Source of the DNA: Patescibacteria group bacterium
Lineage (GTDB): Bacteria; Patescibacteriota; Patescibacteriia; Patescibacteriales; UBA12465
NCBI GenBank assembly: GCA_041651355.1
Contig: JBAZJK010000001.1
Coordinates: 357,883-421,882, forward strand
Reading direction: 5' to 3'
DNA: 64,000 nt
Shown here: in pieces, positions 1 to 64,000 of the stretch
Layout: each line of letters opens with the position of its first letter
How positions within the stretch are numbered: position 1 is the stretch's first letter
Notes under the pieces: model-generated
Database searches by the model: none
What the model saw: the letters and a program-made list of their open reading frames with translations, nothing else
Told to the model about the DNA's origin: nothing
Made by a program: the position numbers and the translations under genes

Positions 1-1224
1 TTGCCAATTAACAGTTACGACATAGGGAATAGTTGTTGTTGCTTCGACGTCGCCCAAAGTAGGCGACCAATAGGCCGCTAAGTGTCCAATAATGTCATAT
101 TGGACATAACCAGTTGTTGAGGCATTTCCAGTTAAAGTGAAATAACTGTTTCCATTTGATTTACTAGTAAAAAATCCAGTGCTATCAATAATGGTACTTG
201 TGGCGATAAATGTACTAGTTGTCCAATCAGGGCTTATCTCTCTTATTTCTATATAATCGTAAGGAGTGAATATATTTTCGTTATATAGATAACGAACAAT
301 AGCGGTTGATTGGTTAGAAAATGTGTAAGGATTAGAAAAGAAAAATAAATTTATTGAATCACCAGAATTAGGATTATTGGCACATTCGCCACAATCACTA
401 GGACAAGTAGAGCAATTTTCGCTAATTGTTTGGCAGAGAGTATCACCGCAATATTCCGCTGGTGTAAAAGTTAAATTATTTAAGCCACCAGCGTGAACGT
501 ATATTTGAGCAACTTCTATATCGCTTAAAGTTTTATCCCAGACAGCAAAGTCGTCGTAAATATAAGTATTGCCAGCCCAGTTATTTGGATAAAAATATAT
601 CGCTCCGATATTTCCGTAATTTTGTGTAACGCTTAAATCAGCATCCCATTTCCTTACTCCATCAACATAAAGAACCTGGTGATTAGCGGTAAAAGTTAAA
701 GTGATCAAGTGCCAACCGGCAGCGTAATTAGGAAAAGAATAATTGCCCGATGGATTGGCAATTAAATTAGAATTCCAAGTCGGGCTTTCGTTAATGTAGG
801 CATTACTATAAACTTGAGGCTTGACCGGCCAACGACCATCGTTGACATGATCGGCACACAAATAAACAATCATTTGATTGTTTGTATTTTTTACTTCAAA
901 ACAATCGGCATTGTTGTTATAGTATTGCCAAAAGGAAATAGAAAAATTATTTCCTTGACTGATATTTAAGCCGGTTACATTAACGTTATTCCAAGACTGA
1001 GCTACGTTTAATGACCAATTGTCAGAAAAATTCCAGGGATTACTGCCGTTATAACCAAAATTATTCCCACTAATACTGCTGATTTTATCGACATTGGTAT
1101 TATTAAAATCCCAGTATAATAAAAGGGAATCATCATAAACAGCTTTTACTTGTTTACTGCTTAAAATAAATAAACCAATTATTAAAGTTAAGCAGTATAT
1201 AATTTTATTTATTTTATTTTTCAT
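1..1224 (-). CDS. Secreted LamG (concanavalin-A-like lectin) domain protein with its C-terminus outside the window. Candidate adsorption/minor-coat (pIII-position) protein.
   Basis: Not in the ORF track because no stop lies in the window. My own translation starts from the ATG at 1224. It reads MKNKINKIIYCLTLIIGLFILSSKQVKA (signal peptide), then AGWHLITLTFTANHQVLYVDGVRKWD and YDDFAVWDKTLSDIEVAQIY (LamG hallmarks), then Cys-rich CGDTLCQTISENCSTCPSDCGEC. The translated stretch 481-1224 has no stop; 1-480 was read less closely. Confidence 0.6.
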   Translation of the reverse strand, partial: MKNKINKIIYCLTLIIGLFILSSKQVKAVYDDSLLLYWDFNNTNVDKISSISGNNFGYNGSNPWNFSDNWSLNVAQSWNNVNVTGLNISQGNNFSISFWQYYNNNADCFEVKNTNNQMIVYLCADHVNDGRWPVKPQVYSNAYINESPTWNSNLIANPSGNYSFPNYAAGWHLITLTFTANHQVLYVDGVRKWDADLSVTQNYGNIGAIYFYPNNWAGNTYIYDDFAVWDKTLSDIEVAQIYVHAGGLNNLTFTPAEYCGDTLCQTISENCSTCPSDCGECANNPNSGDSINLFFFSNPYTFSNQSTAIVRYLYNENIFTPYDYIEIREISPDWTTSTFIATSTIIDSTGFFTSKSNGNSYFTLTGNASTTGYVQYDIIGHLAAYWSPTLGDVEATTTIPYVVTVNWQ

Positions 1225-1378
1225 CTTTTTGGTTCGTTATTTCTCGCCAATTCTTATAAATCTCATCTAGCTTGAGCCGGTCGTGATAAAGCCTGGGCTC
1301 GGTGTATGTTTTATAAAACTGATAATCCAAATGGACGAGAATAGCTATTAAAATCACGAGTAAAATATTAGTAAACAT
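1214..1378 (-). CDS. Small membrane protein (54 aa)
   Basis: My own translation is MFTNILLVILIAILVHLDYQFYKTYTEPRLYHDRLKLDEIYKNWREITNQKDEK. Its stop overlaps the LamG start (GATGAAAAATAA). It is below the ORF-track size cutoff. Confidence 0.4.
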   Translation of the reverse strand: MFTNILLVILIAILVHLDYQFYKTYTEPRLYHDRLKLDEIYKNWREITNQKDEK

Positions 1379-1432
1379 AAAATTAATTTAAGAAAGGAGT
1401 TTTCGCCCCGCCGGTTAAAGCGGGGCGATAAA

Positions 1433-1690
1433 CTATTTGATCGTGCCCCTGATTTTCTTCACGCCCCACATGATACCCTTGATAATCAAGGTTAGAGTGA
1501 TGACGGCGCCGAACACTCCGAGGATATAAGGGATAAACGCATAAGCGTTATCCTTTAATAAACTGGTGGTGCTAGCTAAAGAATTCGTCAGGTCCGGATC
1601 GGCGGCCGCATGAGCGAAATTGGTGCTTAAACCAAGCGCGCCTAAGAAAGCCATAAATCCGATTCCAATCTTCTTAAACATAATTTTCAC
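1433..1690 (-). CDS. Inovirus major-coat-protein-like (pVIII-like) small protein
   Basis: The signal peptide ends AHA. The mature ~57 aa begins acidic (AADPDLTNSL), has one hydrophobic helix (YILGVFGAVITLTLII) and a basic C-terminal tail (KGIMWGVKKIRGTIK). This is the same architecture as Ff pVIII. Confidence 0.55.
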   Translation of the reverse strand: MKIMFKKIGIGFMAFLGALGLSTNFAHAAADPDLTNSLASTTSLLKDNAYAFIPYILGVFGAVITLTLIIKGIMWGVKKIRGTIK

Positions 1691-1704
1691 CCCCTTTCTA
1701 GTCT

Positions 1705-1806
1705 TTATTTTCGATTGTTAATAAAGAACGGAATAAGAATAAGACCGACGAATCCTGCCCACAAACACCACTTTAATACTTCATTTACTGCTTCAAATTC
1801 GGTCAT
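1705..1806 (-). CDS. Tiny hydrophobic protein (33 aa), pVII/pIX-position
   Basis: My own translation is MTEFEAVNEVLKWCLWAGFVGLILIPFFINNRK. It is packed between neighbours with a 1-nt gap. Confidence 0.4.
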   Translation of the reverse strand: MTEFEAVNEVLKWCLWAGFVGLILIPFFINNRK

Positions 1807-1807
1807 A

Positions 1808-1909
1808 TTATTTCAAACTATCTTTTATCTTTCTTAATCCCCAAATTATTAAGATGATAATAATTAAGGGTGTATAGATCTGCAAAAATTCAATGCCATT
1901 TATTTCCAT
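1808..1909 (-). CDS. Tiny hydrophobic protein (33 aa), pVII/pIX-position
   Basis: My own translation is MEINGIEFLQIYTPLIIIILIIWGLRKIKDSLK. Its start overlaps the upstream stop (ATGGAAATAA). Confidence 0.4.
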   Translation of the reverse strand: MEINGIEFLQIYTPLIIIILIIWGLRKIKDSLK

Positions 1910-2067
1910 ATTTTTTTAGCTACGTAAATTATGATAATTGCGCCCAAGGCTATTTTTACGAAGAAAAATAAGCCGGCGATTGGCAATACGAAAGTAGCGC
2001 TTAAATTTACAATATTGTCAGCGCTGTCTAAAACTTGATAATGGAATAAAATTTCATTGAAATTCAT
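1900..2067 (-). CDS. Small membrane protein (55 aa)
   Basis: My own translation is MNFNEILFHYQVLDSADNIVNLSATFVLPIAGLFFFVKIALGAIIIIYVAKKIWK. Confidence 0.4.
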   Translation of the reverse strand: MNFNEILFHYQVLDSADNIVNLSATFVLPIAGLFFFVKIALGAIIIIYVAKKIWK

Positions 2068-2131
2068 AATAGTTAATTAGAGATTGGAGCGGACTTACAG
2101 GACATAAATCATTCCTTGCCGCCCCATATTT

Positions 2132-2404
2132 CTATTTTTTATCGTTTGCATTTCCTGGAACGTAAATAGAAAGATAAGCTCTTTGTCTTACCCCATCGAC
2201 ATAGCAATAGGGATAAACACTAACTTCCATTTCTACTTCTGAGCCAACTTGCCCAAAATCTTGATCCAACGGTACATTTACCTTTACCGGGTAAATACTG
2301 CCCAAGGGGTCAATGAATAACGAGCGAACAAGGCCGGGAACTCCGTCTTTGCTGACAAAATCTTTTGTTTTGTCATCTTTAATTTTTCCTTTTAAAATAA
2401 ACAT
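2132..2404 (-). CDS. Candidate ssDNA-binding protein (Ff gene V-like size and position)
   Basis: It is 90 aa. SIYPVKVNVPLDQDFGQ resembles the gVp segment EYPVLVKITLDEGQ. It sits immediately upstream of the tiny TM genes and coat-like gene, as in the Ff order gV-gVII-gIX-gVIII-gIII. Confidence 0.4.
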   Translation of the reverse strand: MFILKGKIKDDKTKDFVSKDGVPGLVRSLFIDPLGSIYPVKVNVPLDQDFGQVGSEVEMEVSVYPYCYVDGVRQRAYLSIYVPGNANDKK

Positions 2405-2567
2405 AGTTTTATTATTCTTTTATTTATTATTCTGCCCCCGACCTTTATCTGGCAGTTTACGCTCATATCATAGATAAAGATGGTTCTGAAAAGTTCCTGT
2501 ACCATTTTTCAGAACAACAAAAAAAGACCTGTTTTACAGGCCTTTTTAGTGATATTTTTTCAGAACT
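2405..2567 (-). other. Hairpin-rich intergenic region
   Basis: GTTCTGAAAA (2482-2491) can pair with TTTTCAGAAC at 2505-2514 or with a second copy at 2557-2566. CTTTATCT/AGATAAAG and CTGCC/GGCAG stems are interleaved. Confidence 0.4.
2519..2547 (-). terminator. Intrinsic terminator after the 269-aa gene
   Basis: The minus-strand RNA is GGCCUGU-AAA-ACAGGUC followed by U7. Confidence 0.6.
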
Positions 2568-3377
2568 TTAGATGTATTTTTTATTTAATTTAACTTTTCC
2601 TTTTCGTCCGGTATTGAAAACTAGGAAGTCTTTAATTTTAAGAACATCTTCAATTTTCTTATTAACTTCAAAGCAAATATTATGATACCTTTTCCAACGC
2701 CTTCGGTTTTCCTTATATTCATCAAAGTCATCAAACTCATCTTCGGCTATTTCTGAGTAAAAGAAATCATCATCTAAATTATCTTTATTATCAATAAAGA
2801 TATATTTAAGCAATTTATGAGCATTTCCAATTTTATCTTGTTTGCCAATAGGAATCTTTTGTCCCTTTAGCCACAAAATACTTCTTTTCTCGTCAAAATA
2901 GGTTTTTTTATCATCCTCGTCTTCGCTTAGGAAGCTTTTTTGATCGAGTTGCTCAAAAATATTACTATTTATGACCTTAAAAGAGAGTTTAAGAGAATCT
3001 TTAGAATAGGGCTTAGAGAAAAGACGGCATAAATCATCAAATTCCTTTTTTTCTGGTATTTTACACTCCTTAATCTTCTTCATCCGGCTATATATGATTT
3101 TGAGGTTAGAATAATATACCCAAAATTCGTTAGTATGAATAACCTCGCTTTGAACATTGAGGAATTTATCCTCATTTAGCTCTTGTCCGGCCTCGCCCAT
3201 AATTTCGGCCGTATTATCGAATATCTTTTGCAAAATATCTTTAGTTATTGGGTCTTTATCAATAAGGGTAATATATTTATAAATAATAACGAAACGCTGA
3301 AAAATGTTATTTTCTATACAAAAAAGCCTAGTTAAATCCAGCATTTTTTCTTTAACTGCTGAGCAATAGGCTTTCAT
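2568..3377 (-). CDS. Hypothetical protein; its C-terminal ~100 aa is paralogous to ORF 14504-15466
   Basis: A 269-aa ORF. Shared C-terminal blocks are SILWLKGQKIPIG / SLLNIRGEEIKIA, FYSEI / FSEI, W..Y/F.H..C, NKKIE and DFL. A 9-bp perfect hairpin, AATATTCCC...GGGAATATT, lies just upstream (3399-3428). Confidence 0.5.
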   Translation of the reverse strand: MKAYCSAVKEKMLDLTRLFCIENNIFQRFVIIYKYITLIDKDPITKDILQKIFDNTAEIMGEAGQELNEDKFLNVQSEVIHTNEFWVYYSNLKIIYSRMKKIKECKIPEKKEFDDLCRLFSKPYSKDSLKLSFKVINSNIFEQLDQKSFLSEDEDDKKTYFDEKRSILWLKGQKIPIGKQDKIGNAHKLLKYIFIDNKDNLDDDFFYSEIAEDEFDDFDEYKENRRRWKRYHNICFEVNKKIEDVLKIKDFLVFNTGRKGKVKLNKKYI

Positions 3378-3605
3378 ATGATTTCTGCTTTTAAAATATT
3401 CCCGCCTTTTGAGCAGGGAATATTGGTTATTTTATGTAAATTTGTCAAGATGTCATGTTTTTATGGAAATTTTATATTCATATTATGCTTATTATAGATT
3501 AAATTTGGAAGTGAGACAAGTTGATAGAAATCGAGCTATTTTTGCTGTTATTATAATAAAAAATATGTTAATATTAAATTATTAATTAAAGCTATTGTAA
3601 TTAAT

Positions 3606-4763
3606 ATGACAATTTTAGAGTTGGTAAATTTAAGAAATATCAGGGCATTGCTTGCCGTCTTTTTTAATTTAGTAGACGACGATGAGACATATTTTTATAT
3701 TAAATCTGAATATAGGGATTCAGCATTTGCTCCAGCACGTTTAAATAGTTTTAATTATTTAACACTAAATACTAGTTTAAACTCGTACTTTAATTTAAAC
3801 TTTGAATCATTATCTCTTGGCAAGCATTTGGTAAAAATAACAAAAACATCAGAAATAAATACTTCTGAAAAGTTTTTAGCAGAAATTTATAAACAAATTC
3901 AATTATTGAGTTTTGATATTGAAACAGAAAAATACGAAGAAGCAATTTTATTATCATTATTTATTTTACGTGGCAGCCCGGATTTTACTGCTAAATATTA
4001 TGCTGTAGATATTTATAGAAAATATTCATCAAAAGAATATATAAGAAATATTTTTCAGATTCTTTCTGGTATATCAGCTATTTCTCAATTAAATTTAAAT
4101 TTTAGAGAGCTTCAGCCTCAATTTACAGCAGGTAGAAACTTAAGAAATACTCAAATCCGAATTAAACTCGGTTGGTTTTGGGAAAAATTCGGAGAAAAGA
4201 TAAGAGAAATTAATAATTATAAATATTCAATATTAAATAACAATACTGATAAAATTTCAGAACCATCAATAAGTATTGGCAATTTTTCCGATAGATTAGT
4301 TGAGTATTTAAATAATATACTTGGAGAAGAAAATCATAATATAGATATAAAAAGAGAAAGACAACGCCTTGGTCTTGAGGCTAGTGGGGCGGAAGCAAGA
4401 GATTTCAGTTTAAAAACAATAGCTAATAATATTTTTCCAGACGAATGCATGGCATGTAAAACTCGGTTTAACACTAATACAAGAACTTTTAAATTACGCA
4501 ACCAAGATAAACACTATTTTGAAATACACCATATTATCCCATTTAGTAAGGGGAAGGAGCATGATCAAATAGATAATTTAGCGAAAATTTGCCCTGTTTG
4601 TCATAGAATTTTGACAAAGAATAGAGCTGAAGAAGCTTTGCAAAAACAAACAATCAAAGACATCTTAGAAAGCTCTGAAAATGCTCAAAAATATGTAAGT
4701 ATTTTAATTGGCGATACAAACATAAATAATATAGTCGATTTTGTATATATGAAATTAGCATAG
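3606..4763 (+). CDS. HNH-motif endonuclease, putative restriction enzyme
   Basis: The C-terminal motif is CMACKTRF...FEIHHIIPFSKGKEHDQIDNLAKICPVCHRILTKN. It lies directly upstream of a DNA methyltransferase. Confidence 0.6.
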   Translation: MTILELVNLRNIRALLAVFFNLVDDDETYFYIKSEYRDSAFAPARLNSFNYLTLNTSLNSYFNLNFESLSLGKHLVKITKTSEINTSEKFLAEIYKQIQLLSFDIETEKYEEAILLSLFILRGSPDFTAKYYAVDIYRKYSSKEYIRNIFQILSGISAISQLNLNFRELQPQFTAGRNLRNTQIRIKLGWFWEKFGEKIREINNYKYSILNNNTDKISEPSISIGNFSDRLVEYLNNILGEENHNIDIKRERQRLGLEASGAEARDFSLKTIANNIFPDECMACKTRFNTNTRTFKLRNQDKHYFEIHHIIPFSKGKEHDQIDNLAKICPVCHRILTKNRAEEALQKQTIKDILESSENAQKYVSILIGDTNINNIVDFVYMKLA

Positions 4764-4852
4764 TTAATCTAAAATACTATTGCATTATTTTTTCAGCACT
4801 AGTATAATAGAAATTGAGGAACGAAAAATTACTCCCTCAATCAATAAAAACT

Positions 4853-6649
4853 ATGAAATTTCAAATATTAGACTTGTTTTCCGGTGCCGGTGGATTATCT
4901 TTTGGCTTGGAAATGAATAATAATTTTAAAACTGTAGTTGCTACAGATTTTTTTAAAAGTTCTCTGGATACTCTTAAACACAATGCGCCAGATGTAGAAA
5001 TTATTTTTGGTGATATTTTAAATAAAAATATCAAGAAAAAAATCATTGATGAATCAAAAAGAAGAAATGTAAATATGGTGGTTGGCGGCCCACCTTGCCA
5101 GGGGTTTAGTAATAAAGGAAAAAAACTAGGATTAAAGGATCCAAGAAATTTCTTATTTCTTGAATATTTAGATATAGTTAAAGAACTAAAACCGGAAATT
5201 TTTATTATAGAAAATGTAAAGACGTTAACAACCGCATCAAATGGTTATTTTATAAATGAAATACAGGAAAAATTTAGAAATTTGGGATATATTGTTTCTT
5301 ATCAAGTATTAAAAGCGAGCGATTATGGTGTTCCACAAAGTCGCGAAAGAACTTTTATTATTGGATCAAGAACTTTAGCTTTTAATTTTAGTACATTAAA
5401 AAAAACCAACAAGACGATAACTGTTAAAGATGCTATTTCTGATTTGCACTATCTAAATTCAGGCGAAGGTGAGATTGTTATGGATTATATAAACAAACCT
5501 CAATCTCTATATCAAAAAATTATTCGAAAAGGCTCAAAAAAATTATATAATCATACTGCAACAACTCATTCAAAAATTGCAGTATATAAGCTATCTTTAA
5601 TACCAGCAGAAAAAGGAAAAGAATTTTTACCGCAAAAATTGCTTGGTAATCAAAAATTCAAAACAACCTGGTGTCGCTTGGAATGGAATAAAGTTAGTCC
5701 CACAATAGACACTCGTTTTGACACGCCGTCAAATGGTAAAAATTCACACCCGGTACTTAATAGGGCAATAACACCACGTGAAGCAGCAAGAATCCAAAGT
5801 TTTCCGGACAGTTTTGAATTTTTAGGAAGTAAAACTGAAATATGTAGGCAAATTGGAAATGCCGTCCCACCTTTACTGGCAAAAGCAATTGCTGATTCTA
5901 TAGAATTACAATACACAAAGAAAAAGAATTTAGAAAATAAAAAATGCAAAATATATTGTGATGATGCATATAATAAAATACACGAATTTCATAAAATCGG
6001 TCTGATTGTTGATCATATAATAACCGATCCGCCATATAACATTTCACAGAATAATAATTTTTCAACGATGAAATCGGCAAATCGCCAAGGTGTCGATTTT
6101 GGTGAATGGGATAAAGATTTTGATTTAACTGGTTGGATTAAAAATTATGAGAAAATTTTAAGTAAAAACGGATCAATGATAATATTCTGTTCCTATAGAT
6201 TTATTAGTAAGATTATAGATGCATTAGAGAATAGTGAATTAATTGTAAAAGATATCTTGGAATGGCGAAAATCAAACCCAATGCCTCGAAATATAGATAG
6301 GCGTTATGTCCAAGATACCGAGTTTGCAGTTTGGGCTGTCAAAAAAGGCGCTAAATGGATTTTTAATAAATCGAAAGACGAATCCTATTTGAGAGCGCAA
6401 TTTATTGCTCCAGTAGTAGCCGGAAAAGAGAGAACCGAGCACCCCACCCAAAAAAGTTTATTTGTTATGGAAAAATTAATAAAAATTCATACAAACCCAG
6501 GTGAAGTAATTCTTGATCCTTTTATGGGCAGTGGGACTACTGGCGTCGCTGCTCTTAAAAATAATCGTAATTTTATTGGAATAGAATTAGATAATAAATA
6601 CTTTGATTTAAGTTTAAACCGATTATCCGCTTTTAACAATGAAGATTAA
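4853..6649 (+). CDS. Fused DNA methyltransferase: N-terminal cytosine-C5 MTase plus C-terminal beta-class N4-cytosine/N6-adenine MTase
   Basis: C5 motifs are DLFSGAGGLSFG (I), GGPPCQGFS (IV), ENV (VI), QSRER (VIII) and GNAVPP (X). The C-terminal half has ITDPPYNI (IV) followed by DPFMGSGTTGVAA (I). The track ORF starts at TTG 4814; the ATG at 4853 is a more likely start. Confidence 0.85.
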   Translation: MKFQILDLFSGAGGLSFGLEMNNNFKTVVATDFFKSSLDTLKHNAPDVEIIFGDILNKNIKKKIIDESKRRNVNMVVGGPPCQGFSNKGKKLGLKDPRNFLFLEYLDIVKELKPEIFIIENVKTLTTASNGYFINEIQEKFRNLGYIVSYQVLKASDYGVPQSRERTFIIGSRTLAFNFSTLKKTNKTITVKDAISDLHYLNSGEGEIVMDYINKPQSLYQKIIRKGSKKLYNHTATTHSKIAVYKLSLIPAEKGKEFLPQKLLGNQKFKTTWCRLEWNKVSPTIDTRFDTPSNGKNSHPVLNRAITPREAARIQSFPDSFEFLGSKTEICRQIGNAVPPLLAKAIADSIELQYTKKKNLENKKCKIYCDDAYNKIHEFHKIGLIVDHIITDPPYNISQNNNFSTMKSANRQGVDFGEWDKDFDLTGWIKNYEKILSKNGSMIIFCSYRFISKIIDALENSELIVKDILEWRKSNPMPRNIDRRYVQDTEFAVWAVKKGAKWIFNKSKDESYLRAQFIAPVVAGKERTEHPTQKSLFVMEKLIKIHTNPGEVILDPFMGSGTTGVAALKNNRNFIGIELDNKYFDLSLNRLSAFNNED

Positions 6650-6683
6650 GATCATTTTTTTATTTTTAAATATATAATTTAAA

Positions 6684-6863
6684 ATGAGTAAAAAATCCAT
6701 AGAATTTCATGTTAAGAGTAATGATTATTTTGGCACATTAGCGACTGTCTTAAGTTTAATAAAGCAAACTCCGGAAAATATTGAAAAACATATCAAATCT
6801 TTTAATAAGTTAGAAAAAGATTTACTTTATTTACAAAATAATTATAAAATTGTTAGAAAATAG
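6684..6863 (+). CDS. Possible small ORF (59 aa)
   Basis: My own translation is MSKKSIEFHVKSNDYFGTLATVLSLIKQTPENIEKHIKSFNKLEKDLLYLQNNYKIVRK. It fills the gap between the MTase and the DUF262 gene. Confidence 0.25.
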   Translation: MSKKSIEFHVKSNDYFGTLATVLSLIKQTPENIEKHIKSFNKLEKDLLYLQNNYKIVRK

Positions 6864-6868
6864 TCTAT

Positions 6869-8116
6869 ATGAAAATTCAAGATTTTATAAATAATCGTCA
6901 TAAATATATTGTCGATCAAACATACCAGAGACCGGAGGGCGCTTGGTCAAAAGAAGATAACCAGTGTTTGATAGACACTATATTAAAGGGGGAGCCGATT
7001 CCTTTATTTTTTTTCAACTTAAAATCAAACGAAGACAAATATTATATTGTTGATGGACAACAGAGATTACATGCAATTAAACTCTTTTATGATAATAAGT
7101 TAAAGCTTAATGGCAAATTTTCTGGAGATGAAAATCATGGAAAAACTTTTAATGGTGAAAATCCTATTTACGATGATTTAAGAGAAAAATTTTTAAATTA
7201 TAGCTTAAGTATTCATATTATTGAGGACTATGATGATGAAAAAATACGAGTAATATTTTCAAGGCTTCAAAGGGGAAAGCCGCTTACTCTGGGCGAGAGA
7301 CTAAATGCGATGCCTGGAGAAATAGTAAATGTTTTGCGAGATATTTCTAAGCATCCCTTTATGGCAAGATCTATCGCAGTGACACAGGGCAGATATGGCA
7401 ATTATGCGGATGCAGCAAGAATTCTTTTCTATGAAATATATGGTGCAAAGGATGCCGGTACGCCATATTTATTAGAATTTTTTGAAGAAAAAAAAGACCT
7501 GAATAAAGAAAGTACAGCTTATAAAAATTTAATTAAAACATTAAACTTTTTGGATAAATGTTTTCCATCAGAAAAAGGATCTTATAGATACTTAAGTAAA
7601 CACGTTTGGGTTTTAACAGTCTACACAATGATTAGGGAACTAATGAAGGGGTATGTACTAACCGGGCATGAAGAAGAAATAAGAGAATTTGTAGTCAAAT
7701 TTCATAGTAAAATATATTCTGAAGATCATCGAAGTTCTAATGCTAGTTATCAGAAATTTTACGATAACGCTAGAGGCGGATGGGCAGAGAGACTTACGGA
7801 ATTAAGAAGATCAATTATTTTAAAAGAATTTTTGAATAAGCATGAATTACTACAGAAAGATGAAAATAGACAAATTAATGATATAGACAAAATTGCTGTG
7901 TTTGATAAATATGATGGTATTTGCCAAGGTTGTGGTATAAAATTTAAAGATCATGGTGAGCCCGATTATCACCATAAGGAGCTTTATTCATTGGGTGGTA
8001 AAACGAGCACGGAAAATATTACAATTCTTTGTAGGGGTTGCCATCACAAGATACATGGTTCAGAAAAAATAGAATTAACAACTCAAGAGGAGGAAGCCGA
8101 GTTTGATAATGAATAG
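6869..8116 (+). CDS. DUF262 (ParB-like nuclease N-terminal) plus C-terminal HNH protein; GmrSD/type IV restriction-like
   Basis: Motifs are YIVDGQQRLHAIKLF (DUF262 DGQQR) and C-terminal CQGCGIKF...DYHHKELYSLGGKTSTENITILCRGCHHKIHG. Confidence 0.65.
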   Translation: MKIQDFINNRHKYIVDQTYQRPEGAWSKEDNQCLIDTILKGEPIPLFFFNLKSNEDKYYIVDGQQRLHAIKLFYDNKLKLNGKFSGDENHGKTFNGENPIYDDLREKFLNYSLSIHIIEDYDDEKIRVIFSRLQRGKPLTLGERLNAMPGEIVNVLRDISKHPFMARSIAVTQGRYGNYADAARILFYEIYGAKDAGTPYLLEFFEEKKDLNKESTAYKNLIKTLNFLDKCFPSEKGSYRYLSKHVWVLTVYTMIRELMKGYVLTGHEEEIREFVVKFHSKIYSEDHRSSNASYQKFYDNARGGWAERLTELRRSIILKEFLNKHELLQKDENRQINDIDKIAVFDKYDGICQGCGIKFKDHGEPDYHHKELYSLGGKTSTENITILCRGCHHKIHGSEKIELTTQEEEAEFDNE

Positions 8117-8609
8117 TTCAAATTACAATATGGAAATATCGCCAATACACGACCCAAAAAGTTTTATTTCTCAAGTACTTATTGAAGAAATAGGAAATAT
8201 TAGTATATCTAACGTTTATTTAAGTTTTGTTCTTATATCTATAGGTATAGAGTTTTTGGGCAAATGTATCGATGACGGAACAAGTGATTGGAGTACAAGC
8301 GGTAAATCAGAAATACATTTTAATTTAGCTATCTCAGAGTTGATGCCAATGTATAGACCTTATAATCTCTATAGACTTTTAAGATGTGGCTTATCTCATT
8401 CCTTAGCACCCCAAGACGGACTAGCTCTATCTGAAAGTAAAAATAATACGATTCATTTAACGATTAAATCTGATGGAACCTTAGTTTTAAATATTGAAAA
8501 TTTTTATAATGATTTTAAAAATGCTTGTATGATTGTAATAAATAATATTGATAAAAATTTTTATAAAAATAAAAAAATATATCAACCATTTCTGGTAAGC
8601 AAGAGCTAA
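8109..8609 (+). CDS. Hypothetical protein, overlaps the DUF262-HNH gene end
   Basis: The track ORF is 8103-8609, with an ATG at 8109. No recognisable motif. Confidence 0.45.
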   Translation: MNSSNYNMEISPIHDPKSFISQVLIEEIGNISISNVYLSFVLISIGIEFLGKCIDDGTSDWSTSGKSEIHFNLAISELMPMYRPYNLYRLLRCGLSHSLAPQDGLALSESKNNTIHLTIKSDGTLVLNIENFYNDFKNACMIVINNIDKNFYKNKKIYQPFLVSKS

Positions 8610-8632
8610 ATTGAGTTATTTGTGCACGAAAT

Positions 8633-8866
8633 TTGACTTTTTGCTAATTATCAGCTATAGTAATAGTGTAGTTAACAATACAAACTCGAGTGCGGAGTAT
8701 AACAGCACCATTTATTTCTTTCACTTCGTGTGAATAGGCAATCAGGGAAATCTGCTGAGAGCCAAATGTAATAAATGACTAATCGTTAAAGCGGTTGGGA
8801 GATTTCATTCTAAGAGATAGCAATATCTTTTGGGTAAATCTCTTAGCCGCTTTTTTTGTCGGCTTA
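8633..8866 (+). promoter_or_regulatory. Unclassified 5' leader: sigma70-like promoter plus long terminator hairpin upstream of an RBS (riboswitch/attenuator candidate)
   Basis: The promoter is TTGACT (8633-8638), N17, TATAGT (8656-8661). The stem GCGGTTGGGAGATTT (8791-8805) pairs with AAATCTCTTAGCCGC (8836-8850), including G:U pairs, and is followed by T7. Then comes TAAGGAGGTGATAAATATG. Confidence 0.45.
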
Positions 8867-8887
8867 GCTAGTAAGGAGGTGATAAAT

Positions 8888-9274
8888 ATGGAAAAAAATA
8901 AAATGGAAATAATTCAAATGACAAAACCAGTTCAGTGCCATTTATGGATAAATGATAATGTTTGCCGAGATGACCTGGGTTGCGATAGTCTTGAGTTAAT
9001 CGAAACATTTGTGGACGAAAGTCATTATTCTCGTTGGCTGGTTCAATGTAAAGAATGCGGACAACTATATTTTAAAGAATTTTATGAAGAAATAGACTGG
9101 ATCGATGGCGAAGACCCTCAATACGTAACTTTTGTGCCAGTAAAAACTGCTGCCGAGATTGAAAAATTAAAAAAAACTAATATATTTGAGATTATGCTAT
9201 TTCAGCCCTGTCTGAGAAAGGATTATCCTAAAGGGGCTGATAAACCAAAAGTATATTGGCTAGGAAAAAATTAA
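8888..9274 (+). CDS. Hypothetical protein (128 aa from ATG 8888)
   Basis: A strong RBS (AAGGAGGT) lies 6 nt upstream of ATG 8888. The track start at 8795 would run through the terminator hairpin. Confidence 0.5.
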   Translation: MEKNKMEIIQMTKPVQCHLWINDNVCRDDLGCDSLELIETFVDESHYSRWLVQCKECGQLYFKEFYEEIDWIDGEDPQYVTFVPVKTAAEIEKLKKTNIFEIMLFQPCLRKDYPKGADKPKVYWLGKN

Positions 9275-9285
9275 TATTAAAATTT

Positions 9286-10071
9286 ATGTTTAAGATTTAC
9301 ACAACAAAAATTCAAAAAGCAATTAAATTTGCTGCTAAAACCCATAACCAATACCAACAACAGAAGCGCAAGGGAAAAGAAATACCCTATATAACCCATC
9401 CCTTAACAGTTGGAATGATTTTATCCTTAGCTAAAGTCTCTGAGGATGTTGTTGTGGCTGGTATTTTACACGACACGATTGAAGATAGTATTGATGAAAA
9501 AAAAGTGACAACCAAGATGATTAAAGAAAGATTTGGGAAAGAGGTATTAAAACTTGTTTTAAGTGTTACCGAAGAGGATAAATCTTTATCCTGGGAAAAA
9601 AGAAAAGCTGAAGCGCTAGAACATATTAAAGATTTTTCTCATGAAGCTATTTTAGTTAAGTCGGCTGATGTTATAAGTAATGTTTCTGAGCTTATTGATG
9701 ATTATGAAAGATATGGCGATGATGTTTTTGAACGTTTTAATTCTTCCAAAGAAGAGATTGTCCATAGTCAATTGAAAGTTATAAGCGCACTAATTAGTCG
9801 TTGGCCCGAAAGTCCATTGGCGCGAGATCTTAAATTTTTGGCCAGTGATTTAAGTCGGATTGAGAGGTTGGAATTTATGAAAAATCACCCAGCCCCAATT
9901 ATTGAGTATAAAGATTATAATGAAAATATGAAACTAAAATGTCCGATATGTGGTTGGAAGGGAACGCCAAAAACAAGTGATTACGTAAATACTGATAGTC
10001 ATTTTTGTCTCGATGTCTCTTGTCCTGTGTGTGATAAAATGCTATTAGTAGCTAACTATCCCAAAGTATAA
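9286..10071 (+). CDS. HD-domain protein of the RelA/SpoT hydrolase type (small alarmone hydrolase-like) with a C-terminal zinc ribbon
   Basis: Motifs are KGKEIPYITHPLTVGMIL...VVAGILHDTIEDS...FGKEVLKLVLSVTE...VKSADVISN, with C-terminal CPICGW...CPVCDK. An ATG at 9286 lies inside the track ORF 9256-10071. Confidence 0.7.
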   Translation: MFKIYTTKIQKAIKFAAKTHNQYQQQKRKGKEIPYITHPLTVGMILSLAKVSEDVVVAGILHDTIEDSIDEKKVTTKMIKERFGKEVLKLVLSVTEEDKSLSWEKRKAEALEHIKDFSHEAILVKSADVISNVSELIDDYERYGDDVFERFNSSKEEIVHSQLKVISALISRWPESPLARDLKFLASDLSRIERLEFMKNHPAPIIEYKDYNENMKLKCPICGWKGTPKTSDYVNTDSHFCLDVSCPVCDKMLLVANYPKV

Positions 10072-10125
10072 CGAGATTGATTAAATAGCTTAATTTTGTT
10101 ATAGTATAAATACAATTGAATAATC

Positions 10126-10235
10126 GTTTTATAAAGAGTGCAGCGAGGGAACTAGCCCGACGACCTGCCAGCAACCCCGGAGTAATCCATCCGGAAGGTG
10201 CTAATTCTAGCCCGATGAGGGAAAGATAAAGGTCG
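10126..10235 (+). promoter_or_regulatory. SAM-I (S-box) riboswitch aptamer
   Basis: Conserved blocks appear in the expected order: UUUAUAAAGAG, GAGGGAACUAGCCCGACGA, CAGCAACC, AAGGUGCUAAUUCUAGC, P4 CCC-GAUGA-GGG and GAAAGAUAAAGG (P1 closing). Compare the canonical CUUAUCAAGAG..GAGGGACUGGCCCGAUGA..CGGCAACC..GGUGCCAAUUCC..GAAAGAUGAG. Confidence 0.8.
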
Positions 10236-10257
10236 ATTTTTTATTTTCATAAATAAA

Positions 10258-10291
10258 AACTCTTTCCTTTGTTGGGGAAGAGCTTTTTTAT
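10258..10291 (+). terminator. Riboswitch expression-platform terminator
   Basis: The hairpin is CTCTTTCC (10260-10267), TTTGTT, GGGGAAGAG (10274-10282), followed by a T-run. The gene starts at 10309. Confidence 0.7.
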
Positions 10292-10308
10292 TATTAATAA
10301 CTAAATTT

Positions 10309-10596
10309 ATGAAAAAAGAAAATATCGAATTTATAAGAAAAACAGCCCCAGATGGTTCATTAGAAGATATTAAGGTTTATGGTTTAGAGAACGGGGAAGA
10401 ACAATATTATACAATTTTAGGAACGGGTTATGGGATTAATTTCGTTCACTGCTTTTCGATGGGCGCTAAGAACAAAGATAATTTCTGGGAAAGGGTATTC
10501 GCCTATAAAATTATTCCCAATAGAGATCCCGCTAATTTATTAGAGCGAGCAACGGGAGAGGACTATATTTCAGTTGAATTTTACGAATTAAGCTAA
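10309..10596 (+). CDS. Hypothetical 95-aa protein under SAM-I riboswitch control
   Basis: The ORF sits directly after the riboswitch terminator. No recognisable motif. Confidence 0.5.
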   Translation: MKKENIEFIRKTAPDGSLEDIKVYGLENGEEQYYTILGTGYGINFVHCFSMGAKNKDNFWERVFAYKIIPNRDPANLLERATGEDYISVEFYELS

Positions 10597-10654
10597 ATTT
10601 AGCATTTTATCAGCAGAGTGCTATAATTAAGATAATAATAAATAACATAAAAAT

Positions 10655-11083
10655 ATGTTTAAGCTTTCAAAAGCCACAATTTACAAAATTTTACCACTAG
10701 CCATTCTTTATTTACTGCTAATTATCTCTTTTCTTGGACGGAGTGATTATGAATACTTAATTGTTCTAATAGCGGCAATTCCATTGGTTGCTTATATATT
10801 TACAGAGGATGGTAAACTTAAAAAATATCTTCAGTATGTTTTGTACATTTTTGTCGCAGGAATTATTGTTTATTGGATATTCGGTTCTTATGGCTGGGTT
10901 TGGTCAATATTTCATGGTTATTTTACTTTTTCTTGGCCTTCTTGTTTTTTTACTGGATGCTACGGTGAGACCGGATGGAATGTATTTATTCAAAGTGGTA
11001 TTTTTCAAGGTGATTTAAAGGTTTTATTCTATTTAGGAATTATTTATTTGGCTATTAAAAATAAAAACAGGATTAAGGTTTAA
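10655..11083 (+). CDS. Integral membrane protein (about 4 TM)
   Basis: There are hydrophobic segments throughout the 142-aa ORF. The internal ORF 10788-11018 is rejected. Confidence 0.5.
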   Translation: MFKLSKATIYKILPLAILYLLLIISFLGRSDYEYLIVLIAAIPLVAYIFTEDGKLKKYLQYVLYIFVAGIIVYWIFGSYGWVWSIFHGYFTFSWPSCFFTGCYGETGWNVFIQSGIFQGDLKVLFYLGIIYLAIKNKNRIKV

Positions 11084-11087
11084 AATA

Positions 11088-12644
11088 TTATTTATTATTA
11101 GCCATACTAGTTCGAACTTCGTCCACGACCCCGAGCATTGAAGAAAAATCGCTTTTATTTGTGATTTCTGAGAGCTGTTTATATGGCTCTTTGAATGAAA
11201 TATTGGCGATTTTTTTGTTGCCGATTTCGGCGTTCCAAAGTAAGGAAAATAAGACTTCTCGTTTTTTCTCAAGAGATAGGGTCAGAAAGCTATTTTTCAG
11301 TCTTTTAGGCTCTAAAAACACATTTTTTATCCGTTCCAAAGTATCCGTGCCTGCCTCTTTCAGTTTTTCTTTTAAGTCGCTTAAATCTTTTAAAGAGTTT
11401 ATCTCTTCGTTGTTTAGTTGCTTATCCTTGGCCTCATAAACGGCCTTGTCTAGGGTTTTATCAAGGTAGGCGTCAAGCAGAGTATTTCGTCTTTCTTTGA
11501 GCTTGGCGAGCCTATTTTTTAGGGTTAACTCAAGTTCTTCTAAATAGTTCAGATTATTATTTCCTTGTTCTTTTTTAGTCTGATAGCAAAGCTCGATTAA
11601 CTCGTCGTCAAATATTAGCTTATCAAACACGCCCAGTAATTCTTTATCTAAATAATCCTCGGTTAAATAGACTTTATGCTCTTCGCAAGTATTCTTGCCG
11701 TTGGTGCAATAGTAATAAATATGTTTACCTTTCTTTAGTGTGGCTGTTAGCAGACAGCCACACTTGGCGCATTTGAGCAGTCCCCGAAAAGCAAAAGGAA
11801 TTATTTGGCTTTTTACATGTTTTTTAACGCCTAAAATAACTTGGACATCGTCAAATAATGCTTTAGTTATGATCGGCTCGTATTTGCCTAAATACTTAAC
11901 GCCGTCTTTTTCCATAATTCCGCAGTAGAAAGAATTGCCTAATATAGTATGAATGGTACTGGGATAATATTTCTTTCCGCCCCGACTTCTGAATCCGTCT
12001 TCATAAAGAATTTGCGATATTTCTTTTACCCCATACCGACCAGTATTATACATCTCAAAAACTCGTCTGATAAATTTAGCCCGATGTTTATCAACGACAA
12101 TTTTTAAGTCTTTATTTAAATAACCGATAGGCGCAAGATTCGGCCAATAGCCTTGAGATAGTTTCGCTCTAATTCCTCGTTTAACATTTTTACTTAAATC
12201 TAAAATAAACTGGTTAGCCATTCCACTTTCAACATTAAATAATAGAGCATTATCGCCAGGCAGATATTGCCGTTCCATTGTTTGGATTATCTTTAATTGG
12301 TTTTGTTGTAAGAGCCATTGAATAATAGCCGAGTCGATTGGATTACGAGAAAGACGGTCAATCTTCCAACAGATAACGCCGTCAATTTTACCTCGCTTGA
12401 TCAAATTGATAAGTTCGGAAAATTGTGGTCTATTATCTGGTTTCTTGGCCGATTTACTTTCTCGAAAAGTTTGGATAATTTCTAAACCTAAATTATCCGC
12501 CATTTTAAGCATTTCTTGTTCTTGAGAATCCAAGGACAAGACTTGCCGATTATCGTCTTCGGTCGACTTTCGGCAGTAGAGGGCGTATTTAATTTTTTGG
12601 TCGTTATTTGTCATATTTTTAGTAAAGTTATAAAATATTAGCAT
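11088..12644 (-). CDS. Large serine recombinase 1 (phage-integrase type)
   Basis: The N-terminal resolvase domain shows YALYCRKSTEDD..SLDSQ and CWKIDRLSRN. A recombinase domain follows, then the zinc ribbon CAKCGCLLTA..YYYCTNGKNTCEE and a C-terminal coiled coil. An alternative start is the ATG at 12614. Confidence 0.85.
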   Translation of the reverse strand: MLIFYNFTKNMTNNDQKIKYALYCRKSTEDDNRQVLSLDSQEQEMLKMADNLGLEIIQTFRESKSAKKPDNRPQFSELINLIKRGKIDGVICWKIDRLSRNPIDSAIIQWLLQQNQLKIIQTMERQYLPGDNALLFNVESGMANQFILDLSKNVKRGIRAKLSQGYWPNLAPIGYLNKDLKIVVDKHRAKFIRRVFEMYNTGRYGVKEISQILYEDGFRSRGGKKYYPSTIHTILGNSFYCGIMEKDGVKYLGKYEPIITKALFDDVQVILGVKKHVKSQIIPFAFRGLLKCAKCGCLLTATLKKGKHIYYYCTNGKNTCEEHKVYLTEDYLDKELLGVFDKLIFDDELIELCYQTKKEQGNNNLNYLEELELTLKNRLAKLKERRNTLLDAYLDKTLDKAVYEAKDKQLNNEEINSLKDLSDLKEKLKEAGTDTLERIKNVFLEPKRLKNSFLTLSLEKKREVLFSLLWNAEIGNKKIANISFKEPYKQLSEITNKSDFSSMLGVVDEVRTSMANNK

Positions 12645-12645
12645 T

Positions 12646-13053
12646 ATGAATAATTTTCAATACAAAGCGGATTATAATTATTTCCTCAAGAAATTAGCTG
12701 ATGGCGACAGAATCTTATTTAAAAAGAAATTTCTAAAAATGTTTGATTTTAGGAATCCGCAAGTCAAGAGGAAAGAATTTAATCTAATCAGAAATAAGGT
12801 TTATAAAGAATTAGTTTCAAAATACGGAGAAAAATGCCAATTAAATTTATGTTCGGATTGCAGTAAGATAAAATCTTTTGATGTTGATCATTCCATTCCG
12901 CTCTCAACAAATAAGCTTAATAAACTCTTGAGAAAATTAGAGCCAGAGGTCGGGAAGAAAGTCGCTAGTCAAAGTTTCGGCTCTAATAATATTCTTAACT
13001 TAAGGATAGCTTGCAAGAGGTGCAACTCTTTTAAAAAGCATAAAATCCTCTAA
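12646..13053 (+). CDS. Free-standing HNH endonuclease
   Basis: The motif is CSDCSKIKSFDVDHSIPLSTNK...NLRIACKRCNSFKKHK. Confidence 0.7.
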   Translation: MNNFQYKADYNYFLKKLADGDRILFKKKFLKMFDFRNPQVKRKEFNLIRNKVYKELVSKYGEKCQLNLCSDCSKIKSFDVDHSIPLSTNKLNKLLRKLEPEVGKKVASQSFGSNNILNLRIACKRCNSFKKHKIL

Positions 13054-13236
13054 AAAATCAAAAAGGGCAGTCCTGGTTGCCCTAACTCAAAACTAGCCCA
13101 AAAGCTAATTTATCGCTAAGCAGAACTGCCCATTTTAAGCGACAAATAAATGTCCTCTATAAAAAAGGCTTCTGGGCAACACAGTATTGAGTTAGAGCAA
13201 CGCTTTTAATATATCAAAGAACGAGTCTAAAATCAA
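13054..13236 (-). ncRNA. Structured RNA motif, copy A (promoter, P2-P3-P4 hairpin, loop-complementary tail)
   Basis: The minus-strand promoter is TTGATT (13231-13236), N17, TATATT (13208-13213). P2 is 13187-13200 with 13077-13090. P3 is 13168-13177 with 13096-13105. P4 is 13138-13142 with 13113-13117. Loop segment 13121-13131 pairs with tail 13065-13075, followed by U5GAU6. The single mismatches in P2, P3 and the loop-tail helix are G:U on the minus strand. Confidence 0.6.
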
Positions 13237-14177
13237 GAATAAGTTTCCAGTATCTCGTTAATGCGATTTTCGGCGTGCGGATTATTGGATAAATCGTATT
13301 GCCAGTAATTGAGCCAACGCAGATAATTTTTCGGCTGTCCGACTTTATCGTTAATATCGCTATTGTTATATTCCGTCTCGCCGTCTCGCTTATAGACCAG
13401 GCAATCCAAGGGAATTTCCGACTCAATTAAATCAATCACTTCTTCAAAATATTGCTCCTGCGGTTTGAGCAGACCTTTGCTCGTGATGTATTTCTTTTGT
13501 CCTGGAAATTGATTATCAAAAATAGATTTTTGAATATACTTAATAAAGTAATCAATAATTTTCTTAAGCTGATCTTGGTTTTTAATCTTTTTAAAATTCT
13601 GTTCTTTTCCGCCGACCATAATCCTGCCTTGCCCCCAAATATCTCTTAACTTATCATAGATATTTTTAATATAGGGCAGATTGAAAAATATCATATGATA
13701 ATGAATAGCTCCTCGCTCTTGGAGTTCAAATACCGCTAAGTATTTTAAATTACTCTGCTTTAAATCTTTGCCCTCAATTCCGTTGGTTTCATAATTTAAT
13801 CTACGAATGAATTTGGTAAATTCATAGTTAGCCTGTTTGAGGTCTTGGATATTTTCCTTAAAGGTTAAAGTCAGAGTAATCGGCAAATAGGGTTTATTAT
13901 TATTCTTAAACCATTTAAAGCTATTGGCGTATATCAACCTCTTAATCATCCTTTTAGATCGCCTGCAGGACGATTTGAGGATGTCTTCAAGACTGGACGG
14001 CTCTTTATGGCGCAAGGCTTCTTCTTCGGGAGTTCTCGATTTGCGGAGTTTACGCCCCAACATAATATCCGCTCCGAATTTATAGACCTCTACTAAACAA
14101 CCCGATTTAACCAGTTTCTTTCTGGTCGGATAATTGAGTTGAATTTCTACCCCGAATTGGTCTTTATAGTTTTTCAT
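13233..14177 (-). CDS. HUH rolling-circle replication initiator (Rep), two-tyrosine type
   Basis: Motif 1 is ITLTLTF, motif 2 is GAIHYHMIFF (HUH) and motif 3 is DYFIKYIQK (Y-x-x-K-Y-x-x-K, as in the phiX174 gpA type). Confidence 0.75.
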   Translation of the reverse strand: MKNYKDQFGVEIQLNYPTRKKLVKSGCLVEVYKFGADIMLGRKLRKSRTPEEEALRHKEPSSLEDILKSSCRRSKRMIKRLIYANSFKWFKNNNKPYLPITLTLTFKENIQDLKQANYEFTKFIRRLNYETNGIEGKDLKQSNLKYLAVFELQERGAIHYHMIFFNLPYIKNIYDKLRDIWGQGRIMVGGKEQNFKKIKNQDQLKKIIDYFIKYIQKSIFDNQFPGQKKYITSKGLLKPQEQYFEEVIDLIESEIPLDCLVYKRDGETEYNNSDINDKVGQPKNYLRWLNYWQYDLSNNPHAENRINEILETYS

Positions 14178-14213
14178 ATTGTTCTAATTAGATGTTCTTT
14201 TTAACAAGGATAA

Positions 14214-14263
14214 CTTTTTTCTTTTCGGCTCCCCCTACGGGGGATCCGCCGAAAAGAAAAAAA
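14214..14263. repeat. Long near-perfect palindrome between the 66-aa ORF and Rep (origin or terminator candidate)
   Basis: CTTTTTTCTTTTCGGC (14214-14229) pairs perfectly with GCCGAAAAGAAAAAAG (14248-14263). The inner stem is TCCCCC-TAC-GGGGGA. Confidence 0.7.
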
Positions 14264-14266
14264 GAG

Positions 14267-14467
14267 TTATTCCTTGGTAATAAATAGGTCATATAAATGA
14301 GCCAAACTTAATAAATATTGCTCGGCCTCATCGTCTTTGACTTCACGCCCAAACTTACGGCTGAAATAGACCTTGGCACGGGTGCGGAGTTGTTCGGACA
14401 GGGAGTACATAAAAAAAATGAGATTAGATTTAACTAATCCCATTTTAAAATAAGAGCCTTGCGCCAT
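14267..14467 (-). CDS. Small hypothetical protein (66 aa or shorter)
   Basis: The ORF lies between the 320-aa gene and the palindrome/Rep. No motif. Confidence 0.35.
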   Translation of the reverse strand: MAQGSYFKMGLVKSNLIFFMYSLSEQLRTRAKVYFSRKFGREVKDDEAEQYLLSLAHLYDLFITKE

Positions 14468-14503
14468 CTTGCATGCAAAGCTCTTTAGCCTATTTTATTA
14501 TTT

Positions 14504-15466
14504 TTACAGGTGTTTTTGGTTAATTTTGCACCAACCGAGTTTTTCCGTGGAGTATATCAGAAAGTCGTTTATATTATCTCTTGTGTCTTTCTCGATTTTT
14601 TTGTTTAAGTTATCGCAGGCGTGCCTGAACTTATTCCAGTCTTTAGCCTTGTCATATTCTTCTTTAAGAAAATCTTTGGATATTTCCGAGAAATCAGCGG
14701 GATCGGAAATATCGTCTTTAGAGAAAATACACTCTAAAATATAATGGTCTATCGGTCTGTCTTTCTGCCTAGCGATTTTAATCTCTTCGCCTCGGATATT
14801 AAGCAGACTATTATCCTTGTCAAAAGAAATGGGAGGTTTTGGTTTGCTGTGAGCTAAAAATTCCTCGGCACCAATAGTATCAAGGATGTATTTGCCTACT
14901 AATCCCATACATTCCAAATGGAACGAGGCGGTACTGACGGTAGTGCTTTTTAATTCTCCTTGGGTATCTTTAACATTAATCGGAGCAAGCGAAAAAGACT
15001 CTTCTTTGGCTATTTGAGCCAGTCTGTTAGCCTCTTCGGGGTTATTTGACTTAATGCTGTCTTGGGCTTTGGCCATTAAATCATAAACAACTAGTAAGTC
15101 GAGCAGATAGATAGGCAAAAGAATAAAAATATTAAGGTCTTCTTGGCTTTTTATCTTTTTCTGCCACGAGTCATTTTCTTGTTTAAAAATAGGAATTGCC
15201 GAAGAATCCACGGGATTTTTCAAATCAAAAACCATTTTACTGGGGTCATATTTATCTAGCTCCTTAGTTTTTTTCATTTGGAGCATAATCTGTTTTTGGC
15301 TTTCGGCTCGTTCTAAAACATCGCCTAGTATCTTTTGAATATATGGCTCGGATTTTAAAAAACCAACAAAGTCAAAAATAATTCTAAAGCCCTCGAAAGT
15401 ACCAGAATTATCTTGGTATTGGCTGATAAATGATTCTATTTTATTTTTGATTTTATCGGTAGTCAT
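14504..15466 (-). CDS. Hypothetical protein; C-terminal domain paralogous to ORF 2568-3377
   Basis: A 320-aa ORF. See the shared blocks listed for 2568-3377. It is the first gene of the leftward unit ending in Rep. Confidence 0.5.
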   Translation of the reverse strand: MTTDKIKNKIESFISQYQDNSGTFEGFRIIFDFVGFLKSEPYIQKILGDVLERAESQKQIMLQMKKTKELDKYDPSKMVFDLKNPVDSSAIPIFKQENDSWQKKIKSQEDLNIFILLPIYLLDLLVVYDLMAKAQDSIKSNNPEEANRLAQIAKEESFSLAPINVKDTQGELKSTTVSTASFHLECMGLVGKYILDTIGAEEFLAHSKPKPPISFDKDNSLLNIRGEEIKIARQKDRPIDHYILECIFSKDDISDPADFSEISKDFLKEEYDKAKDWNKFRHACDNLNKKIEKDTRDNINDFLIYSTEKLGWCKINQKHL

Positions 15467-15569
15467 AGTTTTATTTTGGCATAAATTAGGGCTTATGGCA
15501 ATTGGCTAATTTTTGATTATTTTAGGGTTTTATGGTATTTTAGAAATATAATATTTATTATAAAACCTT

Positions 15570-16157
15570 ATGAAATTACTAGAACAAATATCATTGTTAA
15601 AATGGGATTTACGAAAGCAGGAATATAAAAATATTTTTTCCGATAAAAAATGGCTACCCGACCACCCCACGCAAAATGCTATAGCTTTTTCTGATAGCAT
15701 AGATAATAGACAGGTTTCTGTGTCTGCATATTTTCTTACTGATAATCAAGATAAATTAGGTAAAATTGGCATATCTTTTGAAGATATTCAAACGGATATC
15801 GAACGCAAAGATATATATGAAAATTTGGTTAGAACTTTAAGCGAAAAATATGGTGATTTTAAATATTCAACCACAATGCCAAGGATAAATACTCCCATAG
15901 AATATCGTTTTTCAGAATCAATTCGATGGGCAACGGATGATACGATTGTCGAAGCCACTCTAATATTATCTGAGTGCGGTTCTCCTAATCCTGGTTTAGG
16001 AATTATTTTTTATGATAAAAAAAATGATCCTCTCATGAAAGAGTTTCCTGATTATGCGAGTCCAAACTATGAATCAAGCCCTATAACTGGTAAAAATTTT
16101 AGGCCGTTGTCAGAGGAGCAGATTAATCAGATTAAAAAAGCAACAGAAGATAAATAA
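15570..16157 (+). CDS. Hypothetical protein (195 aa)
   Basis: The first gene of a tightly spaced 5-gene plus-strand unit. Confidence 0.45.
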   Translation: MKLLEQISLLKWDLRKQEYKNIFSDKKWLPDHPTQNAIAFSDSIDNRQVSVSAYFLTDNQDKLGKIGISFEDIQTDIERKDIYENLVRTLSEKYGDFKYSTTMPRINTPIEYRFSESIRWATDDTIVEATLILSECGSPNPGLGIIFYDKKNDPLMKEFPDYASPNYESSPITGKNFRPLSEEQINQIKKATEDK

Positions 16158-16175
16158 TTTTAAGATTATAAAATT

Positions 16176-16535
16176 ATGAAAAAATGTCCATTTTGTGCCG
16201 AAGAAATACAAGAAGAGGCGATTAAATGTAAACATTGCTCATCGGATTTATTATTTGGAGATGCTGTAAATAATTCAGCAAATCCTGTAGTTGAAAATAC
16301 CGAGAAAGGTAAAATAAGAACATTGACCTGTCAACAATGTGGCGGAGAAATGGTAAGAAAAAAAGTTGCTACAAATAATTCGTCAGCCTGTATATCATTT
16401 GTTTTAGGGATTATATGTCTACTATTTTTTTGGCCGTTAGGCTTAATATTGATTATTATAGCTTTAATTTTAGGAGCGACCTCTAAAAAGTATTGGGTAT
16501 GTAAAAAATGCAGTTGTAAAATTGAAAAATTATAA
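16176..16535 (+). CDS. Zinc-ribbon membrane protein
   Basis: Cysteine pairs are [12 protein letters not shown] and CQQCGG. The C-terminal TM segment is [30 protein letters not shown], followed by CKKCSC. Confidence 0.5.
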
Positions 16536-16549
16536 AAAAATATAAATCT

Positions 16550-17338
16550 ATGGCCACACAAAATCAAAAAGATACGCTGTATAAAAAATTGGCAAAATAC
16601 AGCAAAAAGTATTTGAACAAGAAATATTCGGAGTTAGATGAGTCAGCAACCAGGATAATGGTCAACAATTTTCTAACGGAAATTCTTGGTTATGCCGAGC
16701 TAGAAGAAATTAAAACCGAATACAGGGTAAGAGGAGAATATGCTGATTATGTAATACAAGTTGGGCGGAAAAAGCACTTTATCGTTGAAGTTAAAGCAAT
16801 CCAATTAGATTTATCCGACCACCATTTAAGGCAGGCCGTAAATTACGCCGCCAATGAGGGTATTGATTGGGTGTTGCTAACTAATGGTAAAAACTTTTCG
16901 CTTTATAAAGTAATATTTGCCAAGCCAATAGACAGTAAAAAAGTATTTAGTTTTAATTTATCAGACCCGAAAGAACTTAAAAGTTCTGTTGAATATATTA
17001 TGTATCTAACAAAAAAATCAGTCATGAAAGACGAGTTGACTGATTTTTGGAAACGTTTTCAGGCTCTTGAGCCAAATCATTTATGTAAGAATCTATATGC
17101 AATTGAAGTCGTGAGATTTTTGAAGAAAGTTCTAAAAAAATCAACCGACTTATCTTTTTCTGATGACGATATTTTAGAGTCGCTTAATATTATTATCAGA
17201 GCTAAAATTGAGTCGGAAAAACCAAGATGTCCAATAAATGTTTTTGGAAAGAAAGGAAATAATCAAAATAAAACAAAAGGGGCATTTTTAAATAATGAGA
17301 TTATAGATACAGAGCAGCCAATTATACCTAAAATATGA
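16550..17338 (+). CDS. PD-(D/E)xK nuclease-fold protein, type I restriction HsdR N-terminal-domain-like
   Basis: The core is YADYVIQVGRKKHFIVEVKAIQLDL...AVNYAANEGIDWVLLTNGKNFSLYKV. Confidence 0.5.
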   Translation: MATQNQKDTLYKKLAKYSKKYLNKKYSELDESATRIMVNNFLTEILGYAELEEIKTEYRVRGEYADYVIQVGRKKHFIVEVKAIQLDLSDHHLRQAVNYAANEGIDWVLLTNGKNFSLYKVIFAKPIDSKKVFSFNLSDPKELKSSVEYIMYLTKKSVMKDELTDFWKRFQALEPNHLCKNLYAIEVVRFLKKVLKKSTDLSFSDDDILESLNIIIRAKIESEKPRCPINVFGKKGNNQNKTKGAFLNNEIIDTEQPIIPKI

Positions 17339-17850
17339 TGCCAATAACTAAAAAAAAGATAAAAGAGTATGCTGATAAATACGACAGGGGCGCGATTGGC
17401 AGTTTTGACGAATATGGCGAGAAAGAACTAAAAGAATGGTTTATAGACCATAGATATTTAGATAAAGAAAAATTTATCAGACTGGGTAAATGGAAATCTC
17501 GTCGGCCAATAAAGCATTATGAAAGCAACAACGATAGTTTAATAAAAGATATTACTAAATTTAGTCTTTCGGTCGAGAATGAGGAAGCTCGTATTAAAAT
17601 ACTCTTTGTGTTAAAAGGCGTATCTTGGCCAGTTGCTTCTACAATTTTACATTTCGCTTTTCCTAATAAATATCCAATTATGGATTTTAGGGCTTTATGG
17701 TCGCTTGGCATAGAACAACCGAAAAGTTATAATTTTAATTTTTGGCAGAGCTATTGTGAGAAAATTAGAGAGGTGGCGCAAAGTGTTCATGAAGATATTA
17801 GAACAGTCGACAAAGCCCTTTGGAAGTATTCAAAAGAACATCAAAAATAA
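17335..17850 (+). CDS. Hypothetical protein (171 aa)
   Basis: It overlaps the upstream gene by 4 nt (ATGA). No confident motif. Confidence 0.45.
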   Translation: MMPITKKKIKEYADKYDRGAIGSFDEYGEKELKEWFIDHRYLDKEKFIRLGKWKSRRPIKHYESNNDSLIKDITKFSLSVENEEARIKILFVLKGVSWPVASTILHFAFPNKYPIMDFRALWSLGIEQPKSYNFNFWQSYCEKIREVAQSVHEDIRTVDKALWKYSKEHQK

Positions 17851-17876
17851 AATTTAGATATATAATTAAGAAATCT

Positions 17877-18743
17877 ATGGCCAGATACTACAAAAGGAGT
17901 TATAAAAATTATGAAGAAGACGATGGGGCTAAATTTATTGTCGGAGTTGTTGTCTTTTTTATCGTTTGTCTGGTATTGGCTTATAATGCTGGAACAGCCA
18001 CTTTTTTAGCTACCCTAGCTAGTGAGGTTGGGCTAATTGTTTTGGTAATCGTCGGGATTAAGGCTTTAAAAAAGAGCAAAGAAAATGCTCGTAAAGCTAA
18101 AGTTGAAAATATATTAAGCACTATCCAAAAAGCAGGGCTTGAAGAATATATCAATAATTTTATATCCCGATTCAGCCTTGGTCAGGAAAAGGATAAAAAT
18201 GTTTGGGTAAGACGAAATTATAAAATCAGTTGGGATAGAATAAATGATTTAAAAGATTTTTTATATCAAAAAGAGATTGATTTTTCTTCTTCCGAAATCT
18301 GTATCCTTTTAGCTAACTATATTGATAAGAAAGAATTTGATCTAACTGTTAATAGCATTGGCGCAACTACTAATAGTTTTTCAAAATTAAACGGAACAGA
18401 TTTTGAGCATTTATTATATCGTCTTTATGAGGCGATGGGGTATTCTGTCTTATCTAATGGAAAAACAGGAGACCAGGGAGGCGACTTAATAGCGACTAAA
18501 AATCAGGAGAGAATTTTAATTCAGGCGAAATGTTATAAAGATTGGAGCGTTGGCAATAGTGCCGTTCAAGAGGCCGTCGCAGCCAGGAATCACTATGATT
18601 GTAATAAGGCCATGGTTATAACAACGAGCGTTTTTACTAAAGAGGCCACGGAATTAGCAAAAACAAACAAAGTAGAATTAATACCCAAGGAATTACTCCA
18701 AAAAATGCTTCTAGATAATTTAAAAGAAAGTTGGAGTTATTAA
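17877..18743 (+). CDS. Membrane-anchored Mrr-type restriction endonuclease domain protein
   Basis: It has N-terminal TM helices. The C-terminal core is GTDFEHLLYRLYEAMGYSV...GDQGGDLIATKNQERILIQAKCY (Mrr_cat-like D..D..QxK). An ATG at 17877 lies inside the track ORF 17820-18743. Confidence 0.65.
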   Translation: MARYYKRSYKNYEEDDGAKFIVGVVVFFIVCLVLAYNAGTATFLATLASEVGLIVLVIVGIKALKKSKENARKAKVENILSTIQKAGLEEYINNFISRFSLGQEKDKNVWVRRNYKISWDRINDLKDFLYQKEIDFSSSEICILLANYIDKKEFDLTVNSIGATTNSFSKLNGTDFEHLLYRLYEAMGYSVLSNGKTGDQGGDLIATKNQERILIQAKCYKDWSVGNSAVQEAVAARNHYDCNKAMVITTSVFTKEATELAKTNKVELIPKELLQKMLLDNLKESWSY

Positions 18744-18768
18744 GGATAAATTTTTTATTTAATTTTAG

Positions 18769-20412
18769 CTAGTTCGGTTCCAAGTATATCCCAACCTCGG
18801 AGCCAGATATCAAATCGTGACGTGCAAAGAGGGCTTGGAAGCCCTCTTTTGCTTTTATATCAGCTAATTCTTTGTTAGCTATAAAGAGTTCTGAAAAGAC
18901 CTGCGTGGCTATTTCTCGCTTTTCAATATCAAGTGCGTGTTTATAGTAAACATTAGCCATTTTTACCAGTTCTGAAAAAGTAATGACGTATTTTAACATT
19001 TCATTGGCGGCTTCTTGGTGGGCGTGAGTTTTGTTTTCTATTACCTGCAACTCTTCGTTTAGGCGCTTTTCCTCTTTGGCTATTTCATCAATACTCATAG
19101 TATTAGCTCTAAGAAGGCTAATTTTATTTTTAGTAATATAGTTAAGATCAGCGTATATGCGCTTTCTTTCCTGATTAAAGTCATCCAGTTCCTTTTCTCT
19201 CCCAGAGGTTATTTTATCAAGCTCAAAATTAGCTCTGGCTTCAATTTCCTGTTTTTCGGCGTCCGTAAAGCTTATTTTCTCCAAAACCCGCTCTACAAGG
19301 CCGTCTATAGCCTTCTCGGTTATGCTTTTACTCTGGTTGTGGCAGCCATCTTTACATCTGGAATAATAGTAATTTATCCCTTTCCTCTGATAAGGGGAAT
19401 ATGACCGGCCACAAGGACATTTTATGATATTTCGATAAGTGAAGAAGTCTTTATCAATATAGTGGATGCAAACATTTTTTGATTTTAACACTTGTTGCAC
19501 TTGATTGAATAAGGAAGTATCTATTAGGGGCTGGTGGGCGCCATCTATGTATTTTTCTTTTCTCCCAATTTTTATTTTTCCGATATAAAAAGGATTATTA
19601 AGGATATTCTCGATTGTTTTGTTATTTACCGGTCGGCTGGCCTTGGGTATTGTATTAACTTCAATGCCAGCCAGCATCTCTGCTTTTGTGCGATTTCGTC
19701 TTGCTGGCTTAGTGGTTAACCCTTGTGTATTTGCCCATTTTGCTAATTGGAATAAGCTCCATTCGCCGCTTGAATATAATTCAAAAATTCTTTTAACTAT
19801 TGATGCTCGTTCGGGATCAATCGGTTTGCTCCCGGATCCCTCGTCAAGATAACCGATGGGCGACATATAAATGCATTTGCCTTCGGCTCGTAGTTTTTCT
19901 GCAGCCGCCTTAACCTTTTCGCTTATGACCCGTGAGTAATGCGCAGAAAACATCCCGTCTATATCACGGTGCAGGGCACCGGAGCTGCTTTTTTCGTAGT
20001 TTGCTTGCACGAACCGAATATCAACCCCCTTATCCATTAAGTTCTTGATTATAAGGCCGTCCTGCTCATTGCGGCTTATTCTGTCCCAGCAGAGGCAAAT
20101 TATCCCCTTAAATTCCTTATCAAGCAGTTTTTGAACCATTACTTGGAATTTAGGACGTTCAATTTTATATTCTACCGTGCCATCCTTTTTCATTTGAATT
20201 CCGGAAGTCTTGAAGGCAGTATGCTTCTCCTTTATTGTCCCTGCCTCACAAAATCCCTCTTGGTCTAATTGAGCTATATCCAGCTTATGATCGCTGGCAT
20301 ATTTTGAACATTGTCCTATCTGATAGTCAATGGAATTTTTTTGATTATCGGCGTCATCCGTGCTTTTTCTTGTATAGATTAAATAATCATTTTGATACTT
20401 ATTGTTTTTCAT
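18769..20412 (-). CDS. Large serine recombinase 2
   Basis: Motifs are YLIYTRKSTDDADNQKNSIDYQ and CLCWDRISRNEQD, then a recombinase domain, a Cys-rich ribbon (IKCPCGRSY..YYYSRCKDGCHN) and a coiled coil. Confidence 0.85.
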   Translation of the reverse strand: MKNNKYQNDYLIYTRKSTDDADNQKNSIDYQIGQCSKYASDHKLDIAQLDQEGFCEAGTIKEKHTAFKTSGIQMKKDGTVEYKIERPKFQVMVQKLLDKEFKGIICLCWDRISRNEQDGLIIKNLMDKGVDIRFVQANYEKSSSGALHRDIDGMFSAHYSRVISEKVKAAAEKLRAEGKCIYMSPIGYLDEGSGSKPIDPERASIVKRIFELYSSGEWSLFQLAKWANTQGLTTKPARRNRTKAEMLAGIEVNTIPKASRPVNNKTIENILNNPFYIGKIKIGRKEKYIDGAHQPLIDTSLFNQVQQVLKSKNVCIHYIDKDFFTYRNIIKCPCGRSYSPYQRKGINYYYSRCKDGCHNQSKSITEKAIDGLVERVLEKISFTDAEKQEIEARANFELDKITSGREKELDDFNQERKRIYADLNYITKNKISLLRANTMSIDEIAKEEKRLNEELQVIENKTHAHQEAANEMLKYVITFSELVKMANVYYKHALDIEKREIATQVFSELFIANKELADIKAKEGFQALFARHDLISGSEVGIYLEPN

Positions 20413-20590
20413 ATTTTTATTTATTAACTAATAACTAAAATGGACGGTTCTGGCTTACCCGATATACATTACCAAAGGTAATTTTTATCGGCAGAACCGC
20501 CCATTTCAGGCGATAAAATAATAAAACCTTTGGGTTTATAGTATATCAGGTAAGCACTATTATAATACCAAAAATTTAATTTATTTTCAA
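20413..20590 (-). ncRNA. Structured RNA motif, copy B, forming the 5' leader of LSR2
   Basis: The minus-strand promoter is TTGAAA (20585-20590), N17, TATTAT (20562-20567). P2 is 20541-20555 with 20453-20467. P3 is 20526-20535 with 20471-20479. P4 is 20511-20518 with 20483-20490. Loop 20492-20506 pairs over 15 bp with tail 20438-20452. The LSR2 ATG lies 25 nt after the tail. Confidence 0.65.
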
Positions 20591-20748
20591 GGTGGTTTAG
20601 ATTGTGCTGGAGACAAAATATGGCCATCTTTGATTATATACCCTTCGCTCGTAAGCCGCCGGTGAACCTTTCTAATGGCATTATAAAAACCGGCAAAGTT
20701 TTTAATTTGTTCATCATTATAAATTGTATTTTTGCCGGTTTCTTGCAT
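20587..20748 (-). CDS. Possible small ORF (53 aa)
   Basis: My own translation is MQETGKNTIYNDEQIKNFAGFYNAIRKVHRRLTSEGYIIKDGHILSPAQSKPP. The opposite-strand track ORF 20602-20832 is rejected. Confidence 0.3.
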   Translation of the reverse strand: MQETGKNTIYNDEQIKNFAGFYNAIRKVHRRLTSEGYIIKDGHILSPAQSKPP

Positions 20749-20760
20749 ATTATTCAAACA

Positions 20761-20946
20761 TTATTCTTCTATGGACTCCGAGCTTTTCGTTTGTTTTTGA
20801 AATTTTTTGGACTTTTTATAAAGCTTAATTAATTCCACAAATACTAAATTATAACTCTTGTTAGCAGCTATTTTTATTTCGCGGATTTCATTAATGGTTT
20901 TCTCATTAAGGCGATAACCAAATGGTTTGTAGTGTAAATTGCGCAT
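20761..20946 (-). CDS. Small basic protein (61 aa), possible DNA-binding or recombination accessory factor
   Basis: The ORF is MRNLHYKPFGYRLNEKTINEIREIKIAANKSYNLVFVELIKLYKKSKKF. It lies upstream of copy B and LSR2. Confidence 0.35.
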   Translation of the reverse strand: MRNLHYKPFGYRLNEKTINEIREIKIAANKSYNLVFVELIKLYKKSKKFQKQTKSSESIEE

Positions 20947-21187
20947 AGTAATCCTATTGTTCTACTAAACCCCCGCTGCTCAAGCCGTATTCGCTCCCTA
21001 AGCAGTTAGTAGCTATGGTTAGTAATATCTGCACGGGGTTTAGTGTGATTAATATTATGGTTGTTAATTTATTTTGCTTGAGGTTTGCGTTTCCGTTTTG
21101 AACATCCTTCCGCCGCAATTTATTTTTGATCGCTCCGGCTGCCCGGATGTAGGGTCGGGGCACGATTTAATAGTTTAATTATATAAA

Positions 21188-21217
21188 TAAAAAAAACTGG
21201 GGCACATCACCCCAGTT
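21188..21217 (-). terminator. Intrinsic terminator after gene 21241-21882
   Basis: The minus RNA is AACUGGGG-UGAUGUG-CCCCAGUU followed by a U-run. Confidence 0.65.
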
Positions 21218-21240
21218 GTTTCAAAATACGGGAATTTTTT

Positions 21241-21882
21241 TTATTTAATTTTAGGTATTTTATTTAATTTTTTTGCAGCAGAATATCTATTTTTCTCCAT
21301 TATCTTTGATACATCCGAGTAGCCTATAGTGGTCATTTGTGGAAAAACTGAATTTATAATATTGGCAGTTTCTTTATTTGTTACACCCCATCTTTTCAGA
21401 GCCCTTATAAATAGATCTCTTTTAGCGTTTTTTATAGATTTCAAATTTTTTATTTCATAGCCATAAACCTCTTTCTTAAAATTGCTTATTTTTGACCAAT
21501 TATTTTGTATATCTCTGTAAGTCGTTTCGGGATATATTTTTATGGCGGCACAGTGTAACCCACTTCTTTCTTTATGCGTGATGAGCTCGCAAGGGGCAAA
21601 TCCTTTGAGTATATTTTCATCCGGCATTCTTGCAAATATTATTATATACATTAAACAAACACCATAATGTTCATTTAATTTATATCTTATCCTTAATTCC
21701 TCTAAATCTTCAAGGCAGCACGCTACAGCATCGTGCCCATATTTTTTAATATATTCGTCGTCTACGCCCTCGTCAGGAATTAAAAATTTTTTCTTTATAG
21801 CAAGTATATCCTTTCGAAATCCATCGTTTGCGGTATATTGGAGCAGGTTATTGAGTATTTTTTGGCCGAAATGATTTTTCAT
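21241..21882 (-). CDS. Hypothetical protein (213 aa), possible C-terminal HTH
   Basis: The ORF has a terminator downstream. The C-terminal KRDLFIRALKRWGVTNKETANIINSVF is HTH-like, which is weak evidence. Confidence 0.45.
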   Translation of the reverse strand: MKNHFGQKILNNLLQYTANDGFRKDILAIKKKFLIPDEGVDDEYIKKYGHDAVACCLEDLEELRIRYKLNEHYGVCLMYIIIFARMPDENILKGFAPCELITHKERSGLHCAAIKIYPETTYRDIQNNWSKISNFKKEVYGYEIKNLKSIKNAKRDLFIRALKRWGVTNKETANIINSVFPQMTTIGYSDVSKIMEKNRYSAAKKLNKIPKIK

Positions 21883-21977
21883 ATTAGCATTGTATTACTA
21901 TATAAGTTTAACACTTATAGCATTTTGAGCAAATAAAAACCCCGTGTCGGGGGTTTATAATAAAATTATCTTTTCTA

Positions 21978-22376
21978 TTATCTACTCGTCTTAGATCTGT
22001 TAAAAAATTTATTGTGCAGAATAATAGTCAGAAGGGTTATAATTATAGCTAATAAGTTTCTAAGAAGTTTACTTTGCTCTGGGAGTAATAGAAGAATTGT
22101 GAAATTATAAAACAGGTAGAACCCCACAACAGCAATAGTTGTTTTTATTATTTTATTTATTTTTGAGGTATTTATTTCTCTAAATAAAATGTTTTTGCCT
22201 TGATTTTTTTTCTTTTGCTGTTCTATGGCGATTGCCAATCCTAAAATGCCGGCTGTGATGGCTGAGCCTATTATTGTTCCCCAATTATAGTTATTTGTCT
22301 CGGAATTCGCCGCATAACAGATGTGTGGGGACATCACGGTTATCAGTAGTAAGATTAAAAAGCTATTTTTTCTCAT
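21978..22376 (-). CDS. Small membrane protein with signal peptide (132 aa)
   Basis: The signal peptide is MRKNSFLILLLITVMSPHICYA, followed by three hydrophobic segments. It lies directly downstream of RNA copy C. Confidence 0.5.
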   Translation of the reverse strand: MRKNSFLILLLITVMSPHICYAANSETNNYNWGTIIGSAITAGILGLAIAIEQQKKKNQGKNILFREINTSKINKIIKTTIAVVGFYLFYNFTILLLLPEQSKLLRNLLAIIITLLTIILHNKFFNRSKTSR

Positions 22377-22580
22377 ATTTTTAATAATTTGTTAAGGTGC
22401 CCAAAAACAAAAATGGACACCCGATCCTGCAAAACAACAATCGGTGCCCGAAGACGCCTTTTGTGTCGGATCGGAATGTCCATTCCTGCACACAAAAGAC
22501 GAAGCGAATAAACGCCAGCTTCGGGTTATAAGATTGTTGTTTTGCTTTTACAATATACCATAAAATATGGAAAAACTCAA
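22377..22580 (-). ncRNA. Structured RNA motif, copy C (same architecture, different helix sequences)
   Basis: The minus-strand promoter is TTGAGT (22575-22580), N17, TATATT (22552-22557). P2 is 22532-22545 with 22429-22442. P3 is 22519-22525 with 22447-22453. P4 is 22490-22498 with 22458-22466. Loop 22468-22484 pairs with tail 22411-22427, followed by U5GU5. This region replaces track ORF 22381-22608. Confidence 0.6.
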
Positions 22581-22761
22581 TTATATAAAATAGGCTATTT
22601 TTAGACATTTTTTACTTGTTTGTTTGATTTTTTATGCAAAATGACGTGGTGATTTTTTTTGCAATGGTGGTGAGCGACTCTTTTACGAAAATAAATTTAG
22701 AGGCTCAATTTACAGAGCAGCTAAAAAGGTATAAAATTTAATTGTAATAATAAATAAAATA

Positions 22762-23658
22762 ATGACTATTTACGATAAAATTGATGTTGCGCTAAAAGCA
22801 ATAAGACGCACGCAGGATTTAATCAGGCGGGGTCTTGCAAGGCCGGCAGAAAAACAAGAGGCTTTTCGGTTGGCGAAAGAAACGGCTAGTTTTTTTACCG
22901 ATGATATTTTTAAGAGAAAAGCCGAAAGAGAAAGCAGGGTAACCGTTTGGTCTAACGAAACAAATGACGGTTTTGTCGCGATTGATGAGGCTGATCAATT
23001 AAATGGCTGGGTTAGCTTACTAGAGGAATATAAAGACGGTAGAAAAATTAAAGCCGAACTATCAAGTGAGAAAGTTCATATACAATCAGTTGTTGATGGC
23101 GAGGATCAGCATATTTTTATTACTGAGAAAGGTTCCGGTGAGCATACTCATCTTATTTTGGACGGTGGTACCGGTGAGATAAGAATTGACCCGAAAGACA
23201 AAACACCTCACGAAATAATTAAATCCATACAAGCAAAGCTTGAGCTTAAAACTGGTGAAACAGTCCAGGTTACAAAAACCGCTTTGAGTTTTGTTGAGCC
23301 CGAAGTTCCCAGGGTAGACGTTAGGGCTTATACTGCGATCAAAGACGACTGTTTTGTACTTGAGATTTATAATAATGGAGACGAAGATTTGGAAAATTTT
23401 TGTGTTCAAATAAATTGGGCGCAGCCGGAAGGACTACAGGAGAGGATTTTGGAAAAATTTAATAGTGAAAGTGATTATCTTGTTCTGGCGAGTCCAAAGT
23501 CGCTTAATTTGCTTAAAAAGGGAGAGCGAGTTTATTCCCAGATCCCCACTATAAGTGTTAATAAAAAAATAAAGATTACTATTTCCTGCAGAGGAATGCA
23601 GAGTGATAGACAAATTAAGAAAGAATTTGATCTTGAAACTCAAAATGAATATAAGTAA
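22762..23658 (+). CDS. Hypothetical protein (298 aa), first gene of a 4-gene unit
   Basis: A long ORF with no motif recognised. Confidence 0.45.
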   Translation: MTIYDKIDVALKAIRRTQDLIRRGLARPAEKQEAFRLAKETASFFTDDIFKRKAERESRVTVWSNETNDGFVAIDEADQLNGWVSLLEEYKDGRKIKAELSSEKVHIQSVVDGEDQHIFITEKGSGEHTHLILDGGTGEIRIDPKDKTPHEIIKSIQAKLELKTGETVQVTKTALSFVEPEVPRVDVRAYTAIKDDCFVLEIYNNGDEDLENFCVQINWAQPEGLQERILEKFNSESDYLVLASPKSLNLLKKGERVYSQIPTISVNKKIKITISCRGMQSDRQIKKEFDLETQNEYK

Positions 23659-23714
23659 TTTTTTAGATTTTTATCATCATTTATTTTTGTTAAAAAATGT
23701 TTAGTTGATAAATT

Positions 23715-24452
23715 ATGGAATATATTTTAGCGGTTATACAATTTATCCCCAATCTTTTCAAATACATTAAACGTATTTGGAAGTTTAACTTACCGGCCGG
23801 AAAAGTTTTAGGGTCTGTAGCTGATAATAATGAAGAGTTAAAAATTTTTGTAAAAGATTTGATTGTTCTAGATAATATTATCAGTGCTCCAAAATTAATT
23901 TCAAAAGAAGGCGAACAAGTTCAATACAATCCCAACATAGAAAAGGTTTGGCCGGATGTGGAGGCTATTGGGGTGGCTAAATTATTTAATCTTCTTGGTC
24001 AAATAGGTAAAAATAATAAATTATCTATTATTGAAATGAGCGTAGGTTTTAATATGTGGGACAGTAATTTAATTGTTTTAGGAGCACAGTCCTTCAAATC
24101 TAGAGAATTTTACCGTCTGATGGAAAATGTAGGATATCGTATTGATGATAGTGAGATTTATGATAATGAGACCGGAGAAATTATCGAAAGAGAAAACGGT
24201 TATGGATATGGATTAATAATAAAAGCGACTAACGGAAAGTTAGCTGAAGGCAAGAAAGGCCTTGGGTTTTTATTAGGCGGGTATGGAGTTTTAGGAACTC
24301 AAGCGGCCGTTTATTATTTTTGTAATAATATCAGTCAACTGGGAAAAATGTTTGGAAGGAAAAAATTCAGTATAATTGTTAGGGCAAAAATATCAGTTGG
24401 CGAACAATCCGTTGAAAGATTAGATAGATATAATAAAGTTTATAGCAGATAA
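23715..24452 (+). CDS. Hypothetical protein (245 aa) with a Gly-rich GGYGVLGTQAA segment (SLOG/LOG-like GGxGT, tentative)
   Basis: Segments are IVLGAQSFKS...GYGLIIKA...GFLLGGYGVLGTQAAVYYF. Confidence 0.4.
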   Translation: MEYILAVIQFIPNLFKYIKRIWKFNLPAGKVLGSVADNNEELKIFVKDLIVLDNIISAPKLISKEGEQVQYNPNIEKVWPDVEAIGVAKLFNLLGQIGKNNKLSIIEMSVGFNMWDSNLIVLGAQSFKSREFYRLMENVGYRIDDSEIYDNETGEIIERENGYGYGLIIKATNGKLAEGKKGLGFLLGGYGVLGTQAAVYYFCNNISQLGKMFGRKKFSIIVRAKISVGEQSVERLDRYNKVYSR

Positions 24453-24483
24453 TTTATATGGTTTTAATTAACTGAAAGATTAT

Positions 24484-24840
24484 ATGGCTGATCCAGATTT
24501 ACAGAAAGTATTTGATCAAATTATTAGCTGGAATTCAATCCAGAAAATAATAAGCGAAGCTTATGAGCTGCTCGCGCTTGCGATAGGGCAGGCTGTATCT
24601 AATCTCTGGTTAACATCCAGAACTATTATCATATATTTAATCTTATTTTTCTTTGTAAGAAAATTTTACGACGGGGGCATCGGCAGTTTGGTATATAATT
24701 TAATATATTTTCTTATCGCCGCCGTTTTAATCTGGATATTTGGCTGGAAAGTATTGTTTAGTATTTGGTTTGAATTTATTTATCCATTTTCATATATAAC
24801 CACAGGATTTTTATTAAGGAAAATTGGTGTTTGGAAATAA
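24484..24840 (+). CDS. Small 3-TM membrane protein
   Basis: Hydrophobic segments are LWLTSRTIIIYLILFFFV, LVYNLIYFLIAAVLIWIFGW and FIYPFSYITTGFLL. Confidence 0.45.
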   Translation: MADPDLQKVFDQIISWNSIQKIISEAYELLALAIGQAVSNLWLTSRTIIIYLILFFFVRKFYDGGIGSLVYNLIYFLIAAVLIWIFGWKVLFSIWFEFIYPFSYITTGFLLRKIGVWK

Positions 24841-24852
24841 CTTTTTCAATAT

Positions 24853-25656
24853 ATGAAAAATAATTTAGAAGATATTGTTATAAATAGTGGAAATGTTTTT
24901 CATTATCAAGTAGTAGAATTTTTAAGAGAGAATGGATGGACTGTTTTAATAAGTCCATTTTATAATGATAACCTAACAGATAAACCGAGAGAAATAGATA
25001 TAATTGCAGAAAAGGAATTTGACGTATATTCTCACGGGCATAGTTGGGAGGGAACATTGAATGTCAGGCTGTTTATAGAGTGTAAATATATCAATCAAAA
25101 TACTATTTTTTGGTTTGACAAGAAAGATTATTTTAGCGCAATACGTAGAATAATGGCAGACACTGGATTAAAACATCCTGACGAAAACATAAATATAACT
25201 GAGCACAGATTTTATAAGCTTAATAAAGTTGCTAAACTTTTTGCTTCTGGAAAAGAGAATCAAGAAAAGGAGTTTATTTATAAGGCTATAAATCAAAGCC
25301 TTAACGCGATGTTGCATTCCAGCAGTAGGCCATCCATAATACCTAGTGAGAGAAAAGGAAAAATTAAGAAGATTTTGAAGACAATAAATTATCCAGTAAT
25401 TTTATGTAGTTCTTTCGCGGATTTTTATCAAATAAACGTTGACGATCCAGATAAAAAGATTACTCCGATTGTGGGTAATTTTAATTTAGAAATAAATTAT
25501 GCTTATCTAGATTTTGAAAAAAATCCGAAAGCCGGTTATTTCCTGATTGATATTGTTTCTTTTGAAAATCTTTCCAATTTTTTAGCTGAATTAGAAAAAA
25601 CCGATATAAGTATAATTAAAAATGATATTATCTGGTCATTGCGTGTAAGAAAATAA
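24853..25656 (+). CDS. PD-(D/E)xK nuclease-fold protein (Mrr/restriction-endonuclease-like N-terminal core)
   Basis: The core is GNVFHYQVVEFLRENGWTV...PREIDIIAEKE...VRLFIECKY. Confidence 0.5.
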   Translation: MKNNLEDIVINSGNVFHYQVVEFLRENGWTVLISPFYNDNLTDKPREIDIIAEKEFDVYSHGHSWEGTLNVRLFIECKYINQNTIFWFDKKDYFSAIRRIMADTGLKHPDENINITEHRFYKLNKVAKLFASGKENQEKEFIYKAINQSLNAMLHSSSRPSIIPSERKGKIKKILKTINYPVILCSSFADFYQINVDDPDKKITPIVGNFNLEINYAYLDFEKNPKAGYFLIDIVSFENLSNFLAELEKTDISIIKNDIIWSLRVRK

Positions 25657-25748
25657 TTTGTATTCATCAGTCTTGACAAAAAATAGATAAAATAGTAATA
25701 TATTACATTTTTATTGAGTGTTTGGTATAATATAATAAACTAAAGATA

Positions 25749-26237
25749 ATGAAAAACAATAATATACAAGCAGACAAAAAGTTGAATGAACTCATAAAAG
25801 CTTGCATAAAATTTGGTTCCGACCAAGATGGCCGAATAACTAAAACTAAGTTGGCTAAGTTAGTGTATTTAGCCGATTTTGTTTTTTATTATGAGAATTT
25901 GAAGCCAATAACTGGAGTAACTTATGTAAAAATGGCTCAAGGACCAGTAGCTTTTGAGTATTTTGATAAATTAACAGATTTAGTGGGAAATAATGAAATT
26001 AGTATAAAAAAATATAGAGCAGCTCAAATGATCGCTCTAAGAATAAATTTTATTAAAGATGTTTTGTCTGACAAAGAATTGGAAACCATACAAAAGGTTT
26101 GTCAAAAATGGAAAAATAAAAGTACAAATGAAATTGTTAAATTTACACACGAACAAGTTCCTTGGAAAATTTCTTTTGACAAGGACGAGGTCCCATATAG
26201 TTTAATTATTCAACAGGATGCGGCCAAACTATATTAA
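25749..26237 (+). CDS. Panacea (DUF4065/SocA-like) antitoxin-domain protein
   Basis: The motif is TKTKLAKLVYLADFVFYYENLKPITGVTYVKMAQGPVAFEYF. Confidence 0.6.
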   Translation: MKNNNIQADKKLNELIKACIKFGSDQDGRITKTKLAKLVYLADFVFYYENLKPITGVTYVKMAQGPVAFEYFDKLTDLVGNNEISIKKYRAAQMIALRINFIKDVLSDKELETIQKVCQKWKNKSTNEIVKFTHEQVPWKISFDKDEVPYSLIIQQDAAKLY

Positions 26238-26631
26238 CGGGAAGTATTCAGTTGTCTTCGATAAATATTCCGAGAGACATTACGAAAAGGACTTTAAGAA
26301 GAAGTATAAAAGCAATTGGCTGGCTACAAAGCAGTCGATTATTGATACACTCGAAAGAATAGCGAATTTAGATGGGATGGGGGTTGTAGATCCTATATGT
26401 AAATCAAATAAAGATACATTTTTGTTAAAATTTGATTTTGCTATTGCCAAAAGCGGAGTATCCCCCAAAGGTAGTGGAAATAGGTGTATTTTAGATGTAT
26501 GCAATAATTCTTGTTGCGTTAAAATTTTATTAATTTATTGCAAGCATCACATAGACAGGCCTGATGGCCAGGAGACAATTTGGTGGCAAGAGAAAATAAA
26601 AGAGAATTTTGAATTGCATTGCACTTCTTAA
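26218..26631 (+). CDS. Putative cognate toxin (137 aa, unclassified)
   Basis: It overlaps the Panacea gene by 20 nt. No motif. Confidence 0.4.
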   Translation: MRPNYINGKYSVVFDKYSERHYEKDFKKKYKSNWLATKQSIIDTLERIANLDGMGVVDPICKSNKDTFLLKFDFAIAKSGVSPKGSGNRCILDVCNNSCCVKILLIYCKHHIDRPDGQETIWWQEKIKENFELHCTS

Positions 26632-26648
26632 TTATTTATTTTAATAAT

Positions 26649-26837
26649 ATGGCAGGGAAAAACAAAATTGTGATAAAATCGTCACAAAATAAACAAAAAT
26701 ACGCCATTGTCAAATCGGCAAACAATAAAACGATCGCCGTGACAGAAACATATAAGACAAAGCAGGGCGTGAATAATGCCGCAAAAGCTTTGAAAAAAAT
26801 TATAAAAGACGCTGTTGTTATTGATGAAACTAAGTAG
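26649..26837 (+). CDS. YegP/DUF1508-like small protein (62 aa)
   Basis: The sequence is MAGKNKIVIKSSQNKQKYAIVKSANNKTIAVTETYKTKQGVNNAAKALKKI. An ATG at 26649 lies inside the track ORF 26619-26837. Confidence 0.45.
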   Translation: MAGKNKIVIKSSQNKQKYAIVKSANNKTIAVTETYKTKQGVNNAAKALKKIIKDAVVIDETK

Positions 26838-26897
26838 ATAATTTAATTGATTGCAGTTTTTTGGCGCTAATTTTAACCGCCTTGTATATATTATAAA

Positions 26898-27075
26898 GTT
26901 CTGAAAATATATAATCTGCAGAGCCAACAAAATTTTGGTGTAGTAGACCGAGATATTTCGTCTAAAATTAGCCAAAAAACAAAGAAACTCAGTTTACGCT
27001 GAGTTTTTTGTTGGAGTCAAATGTGAGAAAAGAGCCATAAATAAAGGGGATTTTTGGTTCTAATCCGAGTCCTAT
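26898..27075 (+). repeat. Direct repeat D (left copy) with embedded terminator hairpin
   Basis: About 160 nt from 26917 aligns with 33447-33606 at roughly 75-80 percent identity by eye. The hairpin is ACTCAG (26987-26992), TTTACG, CTGAGT (26999-27004), then T-run. Confidence 0.65.
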
Positions 27076-27125
27076 TTTAATTTTTAATAAAAAAGAGCTG
27101 TTGAAACAGCTCCTAGTTTTAAGTT

Positions 27126-27569
27126 CTAGTGTTTTTTTCCAATGATTTTTATCATTGGATGTTTTTTTTCTCTAATAGTGTTTAGACATTCTGATAACCA
27201 AAATACGGTTTTAAAATTTTTTGCTTGGTTTAGGTTGATCCATCGAAAATCATCATGCTCTCTTTTGTTTAGAATGATTTTTTTTGAATTACCTATACAC
27301 TCTGCCAAAAAAATTAAAGTTATAAATTGTTTATCCTTCTCCTTGTCTACAATAGAGTTAAAAGAGAACAAAACCAGATTGTTAATATTTAGTCCGGTTT
27401 CTTCTCTCGCTTCTCTTATGGCGCCATCAATTGGGTTTTCTCCATCTTTTAAAGTACCGCCAGGAGTATCCCATTCTTCACTAAGAAAGAAGTTATTTTT
27501 TGATCTTTTTATAATTAATAACTCTCCGTGTTTAGTGATAATTGTGTGCACTATTATTCCTTTCTCCAT
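27126..27569 (-). CDS. Nudix hydrolase
   Basis: The Nudix box is GGTLKDGENPIDGAIREAREETGL. The overlapping plus-strand ORF 27142-27585 is rejected. Confidence 0.8.
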   Translation of the reverse strand: MEKGIIVHTIITKHGELLIIKRSKNNFFLSEEWDTPGGTLKDGENPIDGAIREAREETGLNINNLVLFSFNSIVDKEKDKQFITLIFLAECIGNSKKIILNKREHDDFRWINLNQAKNFKTVFWLSECLNTIREKKHPMIKIIGKKH

Positions 27570-27700
27570 TACTTTTTGTTTTTAATATACTATTTAAATT
27601 CAAGTAATTATACTATATTTATTAATAAAAGTCAATTTGACATTTAAATAGTTTTATTTTATAATTAATCATTAGTTCATTAAAATTAGGAGGATTGATA

Positions 27701-28324
27701 ATGGAAAATTTTGGAGTTAATTTTTTGGATAATTCCGGTAGGCTTGTGAAAGAAGTAACTATTGATGGTGTCAATCGATATTATTATATGGGGGTTGATG
27801 CTCAAGGGTTTATAGAAACTGATAATAATGGGGAATACATTATCATCGGAGATGAAAAAAGATATTGGAAGGGTAACAAAGTTATTGTTCCAACAAAACT
27901 GCTTCTCTTAAATGATTTTAGTATTTGCATTTTAAAGCCTGATGCAAAATCTCCAGAATTAAGAAATGAGATATTTTCTGTTTTAAAGAACGATTTTCAA
28001 CTACTATTTAGCGAAAAAATCAGTATAACAGCAGAAAATGTCTTTTGTTTGTACCCATATTTTTTTACAAAAAACTGGGAAAGAGCTCTAGTTGATTATT
28101 TAACAGAAGATCAGTCTGATTTATTGCTTGTTTCTGGGCGTGATGTTGTTAGGAGACTTATGGAGTTTAGAAATTATATCAGAGTTAAATATTATGATAG
28201 TAATAAAAAACATTGTGTATATAATTTAATACACTCCGCTGACAACAAAGAAGAGGCAATAAGGGAGGCCTTAATCTTTCTTGATGACAAAAAATTAATC
28301 AACTTGGTTGGTTTTAAAAAATAA
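27701..28324 (+). CDS. Nucleoside-diphosphate-kinase-like domain protein
   Basis: Motifs are FSICILKPDAKSPELRNEIFSVLK and YNLIHSADNKEEAIREALIF (NDK N-x-x-H-G/S-S/A-D active-site block). The RBS is AGGAGG before ATG 27701. Confidence 0.6.
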   Translation: MENFGVNFLDNSGRLVKEVTIDGVNRYYYMGVDAQGFIETDNNGEYIIIGDEKRYWKGNKVIVPTKLLLLNDFSICILKPDAKSPELRNEIFSVLKNDFQLLFSEKISITAENVFCLYPYFFTKNWERALVDYLTEDQSDLLLVSGRDVVRRLMEFRNYIRVKYYDSNKKHCVYNLIHSADNKEEAIREALIFLDDKKLINLVGFKK

Positions 28325-28364
28325 AAGGTATTTCGCCCAGAGCTTAATACCTTTTTGTATATAT

Positions 28365-29678
28365 ATGATTAAATTGTTAATATTACTTTATTTTTTATTT
28401 TCGGCAATTTATTGGTTTATAAAATTTTATATATCAAATAAATGGCTGAATCGAAGCAAAAAATCACCCATAGCCAATATGGGGAATTTGAATTTTATTA
28501 TAATTATTCCAGTTTTAAACGAGGGGAAAATTATAAAGGATACCGTTAATTATTTTTTGAACTTACTTAGCCCTTTTAGTAATTCTAAATTAGTTATAGT
28601 TACGACAGACAAGGAATCATTAAATGTTGGTTATTGCACCGAAAATACTATCAGTATCCTTAACTCTATTAATCATGATAAATTAATCAAAATTAATTAT
28701 CCCAGCATTGACGGCAAAATGGCGCATCAGTTAAATTTCGCAATAAATTATCTGATAAAAAATAACATAATAAATAATCAGCTAATAGGTATCTATAATG
28801 CTGATTCTAGACCAGAAAAAGAAACTCTTAATTGGATCTCTGATAATTTTATTGATAATAATAAAGTATTTCAACAATATGGAAATTATTTTAATAATAT
28901 AGATAGTATATTAAAAAGGAAGTTTTTTTCTAAATCTATATTATTTTCTTCAAGCGTTTGGCAAAATCGATGGAGTTTTGGTTTTGAGATTTTTAATAAT
29001 TTAAAACAGCAGTCATTTTTAAATAATAATAAATTTCCTTTATTATACCCATTTAATTATTGCATAGGCCATGGATTATTTTTTACAAAAGAAATATTTT
29101 TGGAGTTGGGCGGCTTTAGTGAAAATACACACAATGAAGATGCTATTTTTGGCATGGAACTATGTTATAGAAAGGAATATATAAAGCCTGTACCGTATTT
29201 TGATTATGCCGATTCCCCCAACTCTTTAAAAGGTTTATTTTTTCAAAAGGCTACCTGGTTTTTTGGACCTTCGCAGGCATTTTTGTATTATAATATTTTA
29301 AAAAATGATAATAAAAAAGATAATCATTTTAGATTGTTTATTTTATCCTGCAAGCTGTTTTTGCATGCTATCTATTGGATTATTGGACCATTTTTATTAT
29401 TATTTCTTTTTATTTACTCCTTTTGGATAAAAAATTTTTTGTTATTTTTGCTAGTATATTTAATTTATTTAATTATTCCGAATTTTATCGCGTGGTTATT
29501 ATTAAAAAAAGATAAAAAAATAAAGGACATTAAAGCCTTTATTTATATTGTTATTGGATCTTTTTTTGCTTATATTTTACATGGATTTTCCGCTTATTAT
29601 TCAATATTATGTTTTTGTTATTCTCTTTTAACAGGCAAAAAAATAGAAAAATATAAAACGGAAATAATAAGAGATTAA
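28365..29678 (+). CDS. Membrane-embedded family-2 glycosyltransferase
   Basis: Motifs are IIIPVLNEGKII, YNADSRPE and HNEDAIFG, with several N- and C-terminal TM helices. The track start is TTG 28308; an ATG lies at 28365. Confidence 0.6.
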   Translation: MIKLLILLYFLFSAIYWFIKFYISNKWLNRSKKSPIANMGNLNFIIIIPVLNEGKIIKDTVNYFLNLLSPFSNSKLVIVTTDKESLNVGYCTENTISILNSINHDKLIKINYPSIDGKMAHQLNFAINYLIKNNIINNQLIGIYNADSRPEKETLNWISDNFIDNNKVFQQYGNYFNNIDSILKRKFFSKSILFSSSVWQNRWSFGFEIFNNLKQQSFLNNNKFPLLYPFNYCIGHGLFFTKEIFLELGGFSENTHNEDAIFGMELCYRKEYIKPVPYFDYADSPNSLKGLFFQKATWFFGPSQAFLYYNILKNDNKKDNHFRLFILSCKLFLHAIYWIIGPFLLLFLFIYSFWIKNFLLFLLVYLIYLIIPNFIAWLLLKKDKKIKDIKAFIYIVIGSFFAYILHGFSAYYSILCFCYSLLTGKKIEKYKTEIIRD

Positions 29679-30110
29679 CTATTTTGTTAGTTTTAAAACC
29701 GGATGTTTTTTATTAATAAAATATTCGATACATAGCTTTAAATAGCCGACAGTCTGATATTTAATTATATCTTCTGGCGTTATCCATTCTGATTGACTAT
29801 GTTCATTGGTATCAATATTAACAATTGGGTTTTCATCGTTTAATTCTGTTATAAATATAACGGTAATGAATTGTTTATTTTTTTTAACATCTATATTTGA
29901 ACTATAATAAAACAGCCCAGGATTTTCAATTCTAAGACCTGTCTCTTCAAACACTTCTCTTTTGACGCCATCTGATAAGTCTTCACCGTCCTCCAATGTT
30001 CCCCCTGGAAGATCCCAAAGTCCGCCCTCATAAGTATCTTCAATTCGCTTCAAAATTAGTAGTTTATCATCATTTATTATTAAAGAGTGAATAATTATTC
30101 TTTTGTCCAT
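29679..30110 (-). CDS. Nudix hydrolase (paralog of 27126-27569)
   Basis: The Nudix box is GGTLEDGEDLSDGVKREVFEETGL. Both paralogs end in KKHP(M/V)(I/L)K. Confidence 0.8.
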   Translation of the reverse strand: MDKRIIIHSLIINDDKLLILKRIEDTYEGGLWDLPGGTLEDGEDLSDGVKREVFEETGLRIENPGLFYYSSNIDVKKNKQFITVIFITELNDENPIVNIDTNEHSQSEWITPEDIIKYQTVGYLKLCIEYFINKKHPVLKLTK

Positions 30111-30171
30111 AAATTTAAATATTATTAAATTATGTTATCATTATAGTATGGCAATAAATTAAAGTAAAATT

Positions 30172-31815
30172 ATGAAAAATATCAATGTCAAATTAGTTTT
30201 TTACAGAACGCTGTTTTCACAGTCAGCAGCATCTGTTACCATGGGTTCTCTATCGGCATTTTTATCTAATAATAAAATAAACAATAATCTTGTTTTGTTA
30301 GAAAAAAATAATTTTCATAGCATAGAAAGTATTTTTGAAAACATTAATTCAAAAACCGTTATAATTGCTAAACCGAATTTTAAAGATTATTATCAAATGC
30401 TTCAGCTTTTATCAGAAATTAAGAAGTATAATTTGGTAAATAAAATTTTTCTTTGCGGGCCTTATGCGAGCTTAAATTATAATAGTTTAATGAAAGAATT
30501 AAAATGGCTTGACGGGATTATTATTGGTAACGCAGAAGAAACGGCTGTTGAATTATTAGAATTATTAGAGAAAAGAACTTTTAATTGCAATTGTCCTGGC
30601 GGTGTTTGGCGCAATAGTAAAAATGGAGTTGTGTCTGTTTATTATCCAAGAAAATATAAATTAAAATTAAATAATCTTCCTTTTCCAGATAGAACTATAG
30701 AAAAACATGAAAATGGGTCGTATATAAATATCGAAGCGTCTCGTGGTTGTCCTGGGGCTTGTAGTTTTTGTCACATACCCCTTTTATCTAGGTTAAATGG
30801 GATTAATAATGTTGATTATCGTGATCCGCTACTCGTCGTTGATGAGATAGAGTTTTTATTTAAAAATTTGGGAAAAAAATTATTTATATTTAACGATAGC
30901 TGCTTTTGGAGAAGTCATAATGATGACAAAAGAATATTAAAGATTTGTTCGGAAATTAAAAAACGGAAACTTTCAATAAAATTTTATATATATTTAAAAT
31001 GTAGCCCGTTTCCGTCTGATGATATATTAAAAAAGATGGTTGAGTCAGGGCTTGTTCGTGTATTTTTAGGGGTAGAAAATCACTCACAAACAAGCAAAAC
31101 GTTATTCAATAAAAAAATAAAAGAAGGAACATATGAATTGATAAAAGAAAAATTAGACAAGTATCATGTTAATGTCCATATTGGTTTTATTATTTTTGAA
31201 CCATATGCTTCTATAAATGAAGTCTCTAAAAATATAAAATATTTAAAAAAAATAGGTAAATTGTTTAGGATAGGTGTTTTTTTGGAAAAAGTTAGAATTA
31301 TTCCATATTCAATTTTGCACAAAAAGTTAATCAAAGACGGTTTAATTAATAAATCGTTATCTTATAAAGATATAACATATGGTTATAAATTTAGAGACAA
31401 AAAAACAGAAGAGTATTATAAGTTAGTAAAAGAAGTTTTTTCCGTAATACTAAAAGAACAGTCTTATGAATTTGAGTATTATTGTACAACTGTCGGTTTG
31501 ATAAAAGATATACTTTATAGGTTCGATAATAAAAATTTTAAAAGATTAAATGAAGACTTTTTGGAATTTAAGTTGTATCAAGACAAAATTGAAAAATTGA
31601 TTTATGTATTTTTAATCAAATCAATCAAATCGATCAAAACTTTAGATGCTAATAAAATAATTAAAGAAAAAAAATCGTCTTATTTTATCCGAGATTTTAA
31701 CAAGCTCTATTATATGATAAAGGTTAAATACGCTAATATTTTTTCAAAAATAAATCAAATAAATAATGGGGAATATGTTAAATTAATTTATAGCGGTTAT
31801 GAACAAATAAAATAA
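30172..31815 (+). CDS. B12-binding-domain radical SAM enzyme
   Basis: The radical SAM motif is ASRGCPGACSFCHIP (CxxxCxxC), after an N-terminal Rossmann-like region typical of class B enzymes. Confidence 0.7.
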   Translation: MKNINVKLVFYRTLFSQSAASVTMGSLSAFLSNNKINNNLVLLEKNNFHSIESIFENINSKTVIIAKPNFKDYYQMLQLLSEIKKYNLVNKIFLCGPYASLNYNSLMKELKWLDGIIIGNAEETAVELLELLEKRTFNCNCPGGVWRNSKNGVVSVYYPRKYKLKLNNLPFPDRTIEKHENGSYINIEASRGCPGACSFCHIPLLSRLNGINNVDYRDPLLVVDEIEFLFKNLGKKLFIFNDSCFWRSHNDDKRILKICSEIKKRKLSIKFYIYLKCSPFPSDDILKKMVESGLVRVFLGVENHSQTSKTLFNKKIKEGTYELIKEKLDKYHVNVHIGFIIFEPYASINEVSKNIKYLKKIGKLFRIGVFLEKVRIIPYSILHKKLIKDGLINKSLSYKDITYGYKFRDKKTEEYYKLVKEVFSVILKEQSYEFEYYCTTVGLIKDILYRFDNKNFKRLNEDFLEFKLYQDKIEKLIYVFLIKSIKSIKTLDANKIIKEKKSSYFIRDFNKLYYMIKVKYANIFSKINQINNGEYVKLIYSGYEQIK

Positions 31816-31816
31816 T

Positions 31817-32695
31817 ATGAATATCAATAGTATTGCAACTAGGTTTCCTAAATTTTTTGAAATACAAACCGCCTCATTTTGTAACGGAGGTTGTGTTATT
31901 TGTCCATATAACGACGTTAAAGATGATAATCCGAAAGGGGTGATGAGTGATAATTTGTTTAAAAAAATAATTGATGAAATAGCAAAAATGAATAATTATG
32001 GAATAAAAATCGTTCCATATTTCAACAATGAACCATTCTTAGATAAAAAAATAATTGAAAGAATTAAGTATATTAATAAAAAGTGTCCCAAATGTGAAAT
32101 TGAAATGTCTACAAATCTTTCTATCTTGGATAAAGAATATCAGAATAAATTAGCGGCCTGTAATTTAAAAGATTTAAGATTAAGCGTATTCGGTTTTTCA
32201 AAATTGTCTTATGAAAGCGTAATGACCGGGCTTAATTGGCGCGATACAAAAACTAATTTAGACAATCTATGTAAAAATAAAAAATTAAGAGAGAATATAG
32301 GACAAATAAGCTTAGTAATGATTAATTATCCTGGATTAGCAAAGCAAGATATCTGTTTAGCCAAGAAATATTGTAAAGATAATTTTATAAAATTTGAATT
32401 TTGGGGGTTTTTGGATAGAGCGGGTAATGTGAAAAAATTTAATAACAAGATTAATAGAAAAAATATTTACGGATGTGAACAACATCGCCCGCTTGAGCGT
32501 TTTCATATACTATTTGATGGTCGTGTTGTGCTTTGTTGCATGGACTGGAAATTACAGTATGTATTAGGGGACGTTAATAAACAATCAATAAATCAGATAT
32601 GGAATTCTAAAAAATATGAAGCAATAAGAAAAAGCATATATGAAAATAAAAAGAACGCTCCAATTTTATGCAAAAAATGTAAATTGTCTATATGA
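31817..32695 (+). CDS. Radical SAM enzyme with Cys-rich (SPASM-like) C-terminus
   Basis: The motif is QTASFCNGGCVICPY. C-terminal cysteines are CEQHRP...VVLCCMDW...CKKCK. Confidence 0.7.
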   Translation: MNINSIATRFPKFFEIQTASFCNGGCVICPYNDVKDDNPKGVMSDNLFKKIIDEIAKMNNYGIKIVPYFNNEPFLDKKIIERIKYINKKCPKCEIEMSTNLSILDKEYQNKLAACNLKDLRLSVFGFSKLSYESVMTGLNWRDTKTNLDNLCKNKKLRENIGQISLVMINYPGLAKQDICLAKKYCKDNFIKFEFWGFLDRAGNVKKFNNKINRKNIYGCEQHRPLERFHILFDGRVVLCCMDWKLQYVLGDVNKQSINQIWNSKKYEAIRKSIYENKKNAPILCKKCKLSI

Positions 32696-33345
32696 TCATA
32701 GCTTTAGATGGAAATGTGTTTGTTGGTAAAACCACTTTATGTAATATTTTTTCTAAAAAAAATAATTATAACGTTGTTTTAGAATATTCGGATTTTATTA
32801 ATAAAACAAAAAATAAATCATTTAAGCAGGCTAGTTTCTTAGAACATAGTAAATATTTAAAGTTGGACAATATTAGAAAAAAATATTTAAAAAATAATAT
32901 AAATTTTATTGATAGGAGTTTTGTTTCGTTATCAGCCCATATTTATGCTCTTTACAAAAACGGAATTGCTGATTTTAGGAGAGAGCATACGAATATGTTT
33001 CATCAACTATTGAAAAATAATAATATAATAATTCCAAATTGTTATGTATTTGTAACGTGCAATTATAATTGTGCAAAAAAGAGGTTTTTATTAGAAAAAA
33101 GAATTGATGAAAAAAAAGGAACACCAACATTTTTTATAAATAAAGGTTATTTTTTAGCAATTAATGAATTTAACAGTTTGTGGCAAAAAAATATAAAAAG
33201 CGGATTAATAATTAATACTAATCACAGTGCTAAAAAAAATAATCAGATAGGCATTAATAATAATTTTTTCAAGAAATTAACAAAAAAAAGAATTATTACA
33301 ATAACGGAATCTATATTTTTTAGTAACGATATTGTTAACAATTGA
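32692..33345 (+). CDS. P-loop nucleotide/nucleoside kinase (dTMP kinase/dNK-like)
   Basis: Motifs are IIALDGNVFVGKTTL (P-loop) and FIDRSFVSLSAHIYA (DRx motif). It overlaps the upstream gene by 4 nt. Confidence 0.6.
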   Translation: MIIALDGNVFVGKTTLCNIFSKKNNYNVVLEYSDFINKTKNKSFKQASFLEHSKYLKLDNIRKKYLKNNINFIDRSFVSLSAHIYALYKNGIADFRREHTNMFHQLLKNNNIIIPNCYVFVTCNYNCAKKRFLLEKRIDEKKGTPTFFINKGYFLAINEFNSLWQKNIKSGLIINTNHSAKKNNQIGINNNFFKKLTKKRIITITESIFFSNDIVNN

Positions 33346-33434
33346 ATTTGATTTTTTTGGATTTTAAAATTTTGAAAAAATTTAGCTAATATTAGATAAG
33401 GCAGAGGATAATCGTGTTTTAAGACCGACCTCTA

Positions 33435-33458
33435 GTTCGAATCCCACCGCAGGAGCCA
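33435..33458 (+). other. tRNA 3'-end fragment (G53, T-loop, T-stem 3' strand, acceptor 3' strand, discriminator, CCA); att-like remnant
   Basis: The sequence is G-TTCGAAT-CCCAC-CGCAGGA-G-CCA, with canonical segment lengths. No complementary 5' half lies upstream, so it is not an intact tRNA. Confidence 0.55.
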
Positions 33459-33606
33459 ACACGATTTTGGTGTTTAAGACCGACACAAGGCATTAAACAT
33501 TAACCAAAACACAAAGAAACATGATTTAGGTCATGTTTTTTTGTTGGCGTCAAATGTTTGAAAAGAGCCGTAAATAGAGAGGGATTGCAGTTCTAATCCG
33601 AGTCGC
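33447..33606 (+). repeat. Direct repeat E (right copy) with covarying terminator hairpin
   Basis: It aligns with 26917-27075. The hairpin is ACATGA (33519-33524), TTTAGG, TCATGT (33531-33536), then T-run. A further partial copy, GCAGAGGATAATCGTGTTTTAAGACCGAC, lies at 33401-33429. Confidence 0.65.
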
Positions 33607-33641
33607 ATCTGATTAGTTGTTTTATGCTATAATTAATTTAT

Positions 33642-34568
33642 ATGAATAAAATTTTAGTTACGCCTAAAATTAATCCCGATTTAGATGGAGTAGCCTGCGC
33701 TTATGCGTATTCTAAATTGTTAAATAAGATTGATTCTGCTAATAAATACACGGCTGGAATTTATGGCAAGGCTCAAAATGAGGCTGTATTTTTACTAGAT
33801 AAGTTTAAGATCGGTGATGTCTTATTATTTAATCCAGTCGATATTAGTTTTGATAAATTTGTTATAGTTGATGCTAGCGATACAAAGGGCATGCCGGAAA
33901 TTATAAGACCTCAAGATGTTAAAGAAGTCGTTGACCATCGAGAAATAAACAATGCTGGAGAAATTTTTCGCCAAGCCAAAATAAATATAGAATTATTGGG
34001 CGCAGCTGCTACACTGATTTTTGAGAAATTTCAAGAAGTTAGAGAAAGTATAGATTTTGATTCGGCGTTATTACTATATGGAGCGATTTTTTCTAATACC
34101 TTAAACCTACAGACTAATGTAGACAGCAGAGATTTGACAGCGATAACGGCTTTAGAAGAAATATTAAAGACCAGAATAAGTGAGCCAAGAGAGATTATTA
34201 ATGAAATGTTTGAATATAAGACTAAATATATAGAAGAAAATTTGGAAGAATGTATTAGAAATGATTTTAAACATTTTGACGACAGTCTCGGCATCGCCCA
34301 ATTAGAAGGTTTCGATATGCTTAAAGTTATCACGGAACATTATGATCAGATTAAAAATATATTAGACTCTCTTAAAAATGAGTCCAAATTGGAAAGGATA
34401 TTTCTAACGGCGGCGGATATAAAGAATGGGCATAATATTTTTTTGGCTATTGGCGATGAAATGGCTAAAATATTAAGCAATAAAATGAATATCGAATTTG
34501 ATACTAAGGGGATGGCAAAAAGTGGTAAGCTATATTTGAGAAAGCAAATATTGCCAATGATTAAATAA
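33642..34568 (+). CDS. DHH/DHHA2-family phosphoesterase (family II pyrophosphatase-like)
   Basis: Motifs are NPDLDGVACAYAY, IVDASD and VVDHRE, at about 308 aa. Confidence 0.55.
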   Translation: MNKILVTPKINPDLDGVACAYAYSKLLNKIDSANKYTAGIYGKAQNEAVFLLDKFKIGDVLLFNPVDISFDKFVIVDASDTKGMPEIIRPQDVKEVVDHREINNAGEIFRQAKINIELLGAAATLIFEKFQEVRESIDFDSALLLYGAIFSNTLNLQTNVDSRDLTAITALEEILKTRISEPREIINEMFEYKTKYIEENLEECIRNDFKHFDDSLGIAQLEGFDMLKVITEHYDQIKNILDSLKNESKLERIFLTAADIKNGHNIFLAIGDEMAKILSNKMNIEFDTKGMAKSGKLYLRKQILPMIK

Positions 34569-34638
34569 TTTAGCTAATATTAAATACGGTATAAATTATC
34601 TTATCAATTTTTATATCTTTAGATATAATAAGGCCTAT

Positions 34639-35217
34639 ATGACTAAATATATATTGCATGGTGGAGAAACCGGTATTCCTAATGAGCATAACGCTGCCTT
34701 TTACCAAGAATGGATAAAGGGTTTTCCGGCCGATTTTAAACCATCCATTCTTCTGGTGTATTTTTCCCGCCCAGAAGAGGAATGGCAAGGATTGGAAAAT
34801 AGTGATAAAGAAAGGTTCTCGCGCTATAACCAGGATAGGGAAGCAAATTTTTCTGTCGCCAGCCAGGACCTTTTTAGATTCCTGGAGCAAATCAAATCTT
34901 CTGATGTGGTCTATGTCCGCGGCGGCTCTACTGAAAAACTCCTTGAAACGATTCTGCCCATTAAAGACCGCTTGCTCAGTGCTTGGGATAATAAGGTATA
35001 TGCTGGTTCTTCGGCTGGTGTTATGGCCATCAGTCATTTAACGAGAAGCAATATAGGCCCTTGGCGTCATGGCCTAGGTCTTATCCCTTTAAACAGTTTC
35101 GTCCACTATGGATCAGAGTTTAGACTAGACCTGGAAGCCTGCCAAAACGACCATCCTGAAAATAGTCTCGAATATCTCCTCTTACCGGAAACAGAGTTTG
35201 TGGTCAGGGAATATTAA
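34639..35217 (+). CDS. Peptidase S51 (dipeptidase E)-like protein
   Basis: Motifs are VVYVRGGSTEKLL and VYAGSSAGVMAIS. The antisense ORFs 34570-35037 and 34802-35041 are rejected. Confidence 0.6.
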   Translation: MTKYILHGGETGIPNEHNAAFYQEWIKGFPADFKPSILLVYFSRPEEEWQGLENSDKERFSRYNQDREANFSVASQDLFRFLEQIKSSDVVYVRGGSTEKLLETILPIKDRLLSAWDNKVYAGSSAGVMAISHLTRSNIGPWRHGLGLIPLNSFVHYGSEFRLDLEACQNDHPENSLEYLLLPETEFVVREY

Positions 35218-35300
35218 TATTAATAAATATTGACAAAAAATCATACTTATAGTATTATTTTTTGATAGTTAAAATTGCATTATTGAACTTTTAAAACTTA

Positions 35301-35825
35301 ATGATCATGAGCATAGTAGAATTTTTCAAGAATAATTTTGAATATTTTTGGGATAGCTATTGTTTAAGTAACAAGGTCGGATATAAAAAGTTAGGGCCAG
35401 AAGAATCTGGCGCTAGCGTAAACTTTTTTATATTTTGGGCTCAAAATTCTGAGAATACTGTTAGAGTGATGATTATATTTTATCTGCCGTCTAACAAGTT
35501 AACCCCCATTATTCTAGCAAACATAACTAAAGAAGTGGTAATAAGTAATAATATTATCAAAAAAATGCCAGTCAGATTAAAAAATATTCAGAAAAGAGTT
35601 GGCAATTTTTACTTTAGCGATCATGAAATGTCGAGCCTATTAAAAGATGATGGCTCGTTAGACGAGTTCGCCAGAAAAAAAATCTACTCTTTTGTTGATT
35701 CGGACTTTCAGAGAATTGTTTCGTCTTTAGTTTGTAAAGGTGGGCGAAATAATAAAATTAGAGGCCATTCTGTTTACGCCATTCCCAGCGGGTTATATGG
35801 TTTAGGGAAAAATAGAAAGCATTAG
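35301..35825 (+). CDS. Hypothetical protein (174 aa)
   Basis: ORF only. Confidence 0.4.
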   Translation: MIMSIVEFFKNNFEYFWDSYCLSNKVGYKKLGPEESGASVNFFIFWAQNSENTVRVMIIFYLPSNKLTPIILANITKEVVISNNIIKKMPVRLKNIQKRVGNFYFSDHEMSSLLKDDGSLDEFARKKIYSFVDSDFQRIVSSLVCKGGRNNKIRGHSVYAIPSGLYGLGKNRKH

Positions 35826-35872
35826 AAAAAATAAACTTTGACCAATAAAATAATTTAAATCCACAAGACATA

Positions 35873-36178
35873 ATGGAACAAAAGAAATACAGAATAGGGA
35901 ATACTGGAATGGAATTGGAAATCAGTGAAGACTATTTAGGCTGGAAGCCTGAAAGCGGAAACTGGGATGATTTATTCCTACGCTTCGTGAAAAACACGAA
36001 TATAACTATTATCAATCCCGGTAATAACGAAAGAAAGGATTTATTCCTGCACCATTTCATCATCAAAGACGCTTTGCCCCTGGAATTCTTATTAGAAAAA
36101 AGAGCTGAATATATGAATGTCTTTGCCATCGTTTCTAACGATGAAGTTACTAAGAAATTCATTATTCCCTTGTATTAG
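35873..36178 (+). CDS. Hypothetical protein (101 aa)
   Basis: The ORF is followed by the terminator at 36196-36227. Confidence 0.4.
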   Translation: MEQKKYRIGNTGMELEISEDYLGWKPESGNWDDLFLRFVKNTNITIINPGNNERKDLFLHHFIIKDALPLEFLLEKRAEYMNVFAIVSNDEVTKKFIIPLY

Positions 36179-36195
36179 CCATGAAAAAAACTAAC

Positions 36196-36227
36196 ACCCT
36201 GGAAACATTATAGTTCCAGGGTTTTTT
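36196..36227 (+). terminator. Intrinsic terminator
   Basis: The hairpin is ACCCTGGAAC-ATTATA-GTTCCAGGGT followed by T6. Confidence 0.7.
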
Positions 36228-36339
36228 ATAAGAAAAACCCTGTGGTTGACATAGGTCTATATCCATACTAAAGTAAGATGATTATTTTAAATAGTCTGAT
36301 CCTTTAACAATCTTTATTAACTTTAAAGCGGAGGTTAGA

Positions 36340-36735
36340 ATGCCTAAGAAAGAAATCGTATTCACTTTTCCTGGCGACGATAAGTTGCCTTATTCCACTG
36401 TCGTCAAAATTGGCGATCATTATCATTTTTCCGGAGTCGTTCCTGAGGTTTCTGACGGCCGCCTGGCCAGCCCGGGCGACGTAGAAAGCCAAATCAACGA
36501 AGTTTTTAAGAAGATCAAACACAACCTGTCGCTTTGCGGTTTACGCCGGGAAGACGTTTACAGCGCCACTGTCATGCTTAGTGGCTCCATGCAACACTTT
36601 CCCCTCGTTAATAAGATCTATTCTGATTTCTTCAATGTCAGCATCAAGCCGCGACGCAAAGCCTTTGCCGTTGCCGCTTTGCCTTTCGGAGCGGAAATCG
36701 AGATTGAAATCGATGCCATTAAGCAGAGTAAATAA
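36340..36735 (+). CDS. ridA: RidA/YjgF-family enamine/imine deaminase
   Basis: Segments are PYSTVVKIGDHYHFSGVVP...VESQINEVFKKIK...RRKAFAVAALPFGAEIEIEIDAI. The RBS is GGAGG, with a TTGACA-N17-TAAAGT promoter at 36246-36274. Confidence 0.75.
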   Translation: MPKKEIVFTFPGDDKLPYSTVVKIGDHYHFSGVVPEVSDGRLASPGDVESQINEVFKKIKHNLSLCGLRREDVYSATVMLSGSMQHFPLVNKIYSDFFNVSIKPRRKAFAVAALPFGAEIEIEIDAIKQSK

Positions 36736-36801
36736 AAATTTTACGCTGCCAAAAAACGGGACCAAAGATCCCGTTTTATAATACTAGTTTTTAGGTTTTG
36801 A

Positions 36802-37698
36802 CTAATAACGCCGGCAAACTCCGGGAGCAATAGCTGTAATAACTTCTTCGGAAAAGTCTGTGTAGTTAACGAAATAATCTATCTGCGACAACAGATATTC
36901 TACTGGGCCGCCGCAATCTAAATAATGGCCGTCGGTGATAATCTTAGCTAATAAGCTGGTCTTTATCCGCATCTTGTTGATTACATCAATTAATCTCAGC
37001 TCTCCATTCTTATCAAGCTCTGTAGAGTCTAGGGCGGTAAAGATTTCTGGAGTGAGGATATAGGCGCCATGAGCAGCGTATTCTGAAGGCTCTTGGCCTA
37101 AAGCCGGCTTTTCAACTATTTGTTTAATGGTTTTGATTTCACTCTCTCCTGTAATATCTGATAATTCAGCCATGCCATAGCGTTGGCGTTTTTTAGGATC
37201 TTCGATCTTAACCGCGGAAATAACCGGTTGGCCGTATTTGTAATAGGCGTCTAGGCATTGGGCGACACGCGGTTTTGTCTTAGAGAAGATTATCTCATCC
37301 GACCAGGTTAGGACGAAGGGTTTGTCGCCAACCAGGTGCCTAACCGCACTCAAAGCGCCGCCGTTACCGCGCGGTTCATGGGTATAGACAAAATCGAAAG
37401 TTGCTAATTTTGATATATCCCTAAGCTCTTTGACCTTTTCATCCTGCTTAATCCTAAGAAAATAGTTTTCCAGTATTTCATTGGGGGCAAAGAAGCTTTC
37501 GATTGATTGTTTGTGATGCGAAACGACGAAAATAATATTTTCTATGCCGGAAGCGACTAGCTCCTCGACCACGTGTAGGATTATTGGCTTCTGTCCCAGC
37601 GGAAACATTTCTTTGGGGATGCTTTTGGTGGCCGGTAAAAAGCGGGTGCCCCAGCCGCCAGCTGGAACGACCGCGGTTGTGATTTTTGGGTATGTCAT
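36802..37698 (-). CDS. galU: UTP--glucose-1-phosphate uridylyltransferase
   Basis: The motif is AVVPAGGWGTRFLPATKSIPKEMFPL. Confidence 0.85.
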   Translation of the reverse strand: MTYPKITTAVVPAGGWGTRFLPATKSIPKEMFPLGQKPIILHVVEELVASGIENIIFVVSHHKQSIESFFAPNEILENYFLRIKQDEKVKELRDISKLATFDFVYTHEPRGNGGALSAVRHLVGDKPFVLTWSDEIIFSKTKPRVAQCLDAYYKYGQPVISAVKIEDPKKRQRYGMAELSDITGESEIKTIKQIVEKPALGQEPSEYAAHGAYILTPEIFTALDSTELDKNGELRLIDVINKMRIKTSLLAKIITDGHYLDCGGPVEYLLSQIDYFVNYTDFSEEVITAIAPGVCRRY

Positions 37699-37699
37699 A

Positions 37700-37906
37700 T
37701 TAAATTAATTTAAGCAGATCTCTCACAATACCAGTATGGCGGATCTCATCCTGCCTGATGCTTTCCAAGATTCTTCGTTGTCTTTTATCCTGGATTATCT
37801 CGATTAAGTCATTTATTTCTTTCTCCATATCGATTTCAATGGCATAGAGTTGTTTGAGATAGCTACGGTAGTCTTTATTACTAAACATATGATTATTTAT
37901 ATTCAT
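37700..37906 (-). CDS. Small ferritin-like half-domain protein (ExxH)
   Basis: The motif is ILESIRQDEIRHTGIVRDLL. It overlaps the upstream 81-aa gene. Confidence 0.4.
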   Translation of the reverse strand: MNINNHMFSNKDYRSYLKQLYAIEIDMEKEINDLIEIIQDKRQRRILESIRQDEIRHTGIVRDLLKLI

Positions 37907-38138
37907 TAGCGATCTTTTCGAATATCTTGGCGTGTCGCTGGGAATCTTTGGCTAGTATTCTGAGGCCAGCAATCACTTTTTTCTGCTTAGCCAAAGGTAG
38001 CCCCGACCAGAAAAAGGTCTGCTCGATATGGCTAGTATAGACCGGCACGGCCAGCTCTTCCTTGATCATTGCCTCTTTGATCTTGGTGGCAATCTCTTGG
38101 CGGCTGGCGGGAGTTTTAGTTGATGTTTTCTTCTTCAT
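37893..38138 (-). CDS. Small ferritin-like half-domain protein (ExxH-like)
   Basis: The motif is LRILAKDSQRHAKIFEKIANEY. Confidence 0.4.
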   Translation of the reverse strand: MKKKTSTKTPASRQEIATKIKEAMIKEELAVPVYTSHIEQTFFWSGLPLAKQKKVIAGLRILAKDSQRHAKIFEKIANEYK

Positions 38139-39660
38139 ATTTTTGTATTTTAGGGGCTTGGTTCAAGCGGTATATATGGGACAAGACGAAAGAATGATAG
38201 AGGCACCAAGCGATATTAACAGCGATAGCGTATCTATTGTCAGTGAAATTAGAGATGCCGATAATTATCGCTAATATATTAAGGAGAAGCATTAGGGTCC
38301 AAGGCCAGAGCTGCCAGTTAGCCAAGCGGCCGGTTCCGCTCTTATCCGTAATTTGGAATTTTACCGGCAGACCGAAGATGGCATAGAGACTGGCTTTAAT
38401 GGAAATAGGGAAGCTTAGGGAACTCATGATCATGCCGATAAAAATATCTTTAGCCTGGTAATGCCTCTTTTTCATTGTAGCATAAAAAGTCATGAGCGTA
38501 AGGAAGTAATAGGGCAGGAAGGAGCCGATATAGACATAGGGGTTAGAAAAATATGAAGGGAAGCCGAAGATAAGGTAGAGGATCGGACAGAGCATCATGA
38601 TTAGGAATGACCAGCCGGTGAAATAATAGGTAGCGGAGAGCAGATATTCCCAGGATTGGATCTTGGTAAAATGGATTTGGCTTTTTAGCCTAGCTTTAAT
38701 CAAACGCCTCAACACCCCGACTGTACCGGAAGCCCAGCGGAACTGCTGTTTCAGGTAGGCCGGCAGGGTGGCTGGGGCCATCCCGAAAACTCGGACATGG
38801 TTATAGTAGACGGAACGCAAGCCGAGGGAATGGATCATGACTGAAGTTGAAAAATCTTCCGTTACGGATTTTTCATCAAAACCGCCCACCTCTTTCAAGA
38901 CCGCCGTCCGCATCAAGAAGTTGGTGCCACAGCAGAACATGGCATTGGAAAGCCCCTTAGCTTCACAGATGCTTTCGAAGAAGATTGATTGTTGCAAGGT
39001 TGCGCCGCGAGCGATCGGGCTGGCGCTGTAGTTGGTATACAATTGAGGAGTTTGGACGAAGGCGATATTTTTAGAGTGTTCAGCGATGGCCACGGTTTCC
39101 TGTAGGAATTCGGCTAAAGGCGCTTGGTCAGCGTCAAAAACAGCCAAATATTCGCTTTTAACTAGCGGCAGATAGGCATTTATTATCTCTGCTTTGCTTT
39201 TAGGCGGCGTTTTAGTTTGGAAATACTCCAAGCCATATTTATGCGCTAGGGCCTGATTAGCCGCTTGATATTCCGAGTCAGAGCCGTCTAGGAAGACCTT
39301 TTGCTTATTAGCATAATTTAAGGCGGCTAGGGCGACGAAGGTCGGTTCTAAGACCGTGAGCGGCTCGTTGCGCGCCGCAATCAGAACGCTAACGCTCGGC
39401 AGATTATTAGGATCAAGCTGCACCCTCCGGTGGTAGTTGGCTCCTGGCTTCTTGAGACGGTTTAGACTGCTAATAAAGCCTAAGGAATGGATGATAGAAT
39501 GCAACTCGGCGCTAAACAGGAGTAGGGCAAAAAAGAAATTTAGGCCGCTATGGCTAGTGCCGATAAATAAAAAATAGGCCCTGGCGAGCAAATAGAAGCC
39601 CAAGCTCAAAGCCGCAATGTAACTTATATATTTCAGAAGCCTCTTGGATATTTTTGACAC
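38116..39660 (-). CDS. Processive family-2 glycosyltransferase, cellulose-synthase-like
   Basis: Motifs are VLIAARNEP, VFDADQAP, TEDFSTS and QQFRWASG (QxxRW), with multiple TM helices. Confidence 0.75.
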   Translation of the reverse strand: MSKISKRLLKYISYIAALSLGFYLLARAYFLFIGTSHSGLNFFFALLLFSAELHSIIHSLGFISSLNRLKKPGANYHRRVQLDPNNLPSVSVLIAARNEPLTVLEPTFVALAALNYANKQKVFLDGSDSEYQAANQALAHKYGLEYFQTKTPPKSKAEIINAYLPLVKSEYLAVFDADQAPLAEFLQETVAIAEHSKNIAFVQTPQLYTNYSASPIARGATLQQSIFFESICEAKGLSNAMFCCGTNFLMRTAVLKEVGGFDEKSVTEDFSTSVMIHSLGLRSVYYNHVRVFGMAPATLPAYLKQQFRWASGTVGVLRRLIKARLKSQIHFTKIQSWEYLLSATYYFTGWSFLIMMLCPILYLIFGFPSYFSNPYVYIGSFLPYYFLTLMTFYATMKKRHYQAKDIFIGMIMSSLSFPISIKASLYAIFGLPVKFQITDKSGTGRLANWQLWPWTLMLLLNILAIIIGISNFTDNRYAIAVNIAWCLYHSFVLSHIYRLNQAPKIQKYEEENIN

Positions 39661-39735
39661 GGGATTTTATTTTTTATCATTATAGCATGCTTCTCGTCTC
39701 TTCTACAAAAAACCGGCCTTGTAGGCCGATAATTC

Positions 39736-40101
39736 TTAACTAAGCTTGTCTTTTATCTCCTTTTTTAGTTCGCCGGTAATCATGAGGGCTTTATCATATT
39801 CGCCTCGGCGAGCCGCCGCCCTAGCTGTAATGAAATTTTGGAAATAAGCCTCGTCGATAATGTTGTTTAGTTTGTTATTATAACCCATGATCTTTTGCCA
39901 AGATCGGTAATCGCCGTTTTCAAAGCTGTCTAGTATCTTTTTCCGCCTCTCGCTGGAATAGCTGGTATTTTCTTGATTAGGCAGATTAATATCCGAATCG
40001 AAATTATCATTCAGGAGGGAAAGGTCGACGCTATTTATTCCGCTGCTTAAGATGATAGTTAGAAGGGCGATATTGATGGCGGCTTTTTTATATATATTCA
40101 T
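39736..40101 (-). CDS. Secreted hypothetical protein
   Basis: From the ATG at 40101 the signal peptide is MNIYKKAAINIALLTIILSSG. The track ORF extends to 40173. Confidence 0.45.
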   Translation of the reverse strand: MNIYKKAAINIALLTIILSSGINSVDLSLLNDNFDSDINLPNQENTSYSSERRKKILDSFENGDYRSWQKIMGYNNKLNNIIDEAYFQNFITARAAARRGEYDKALMITGELKKEIKDKLS

Positions 40102-40231
40102 ATGTTTGGTTTTTTGAATGTTTGTGTATATTACTACGCAGTTAGTGCCTGGTTTATTTATATGTATTGACAAAATATGATTTATGTTATATAGTAGGAT
40201 TTCAGAACATTAATAATCAAAACCATATAGA

Positions 40232-40756
40232 ATGAAAACACAGCCCATTATTAGGCAGCCTGGATCAATCAAGTATTGGTCGATAATTTTTAAATCATTA
40301 TTGTTCACCGGCTTGAGCTTGTTGCTCTGGAATTACTTTTTTCTCGATAATTTTACGATGTCTCCGGAAAATTCCGAAGTGATGAGCGCCGTCGTGGCCG
40401 GCTTCCTGGTCTTTTCCGCCTTGCTTCCAACCTTTACGGTTTCCCGCTTATCCCAACAATTCGATGATCTTAAGTCAGCTATTATCGACGACGACTTCAA
40501 AGCTTTTAAGAAGATATATAAGCGGACCGTCCACCCCCTGACTTATTTGGCGATAATCGTGGTTTCTCTATTAGCTATCGCATCTTTAATGATGCTGCCT
40601 TACGCTAAATTCTGCGTCGGCCTATTTTCGGTCGGTGGCCTCAGCTTCGTCCATTGTTTTTTCTTCTATATCGCCAAGGAACTAGATAACCCTAATATTT
40701 TGGATTTAAAGATTCCTTTAAAATGGCAATTAGATTTGGCAGAAGACAATGCCTAA
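40232..40756 (+). CDS. Membrane protein (4 TM)
   Basis: The hydrophobic profile of the 174-aa ORF. Confidence 0.45.
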   Translation: MKTQPIIRQPGSIKYWSIIFKSLLFTGLSLLLWNYFFLDNFTMSPENSEVMSAVVAGFLVFSALLPTFTVSRLSQQFDDLKSAIIDDDFKAFKKIYKRTVHPLTYLAIIVVSLLAIASLMMLPYAKFCVGLFSVGGLSFVHCFFFYIAKELDNPNILDLKIPLKWQLDLAEDNA

Positions 40757-40909
40757 GGACTTTAGGAGAGAAAAAAACTCTCCTTTTTTGTTAATTTATT
40801 TTAATATAAGCATAATTTTTACTTTAGAGATTAAACTATTAAACCCTTGACAAAATTATATTTTATGTTAATATAGCAAATTAAGCTGTTTAACAATATT
40901 TATCAACCT

Positions 40910-41218
40910 ATGGAAAAGAGAAAAGCTAAGCTGGTCATTTGCCACCATGTTTCTGATTTCCGGGCCCTTAAGGAAATCGAGGGCTCTAATGGCCGGTATA
41001 TTCCTGCCCATACCGAAAGTACCAAAAACGTTTTCATCACCCAGGCTTCTTCTTCCTTATTAAAAAAGGAACTCGCCGCTATCGGCATCATCATCGACGA
41101 TTGGCCCAGCGTGGACCGAGTGGCTGAGAAGTTCGCCAAAGAATTATGCTGTCGTCGTGACGGCAAATTAGCCCTTGACCAAGATTTTGGTCTTGGACTC
41201 TGTGAAATTTTGGAGTAA
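40910..41218 (+). CDS. Hypothetical protein (102 aa)
   Basis: It is followed by the terminator at 41236-41262. The antisense ORF 40903-41166 is rejected. Confidence 0.4.
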   Translation: MEKRKAKLVICHHVSDFRALKEIEGSNGRYIPAHTESTKNVFITQASSSLLKKELAAIGIIIDDWPSVDRVAEKFAKELCCRRDGKLALDQDFGLGLCEILE

Positions 41219-41235
41219 ATACTCCTATCTAACCT

Positions 41236-41262
41236 AAAACCGCCAGAAAAAGGCGGTTTTTC
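41236..41262 (+). terminator. Intrinsic terminator
   Basis: The hairpin is AACCGCC-AGAAAAA-GGCGGTT followed by a T-run. Confidence 0.7.
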
Positions 41263-41329
41263 TATTTATATAATTGTCACCTGTTTCCTAATTTAGTATA
41301 ATATAACCGAAATCTAATGAAATATATTT

Positions 41330-43870
41330 ATGAATCTATTCTTGCCCGATAATCTCCGCGGTCTGTCTAGCCAGGAGGCGTCCAAGAGGCTTGAGTCCGA
41401 GGGCTATAATGAATTGCCAACGGAAAAAAAGCGTCGGCTTTTGATGATTATCGGCGATATCTTGAAGGAACCGATGATCCTTCTACTTCTGGCCTGCGTG
41501 ACTATCTATTTAATCTCCGGAGACAAGAAAGAATCGCTGGTTTTAGCCTTTTCCATATTTATCATCATCTTCATTACTATTTATCAGGAAAATAAGACGG
41601 AAAAAGCCTTATCCGCTTTAAAATCTCTAGCCAGTCCTAGAGCCCTAGTTTGGCGTGATGGTTCTTATCTGCAGATTGCCGGGCGGGAAGTAGTCCGGGG
41701 TGATCTGATCTTTTTAAAAGAAGGGGATCGGGTGCCAGCCGATGGCGTCTTACTCTGGAACCAAGGCCTTATGGTCGACGAATCTCTCCTGACCGGCGAG
41801 TCGGTGCCGGTCCATAAGACTTTAGGTAAGAAAGATTTGAAGATGCTTGAGCCTCAGGGAGAAAACAGCCCCTTCGTATATTCCGGCACCATGGTCGTTT
41901 CCGGGCAAGCCTTATTTACAGTCAAGGCAATCGGGCGGCAGACGGAAATGGGTCGGATCGGCAAGATATTAGATGAAGTGGAGAGGGAAAATACTCCCTT
42001 GCAAAACGATTTACATCATCTGGTTAGATATGTTTTGGTGGTAGCGATTATTTTATGCTTGGCGGTTATCGGTTTGAATTTTTTGGCTGGTCGCGGATTT
42101 TTGCCGAGTTTCCTATCCGGTTTGACGCTAGCGATGTCTATTCTGCCTGAAGAATTCCCAGTGGTTTTAGCTATCTTCCTATCGATCGGCGCTTGGCACC
42201 TGTCACATCATCAGATTTTAGTCCGGAAGCTAAGCATGGTCGAAAGCTTGGGGGCAGTAACTATGCTCTGCGTTGATAAGACGGGGACTATCACCATGAA
42301 TCAGATGAAATTAGAATCCGTTTTCTTGTCATCCGCCGATAAGATGATAGACCTGTCAAAAGACCGAGCTGATCTCCCAGCTTTGGCTGAATCAGAAGCT
42401 TTCCGCTTAATCATAAAAGCTGGATCCTTATCAAGCCGGCGAGATACTTTTGATCCTTTAGAGAAGGCTATCAAATTAGTCCGACGACAGCTTTTCCATG
42501 AAGATATCTATAAAGGCCTGGAATTGAAGCAAGACTTTCCTTTATCCAGTGATTTCTTGGTTATGACTAATCTCTGGCAGGAAAAAGGCAACTTAAGCGC
42601 TTATGCTAAGGGCGCGCCGGAAGATATATTCAAATTAAGCCATTTAAAAGAAGAAGAGCTGAAGAGTTATCAGTTAATAATTAAAAAAATGGCCCGTTCG
42701 GGGCTTCGGGTCTTGGGCGTAGCCCACGCTAAAGAAGCTCAAAATAATGGCGGAATCCATGATTTTAAGTGGCAATTTTTGGGGTTATTCGGTTTTATGG
42801 ACCCGGTCCGGCCGACCGTAGCAGAAGCGATCAAGGAATGCTATCGAGCCGGTATCCAGGTGAAGATGATTACTGGCGATTACCCGGAAACGGCGAGAAC
42901 GATTGCCGGACAGATCGGCCTAGCTAATTACAAAACGGTTTTGAGCGGGGAAGACTTCGCCCAACTTAATGACAAGGCCTTAGCCAGGAAAATCAATGAA
43001 AGCAATGTCTTTGCCCGGATGATGCCGGAACATAAACTTAAGATAATCGATGCCTTGCAGGCCGCCGGACATATCGTCGCCATGACCGGCGATGGCGTCA
43101 ATGACGGCCCAGCTCTTAAATCAGCTGATATTGGCGTCTCGATGGGTGCCCGTGGGACCGATGTCGCTCGGGAGGCTAGTGGAATAGTTCTACTGGATGA
43201 TCATTTTTCTTCTTTAGTCAGCGGAGTCAAGGAGGGGCGGAGAATATTTGATAATTTGCAGCGAGCTATCGTCTATTCAGTGGCCATTCATTTACCGATT
43301 GCCATCTTAGCGCTAGTGCCGATCATTTTGGGCTGGCCTTTACTGTTCTTTCCAGTCCATATCATGTTTTTGGAATTAATCATCGATCCGGTCTGCTCCC
43401 TGGTTTTTGAGGCCGAGAAGCCAGCCGACAGTTTAATGTCCCGCCCGCCCAGGGATTCTCACCGTTCCTTGTTAAATCGGGGCAATCTTTTGATATCCTT
43501 CGTCCAAGGTTTCAGCATAGCCCTGATCGTCCTCTTGGTTTATTATTTCACTATCCGTTTGTCTTGGGGCGCTAGCGAAACCAGGGCGGCCGCTTTTTCG
43601 GCCCTCATCTTTGCCAATATATTTTTAATCCTCGTTAACCGCTCCTGGTCAGAAAGCTTATTAACGACCTTATTCAACAAGAATCGTTTCTTGTGGCCAA
43701 TCATCTCTTTGGCCCTTATTTGCTTGTTTTTAGCGGTCTATCGTCCTTCGGTCGCTTCGATTTTTTCCTTTGAGCCTTTCGGCTTCAGCCATTGGACCTG
43801 GATTGCGTCTTTGGCACTTGTGCCCGCTCTCATCTTTGAGATATTTAAGTTTTTTAAGAGAAAATTATAA
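41330..43870 (+). CDS. P-type cation-transporting ATPase (type II, Ca2+-ATPase-like)
   Basis: Motifs are LTGESVPV (TGES), CVDKTGTITMN (DKTGT), MITGD, TGDGVNDGPALK and ILPEEFP. Confidence 0.85.
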   Translation: MNLFLPDNLRGLSSQEASKRLESEGYNELPTEKKRRLLMIIGDILKEPMILLLLACVTIYLISGDKKESLVLAFSIFIIIFITIYQENKTEKALSALKSLASPRALVWRDGSYLQIAGREVVRGDLIFLKEGDRVPADGVLLWNQGLMVDESLLTGESVPVHKTLGKKDLKMLEPQGENSPFVYSGTMVVSGQALFTVKAIGRQTEMGRIGKILDEVERENTPLQNDLHHLVRYVLVVAIILCLAVIGLNFLAGRGFLPSFLSGLTLAMSILPEEFPVVLAIFLSIGAWHLSHHQILVRKLSMVESLGAVTMLCVDKTGTITMNQMKLESVFLSSADKMIDLSKDRADLPALAESEAFRLIIKAGSLSSRRDTFDPLEKAIKLVRRQLFHEDIYKGLELKQDFPLSSDFLVMTNLWQEKGNLSAYAKGAPEDIFKLSHLKEEELKSYQLIIKKMARSGLRVLGVAHAKEAQNNGGIHDFKWQFLGLFGFMDPVRPTVAEAIKECYRAGIQVKMITGDYPETARTIAGQIGLANYKTVLSGEDFAQLNDKALARKINESNVFARMMPEHKLKIIDALQAAGHIVAMTGDGVNDGPALKSADIGVSMGARGTDVAREASGIVLLDDHFSSLVSGVKEGRRIFDNLQRAIVYSVAIHLPIAILALVPIILGWPLLFFPVHIMFLELIIDPVCSLVFEAEKPADSLMSRPPRDSHRSLLNRGNLLISFVQGFSIALIVLLVYYFTIRLSWGASETRAAAFSALIFANIFLILVNRSWSESLLTTLFNKNRFLWPIISLALICLFLAVYRPSVASIFSFEPFGFSHWTWIASLALVPALIFEIFKFFKRKL

Positions 43871-43960
43871 TATTTTGCTTAATTTTACTTAAACTTGCCT
43901 AAATCAATTAATTATTGTAAGATAAGAACCTGTATTATTAAACAAATAGGAGGGGAAAAA

Positions 43961-44983
43961 ATGAGCTCTTTAAAAAGTGAATCGCCTATGATAGGAATCA
44001 TAGCCAACAGCACCTCTTTGGACAATCGGAAGGACCTTATAGCTGAATTAGGTGAACCGCGCGATGGTTTCTTCAGTCCCTTAAAATTCTCCTTTAAAGA
44101 ATTACAAGGTGAAATCATTGCCCTCGACATCCAGCCTAATGAGATCCTGGAGAAAGCCGGCATGGCGAAAGCCAAAGAGGCTTTGTTCAAAGCTGTTGAA
44201 TATTTATCTCAGCGAGGCGTTAAAGTGATTTGTTTCACGGCCTCGACCAAAAGGTTGCCGGGTAAAACTGGCAGCGAAATCAAAAAACTGTACCCCGATA
44301 TCACTTTTTCTATCGGGGATAGCGCTACGATGGTTTCCTATCTGGCTTTACTCGACCATTATCTTTTGCCTGGCCATATCGACCGGGCACGGAACGAGAT
44401 CGTCTGTTTAGGAGCCGGGTTTTTAGGGGTGAAATCCATTGAACATCTTTTACGCCGGGGTTGCAAGCGAGTAACCCTAATCAGCGAACAGGGTGAAAAC
44501 GGTTTCCCTAAAGATATCCGGGTCATCGATTCTCTGGACAAAATGCCGAAGGGCATCAAGTTATTTTTGAGCTGTTCTCATAAATACGAGATCGATCCTG
44601 AATCTTTCCGGAAATTCCTGAATCCGCAAGCAGTCATCTTGGATGTAGCTGTACCACCAGGTATTAACCAGGCGGTATTTGCGGCCCTACCTGAGGGCGT
44701 ATCTCGCTTCGATGGCGGCGACTTCTTCTTGGAGGATATCAAATATGATTTTCCTTCTCAAATCCTAAGCTTTCCTCGCGTTGGCTTCTGGTATGGCTGT
44801 TTCGCCGAAGCAGTCATCTTGGCGGTCGCTCGGCAAGCCGGAGTTGACTTGAAAAAGTTCAACTTTTTCGAAGTTAACCAGGAAAATTGCGATTTCCTGG
44901 CCTATTACCTGCGTCAAGAAAAAATTGCCATTCCGCGCATCAATTTCTTCGCTCCGGAGAATATTGCTTTCATACCGTTTTAA
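43961..44983 (+). CDS. NAD(P)-binding oxidoreductase, acyl-ACP-reductase/shikimate-dehydrogenase-like family
   Basis: Motifs are IVCLGAGFLG (Rossmann) and GCFAEAVIL (resembling the AAR block ACFAEAMLL). The RBS is AGGAGG before ATG 43961. Confidence 0.4.
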   Translation: MSSLKSESPMIGIIANSTSLDNRKDLIAELGEPRDGFFSPLKFSFKELQGEIIALDIQPNEILEKAGMAKAKEALFKAVEYLSQRGVKVICFTASTKRLPGKTGSEIKKLYPDITFSIGDSATMVSYLALLDHYLLPGHIDRARNEIVCLGAGFLGVKSIEHLLRRGCKRVTLISEQGENGFPKDIRVIDSLDKMPKGIKLFLSCSHKYEIDPESFRKFLNPQAVILDVAVPPGINQAVFAALPEGVSRFDGGDFFLEDIKYDFPSQILSFPRVGFWYGCFAEAVILAVARQAGVDLKKFNFFEVNQENCDFLAYYLRQEKIAIPRINFFAPENIAFIPF

Positions 44984-45071
44984 AGTTTCCTTAAGGGTCA
45001 GACGCCAAGTCTGCCCCTTTTTTATTTTCCTAAGAAATGATAAAATATGGGTATCAGTCAGTCATTAATTT

Positions 45072-47258
45072 ATGGCCATAGTCAATAGCCTTTTTCCGCA
45101 AATATTTTCTTTGCTTAGTTTGTGGTTTATTATCAGCTTAAGCTTGGTGGTTCTAAAAAACAGCCATAAGCTGGTCAATAAGCTGTTTTTTATTTTAACC
45201 TTGATTTTGGATTATTGGGTGATTGGCAGTTTTATGATGTTCAACAGTACCCAAGAGCATCAGATTATCACCTGGGATCGCTTCGTTTATGCCGCTGTCG
45301 TTTTTTGGCCGGCTTTGCAATACCATTTCAGCTTGGCGGTGACTTACATTAATCGCCGGCGCCATCGTTTATTAGTCTTGGCTTATATTTTATCCCCAAC
45401 TTTCCTGATTTTAAGCCAGACTAACTATTTCGTGAAAGATGTCTTCTATTATACTTGGGGCGCCCATACTCGCGCCCAGTTCTTACATCACTTTTTTTTA
45501 GCTTTCTTCGCGGTTTATGGTCTGCTTTTCTTTTATAATTTGATTAAGAAATACAAGCATGATTCTTCCCATCTAGAAAGGAAGCGAACCCTTTATTACA
45601 TCTTAGGCTTCAGCGTCCTAGATTTTATCGGCGGCACCGCTTTCTTGCCGGCTTATTTGATTCCTTTCTATCCGATATTTCTAGCGACGCCTTTGATATT
45701 CTCCTTGATCATCGCCTACGCCATCACCTATTTCGGTTTGATGGATATCAAGCTGATCATGCGCCGTTATTTCGTGTATTTCTTATCCCTAGTTTCCGTC
45801 CTAGCCCCGATCTATATCTGCCTTTACTATGTCGACCGCTACTTCCCGCATTTCCTGTTTTTCGCTTCCTTAGTAGTTTTCATTTTCGCCCTATCCGTCT
45901 TTTTTCAGATCAAGAACTATTTTTACCGCTTCTCTAATAAGTATTTCTTTTCCTCCCTATACGATTTTAACGAACTCATCTATAGCCTTAATAACCGCTT
46001 ACGGGCTTCCTTGGATATCAGTCAGATCTTCCAATCGACTATCAGCCTTTTGAGCCAAGCTTTCCACAGCAAGATGATCGCAGTGGTCAGCTATGAAGCC
46101 AGGAGTAAATATTGGCCGGTCTTGTATAACCAGAATTTCGATTTCAGCACTAACCGGATCAATTTTGATTATAAGCTGCTCGGCGACCTTTTTATCAACA
46201 ACCGTCCGATTGCCTTGTCTAATTGGGAAAAAGTTAATGACCCCAAATATAAGGGCTTAGTTAGTTATCTTAATTCTTGGCAGATAGAGGTTGTCGTGCC
46301 TATTAAGATCAACCAGAAAAAACTGAGCAGCTTGATGTTGTTCGGACCCAAAGAATCTGGTGAAGCTTATAACATTAAGGATTTAAGGGTTTTAGAAAGC
46401 GTGGCGGCGGAAATTGCCATCTCCCTGGAAAACGCCTTGCTTTACCAAAGCGTTACCAAATTCAACTTGAAGCTTAAAAGCGAAGTCGACAAAGCTACCA
46501 AGCAGCTGCAGGAGCAGAACGAGACCTTAAAAAAACTAGACCAGGCCAAGACCGAGTTTATTGGTATCGCCTCCCATCAATTGCGCACCCCTTTGACCGG
46601 TATCCGCTGGTTTACGGAATTATTATTAAAGAATAAAGAACAGAACCTTAACCCGAAACAGCTGGATTTCTTAGAACAGGTCAGCGCCAGCAACCAAAGG
46701 ATGATTAAGCTGGTCAATGACCTTCTAGATGTTTCCCATATTGAAACCGGGCGTAAATTCGATATTATTAAAAATGAATTCAGTTTGAATGACGTCATCC
46801 AGGAAGTCTTAAAGGAAAACGTCTTCTTAATCAGCACTAAAGGCTTAATAATCGATAATCAAGTTGATCCTGGACTTAAGATCTTCGCTGATCGCGATAA
46901 GATCAAGCAGGTTTGGCAGAATTTGATTTCTAATGCCACTAAATATTCTGGAGATAAGACCACTATCAAGATACTATGGAATAAAGATAAGGATAATAAC
47001 CATGTCTTCTCGGTCAAAGACCAGGGGATAGGCATCCCTAAAGACCAGCAAAACCAGATTTTCAACAAATTCTTTAGGGCCAGCAACGCTTCCTTGCAGC
47101 ACAGCGATGGTACCGGCCTAGGTCTTTATATAGCGCGGGAGATCGCCCGGGCTCATGGCGGCGAGATGTGGTTTGAATCAGTCGAACAAGAGGGAACCAC
47201 TTTCTTTTTCTCCTTGCCCAGTCTGCCAGATACTATAAATAAAAAAATAAAAAAATAA
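45072..47258 (+). CDS. Multi-TM sensor histidine kinase with GAF-like domain
   Basis: It has about 7 N-terminal TM helices. Motifs are H-box IASHQLRTPLTGI, N-box NLISNATKY and G-box GTGLGLYIAREIARAHGG. Confidence 0.85.
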   Translation: MAIVNSLFPQIFSLLSLWFIISLSLVVLKNSHKLVNKLFFILTLILDYWVIGSFMMFNSTQEHQIITWDRFVYAAVVFWPALQYHFSLAVTYINRRRHRLLVLAYILSPTFLILSQTNYFVKDVFYYTWGAHTRAQFLHHFFLAFFAVYGLLFFYNLIKKYKHDSSHLERKRTLYYILGFSVLDFIGGTAFLPAYLIPFYPIFLATPLIFSLIIAYAITYFGLMDIKLIMRRYFVYFLSLVSVLAPIYICLYYVDRYFPHFLFFASLVVFIFALSVFFQIKNYFYRFSNKYFFSSLYDFNELIYSLNNRLRASLDISQIFQSTISLLSQAFHSKMIAVVSYEARSKYWPVLYNQNFDFSTNRINFDYKLLGDLFINNRPIALSNWEKVNDPKYKGLVSYLNSWQIEVVVPIKINQKKLSSLMLFGPKESGEAYNIKDLRVLESVAAEIAISLENALLYQSVTKFNLKLKSEVDKATKQLQEQNETLKKLDQAKTEFIGIASHQLRTPLTGIRWFTELLLKNKEQNLNPKQLDFLEQVSASNQRMIKLVNDLLDVSHIETGRKFDIIKNEFSLNDVIQEVLKENVFLISTKGLIIDNQVDPGLKIFADRDKIKQVWQNLISNATKYSGDKTTIKILWNKDKDNNHVFSVKDQGIGIPKDQQNQIFNKFFRASNASLQHSDGTGLGLYIAREIARAHGGEMWFESVEQEGTTFFFSLPSLPDTINKKIKK

Positions 47259-47269
47259 CTTATAAAAGT

Positions 47270-47641
47270 ATGCCTAAAAAAATTCTTATTATCGAGGACG
47301 ACCTGAGTTTAGCTAAAGCCCTCAGGGCAAGCTTGGAGGAGGAAGATTTCACGGTTTTTGAGGCTCATGACGGCTTCGAGGGTCTGGAAGCGGCTGAAAA
47401 AAATCTGCCCGACCTCATCCTCTGCGACATTAGTATGCCTAAGATGGACGGCTTAACCATGCTAGCTTCCTTAAGGAAGACCGAATGGGGCAAAAACCTG
47501 TCAGTCATCATGCTTACCAACTTTAGTGACGAAGAGAAGATATCGATCGCCCTGAAACACTCCGTCTTCCGCTATCTAGTCAAAAGCGATTGGGACTTAT
47601 CGCAGATTATCGAAGAGGTCAAAAAAGAATTTAATAATTAA
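47270..47641 (+). CDS. Single-domain response regulator (receiver only)
   Basis: Motifs are ILIIEDD, DLILCDISMPKMDG and K at LVKS. Confidence 0.8.
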   Translation: MPKKILIIEDDLSLAKALRASLEEEDFTVFEAHDGFEGLEAAEKNLPDLILCDISMPKMDGLTMLASLRKTEWGKNLSVIMLTNFSDEEKISIALKHSVFRYLVKSDWDLSQIIEEVKKEFNN

Positions 47642-47643
47642 AT

Positions 47644-48258
47644 ATGAAAGCCAGAGCCAAGCAGCCCTCAAACCATTGGCCTAAGATATTAACCACTATC
47701 TTCCTCATCTTTGTTTCCAGCCTATTTTTGACTGCCTTGGTCGTTAATTTTTCATTAGATCCGGGCAATGGGGATAAGGTAGTTCTAAGCCCTGTGACGC
47801 CCGAAACGGCTACAGATAGCGACCAGATTCTGGCTGAGGAGATAAGCTTGAACATTAGTACTACTTCAAGCAGCACTGAAGCCGAAGTAACACCTGAAGC
47901 AAAAGAGGATAAGGAAGAAATATTAAAGCCGGATTCAGTTCTACCCGCTGACTTGAAAGGAATCAAGCAGTATTCAGCAGTCATCTCGGTCGTGGATGAA
48001 CAGGGATTAAAGGTAATCAACCAGGAAGTCTTCAAGCGCGATGGCGCCCAGGTTCTGTCGGCGAATAAAGAATGGGTTCTTATATCTTTAGATCAGACTG
48101 ATAAGATTTTTAGGGTGTTTTGCCAAAATGGCTTTGGTATTACTGATTGTAGTGGCGGCCAGGTAAGCCGCTTGAAGAGCGGCGATTTCTGCGCTAAAAG
48201 CGTAGAAAAGGATACTAAAAATACTATCAGTTTGGCCTGCGACCGAGTTAATAAATAA
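47644..48258 (+). CDS. N-terminally anchored exported protein
   Basis: It has a TM anchor, ILTTIFLIFVSSLFLTALVV, and operon context. The antisense ORF 47631-48035 is rejected. Confidence 0.45.
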   Translation: MKARAKQPSNHWPKILTTIFLIFVSSLFLTALVVNFSLDPGNGDKVVLSPVTPETATDSDQILAEEISLNISTTSSSTEAEVTPEAKEDKEEILKPDSVLPADLKGIKQYSAVISVVDEQGLKVINQEVFKRDGAQVLSANKEWVLISLDQTDKIFRVFCQNGFGITDCSGGQVSRLKSGDFCAKSVEKDTKNTISLACDRVNK

Positions 48259-48266
48259 ACAGTCTT

Positions 48267-49433
48267 ATGTTTAAAACGAGAGTTTATACTTTTTGGTTAA
48301 TCGTAATCAATTTAGCCTTCTTGATCCTCGCCTTTTTGTTATTCATATCCATTGAAAATAGGGAATATAGGAATTTTAACGCCAACTTAGAAGAAGTGTC
48401 TGATACCGCTTTAGCGGCGATAAACCCGGAAAGGCTCAAAACTTTAAAAGGGACAAGCGAGGAGATGCTTGCTAACCCTGATTATATCCGTCTTAAAGAT
48501 CAGCTGATCAAGCTAGGCGACTCTTTCGCTAATCGAGGCATCGATTCTATCTACGCCATGGAGATAATGGATGACCAGGTTATATTTTTAGTGGATTCTT
48601 TCTTGCCCTCTGAATCTAAATACAGCGCCCCTGGGATAAGTTATGAACAGCCGCCTCTAGAAATAGAACAGGTCTATAAATCAGGGCAGTTTGCTGTCAG
48701 TGATGCTTATACGGATGAATATGGCTCTTTCTTGTCACGTTTTTCTCCAATCCGCAGTTTTAGCGATCAGAAAATCTTGGGTGTTCTCGGGGTGGATGTT
48801 GATTACCATTATTTCCAGAACCAGCTCAGACGGGCTCAGATATTAGGCCTTTTGATTTTGGCTTTAGTTTATATTCTATTCCTATTATTCTGGCTCTATT
48901 TTAAAAAACGCGGCCAAGCCCGCGAGTATATCTTTAATAATGAATCAAAATTGAAAGGCATAACTGATGTTATAACCGACGCTATCGTGATGGTCGACGA
49001 AGAGGGACGGGTCAATTTCTGGAATCGAGGCGCCGTTCGCTTATTCGGACAGTCGGAGGAAAAAGCTTTAGGGCAGAAATTTTCCGATTTAGCTAAGCTG
49101 GATAAGCTGTATGATCCGAAGCTGTGTTTACAAGTCGATAAGCTTAATTTTTTCGGCCGCAGTGCTATTGTCGACAAGATTTTAGAAGCTGAATATGGTC
49201 AGAAAGGCAAAACTAAGAAATATTTGGAATTTTCCTTGTCATCCTTATACCTTTCTGAGCACTGGTCGGCTGTCGGCGTCTTTAGGGATATATCCCAACG
49301 CAAAGCAAGGGAAATGGACCTGCTTAAGCAAAAGGAAGATTTTGAGCAGCTGAGCCAGGCGATGGTCGGGCGCGAGCTTAAAATGTTAGAGCTAAAGAAT
49401 GAACTTAAGGCTTTAAAAGCTAAAAATAATTAA
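48267..49433 (+). CDS. Membrane sensor protein with extracytoplasmic domain, PAS domain and coiled coil but no kinase domain
   Basis: Two TM segments flank a ~170-aa region. The PAS-like segment is ITDVITDAIVMVDEEGRVNFWNRGAVRLFG. The C-terminus is a coiled coil. Confidence 0.55.
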   Translation: MFKTRVYTFWLIVINLAFLILAFLLFISIENREYRNFNANLEEVSDTALAAINPERLKTLKGTSEEMLANPDYIRLKDQLIKLGDSFANRGIDSIYAMEIMDDQVIFLVDSFLPSESKYSAPGISYEQPPLEIEQVYKSGQFAVSDAYTDEYGSFLSRFSPIRSFSDQKILGVLGVDVDYHYFQNQLRRAQILGLLILALVYILFLLFWLYFKKRGQAREYIFNNESKLKGITDVITDAIVMVDEEGRVNFWNRGAVRLFGQSEEKALGQKFSDLAKLDKLYDPKLCLQVDKLNFFGRSAIVDKILEAEYGQKGKTKKYLEFSLSSLYLSEHWSAVGVFRDISQRKAREMDLLKQKEDFEQLSQAMVGRELKMLELKNELKALKAKNN

Positions 49434-49438
49434 AATTT

Positions 49439-49846
49439 ATGAAAGACTTTTTCAAATGGAAGGATGAATATCTCTTACAGATAGCTGAAATCGATAAGCA
49501 GCATCAGTATTTCGTTTCCTTAATAAATGAGCTTTACCGAGCGACGATTGAACGGGCAGATTCTTCTAGCTTGGCCATTTTTATCGGCCGTTTAGCCGCT
49601 TATGCCGATGAGCATTTTGCGACGGAAGAGAAGTATTTCGACCTCTTCAACTTTTCCGGAGCTGATGAGCATAAAGCGGAACACGCTAAACTAAGAGAAA
49701 GGGTCAGGGAATTTTCCCAAATAACCGAGTTGGATTCCCAAGCTTCATTTAAGATTATCGATTTCCTCGAGTCCTGGCTGCTAGATCATTTAGTGGCGAT
49801 GGACCGGAAGTATGTCACCTGCTTTCATGAACATGGTTTGAGTTAA
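49439..49846 (+). CDS. Bacteriohemerythrin-like protein
   Basis: Segments are FKWKDEYLLQIAEIDKQHQYFVSLINELY...HFATEEKYF...HKAEH...WLLDHLVAMDRKY. Confidence 0.75.
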   Translation: MKDFFKWKDEYLLQIAEIDKQHQYFVSLINELYRATIERADSSSLAIFIGRLAAYADEHFATEEKYFDLFNFSGADEHKAEHAKLRERVREFSQITELDSQASFKIIDFLESWLLDHLVAMDRKYVTCFHEHGLS

Positions 49847-49854
49847 GATTGATT

Positions 49855-49887
49855 TAAAAAAAGGCCTCGGGTTACGAGGCTTTTTTC
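49855..49887. terminator. Bidirectional terminator between convergent genes
   Basis: An A-run, then GCCTCG-GGTTA-CGAGGC, then a T-run. Confidence 0.7.
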
Positions 49888-50277
49888 TTATTCCGGATTC
49901 TTAAGGTAAGTTTTCAGGTCTTTGATTATCTCTTCGAGACGATAATTTGACTTCGTGTAGTATTTACTCGCCCCTAGATTCAGATAGGTCTTAACCTTGT
50001 CTGGGCTAGCGGTATTAGAGACCACGAAAATCGGGATTTTCTTGAATTCTGGCTGGTTTTTTACTTTAGCCACTAAATCTAAACCGTTTTCTTGGCCTAA
50101 AAGATAGTGGTCAAGCCAGATAGCTCTGACATCTTTTAGATCTAAGAGTAGGGAATAGGCCTGCTCGACGGTTCGGGCACTGACGACTGAAAAGCCCGTC
50201 TGTTCTAATTTAATCCTGATTGCTTCCAGGAGCGCCTGCTCATCCTCGACGACCAGGATATTTATCTTATTGTTCAT
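49888..50277 (-). CDS. Single-domain response regulator
   Basis: Motifs are ILVVEDEQ, IWLDHYLLGQENG and PIFVVSN. Confidence 0.75.
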   Translation of the reverse strand: MNNKINILVVEDEQALLEAIRIKLEQTGFSVVSARTVEQAYSLLLDLKDVRAIWLDHYLLGQENGLDLVAKVKNQPEFKKIPIFVVSNTASPDKVKTYLNLGASKYYTKSNYRLEEIIKDLKTYLKNPE

Positions 50278-50295
50278 ATTTTTATTTTAACTATA

Positions 50296-52665
50296 TTAAT
50301 CAATGGTTTTAGTGCCAGTTTTTTTAATCATCCCCTTAAGAGGCAGGGAAACGAAGAAAGTAGTTCCCTTATCTTCTTCAGACTCAAAGCGGACATTACC
50401 CTGAGAGCCTTCTATTATCGACTTAACGATGTATAAGCCTAAACCGGTGCCCTCCGTGTCTTTTTCTTTGACATTATCCGCTCTAAAGAGCTTATCGAAT
50501 ATTTTTGCTTGTTGCTCTTTAGGGATGCCATAACCGTTGTCCTGGACACTGATCATTAGGTTTTGACCCTCTGGATATATTTTAATCTTGATTAAGCCTT
50601 TATCCGGGGTGTACTTAGCCGCGTTAGATAGTAGGTTTTGGAACACTATTCTAATCAGTTTAGGATCAGCGGGGATTAGGCCTAACTTAGAGTCGCTAGT
50701 AAACTCTATCTTCAACTTCTTGTTGCTAATCATCGGCTTTAGCTCTTCTAAGACGCTTTGAGCTACTGCTTTAAAATCGGTTGGCACCGGTTCAACTGCG
50801 AAAGTGCCTAGCTCGATACGGGAAACATTGAGCAGGGCATTGACCAACTCTACCATCCGTTGATTGCCTTTATATATCGCTTCGACAAAATTCTTTTGTT
50901 CTTTGTTTAATTTGCCGGCATCGCCGTCTAGGAGCATTTCCGCATACCAATTGATACTAGAGAGAGGGGTGCGCAGCTGATGTGAAGCTAGAGAAACGAA
51001 TTCGGTTTTAGCGCGGTCGATATTCTTTTCTTGAGTGATATCGCGGGCAACGCTGATTAGGAATTCTACTTCTTTATTCTTATTTAAGACAGGAGAAATA
51101 GTCACGTAAGAATCATATAACTCGCCGTTTTTACGATGGTTTTTAAGCTCACCGACAAAAGGCTTTTTATGGACACACAGGGCTTCATCCATCTTTTGTT
51201 TTAACTCCGGCGCTAGAGGCAGGCGCCAAAGCTCTTCGATTTTTTTGCCTAGAACTTCCTTGATCTTATAACCAGTAATTTTTTCCATGCCCTTATTCGC
51301 GTAAACGACCCTCTCATTGGCGTCGCTTATAATCATGTAATCAGAGGCGTTATCCATGGCTAACTTGAATTTTTCCAAATCATTAGCTAGGTTTAAGGAT
51401 TTATTTTTTTCAGCTTCTACATCAGATAAAATATTTAAGATGGCTTTTTTAGTGTTTTCCAGCTGGGCATTTTTTTCTCCTAACTCTTTCGTCCTTTCTA
51501 AGATGCTGTTTTCGAGGTCGGAATAATAATTCTTGAGTTCTTCCGACATCTTAGCCATGATTTCACCCAGTTCCTCGAATTCATCATCTGTGTTTATACT
51601 GTTTTTGATATTTAGGTTGCCCAAGCTTATCTCATTAGCCATGTCTTTAAGCTTATTGAGGGGCCAAAGATTCTTTTTGATGATAACAATCAGGAAAATA
51701 TCCGTCAAAATGACAATCAAGATGATGAGAAGAGAAAACATGCCGGCAATCTGGAAAGCTGAAATCATCAAACCCTCGCTATCGCTTTCTAAAACTAAGA
51801 ATAAAGGCAAGTGGGCCAGACGGAAGATGGTTAAAGTCTCCTTTTCGTTGTCGGCCGTATCAAAAAAATTAACCATTTTCGGTTCTAATAAGGGACTTTT
51901 GATAATCTCGTAGGCCGGGTCATAGGGCAGGGCTTCGATTTCAAAATTTAAAAACTTCTTTTCTTCTTTTATCCTGGCCATCGTTGCTTGGTCTATTTTC
52001 CCTAGGCTTTGATATGTTCTTTCTGGACGGTCGGAGAAGAGGATAATCCCGTCCTTATCAGTCAGCATGATGTGGCCGTTCTTGCTGATTATCTCGTCTT
52101 GCAATATCTCATGGATAGGTTCTATCTTCATTTTCATGACCAAGACCCCAAGGAGTTCATTTTGGCTGCCAAAAACCGGGGCGGAAAAATAATACCCAGG
52201 CAGGAGGCTGGTGACGCCGATAGCGGCCTCAAATCCAGAATTACCCAGACTAGCCTGTTTGAAATATTCACGGAAAGCGTAATCGTTGCCGGTAAAAGAC
52301 GGATCAGTCGAAACTAGGGCTAAACCATCTCGGTTTAACAGATAGATAGCTGTATAATTATTGTTTAGGTTGGCCGCTTCCAAGGTGTCTAATATTTCGC
52401 TTTGGTTTATGGCCTGCTTAGACTCTAGGAAACTGATTATTTTCTTATTTTTAGCCAACTTATCAGTTAGCTGGCGGTAGCTATCGGTTAAGATATCGAG
52501 ATTACGGCTGTATTCATGGACTAGATCTTTCAAATAGACCTGCTTATTGACCAAGGACTGTTGATAGGAGACAAAACCGATCAAGGCAGAAACTATCAAA
52601 CCGGCCGCCAGCAGTAAGACGGTTGTCGTAAAGATAATCTTATTTTGAGCTTTCCTAAATTTCAT
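50296..52665 (-). CDS. Sensor histidine kinase (Cache-like periplasmic domain, HAMP, PAS, HisKA, HATPase)
   Basis: Motifs are H-box LASHQLRTPLSSI, NLLSNAAKYT and GTGLGLYIVKSIIEGSQG. The PAS segment is DYMIISDANERVVYANKGMEKITGY. Confidence 0.85.
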   Translation of the reverse strand: MKFRKAQNKIIFTTTVLLLAAGLIVSALIGFVSYQQSLVNKQVYLKDLVHEYSRNLDILTDSYRQLTDKLAKNKKIISFLESKQAINQSEILDTLEAANLNNNYTAIYLLNRDGLALVSTDPSFTGNDYAFREYFKQASLGNSGFEAAIGVTSLLPGYYFSAPVFGSQNELLGVLVMKMKIEPIHEILQDEIISKNGHIMLTDKDGIILFSDRPERTYQSLGKIDQATMARIKEEKKFLNFEIEALPYDPAYEIIKSPLLEPKMVNFFDTADNEKETLTIFRLAHLPLFLVLESDSEGLMISAFQIAGMFSLLIILIVILTDIFLIVIIKKNLWPLNKLKDMANEISLGNLNIKNSINTDDEFEELGEIMAKMSEELKNYYSDLENSILERTKELGEKNAQLENTKKAILNILSDVEAEKNKSLNLANDLEKFKLAMDNASDYMIISDANERVVYANKGMEKITGYKIKEVLGKKIEELWRLPLAPELKQKMDEALCVHKKPFVGELKNHRKNGELYDSYVTISPVLNKNKEVEFLISVARDITQEKNIDRAKTEFVSLASHQLRTPLSSINWYAEMLLDGDAGKLNKEQKNFVEAIYKGNQRMVELVNALLNVSRIELGTFAVEPVPTDFKAVAQSVLEELKPMISNKKLKIEFTSDSKLGLIPADPKLIRIVFQNLLSNAAKYTPDKGLIKIKIYPEGQNLMISVQDNGYGIPKEQQAKIFDKLFRADNVKEKDTEGTGLGLYIVKSIIEGSQGNVRFESEEDKGTTFFVSLPLKGMIKKTGTKTID

Positions 52666-52688
52666 AAGACGGCAGCTAGGTTTTAATA

Positions 52689-52722
52689 AATCGACTTCTC
52701 AGATAAGAACCGGAGAAGTCGA
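52689..52722 (-). terminator. Hairpin downstream of the pilin-like operon
   Basis: The 11-bp stem ATCGACTTCTC (52689-52699) pairs with GAGAAGTCGAT (52712-52722). The U-tract is weak. Confidence 0.45.
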
Positions 52723-52745
52723 TTGAGCTAAATTGATATTTAAAG

Positions 52746-53189
52746 TTATCTGGTGGCCGTGATAGTCGCCCCTGATTCAGCTTGAGGTGCAGACACGGTG
52801 ACGCGGTTGTTAGCGGTTTTTAGGATGTAATATCCGGTACCGGTAGCTGACACGCCGCCTTTAGGATCAACCGGGATAGAGGTTAAATATTTTTCGTTGG
52901 TCGTTAAGACGCCTAGGTCTATTAAACTACCGCAAGAAGAAGTGGCGGCGCAAATTTCAGTTGAAGAAGAGGTGATGGCGGCCGGAATGGTACCGCTATT
53001 ATCGATCGAATATTGATAGACAGCGTTTAAAATAGTGTTGACGTCGACTCGTCTTTGAGCGTTTTTAGTTTCAGCTAATTGTTTATTAGGATTGATGGCC
53101 AGGATAACGATACCAGCTAGGATGGCAATCGCGGCTACCACCAACAAAATTTCTAAAAGAGTGAAGCCCTTGGCTTGTGTTTTTTTCAT
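52746..53189 (-). CDS. Type IV pilin-like protein (prepilin N-terminal motif)
   Basis: The motif is KGFTLLEILLVVAAIAILAGIVILA. Confidence 0.75.
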   Translation of the reverse strand: MKKTQAKGFTLLEILLVVAAIAILAGIVILAINPNKQLAETKNAQRRVDVNTILNAVYQYSIDNSGTIPAAITSSSTEICAATSSCGSLIDLGVLTTNEKYLTSIPVDPKGGVSATGTGYYILKTANNRVTVSAPQAESGATITATR

Positions 53190-53272
53190 AAGTTTTAGTT
53201 GTTTTTATTTTAAAATTTATTTATTCCTAACTTCTAAATTATAGCATAGATAATAAAAGCTTGCCAAGCGAT

Positions 53273-53674
53273 TTAATCTCCGACTTCATCCCAAGAAGTG
53301 ACTAGGATTTTAGGACTGGTGGTGCTAATTACAACCCTAGCTTTTTGGACATTACTGCCCACTGTGCTACTAGCGTTAATTGTGCGATTACTGCCGCCGC
53401 TATTAGTTACGAGATAATTGCAGGTTAGAGACCCTAAATTCAAGCTGCCACTGCCAGTGAAGTTAATGTCATCGCGAATAGCTTGTAAAGCTTCTTCTGC
53501 GCAGGCATTAGCCAGGGCCCGGGCTTGACTAGCTTGTAGCTTATCCTGGCTATTTTTAGTCGCCCCAGTGCCGCTTTCCAGGAAAAAAATGATAATAGCT
53601 AAAATTACCGCCCCGGTAATAATGACGCTGATAAGAGTGATATAAGCGGGTGCTTGCCTGTTTAATTTCTTCAT
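53273..53674 (-). CDS. PilX-like minor pilus assembly protein
   Basis: It has an N-terminal hydrophobic helix, YITLISVIITGAVILAIIIFF, and sits in the pilin operon. Confidence 0.5.
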   Translation of the reverse strand: MKKLNRQAPAYITLISVIITGAVILAIIIFFLESGTGATKNSQDKLQASQARALANACAEEALQAIRDDINFTGSGSLNLGSLTCNYLVTNSGGSNRTINASSTVGSNVQKARVVISTTSPKILVTSWDEVGD

Positions 53675-53677
53675 ATT

Positions 53678-54196
53678 TTAGTAGCGCCGGCTAGCGCTCA
53701 CATTAAATCTTTCGCTATATGAATACTCGGAACGATTATATGGATCGATTATTCCCAAAGAAAAACTGGCTGAGAGGCTACCGGTGCTGGAGGCATTGCT
53801 GAGATTATAAAAGATGAGATCGCTGGCCTTTACTCGGGAATTATTTAACTCTATATTAGAACCGCCGGCGAAGCTGACCACTAAGCTGGTGCTAGCCAGC
53901 TTGAAGACGGTTGGATTACGGGCAGGGTCGTTTGAGGCTAGGGAAAGGGTCGTGCTACTGGTTCCGGTTGCCGGAGAATTGATAGCACTGGATGCCTTGA
54001 TGTTCTGGCTAAGCAGATAGGTGATCTGGTCGCCTTGCTGCTCGACTTCGTTAATAAGCTGGCCTTTGACTTTAGTCTTCAGGGTTATATTGATAAATTG
54101 CGAACTTATTAGTAAAATAACCCCCATTAAGCCGATATATAAAAGCAACTCAATTAAAGTGAAGGCGTCTTTTTCTAAATTTCCCCTTTTAGACAT
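53678..54196 (-). CDS. Minor pilin / pseudopilin
   Basis: The motif is DAFTLIELLLYIGLMGVILL. Confidence 0.65.
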   Translation of the reverse strand: MSKRGNLEKDAFTLIELLLYIGLMGVILLISSQFINITLKTKVKGQLINEVEQQGDQITYLLSQNIKASSAINSPATGTSSTTLSLASNDPARNPTVFKLASTSLVVSFAGGSNIELNNSRVKASDLIFYNLSNASSTGSLSASFSLGIIDPYNRSEYSYSERFNVSASRRY

Positions 54197-54197
54197 A

Positions 54198-55304
54198 TTA
54201 AGGTTTTCTCTTCAAGGCTAAGATGTGTCGCGTTCCAGCATCACCACCGTTGACCGTTTGGCGATTAATGACGTTACCAGAAGCGCCAGCGGTCGGAATA
54301 GTGATGTAGGCTGAAGAGATCGAAGTATCATTACCCTGCAGATTACGATACTGGCTTAAACCAATATTAGCCCAGCCGGCAGTCTGCAAGGCCCAGGAAT
54401 TGTCATCACCCGTAGTCCAAAACGCTAAGACCATGGCTCCGTCCGTATTAGTATTGATCCCGGTAATAGTCACATTCCTAGGATTTGCCGGAGCTGTGAA
54501 GGTGCCACCCGTCTGAGCTACATCCAAAACGCTAGTTGGATTGACGTTACGGAAAACATGCATAACAACTGTTAAACCTAGGGTGCCTGAACCGACCGTA
54601 ATACTGGGATCAGCTGACCAGCTGCCGTTATAGACAGCATAGAAGATACGGGAAACATTGGTAGTGCCGTTAGCGACTTGGGTGAGAGCGGTCCAGCTCT
54701 GTCCGCCGGTATTGGAAACGGAGAGGGTGGCCGAAGCGCGATAGCTAGCTATTATTAAAGCCACGTCGCCAACCTGCATACCACTGGGTGGTGTCACTGA
54801 TACAGTCGGACCAGCCTTAGTCCCGTTATCAGGCGGATTAGAAGCGCTACCGACTATACTTATATCGGATACGGAAACTTTGGCCCAATCATCCAGATAG
54901 GTTGCCAAGCTTAAACTACCACTCCTTTGGCTATTCTGGGCCCAGGTAACGGTCGAAGTGGCGATTTTACGGCTGGTACTAGCGCTAGCGATCGAGATTT
55001 GCCTGGTAAATTCTCCATTAGTACTGCTTGTACCGGTCAGGACCCACTGACCAGTACTGGTTGAGAGGCCATAGGTGCCAACACTTAAATTATCAAAGGA
55101 GGAGTCGCGGATATTGCGTACCGCCTCCAGTCCCTCCTCAGCATAATCTAAGGCTCTCTGGCGGCTGCCGCTTAAAGCGATCGATTCAACCCCGTAGAGA
55201 TAGGCTCTCACCGCAAAAACCGCCAGCAACAGAAGTAGCGTGGCGCTTAAAATAACTTCGACCAATGCGAAGCCGGATTTAATAATATATTGTTCCTTGG
55301 GCAT
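54198..55304 (-). CDS. Large minor pilin (368 aa) with Thr/Ser/Gly-rich C-terminal domain
   Basis: The motif is SGFALVEVILSATLLLLLAV. Confidence 0.65.
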   Translation of the reverse strand: MPKEQYIIKSGFALVEVILSATLLLLLAVFAVRAYLYGVESIALSGSRQRALDYAEEGLEAVRNIRDSSFDNLSVGTYGLSTSTGQWVLTGTSSTNGEFTRQISIASASTSRKIATSTVTWAQNSQRSGSLSLATYLDDWAKVSVSDISIVGSASNPPDNGTKAGPTVSVTPPSGMQVGDVALIIASYRASATLSVSNTGGQSWTALTQVANGTTNVSRIFYAVYNGSWSADPSITVGSGTLGLTVVMHVFRNVNPTSVLDVAQTGGTFTAPANPRNVTITGINTNTDGAMVLAFWTTGDDNSWALQTAGWANIGLSQYRNLQGNDTSISSAYITIPTAGASGNVINRQTVNGGDAGTRHILALKRKP

Positions 55305-55722
55305 TTATATGGATATAACGGACTTCATTATCGGGATTTTTGAGGGTCGTAGTTGCGGCGCTTACGGGCGTGCTAGTCGCTTTTAAGAAGATTACTTCCG
55401 TGGTACTGCTGGCGACGACCTTCCCGGGAAAGACTTTAAGCTCGTCATAGTTGCTATCTCGGGCAGCATAAGAATTACCCTTGAAGATGGTGGAATTCGT
55501 GGCGTTAGCATATACTCCCCAGCTAGAATCAAGCTCCATAGTCCGCGCTAAGACTTGCGCACGACGATAATCCTGAACCAAGGTTTGCGTCGCTAGATCA
55601 AGGTTATTCCTGGTTTGGAAATGGTTATAGACGGGCGCCATAATGCCAAATAAAAAAGCCAGGAAGGAGATTACTAACAAAATTTCGAGCAAGGTAAAGC
55701 CGGATGCGTTCTTTCTAAGCAT
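55279..55722 (-). CDS. Minor pilin (GspH/FimT-like)
   Basis: The motif is SGFTLLEILLVISFLAFLFG. Confidence 0.65.
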   Translation of the reverse strand: MLRKNASGFTLLEILLVISFLAFLFGIMAPVYNHFQTRNNLDLATQTLVQDYRRAQVLARTMELDSSWGVYANATNSTIFKGNSYAARDSNYDELKVFPGKVVASSTTEVIFLKATSTPVSAATTTLKNPDNEVRYIHINAQGTIYY

Positions 55723-55725
55723 ATT

Positions 55726-56874
55726 TTAATATTGGCTCATGCCTCCAATCAAGCTATATATCGGCAAAATAATCGCTAGAGCCACTCCAACCACTCCTAG
55801 CCAAACAATGATGAGCATTAAGGGCTCTAAGAAAATGACTAAGTTTTTCGTGGTCGTTTCCGTCTTCTCCTCGTAACGATGGCCGATTTTTTGTAAGATA
55901 TCGGGTAAATTGCCGGATTGTTCACCGGCTACAATCATCTGCTGGATCGGATAGGGAAGGAGGCTGTTAAGATTGCGGAATTTCTGGAAACTGTTTTTGA
56001 ACGATTCGCCTTCACCTATTTTTTCCTTTAGAAACAGACAGAGGCGGCGGTAGCGGTAAAAACCGCTGGCGGCGGCGCTAGATTCTAAGGCTTCCTCAAT
56101 CGGGATGCCGGCCTCCAGTAATATGCCTAAAAGATAAGCAAAGCGTCCGACCTCTACTTCCTGGATTAGTTTTTTGAAACCCGGAGTGGCAAAGATAAGG
56201 CTTTGCCCGATAAATTTAGTCTTTTTGTTGAAAAAAACCAAATAAAAGAAGGCGGCCAGGAAAATGATTAAAGCGGGGAAGAAATAAGCACCGTTATTCT
56301 CTAAGAAAGCCCCGAAATCGATCAGATAGCGGGTAATCAGCGGAAGGGCAATATCCATCTGTTTAAAGACATTAGCCAGACGGGGCAGGATAAACCAAGA
56401 GACGCCAATTGCTACGACCAGGGCAATAATCAGGATAAAGGTGGGGTACATCATGGCGGAACGCAATTTCGAATGGAAGCTTTGGTCTTTTTGGTTTTGA
56501 TCAGCCACTATCTTTAAATTATCTGCTAAGCGGCCGCTCGACTCTCCCACCCGGACGAGAGCGACTGCTGCCGGACTAAAGATCTTGGTAGTCATTAAAA
56601 CGCGCCATAAGGGGGAACCGTTATCGACTTCTTCTTTGACTTGGGCTAAAACTTTTTTTAAAAAGCTTGATTTTATCTCTCCAGCTACCGCCTCTAAAGA
56701 AGAGGAGATGTTCAAGCCAGCCGCTAAGAGTAAGGTTAGGTTTTCTATCAAAATCTCTTTCTCTTTCTTAATAAAAAAACCGCGCCAAGAATTTATTTGC
56801 GAAGGCGCTTTCGATCGCGTTTTTCCTGAAAGCTTATTTTTCATAAGGGCTATTAGCGACTCGCAGAAGCTCAT
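55726..56874 (-). CDS. pilC: Type IV pilus platform protein PilC/GspF family
   Basis: It has two GspF-type repeats and 3 TM helices. It follows pilB with a 41-nt overlap, so a later start (for example 56844) is possible. Confidence 0.8.
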   Translation of the reverse strand: MSFCESLIALMKNKLSGKTRSKAPSQINSWRGFFIKKEKEILIENLTLLLAAGLNISSSLEAVAGEIKSSFLKKVLAQVKEEVDNGSPLWRVLMTTKIFSPAAVALVRVGESSGRLADNLKIVADQNQKDQSFHSKLRSAMMYPTFILIIALVVAIGVSWFILPRLANVFKQMDIALPLITRYLIDFGAFLENNGAYFFPALIIFLAAFFYLVFFNKKTKFIGQSLIFATPGFKKLIQEVEVGRFAYLLGILLEAGIPIEEALESSAAASGFYRYRRLCLFLKEKIGEGESFKNSFQKFRNLNSLLPYPIQQMIVAGEQSGNLPDILQKIGHRYEEKTETTTKNLVIFLEPLMLIIVWLGVVGVALAIILPIYSLIGGMSQY

Positions 56875-58489
56875 CGATAGTAGTTAATCCGTTTTTTACT
56901 TTATCTAAACCATCTTCAAACATGGAACGGCTGCCATTTTTTCTAGCTAAACTTTGGATTTCTTGGGTTGAAGGGTGTTTCAGTATCAGTTCGCGTAAAT
57001 TCTGCTCTAAAGCGATGAATTCGAATAAACCGATCCGGCCTCGGTATCCGGTTTGGGAACAAGTCGGACAACCCCGGCCTTGATAGAGGGTAATCTTGGT
57101 TTTCGGGAAAAAACGGGCCAGTCCAGGATATTTTTTTTCTAATTCGGATTTAGTTAAAGTGGTGGAATAACGGCAAGATTCACAAATCCTCCGCGCTAGC
57201 CTTTGGGCGATAATCAGTTCTAAGGTAGAAGATAAGAGGAAGGGCTCTATTCCCATATCGATCAAGCGGGGAATGGCTGTAGCGGCATTATTAGCATGGA
57301 AAGTCGAGAGTAATAAATGGCCGGTCAAGGCGGCGTTAACCGCGATTTCAGCGGTTTCCTGATCCCTAATTTCTCCGACCAAAATAATATCCGGATCTTG
57401 GCGGACGATTGATTTGAGGCCAGTAGCGAAACTTAGATTTGTCTGCTGATTAATTTGGATCTGGTTAATCCCGGTAATTTTCATCTCTACCGGATCTTCG
57501 ATTGTCGTAATGTTAACTTCCGGTTTATTTAAAGTCTTTAAAACCGCATATAGGGTCGTGCTCTTGCCAGACCCGGTCGGCCCGGTAACTAGGATCATAC
57601 CGAAAGGCTTTTTAGCGGCGCTCTCCAATTGAGCCTGCTCCTCGCCGCTTAAACCTAGATCGCTTAAAGCGAAACCGCGCATGTATTCGGCCAAGAGACG
57701 TAAAACCATCTTTTCGCCATCAAGGGTTGGGATAATCGACAGACGAGCGTCAATATATTTACCGTTATTAGTAAAATGAATGGATCCGTCTTGGGCGGCA
57801 AAATGTTCGTCGATGCGTAAGTGAGCTTGGACTTTGAGTCGGTTAACGATATTTTCGTAATACTCTTTAGGGAGGCGACCGGCATCCTGTAAAACACCAT
57901 CGACACGGAACCTAACTAATATTTCCTTTTCTTGGGGCTCGAAATGGATATCCGAAGCCTTGAAAACGCTGGCATCTTGGATGATTTCTGTGATTATTTC
58001 CGGGGCAACCTTCTTCTGGCCGGCGATGATCTGGCTGAAACGAGTTTCTAAAGTCTTACGATATGATTCCTCTAGGACAGCATCGATATCGCGTGTCAAA
58101 GAATAGGCTAAACTGAGACTCTTTTTAGGAAAGAGGGCTTTTAATTTCGAGATTATCTTGGCATTCTCCGGTAAATCAGTGGTCAGGATCACTCGCTTGT
58201 CATCTTCGCTGAATAGGATTAAGCGGAATTTTTTCGCCACTTCTTCCGGGATCTTCTTGACCTGGCTGACGCTGGGCTTCTGAGAATTAAGGTCAGCGTA
58301 GTTTAATTTAAAAAATTCCGCCAAAGCTTGGCCGATTAAGTCGGCATTTAAAAAATCCCCCTCAATCAAATAATCAAAAAGGGGTAGATGTTGCTTCTGG
58401 CTATCCTCAAGAGCTTTAGCTAAAATTTGGCCGTCAATATAATTTTCTGAGGCCAAAATACGGGCAAGTTGCTCGTCTTTTATATTCAT
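56834..58489 (-). CDS. pilB: Type IV pilus assembly ATPase PilB/GspE family
   Basis: Motifs are Walker A GPTGSGKSTTLY, Asp box, Walker B ILVGEIRD and the tetracysteine CESCR..CPTC. Confidence 0.85.
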   Translation of the reverse strand: MNIKDEQLARILASENYIDGQILAKALEDSQKQHLPLFDYLIEGDFLNADLIGQALAEFFKLNYADLNSQKPSVSQVKKIPEEVAKKFRLILFSEDDKRVILTTDLPENAKIISKLKALFPKKSLSLAYSLTRDIDAVLEESYRKTLETRFSQIIAGQKKVAPEIITEIIQDASVFKASDIHFEPQEKEILVRFRVDGVLQDAGRLPKEYYENIVNRLKVQAHLRIDEHFAAQDGSIHFTNNGKYIDARLSIIPTLDGEKMVLRLLAEYMRGFALSDLGLSGEEQAQLESAAKKPFGMILVTGPTGSGKSTTLYAVLKTLNKPEVNITTIEDPVEMKITGINQIQINQQTNLSFATGLKSIVRQDPDIILVGEIRDQETAEIAVNAALTGHLLLSTFHANNAATAIPRLIDMGIEPFLLSSTLELIIAQRLARRICESCRYSTTLTKSELEKKYPGLARFFPKTKITLYQGRGCPTCSQTGYRGRIGLFEFIALEQNLRELILKHPSTQEIQSLARKNGSRSMFEDGLDKVKNGLTTIDELLRVANSPYEK

Positions 58490-58498
58490 AGTGACAGG

Positions 58499-58882
58499 CT
58501 AGGGATTTAAAATTTTCTGAATATGGGAAACCAGATTCACTAGCGGAGTATCTGATTTGACGAAATAGGCGCTAGCGCCCAAACTTTGAGCTTTTTCCAT
58601 GTCGCCGCTCTGGCTAAGATTAGACAAAACTATGACAGCTGGCTGTTTCTTTTTAGTCTTAAGTTCCTCTAAAAAGGCGAAACCGTCTTTTTTGGGCATC
58701 ATTAGGTCAAGCAAGACCAAGTCAAACAGATCTTTAGTGACCATATCAATAGCATCCTCTCCATTACTAACAACACTCACCTTGTACCCGCAGTGTTCTA
58801 ATTTAAGCTGAAGAGCCTTGGCAATCGGCCGATCATCTTCAGCAATCAGGATTTTTTTAGATTTCTTTTCTGTCATATGCAA
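58499..58882 (-). CDS. Single-domain response regulator heading the pilus operon
   Basis: Motifs are ILIAEDD, DLVLLDLMMPKKDG and VKSD. Confidence 0.75.
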   Translation of the reverse strand: MHMTEKKSKKILIAEDDRPIAKALQLKLEHCGYKVSVVSNGEDAIDMVTKDLFDLVLLDLMMPKKDGFAFLEELKTKKKQPAVIVLSNLSQSGDMEKAQSLGASAYFVKSDTPLVNLVSHIQKILNP

Positions 58883-59010
58883 CTAAGCTCCATTTAATCT
58901 AATAGTATCATAATCTGGAAAAGCTGACAATTTATTTTTTCTACTTTTGACTTAATTGTTCAAAAATATTAAAATGATAAAGTAAGACTAAAAAATTAAG
59001 ATAATTACTT

Positions 59011-59424
59011 ATGCCTTATATCAAATGGGAAGACTCATTTTCGGTCGGCGTCCATGAAATAGATGAACAGCACCAGAAGATTATCGAGATCATTAACCGC
59101 TTGAGCCAAATGTATGAAAAGAAAGAAGTTCAGGATTTCGTGTTAGAGGATATTATCAAGGAATTATCAGATTATGCCGACTACCACTTCGCGACCGAAG
59201 AAAAGTACTTCAAAAAATTCGCCTACGAAAAAACCGAAGGGCATATCGCTATGCATAATAATTATCGGGATAAGATCGGCGAACTTAGGGTGAAATATCT
59301 AGCGGATAAGAAAGAGGATGTCTTTTTCGAACTGACCAACTATCTGCACGACTGGTGGCTTTGGCACATCAACAACGCGGACAAGGAATATACGGAGTGC
59401 TTCCAAAATAACGGCTTAAATTAA
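59011..59424 (+). CDS. Bacteriohemerythrin-like protein (second copy)
   Basis: Segments are IKWEDSFSVGVHEIDEQHQKIIEIINRL...HFATEEKYF...WLWHINNADKEY. Confidence 0.75.
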   Translation: MPYIKWEDSFSVGVHEIDEQHQKIIEIINRLSQMYEKKEVQDFVLEDIIKELSDYADYHFATEEKYFKKFAYEKTEGHIAMHNNYRDKIGELRVKYLADKKEDVFFELTNYLHDWWLWHINNADKEYTECFQNNGLN

Positions 59425-59435
59425 AATTGAAAAAT

Positions 59436-59657
59436 ATGCAAGATTTAAATTCATTCATCATCGACTTCGTCTGGGTCTTCGTTTTACTCATGATCTGGCA
59501 GCTAGTCTGGAAAGGCTTAGCTCTCTGGAAGGCGGGGAAACGCCAGGATAAAGTCTGGTTTGTTATCCTATTTTTACTCAATACTCTCGGAATCCTGGAT
59601 ATCATCTACCTCTTCGCCGTGAAAACCAAGCAGACTCCTACTAACAATAATAATTAA
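59436..59657 (+). CDS. Small 2-TM membrane protein
   Basis: TM segments are FVWVFVLLMIWQLVWKGLALW and VWFVILFLLNTLGILDIIYLF. An ATG at 59436 lies inside the track ORF 59427-59657. Confidence 0.5.
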   Translation: MQDLNSFIIDFVWVFVLLMIWQLVWKGLALWKAGKRQDKVWFVILFLLNTLGILDIIYLFAVKTKQTPTNNNN

Positions 59658-59666
59658 AATAAGCTT

Positions 59667-60086
59667 ATGAAGAAAAAAGGCTTCACTTTGATTGAGCTTT
59701 TGGTAGTAATCGCTATCATCGCTTTACTAGCTACCATCGCGGTTATCGCCTTGGGCCAATCCCGTATCAGGGCTCGCGATGCGAGACGCCTGTCTGATAT
59801 CAAGCAGATCCAGACCGCCCTCGGCTTATATGTCCATGACGCCGGCTCTTATCCGAGCGATCTAGCGTCCGGAACGATTGCTTATAGCGGCACTACCTAT
59901 ATGTCCATACTACCGACCCCACCGACTCCGGATGACGGCTGTACTGGATCGACCCAATACACCTACGCCGTCCAAGCGGTCGGAGGCAATGCTGCTGGTT
60001 CCTATACTTTACGCTATTGTCTTGGAGCCGCCTCAGGCGATATCAGCTCCGGCCTGCATACGGCCACTCCGGGCGGAATTGAATAA
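59667..60086 (+). CDS. Type IV major pilin candidate
   Basis: The motif is KKGFTLIELLVVIAIIALLATIAVIAL. Confidence 0.8.
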   Translation: MKKKGFTLIELLVVIAIIALLATIAVIALGQSRIRARDARRLSDIKQIQTALGLYVHDAGSYPSDLASGTIAYSGTTYMSILPTPPTPDDGCTGSTQYTYAVQAVGGNAAGSYTLRYCLGAASGDISSGLHTATPGGIE

Positions 60087-60104
60087 AATAAGAGGAAAAT
60101 TTGA

Positions 60105-60130
60105 TAAAACCGCCAGAACAGGCGGTTTTA
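60105..60130 (+). terminator. Intrinsic terminator
   Basis: The hairpin is AAACCGCC-AGAACA-GGCGGTTT. Confidence 0.65.
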
Positions 60131-60183
60131 TGGTAAAATAAAAAGAGCTCCTAGGGCGTAATAATAAAAGCATAATAAAAACA

Positions 60184-60762
60184 ATGGTTAATAATCTAGA
60201 GCTTTGGGATAAAAAAAGCGATCAAGAGCTGGTAGCCATGACCCTTAAGGATAAGGAGGCTTTTGTCTATTTGCTTAAGCGCTATGAAGATAAATTGAGA
60301 CGCTACATCCGTCGCATCTCTAATTTCAGCCCGGAAGAAACCGAGGATGTCTTGCAGGAGGTTTTTTTGAAAGTCTATAAAAACCTAAACGGCTTCGATG
60401 CCGATCTTAAGTTTTCTTCTTGGATATACCGCATTACCCACAACCAAGTTATCAGCAGTCACCGCCAACATCTTAGCCGGCCGCAAAGCGTAGAAATCGA
60501 TGAACAGATAGTAAACAAGATAAAATCGGAGTTCGACTTGCAAGAGCTGGTTATAAACAGTGAGCAGCAAAATCTGACCGCTGGAATCTTAGAAAAGATG
60601 AAAGATAAGTACCGAGAGATCTTGGTTCTGCGTTTCTTCGAGGATAAGAGCTATAACGAAATCTCCGATATTTTGAAAAGACCTGGAGGCACTGTAGCCA
60701 CCATGCTCAGGGAAGCGAAGAAGGAATTTAAAAAGCTCTGGCTAGAAAATAATAATAAGTAA
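60184..60762 (+). CDS. ECF-type RNA polymerase sigma-70 factor
   Basis: Region 2 is FSSWIYRITHNQVISSHR. Region 4 is SYNEISDILKRPGGTVATMLREAKKEF. Confidence 0.8.
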   Translation: MVNNLELWDKKSDQELVAMTLKDKEAFVYLLKRYEDKLRRYIRRISNFSPEETEDVLQEVFLKVYKNLNGFDADLKFSSWIYRITHNQVISSHRQHLSRPQSVEIDEQIVNKIKSEFDLQELVINSEQQNLTAGILEKMKDKYREILVLRFFEDKSYNEISDILKRPGGTVATMLREAKKEFKKLWLENNNK

Positions 60763-60766
60763 TCAT

Positions 60767-61498
60767 ATGTTAGATTTAAGCGATAAGATAATCGCTAAAA
60801 TAGAAGAACAGAAAATCAAGCCGCGCCCCAAGTGGCAATTCATGGTGAAGAAATATGCCGTCCTTACTCTGGCTATCGCTTCTTTACTCCTAGGCGGCCT
60901 GTCTTTCTCCGTGATTTTTCATTTATTAAACAACCAGGATTGGACCTGGCAGTCGATTGATCGCAGCCATTTTTTTCTCTTGATTCTCAACTCTCTCCCT
61001 TTAGCCTGGCTAGCCTTTTTCGTTCTATTCATCGTGGTGCTTTGCTATAATTTCCGCCAATTAAAACACGGTTATCGATATCCAGTGAAAACAATCGCCT
61101 TAAGCGCTCTGGTAACCATGATATTTTTCGGCACCCTCGCGGCCATCCTAGGAATCAACCGTCAGGTCCATAATCTTTTAAACCGGGTTCCTGTTTACCA
61201 AAATACCTTTGATTCCAGACTACAGGCTTGGGATCGGCCGCAAGCTGGTTTCTTAACGGGCCGGATCAAAGAATTCAATCAATCTGGCTTTACCTTAGAA
61301 AATCCCCATTTGAAAAACTGGCAGGTCATAGTGAGCCCTAAAACCATTATTGACCCGGAATTGGAGGGCGAAATCAATGAAAGGGTCCGGGTCTTCGGTT
61401 TTGTCAGCTTACCAGGCAGCTTCATCGCTCAAGAGATAAAACCCTGGGAAAGAATGCGACCGCGAGAGGGCTTAATGCCGCCACCGATGATGAGATAA
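60767..61498 (+). CDS. Membrane protein downstream of the ECF sigma (anti-sigma candidate)
   Basis: It has four TM segments and sits 4 nt after the sigma gene. Confidence 0.45.
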   Translation: MLDLSDKIIAKIEEQKIKPRPKWQFMVKKYAVLTLAIASLLLGGLSFSVIFHLLNNQDWTWQSIDRSHFFLLILNSLPLAWLAFFVLFIVVLCYNFRQLKHGYRYPVKTIALSALVTMIFFGTLAAILGINRQVHNLLNRVPVYQNTFDSRLQAWDRPQAGFLTGRIKEFNQSGFTLENPHLKNWQVIVSPKTIIDPELEGEINERVRVFGFVSLPGSFIAQEIKPWERMRPREGLMPPPMMR

Positions 61499-61502
61499 AA
61501 TA

Positions 61503-61528
61503 AAAGAGGCGTATTTGCCTCTTTTTTC
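61503..61528 (+). terminator. Intrinsic terminator
   Basis: The hairpin is AGAGGC-GTATTT-GCCTCT followed by a T-run. Confidence 0.65.
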
Positions 61529-61569
61529 TTGATTTTCAAAGGATAAAGCTTTAAAATGCTGAAGAAGAT

Positions 61570-62445
61570 ATGACCAGGAAAAAATGGCAACTATACCTCA
61601 ATTTCTGTCTGATCGCCTTCCTGGCTTTGGGCGTATTTTCCTTATCCCTGAAAGTTTTAGCGGATAACAGCTGGGAAAGGTTCGATTTCTCTAACTGGCA
61701 TCAAGCGAGGAAAGACTATCAAGACGAAGGCCAGACACAAGTTGAGGAAAAACAAACTTTACAAATTGAATCTGGTTATAAATTACCGATTTTGATGTAT
61801 CATTACATCAGCCTAGCGCCTAAGGATTCAGCTCTGCCCGGGTTATATCTGGACCCTGAAATATTTGATAAGCAATTGAAGGTAATTAATTCTGAGGCTT
61901 ATCAGAGCTTATTCATGTCAGAGGTGCCAGGAATTATAAATTCTCAAAAAAAGAATAGAAAATATATCGCTTTAACCTTCGATGATGCTTATGAGGATTT
62001 CTATGCCCAGGCCTGGCCAAGGCTTAAAGCTGCCAAGATTAAAAGCACCCTGTATGTGATTATCAACAAGCTCGATCAACCCGGCTATATCAGCCGAGAT
62101 CAACTGAAGGAGCTAGCAGGGAGCCAAATGGTAGAAATCGCTTCCCACACCTTTAATCATCCTAATTTGCAAAATTTAAACGAGCAGAAAGCTGGATATG
62201 AAATCAAAGCTAGTCGCCAAGTCCTAAGTGCCTTAAGCGGCCAGGATTTAAACAGTTTCGCTTATCCCTTCGGCTTGTATCGCGCCGAAACTTTAAAGAT
62301 AGTTAAGCAAGCCGGTTATTCTAACGCCGTTTCCACCGCGGCCGGATCACGACAAAATCAAAATGATATTTTTTCTCTCAAACGCCTACGGCCCAACAGC
62401 CGCCAGGGAGAGGATTTTCGCAAATGGTTAGACTCCTGGCAGTAA
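61570..62445 (+). CDS. Polysaccharide deacetylase (NodB homology domain)
   Basis: Motifs are ALTFDDAYEDFY and ASHTFNHPNL, with an N-terminal TM anchor. Confidence 0.8.
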   Translation: MTRKKWQLYLNFCLIAFLALGVFSLSLKVLADNSWERFDFSNWHQARKDYQDEGQTQVEEKQTLQIESGYKLPILMYHYISLAPKDSALPGLYLDPEIFDKQLKVINSEAYQSLFMSEVPGIINSQKKNRKYIALTFDDAYEDFYAQAWPRLKAAKIKSTLYVIINKLDQPGYISRDQLKELAGSQMVEIASHTFNHPNLQNLNEQKAGYEIKASRQVLSALSGQDLNSFAYPFGLYRAETLKIVKQAGYSNAVSTAAGSRQNQNDIFSLKRLRPNSRQGEDFRKWLDSWQ

Positions 62446-62526
62446 CAAAAAAGGGCTATCCTAAGATAGCCGATTTTCTTTATTTTTTGAATCCTAGCTT
62501 GGAATTATAAGCAGGGTTATGATGCT

Positions 62527-62703
62527 TTAAACTGGACTAAAGTCATCGTTTTCCAGAAGATCAAAACCTTGAGTGATCCTCAGGCCTTGGTTGGGCAAAT
62601 GGTTGATAAAAATATCAACCGGAATTTCTAGATCATCATCAAATAAGATGTCTGAGCCCTCGTCTTCGACCAAGAACGAATTTTGTTTCAAATAATCATC
62701 CAT
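62527..62703 (-). CDS. Possible small acidic ORF (58 aa)
   Basis: My own translation is MDDYLKQNSFLVEDEGSDILFDDDLEIPVDIFINHLPNQGLRITQGFDLLENDDFSPV. It is below the track cutoff. Confidence 0.25.
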   Translation of the reverse strand: MDDYLKQNSFLVEDEGSDILFDDDLEIPVDIFINHLPNQGLRITQGFDLLENDDFSPV

Positions 62704-62824
62704 TTACTAAGGATTATTTTTGTCAGTCGCAGTCTTTATGAAAGAACTACCACTTAAGGCAAGAAGCTTACAAACGCTTCGAGCCTAAAACCATGATAGC
62801 AAGAAAATGATAAAAAGTCAATTT

Positions 62825-62851
62825 AAAAACCCCTCTTTTCGAGGGGTTTTT
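62825..62851 (-). terminator. Terminator after hppA (bidirectional shape)
   Basis: An A-run, then CCCCTC-TTTTC-GAGGGG, then a T-run. Confidence 0.7.
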
Positions 62852-62869
62852 ATATTTTTATCCCGGAAT

Positions 62870-64000
62870 CTAGGTCCGCGGGATGCGCATTTTATAGAAA
62901 GAACGATAGACAAAATAAAGGGCCAAGAGGAAAAAAGCCAGGCCGATATAAGGAGCAGTTGACCGGAAAGCGGCCGATATAGCTATTTCCATAGCTAGCA
63001 AACCAAAAAGGGTCGTGAATTTAATGATCGGATTCATGGCAACCGAAGAGGTGTCCTTAAAAGGGTCGCCGACCGTATCCCCGATAATCGTGGCATCATG
63101 CAACTGGCTGCCTTTTTCTTTTAAATCAACCTCAACCACTTTTTTGCTGTTATCCCAGCAGCCGCCGGAATTAGCCATAAAAACAGACTGAATTAAACCA
63201 AAAACGGCCACAGATATCAAATAGGAGACGAAGAAGGCAGCAGCTTCGACGGAAAAGGCCGAAATAAAAGGTATAGCCAAAGTAAAAGAGAAGAGGGCTA
63301 AGAAGATATTCCACATGCCTTTTTGGGCGTATTGGGTACAAATCTTCACCACTTCTTTGGAGTTTTCCGTTGAGGCTTTCAAATCTGCTTCCGGATCCAG
63401 ATTGATATGTTTCTTGATGTAGGCTACAGCTTTATAGGCGCCAACTGAAACCGCCTGGATAGAAGCGCCGCTGAACCAGAAGATAACCATCCCGCCCATC
63501 AGGAAGCCGAAGATAGTCCAAGGATTCAAGATGTGCAGAATAGACTCCGGCTCAACCCCTAAAACATTCTTGATTACGAGGATGATAGAAAAAATCATGG
63601 TCGTAGCCCCTACGACAGCCGTACCGATCAATACCGGCTTAGCCGTTGCCTTAAAGGTGTTGCCAGCGCCATCGTTTGATTCCAGAAGATACTTAGCCTG
63701 CTCAAAATTGGGATCAAAACCAAAATTTTCCCTAATATCTTTGGTGCTAAAGTCTATATCCTCTTCGATGAGCGATAGCTCGTAAACTGATTGAGCATTG
63801 TCAGTTACCGGTCCATAGCTGTCAACCGCGATTGTCACTGGCCCCATGCCTAAGAAACCAAAAGCTACTAAACCGAAACCGCAGACAACGGGATAGATCA
63901 TGAATTGACCCAAACCAATGACGGCCAGGATAAAAGCGATGAACATAAGTAATAAAAAGACTAAACCTTGCCAGAAAGAACTGAAAAATCCGGCTACTAG
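62870..64000 (-). CDS. hppA: Membrane-bound H+/Na+-translocating pyrophosphatase, C-terminal part (N-terminus outside the window)
   Basis: Motifs are GDTVGDPFKDTSSVAMNPIIKFTTLF and DNAGGCWDN-like SGGCWDNSKK. The reading frame stays open from 63946 to 64000. Confidence 0.85.
   Translation of the reverse strand, partial: LVAGFFSSFWQGLVFLLLMFIAFILAVIGLGQFMIYPVVCGFGLVAFGFLGMGPVTIAVDSYGPVTDNAQSVYELSLIEEDIDFSTKDIRENFGFDPNFEQAKYLLESNDGAGNTFKATAKPVLIGTAVVGATTMIFSIILVIKNVLGVEPESILHILNPWTIFGFLMGGMVIFWFSGASIQAVSVGAYKAVAYIKKHINLDPEADLKASTENSKEVVKICTQYAQKGMWNIFLALFSFTLAIPFISAFSVEAAAFFVSYLISVAVFGLIQSVFMANSGGCWDNSKKVVEVDLKEKGSQLHDATIIGDTVGDPFKDTSSVAMNPIIKFTTLFGLLAMEIAISAAFRSTAPYIGLAFFLLALYFVYRSFYKMRIPRT

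Follow-up and report, generated by a model that had tools for sequence, protein, structure and literature searches.

The locus studied here raises the question of why an oppositely oriented HNH endonuclease gene stands between a structured RNA and the large serine recombinase (LSR) gene that it precedes, and what the RNA does there. The original prediction, made on the window (the whole stretch of 64 kb of DNA that was analysed), was that an HNH homing-endonuclease-type gene had inserted into the leader between one copy of the RNA (copy A) and the recombinase gene LSR1, with a stand-alone small RNA ending at its U-tract as the alternative.

The integrative element and its genes

A small integrative element of ~4.4 kb occupies about 15556 to 11088 of the minus strand in this Patescibacteria genome (Table 1). 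Its order, read on the minus strand, is a Rep gene, a promoter, the structured RNA, the plus-strand HNH gene and LSR1. The coordinates that had been given all hold, with the longest LSR1 ORF at 11088..12644 (minus strand), and the HNH gene is an intact ORF antisense to both the RNA and LSR1. The description of Rep, RNA and LSR1 as a co-directional compact module was also correct, and the same arrangement is kept in dozens of loci. The Rep protein matched Pfam PF23343 REP_ORF2-G2P (9.9e-18) and PHROG 3419, rolling circle DNA replication initiation (2.1e-26), and its translation contains the HUH motif (AIHYHMIFF) of HUH rolling-circle Rep proteins. LSR1 contains the three domains by which an LSR is recognised, namely PF00239 Resolvase (1.1e-23), PF07508 Recombinase (1.1e-16) and PF13408 Zn_ribbon_recom (8.5e-9), and an alignment showed a nearly invariant catalytic-serine motif, YCRKST. 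A search with LSR1 returned 1136 homologues. Two starts of LSR1 had been considered when its distance from the HNH gene was given; the ATG at 12614 was retained as the homologues begin with MTNND, and the longest-ORF start at 12644 was dropped because this upstream ATG is ATA in the related locus L034. The last ~40 nt of LSR1 (11129..11088) form a tRNA-like remnant, and the 3' ends of its relatives overlap tRNA genes.

The promoter scan placed a -35 box TTGATT (13236..13231) and a -10 box TG-n-TATATT (13213..13208), separated by a 17-nt spacer, ahead of the RNA. The overlap of this -35 box with the Rep stop codon, as reported earlier, was seen again, with the TGA (13235..13233) lying inside TTGATT. 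A -10 box of the form TAnnnT is found at a fixed distance before helix P2 in 54 of 54 homologues. In L037, an RNA-less locus whose LSR is 83% identical to LSR1, the alignment showed hexamers homologous to the -35 and -10 boxes, with the LSR ATG following after 6 nt; these were not called by the promoter scan and match only 8 of the 12 consensus positions. The candidate HNH promoter has its -35 box over the LSR1 start codon and its -10 box ending 9 nt before the HNH ATG. A weak candidate LSR1 promoter within the cassette spans the HNH start codon, and its sequence is unchanged in L034.

Table 1. Coordinates of the features in and around the element (window positions)
Feature	Position	Strand	Basis
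Integrative element, approximate extent	11088..15556	-	limits of homology to L034, L035, L037, L138
320-aa ORF in the integrative element	15466..14504	-	
66-aa ORF in the integrative element	14467..14267	-	
HUH rolling-circle Rep gene, 314 aa, stop TGA 13235..13233	13233..14177	-	ORF, Pfam, PHROG
Promoter of RNA/LSR transcript, predicted	13208..13236	-	promoter scan, consensus match
Copy A of LSR-leader RNA, ~145 nt	13058..13200	-	sequence reading, folding, model R1, covariation
Variable cargo slot	12622..13057	.	no homology to relatives without cargo or with other cargo
Free-standing HNH endonuclease gene, 135 aa, cargo of copy A	12646..13053	+	Pfam, PHROG, family alignment
Weak candidate LSR1 promoter in cassette, TTGAAA-17-TATTTT, 9/12 matches	12632..12660	-	consensus match only
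Candidate HNH promoter TTGTCA-17-TAAAAT, 10/12 matches	12608..12636	+	promoter scan
Large serine recombinase LSR1, 508 aa from conserved start	11088..12614	-	Pfam domains, 1136 homologues
Copy B of the RNA, including -10 box	20435..20567	-	directly upstream of LSR2; R1 110.5 bits

The RNA family and its linkage to recombinase genes

The pairs of copy A were read directly from the sequence, and the helices were found as claimed, G:U counts included. P2 is formed by 13200-13187 with 13090-13078 and P3 by 13177-13168 with 13105-13096. P4, which had been given as a 5-bp helix (13142-13138 with 13117-13113), is present and is really 10 bp long (13147-13138 with 13117-13108), and a small additional hairpin, P3a, was found in the P3/P4 junction. 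A pseudoknot of 11 bp joins the loop GGGCAGUUCUG (13131-13121) to the tail CAGGACUGCCC (13075-13065), and it may extend into the U-tract (UUUUUGA, 13064-13058) by pairing of UCGAAA with UUUUGA. Because the pseudoknot can reach into the U-tract, the end of the RNA domain was set at 13058, which leaves a distance of only 4 nt to the stop codon of the HNH gene (13051-13053). The predicted fold of copy A has an energy of -57.7 kcal/mol (z = -5.9), and the z-score of copy B is -5.7. A search of the window for the 11-mer gave 12 matches against 6.8 expected, which is uninformative alone.

A terminator scan of the copy A 3' end reported a 6-bp hairpin with TTTTGATTTT at 13083..13064. The conserved helix at the 3' end of the RNA is the long-range pseudoknot, with a loop of 39-47 nt. 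The U-tract is partly swapped for UCUUUGGG in one clade, and its degeneracy there weakens the reading as a pure intrinsic terminator. The structure sequesters neither a Shine-Dalgarno sequence nor a start codon, so a translational mechanism is not evident. Since the nested fold and the fold with the pseudoknot helix have about equal predicted energy, a switch is indistinguishable from a static pseudoknot.

The RNA is a real conserved family. Its covariance model matched in more than 90 loci; on the 64 kb of the window this model (R1) gave 157 bits for copy A, 110.5 bits for copy B and no other forward match. Across 54 diverse homologues, pairs changed on both sides were found at 15/15 positions of P2, 10/10 of P3 and 8/8 of P4, and the 11-bp pseudoknot was 99.8% paired with five pairs changed on both sides. 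Overall, these 54 sequences are 93% paired, with changes on both sides at 40 of the 50 pairs. The observed values were reached in none of 500 shuffles, and slid controls collapsed. In the homologue alignment, G:U pairing also proved to be specific to one strand, and the -10 box did not vary. The G+C content of the RNA ranges from 31% to 59% across hosts while the pseudoknot core stays conserved, and R1 scores are equally high in cargo-bearing and compact loci.

Rfam 15 was searched with both copies and with divergent homologues at the gathering and E<0.05 thresholds, and no family was found for the RNA. The best sub-threshold match on it was a plant miRNA model (23.9 bits vs 74 needed), and the sole Rfam match in the 64-kb window was a SAM riboswitch at 10126-10232. 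A blastn search of the RNA motif against cultured phages and plasmids gave no match. When viral contigs were scanned for the 16-mer core AAATGGGCRGTTCTGC, all 31 matches fell in unrelated phage coding sequences, and the motif was absent there. Nothing relevant on LSR- or Patescibacteria-associated RNAs was found in full-text searches of the literature.

The linkage of the RNA to recombinase genes was seen in a metagenome pattern scan that used the RNA only. A same-strand LSR gene stands directly downstream in 71 of the 80 loci analysed (from 114 pattern matches), and the remaining nine comprise two contig ends and seven loci that resemble chance palindromes. The linked LSRs include ones only distantly related to LSR1. 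Copy B itself precedes LSR2 (20412..18769), which is 25% identical to LSR1, and has no cargo and no adjacent Rep. Many of the RNA-LSR loci have no Rep upstream in the available flanks and have instead a zinc-finger-like protein, a tyrosine-recombinase-like gene or others; since the RNA also occurs where Rep is missing, it goes with the LSR and not with Rep.

The spacing between the RNA and the LSR ATG is 16-54 nt, with a mode of 25, in 47 of 69 loci. The tail of copy B had been placed 25 nt from the LSR2 start, which needs correction, since 29 nt separate the end of its pseudoknot core from the LSR2 ATG; an RNA-to-ATG spacing of exactly 25 nt is found in the HNH-less relatives of copy A. The compact form, with the RNA ~25 nt from the ATG, is ancestral for the whole family, and as this spacing has no room for a second promoter, the RNA there must be the 5' leader of the LSR mRNA. 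No RNA was found anywhere within 5.5-9.5 kb in L037 and L038, whose LSRs are 80-83% identical to LSR1, and it is also absent from LSRs that are 45-51% identical. The 3' 85 nt of the RNA are identical in L032 and L033 though these abut different tRNAs (the 5' half of the L033 RNA is not on the contig), so the RNA probably does not specify the target.

The segment between the RNA and the recombinase gene

The HNH protein matched the Pfam HNH model with 23.9 bits (cut-off 21.4) and PHROG 2118 HNH endonuclease with 1.4e-7. In nine members of its family, D81-H82, N114/N118, H132, C64, C72, C123 and C126 are invariant, so that the beta-beta-alpha-metal motif and the zinc-binding cysteines of an HNH endonuclease are present and the catalytic motif is intact. 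The protein is identical to P0121, from a Patescibacteria contig. Among more than 100 RNA-LSR loci, the HNH gene is present only in the window, L034, L136 and L138. It is not integral to the module, in keeping with the original prediction, as relatives with LSRs 97% (L032/L036) and 94% (L033) identical have the RNA, 25 nt and the ATG alone. HNH relatives of 66-85% identity stand in unrelated neighbourhoods without an LSR and with no copy of the RNA, and the DNA homology stops at the ORF ends. This distribution and the ORF-limited homology fit a free-standing mobile nuclease gene. A link of the HNH protein to IscB and omega-RNA was considered and rejected, the similarity being 25 residues of generic HNH motif (16 bits vs a cut-off of 175).

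The comparison with HNH-less relatives, which had been proposed as a way to look for a clean insertion footprint, showed none. The differing segment is 12622..13057 and not the HNH gene alone, as it takes in the 24 nt that precede the HNH start. The LSR proteins also begin differently (MTNND vs MNDKNE), owing to changes in their first codons. An example of the HNH-less spacer allele is CCCTTTTTGATTATTAAACAATAATTATATG, and the empty spacer reads CCCTTTTTGATTATTAAACAATAATTATATGAAC. The right flank TAATATTTTATAACTTTAC was found only in HNH-bearing loci, and none of 243 loci has an HNH-less allele with the same right flank. Of the proposed insertion into the leader, the presence or absence at one position stood; homing specific to HNH is not needed to explain it, as the position is shared by at least 12 other cargo types. 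Within the subclade of the window, the HNH gene could be ancestral and the empty state a replacement.

The borders of this slot were set by blastn breakpoints against L032, L033, L035, L036, L128, L142 and L163 and by the junction sequences. Inserts of 225-1244 nt begin right after CCCTTTTTGA in 22 metagenome and 11 genome loci, about a third of the loci. They carry one or two genes each, and every long ORF in them is antisense. The cargo falls into 13 classes in 19 unique complete loci, that is HNH and at least 12 other unrelated types, and at least 18 changes of cargo state were counted on the LSR tree. The same cargo is found with distant LSRs and different cargo with LSRs 95-97% identical; those 95-97% identical to LSR1 itself have an empty slot or other cargo. 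Each cargo has a predicted promoter of its own that adjoins the LSR ATG and points away from the LSR, and at least four distinct types of this antisense promoter occur. No repeat is shared by the cargo junctions, which contain only promoters and hairpin/A-T-tract stretches that look terminator-like by eye; a cargo terminator was detected by the tool in L194 only, and the others are by-eye readings. In several cassettes, hairpin or U-rich stretches adjoin the RNA tail, where they might halt read-through in the sense direction as well. The HNH cassette itself appears to lack a terminator, and the HNH transcript would then continue into the RNA on the opposite strand. Part of the bias in orientation could stem from one ancestral slot that was antisense. 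On the strength of these comparisons between loci, we consider that the slot is a general cargo hot spot and that the HNH gene is a dispensable mobile cargo.

The slot shares with phage morons and cargo hot spots the self-contained genes with their own promoter at one fixed intergenic position (with a terminator in L194) and a content that differs between near-identical elements. It is unlike them in lying inside a 5' leader with all occupants antisense to the flanking genes. As in the integron platform (intI, attI), the cargo adjoins the recombinase with divergent transcription and a promoter over the recombinase 5' end. However, the recombinase here is a serine enzyme and not the tyrosine IntI, so this is not an integron; no attC-like sites were noticed in an unsystematic look, only one or two genes are present with each cargo type having its own promoter, and the exchange resembles flank-mediated recombination.

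Role of the RNA and competing explanations

The explanation that we favour, and hold to be probable though well short of certain, is that the RNA is a regulatory leader of the LSR transcript and that antisense cargo is exchangeable at the junction of leader and ATG. The RNA would act in cis and gate LSR expression, possibly as a riboswitch-like element or a structure-dependent attenuator, and the conserved pseudoknot with the U-tract would be the off-state or the 3' end. For a riboswitch, the pseudoknot core kept across hosts of differing RNA G+C content and the two folds of similar predicted energy are indirect hints. Cargo would be tolerated only in antisense because a sense promoter would drive the LSR constitutively and a sense terminator would cut the leader off. 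Cargo may turn over when the conserved sequences on its two sides recombine (the RNA to the left, the 5' region of the LSR to the right), in which case HNH-catalysed homing would be unnecessary. In the window, most RNA transcripts would end at the U-tract, and LSR1 expression may depend on transcription that reads through the HNH gene in antisense, on the weak promoter in the cassette (12660..12632), or on both. A leader of this kind would resemble orphan riboswitch-like and attenuator leaders and mobile-element RNA motifs of Rfam such as LOOT, in being promoter-proximal, covarying and pseudoknotted, with a conserved core, and in lying upstream of one gene class; int-alpA and xerDC are further mobile-element-associated RNA motifs in Rfam. 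It differs from them in having no Rfam 15 match at E<0.05 and in having a recombinase as the downstream gene.

Two other readings, each of which we regard as unlikely, concern the HNH gene and the mode of action of the RNA. The HNH protein may be a true homing endonuclease that cuts the HNH-less spacer between leader and LSR, its gene being copied in by repair. The presence/absence polymorphism at one position between near-identical elements and the intact catalytic residues speak for it, as does the scatter of the family over unrelated loci; scattered homology bounded by the ORF is typical of free-standing homing endonuclease genes. The gene also resembles such phage genes in being a small intergenic ORF with a patchy distribution. 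But the cognate empty target allele with the HNH-type flank was not found in the 243 loci, the promoter region and the first LSR codons are swapped along with the gene, every HNH relative stands at a different kind of site, and HNH occupies the slot in only 4 of more than 100 loci. Moreover, as the slot hosts the many non-nuclease cargo types in the same orientation, homing specific to HNH is not needed as an explanation. The RNA, for its part, may act in trans as a discrete small RNA, or it may be bound by the recombinase as a cofactor (for example in directionality or assembly); its place upstream of the LSR would then only ensure co-inheritance. A predicted promoter of its own, a 5' end enclosed in P2 and a 3' GC-rich helix with the U-tract point this way, as do its full conservation in the 33 loci where cargo intervenes before the ORF and a pseudoknot sequence nearly invariant across LSRs only 25% identical. 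With an intact RNA 0.3-1.2 kb from the ORF, a trans-acting RNA fits at least as well as a cis leader, and a stand-alone sRNA ending at the U-tract is possible in the cargo-bearing copies. Against this, the LSRs contain no domain beyond the usual three, the identical 3' half of the RNA serves elements at different tRNA targets (L032, L033), and the existence of LSR relatives without the RNA, at 80-83% as well as at 45-51% identity, means that it is not an obligate cofactor. A bolder form, in which the RNA is a functional partner that binds the enzyme or senses a host signal and sets when or in which direction recombination at tRNA genes occurs, seems to us quite improbable. It is compatible with the strict linkage across 25%-identical LSRs, with a pseudoknot core that hardly varies and with the fact that the RNA is kept even where it is uncoupled from the ORF, but the RNA-less L037 and L038 argue that the RNA is at most accessory to the LSR.

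The folded strand may alternatively be read as DNA. A single-strand origin for the rolling-circle replication of Rep would explain its place directly downstream of a rolling-circle Rep and the strand-specific fold on the Rep sense strand. We rejected this as highly improbable because the RNA follows the LSR and not Rep: the motif stands beside LSRs with no Rep in the available flanks, copy B included, a duplex-type -10 box precedes P2 at a fixed distance in all 54 homologues, and the spacing to the LSR ATG is fixed. Equally little credence was given to the 11-bp inverted repeat (13131-13121, 13075-13065) as a DNA operator or accessory site for the recombinase with the covariation as a by-product, although both arms are conserved in sequence and an A-U/G-C switch occurs in both arms together. 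In the pseudoknot core, about 60 changes on one side alone preserve pairing as G:U and a single cell disrupts it, P2-P4 covary freely without sequence conservation, and the arms are unchanged across 25%-identical LSRs whose DNA specificity should differ. The 45-bp spacer between the arms is also unlike LSR att sites, which do not fit such a distance.

With IS110/IS621 bridge RNAs, the RNA shares a length of ~150 nt, the structure and the position directly upstream of, and co-oriented with, a mobile-element recombinase gene. The partner here is, however, a Resolvase/Recombinase/Zn-ribbon LSR rather than an IS110 enzyme of the DEDD/Tnp type, variable guide loops were not seen, and close LSR relatives lack the RNA. 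A guide-RNA role is not supported, given the same RNA 3' half at different tRNA targets, the RNA-less relatives and the closed helices without free variable loops. By eye, the P4 loop showed a 6-nt complementarity to the LSR1 coding region, and the tail showed one to a tRNA-Gln stem; this is absent in copy B and was treated as chance.

LSRs rank among the major tools of genome engineering and are regarded as enzymes that need no RNA. The conserved, pseudoknotted RNA that stands 5' of one large LSR clade here was not found in Rfam 15 or in the literature searched. If the RNA were a functional partner of the LSR, it would be the first RNA component of an LSR system, and the antisense slot would then be a gap that one machine tolerates between two of its parts. 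Lying between leader and coding sequence and open to antisense genes only, the slot is an unusual and precisely delimited hot spot. It shows how minimal elements can take up accessory genes, among them nucleases and many genes for small membrane proteins or secreted proteins, while control of the recombinase would be left intact. The view that an HNH gene homed into the leader is replaced by that of one among many exchangeable antisense cargo units, and the linkage of the RNA to the LSR offers a testable route to the control of integration and excision in the tiny elements of Patescibacteria.

Gene order of element A and its surroundings

Rep, copy A of the structured RNA and the large serine recombinase (LSR) gene LSR1 are read in one direction, with the HNH gene in the opposite orientation between copy A and LSR1. 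This gene order, with its promoter and coordinates, had been claimed in the original prediction and was confirmed by ORF, Pfam and promoter scans. All the helices predicted for copy A (P2, P3 and P4) were found in their places, the pseudoknot being formed by the P4 loop (13131-13121) and the 3′ tail (13075-13065), and the Rep stop codon indeed falls inside the TTGATT of the promoter-like match. The conserved LSR1 start was assigned from homologues, which open with MTNND..., and from the relative L034, which has ATA at the upstream ATG. The longest LSR1 ORF starts at 12644, and its 10-codon N-terminal extension (12615-12644), found only in the window and L136, is probably not translated because the corresponding codon in L034 is ATA.

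Features of the window and of relative loci
Feature	Locus	Position	Strand	Detail
Rep gene	window	14177..13233	minus	PF23343
Promoter-like match	window	13236..13208	minus	TTGATT-17-TGnTATATT
Copy A RNA (structured region)	window	13200..13058	minus
HNH ORF	window	12646..13053	plus	135 aa
LSR1	window	start ATG 12614	minus
Copy B RNA	window	20567..20435		before LSR2
LSR2	window	20412..18769		25% identical to LSR1
Cargo antisense promoter	window	12608..12636		TTGTCA-17-TAAAAT
Cargo antisense promoter	L035, L046			TGGTCA-18-TGnTATAAT
Cargo antisense promoter	L041, L117			TTGACT-17-TATTAT
Cargo antisense promoter	L194			TAGTCA-17-TATAAT
Cysteine-rich protein gene	L123	6351-6950
Cysteine-rich protein gene	L131	895-1467
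Cysteine-rich protein gene	L149	5467-6073
Cysteine-rich protein gene	L151	8132-8836
tRNA-Gln at LSR ORF end	L032	2726-2797
tRNA-Gln at LSR ORF end	L034	7479-7550
tRNA-Gln at LSR ORF end	L066	5470-5541
tRNA-Gln at LSR ORF end	L142	10190-10261
tRNA-Ser at LSR ORF end	L053	5470-5555

Element A extends over ~15556..11088. Because the LSR ORFs of relatives run antisense into a tRNA gene (tRNA-Gln also in L136), these elements integrate at tRNA gene 3′ ends; the LSR C-terminus (..RDSNP..) is encoded by the tRNA T-arm. The window contains no tRNA but a tRNA-like remnant only (11129..11088), as does L035. The Rep gene is closely preceded by a perfect inverted repeat of 15 bp, TTTTTTCTTTTCGGC...GCCGAAAAGAAAAAA (14215-14229 / 14248-14262), which might serve Rep as origin or operator, and a very similar palindrome, often with AACTTGACTATACGCACAC, was seen upstream of five RNA-less LSRs (L080, L081, L085, L091 and L098). 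A SAM riboswitch (RF00162, 63.6 bits, 10126-10232, plus strand) lies just outside element A, followed by small ORFs at 10309-10596 and 10655-11083. Element B, which carries LSR2, is 3 kb from element A, and the two RNA-LSR units with genes for an Mrr-type restriction endonuclease (17820-18743) and an HSDR_N-like protein (16550-17338) between them suggest that mobile and defence genes are clustered in an island at 15570-20567.

A conserved RNA linked to the recombinase

The two window copies fold more stably than their shuffles (z = -5.9 and -5.7), and a covariance model built on 20 homologues matched both of them and ~40 copies that precede LSR genes retrieved from genomes. Across 54 diverse sequences 93% of cells are paired, and two-sided changes were found in all the pairs of P2 (15/15), P3 (10/10) and P4 (8/8). 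The 11-bp pseudoknot is 99.8% paired in the same set, with five pairs changed on both sides, and the signal collapses in shuffled and slid controls. The one-sided changes, nearly all compatible with G:U, point to the minus-sense strand as the folded one, and a -10 box (TAnnnT) at constant distance before P2 in 54/54 sequences speaks for RNA and against single-stranded DNA. This RNA is real and absent from Rfam, as no family of Rfam 15 matched it; nothing similar in sequence was found in cultured phages and plasmids, and literature searches gave no description of it. One metagenome locus, L172, has two copies, 3624-3776 (minus) and 9611-9744 (plus). In the weaker one the pseudoknot is formed by GGGCAGUCGAG and CUCGGCUGUCC, and two neighbouring pseudoknot pairs differ from the usual sequence by compensatory changes.

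A metagenome scan with the two pseudoknot strands alone returned 80 loci, and an LSR gene lay directly 3′ of the RNA on the same strand in 71 of them; two others end at a contig edge and seven resemble chance palindromes. Many of these LSRs are only distant relatives of LSR1. Rep 5′ of the RNA is confined to the LSR1-like subset, and elsewhere a cysteine-rich (zinc-finger-like) protein, a tyrosine-recombinase-like gene or something else is found upstream. The strictly linked partner of the RNA is thus the recombinase and not Rep. The cysteine-rich protein (~190-230 aa), which takes Rep's place directly 5′ of the RNA in divergent loci, is conserved, contains NYGGKRYWFICP, CGRRV and GCRHC as motifs and matches nothing in Pfam. 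L070 (1431-1557, minus) and L123 (2480-2607, minus) also have a LOOT RNA (RF03000, about 74 bits), a few kb 5′ of their RNA-LSR pair.

An antisense cargo slot and its HNH occupant

Of 69 loci, 47 have 16-54 nt between pseudoknot and ATG, and 20 of these share a spacing of exactly 25 nt. In 22 metagenome and 11 genome loci, inserts of 225-1244 nt directly follow CCCTTTTTGA, and all their long ORFs are antisense to the RNA and LSR. The 19 unique complete loci hold 13 cargo classes, mostly small membrane, secreted or unknown proteins. Cargo state changed at least 18 times on the LSR tree, the same cargo occurring with distant LSRs and different cargo with near-identical ones. Every cargo type has a strong predicted antisense promoter adjoining, and often overlapping, the LSR ATG. 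Some cassettes also have a terminator beside the RNA tail (detected by the tool in L194, by eye in others); the HNH cassette has none there, its stop codon being 4 nt from the RNA domain end. The site is therefore a general antisense cargo slot behind the LSR leader RNA.

The original prediction read the HNH gene as a homing-endonuclease-type insertion into the leader. It is not a constant companion of the RNA, as an integral accessory gene would be: HNH occupies the slot in L034, L136 and L138; L035 (LSR 95% identical) has a zinc-ribbon membrane protein gene there, and HNH is missing from L032/L036 (LSR 97% identical) and L033 (94%), where the ATG comes 25 nt after the RNA. The ORF scores above the Pfam HNH cut-off and resembles phage HNH families; its 72 homologues are all similarly small, the catalytic and zinc-binding residues do not vary in the nine family members compared, and the exact protein is recorded from a Patescibacteria MAG, on a contig of 881,714 bp. 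Relatives 66-85% identical lie in unrelated neighbourhoods, none with the RNA, beside SmpB, DpnI, T5orf172 with type I restriction-modification genes, Fic, or another LSR 2 kb off. Since DNA homology to the 85% relative is limited to the ORF (12645..13046), the gene is a mobile unit the size of its ORF, in line with expectation for a selfish nuclease gene. The clean insertion footprint sought in HNH-less relatives was not seen: 12622..13057 has no homology to them, the empty alleles have other flanks and other first LSR codons, and among 243 loci the HNH-type right flank never occurs in an allele lacking HNH. In the window's subclade, the state with HNH may be the older one. Thus, the insertion reading holds as far as HNH is dispensable mobile cargo; evidence for HNH-driven homing is absent, and the slot is general.

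Possible roles of the RNA

Because a spacing of 16-54 nt leaves no space for a second promoter, the RNA must be the leader of the LSR mRNA in the compact form, in which the slot is empty. The RNA itself is dispensable for the enzyme, being wholly absent from two close relatives, L037 (LSR 83% identical) and L038 (80%), and from LSRs 45-51% identical to LSR1. In L037 (3940-4005), the LSR ATG comes 6 nt after hexamers homologous to those of the RNA promoter, which suggests a leaderless recombinase mRNA; the hexamers match 8/12 consensus positions and were not called by the promoter scan. L038 (3970-4003) has a different Rep gene, 28 nt and then the LSR.

The main rival to a cis-regulatory leader, that the RNA is trans-acting or protein-bound, fits the intact RNA kept in cargo-bearing loci. 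A guide role is unlikely because L032 and L033 abut different tRNA sequences with the same RNA 3′ half. For the pseudoknot, a terminator, a switch and a static fold are all candidates, since the nested and pseudoknot-helix folds have near-equal predicted energy (mean difference 0.1 kcal/mol, 54 sequences), the U-tract, degenerate in one clade, has a possible pairing partner in the A-rich side of the P4 loop, and the RNA structure sequesters neither a Shine-Dalgarno nor a start codon.

The RNA is probably a cis-regulatory leader, which would gate recombinase expression. Cargo would then need to face away from the LSR, its promoter and terminator sparing the RNA control of LSR. Cargo exchange would rely on recombination in the conserved sequences that flank the slot. 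The interest of the system lies in this RNA family and the architecture of the slot.
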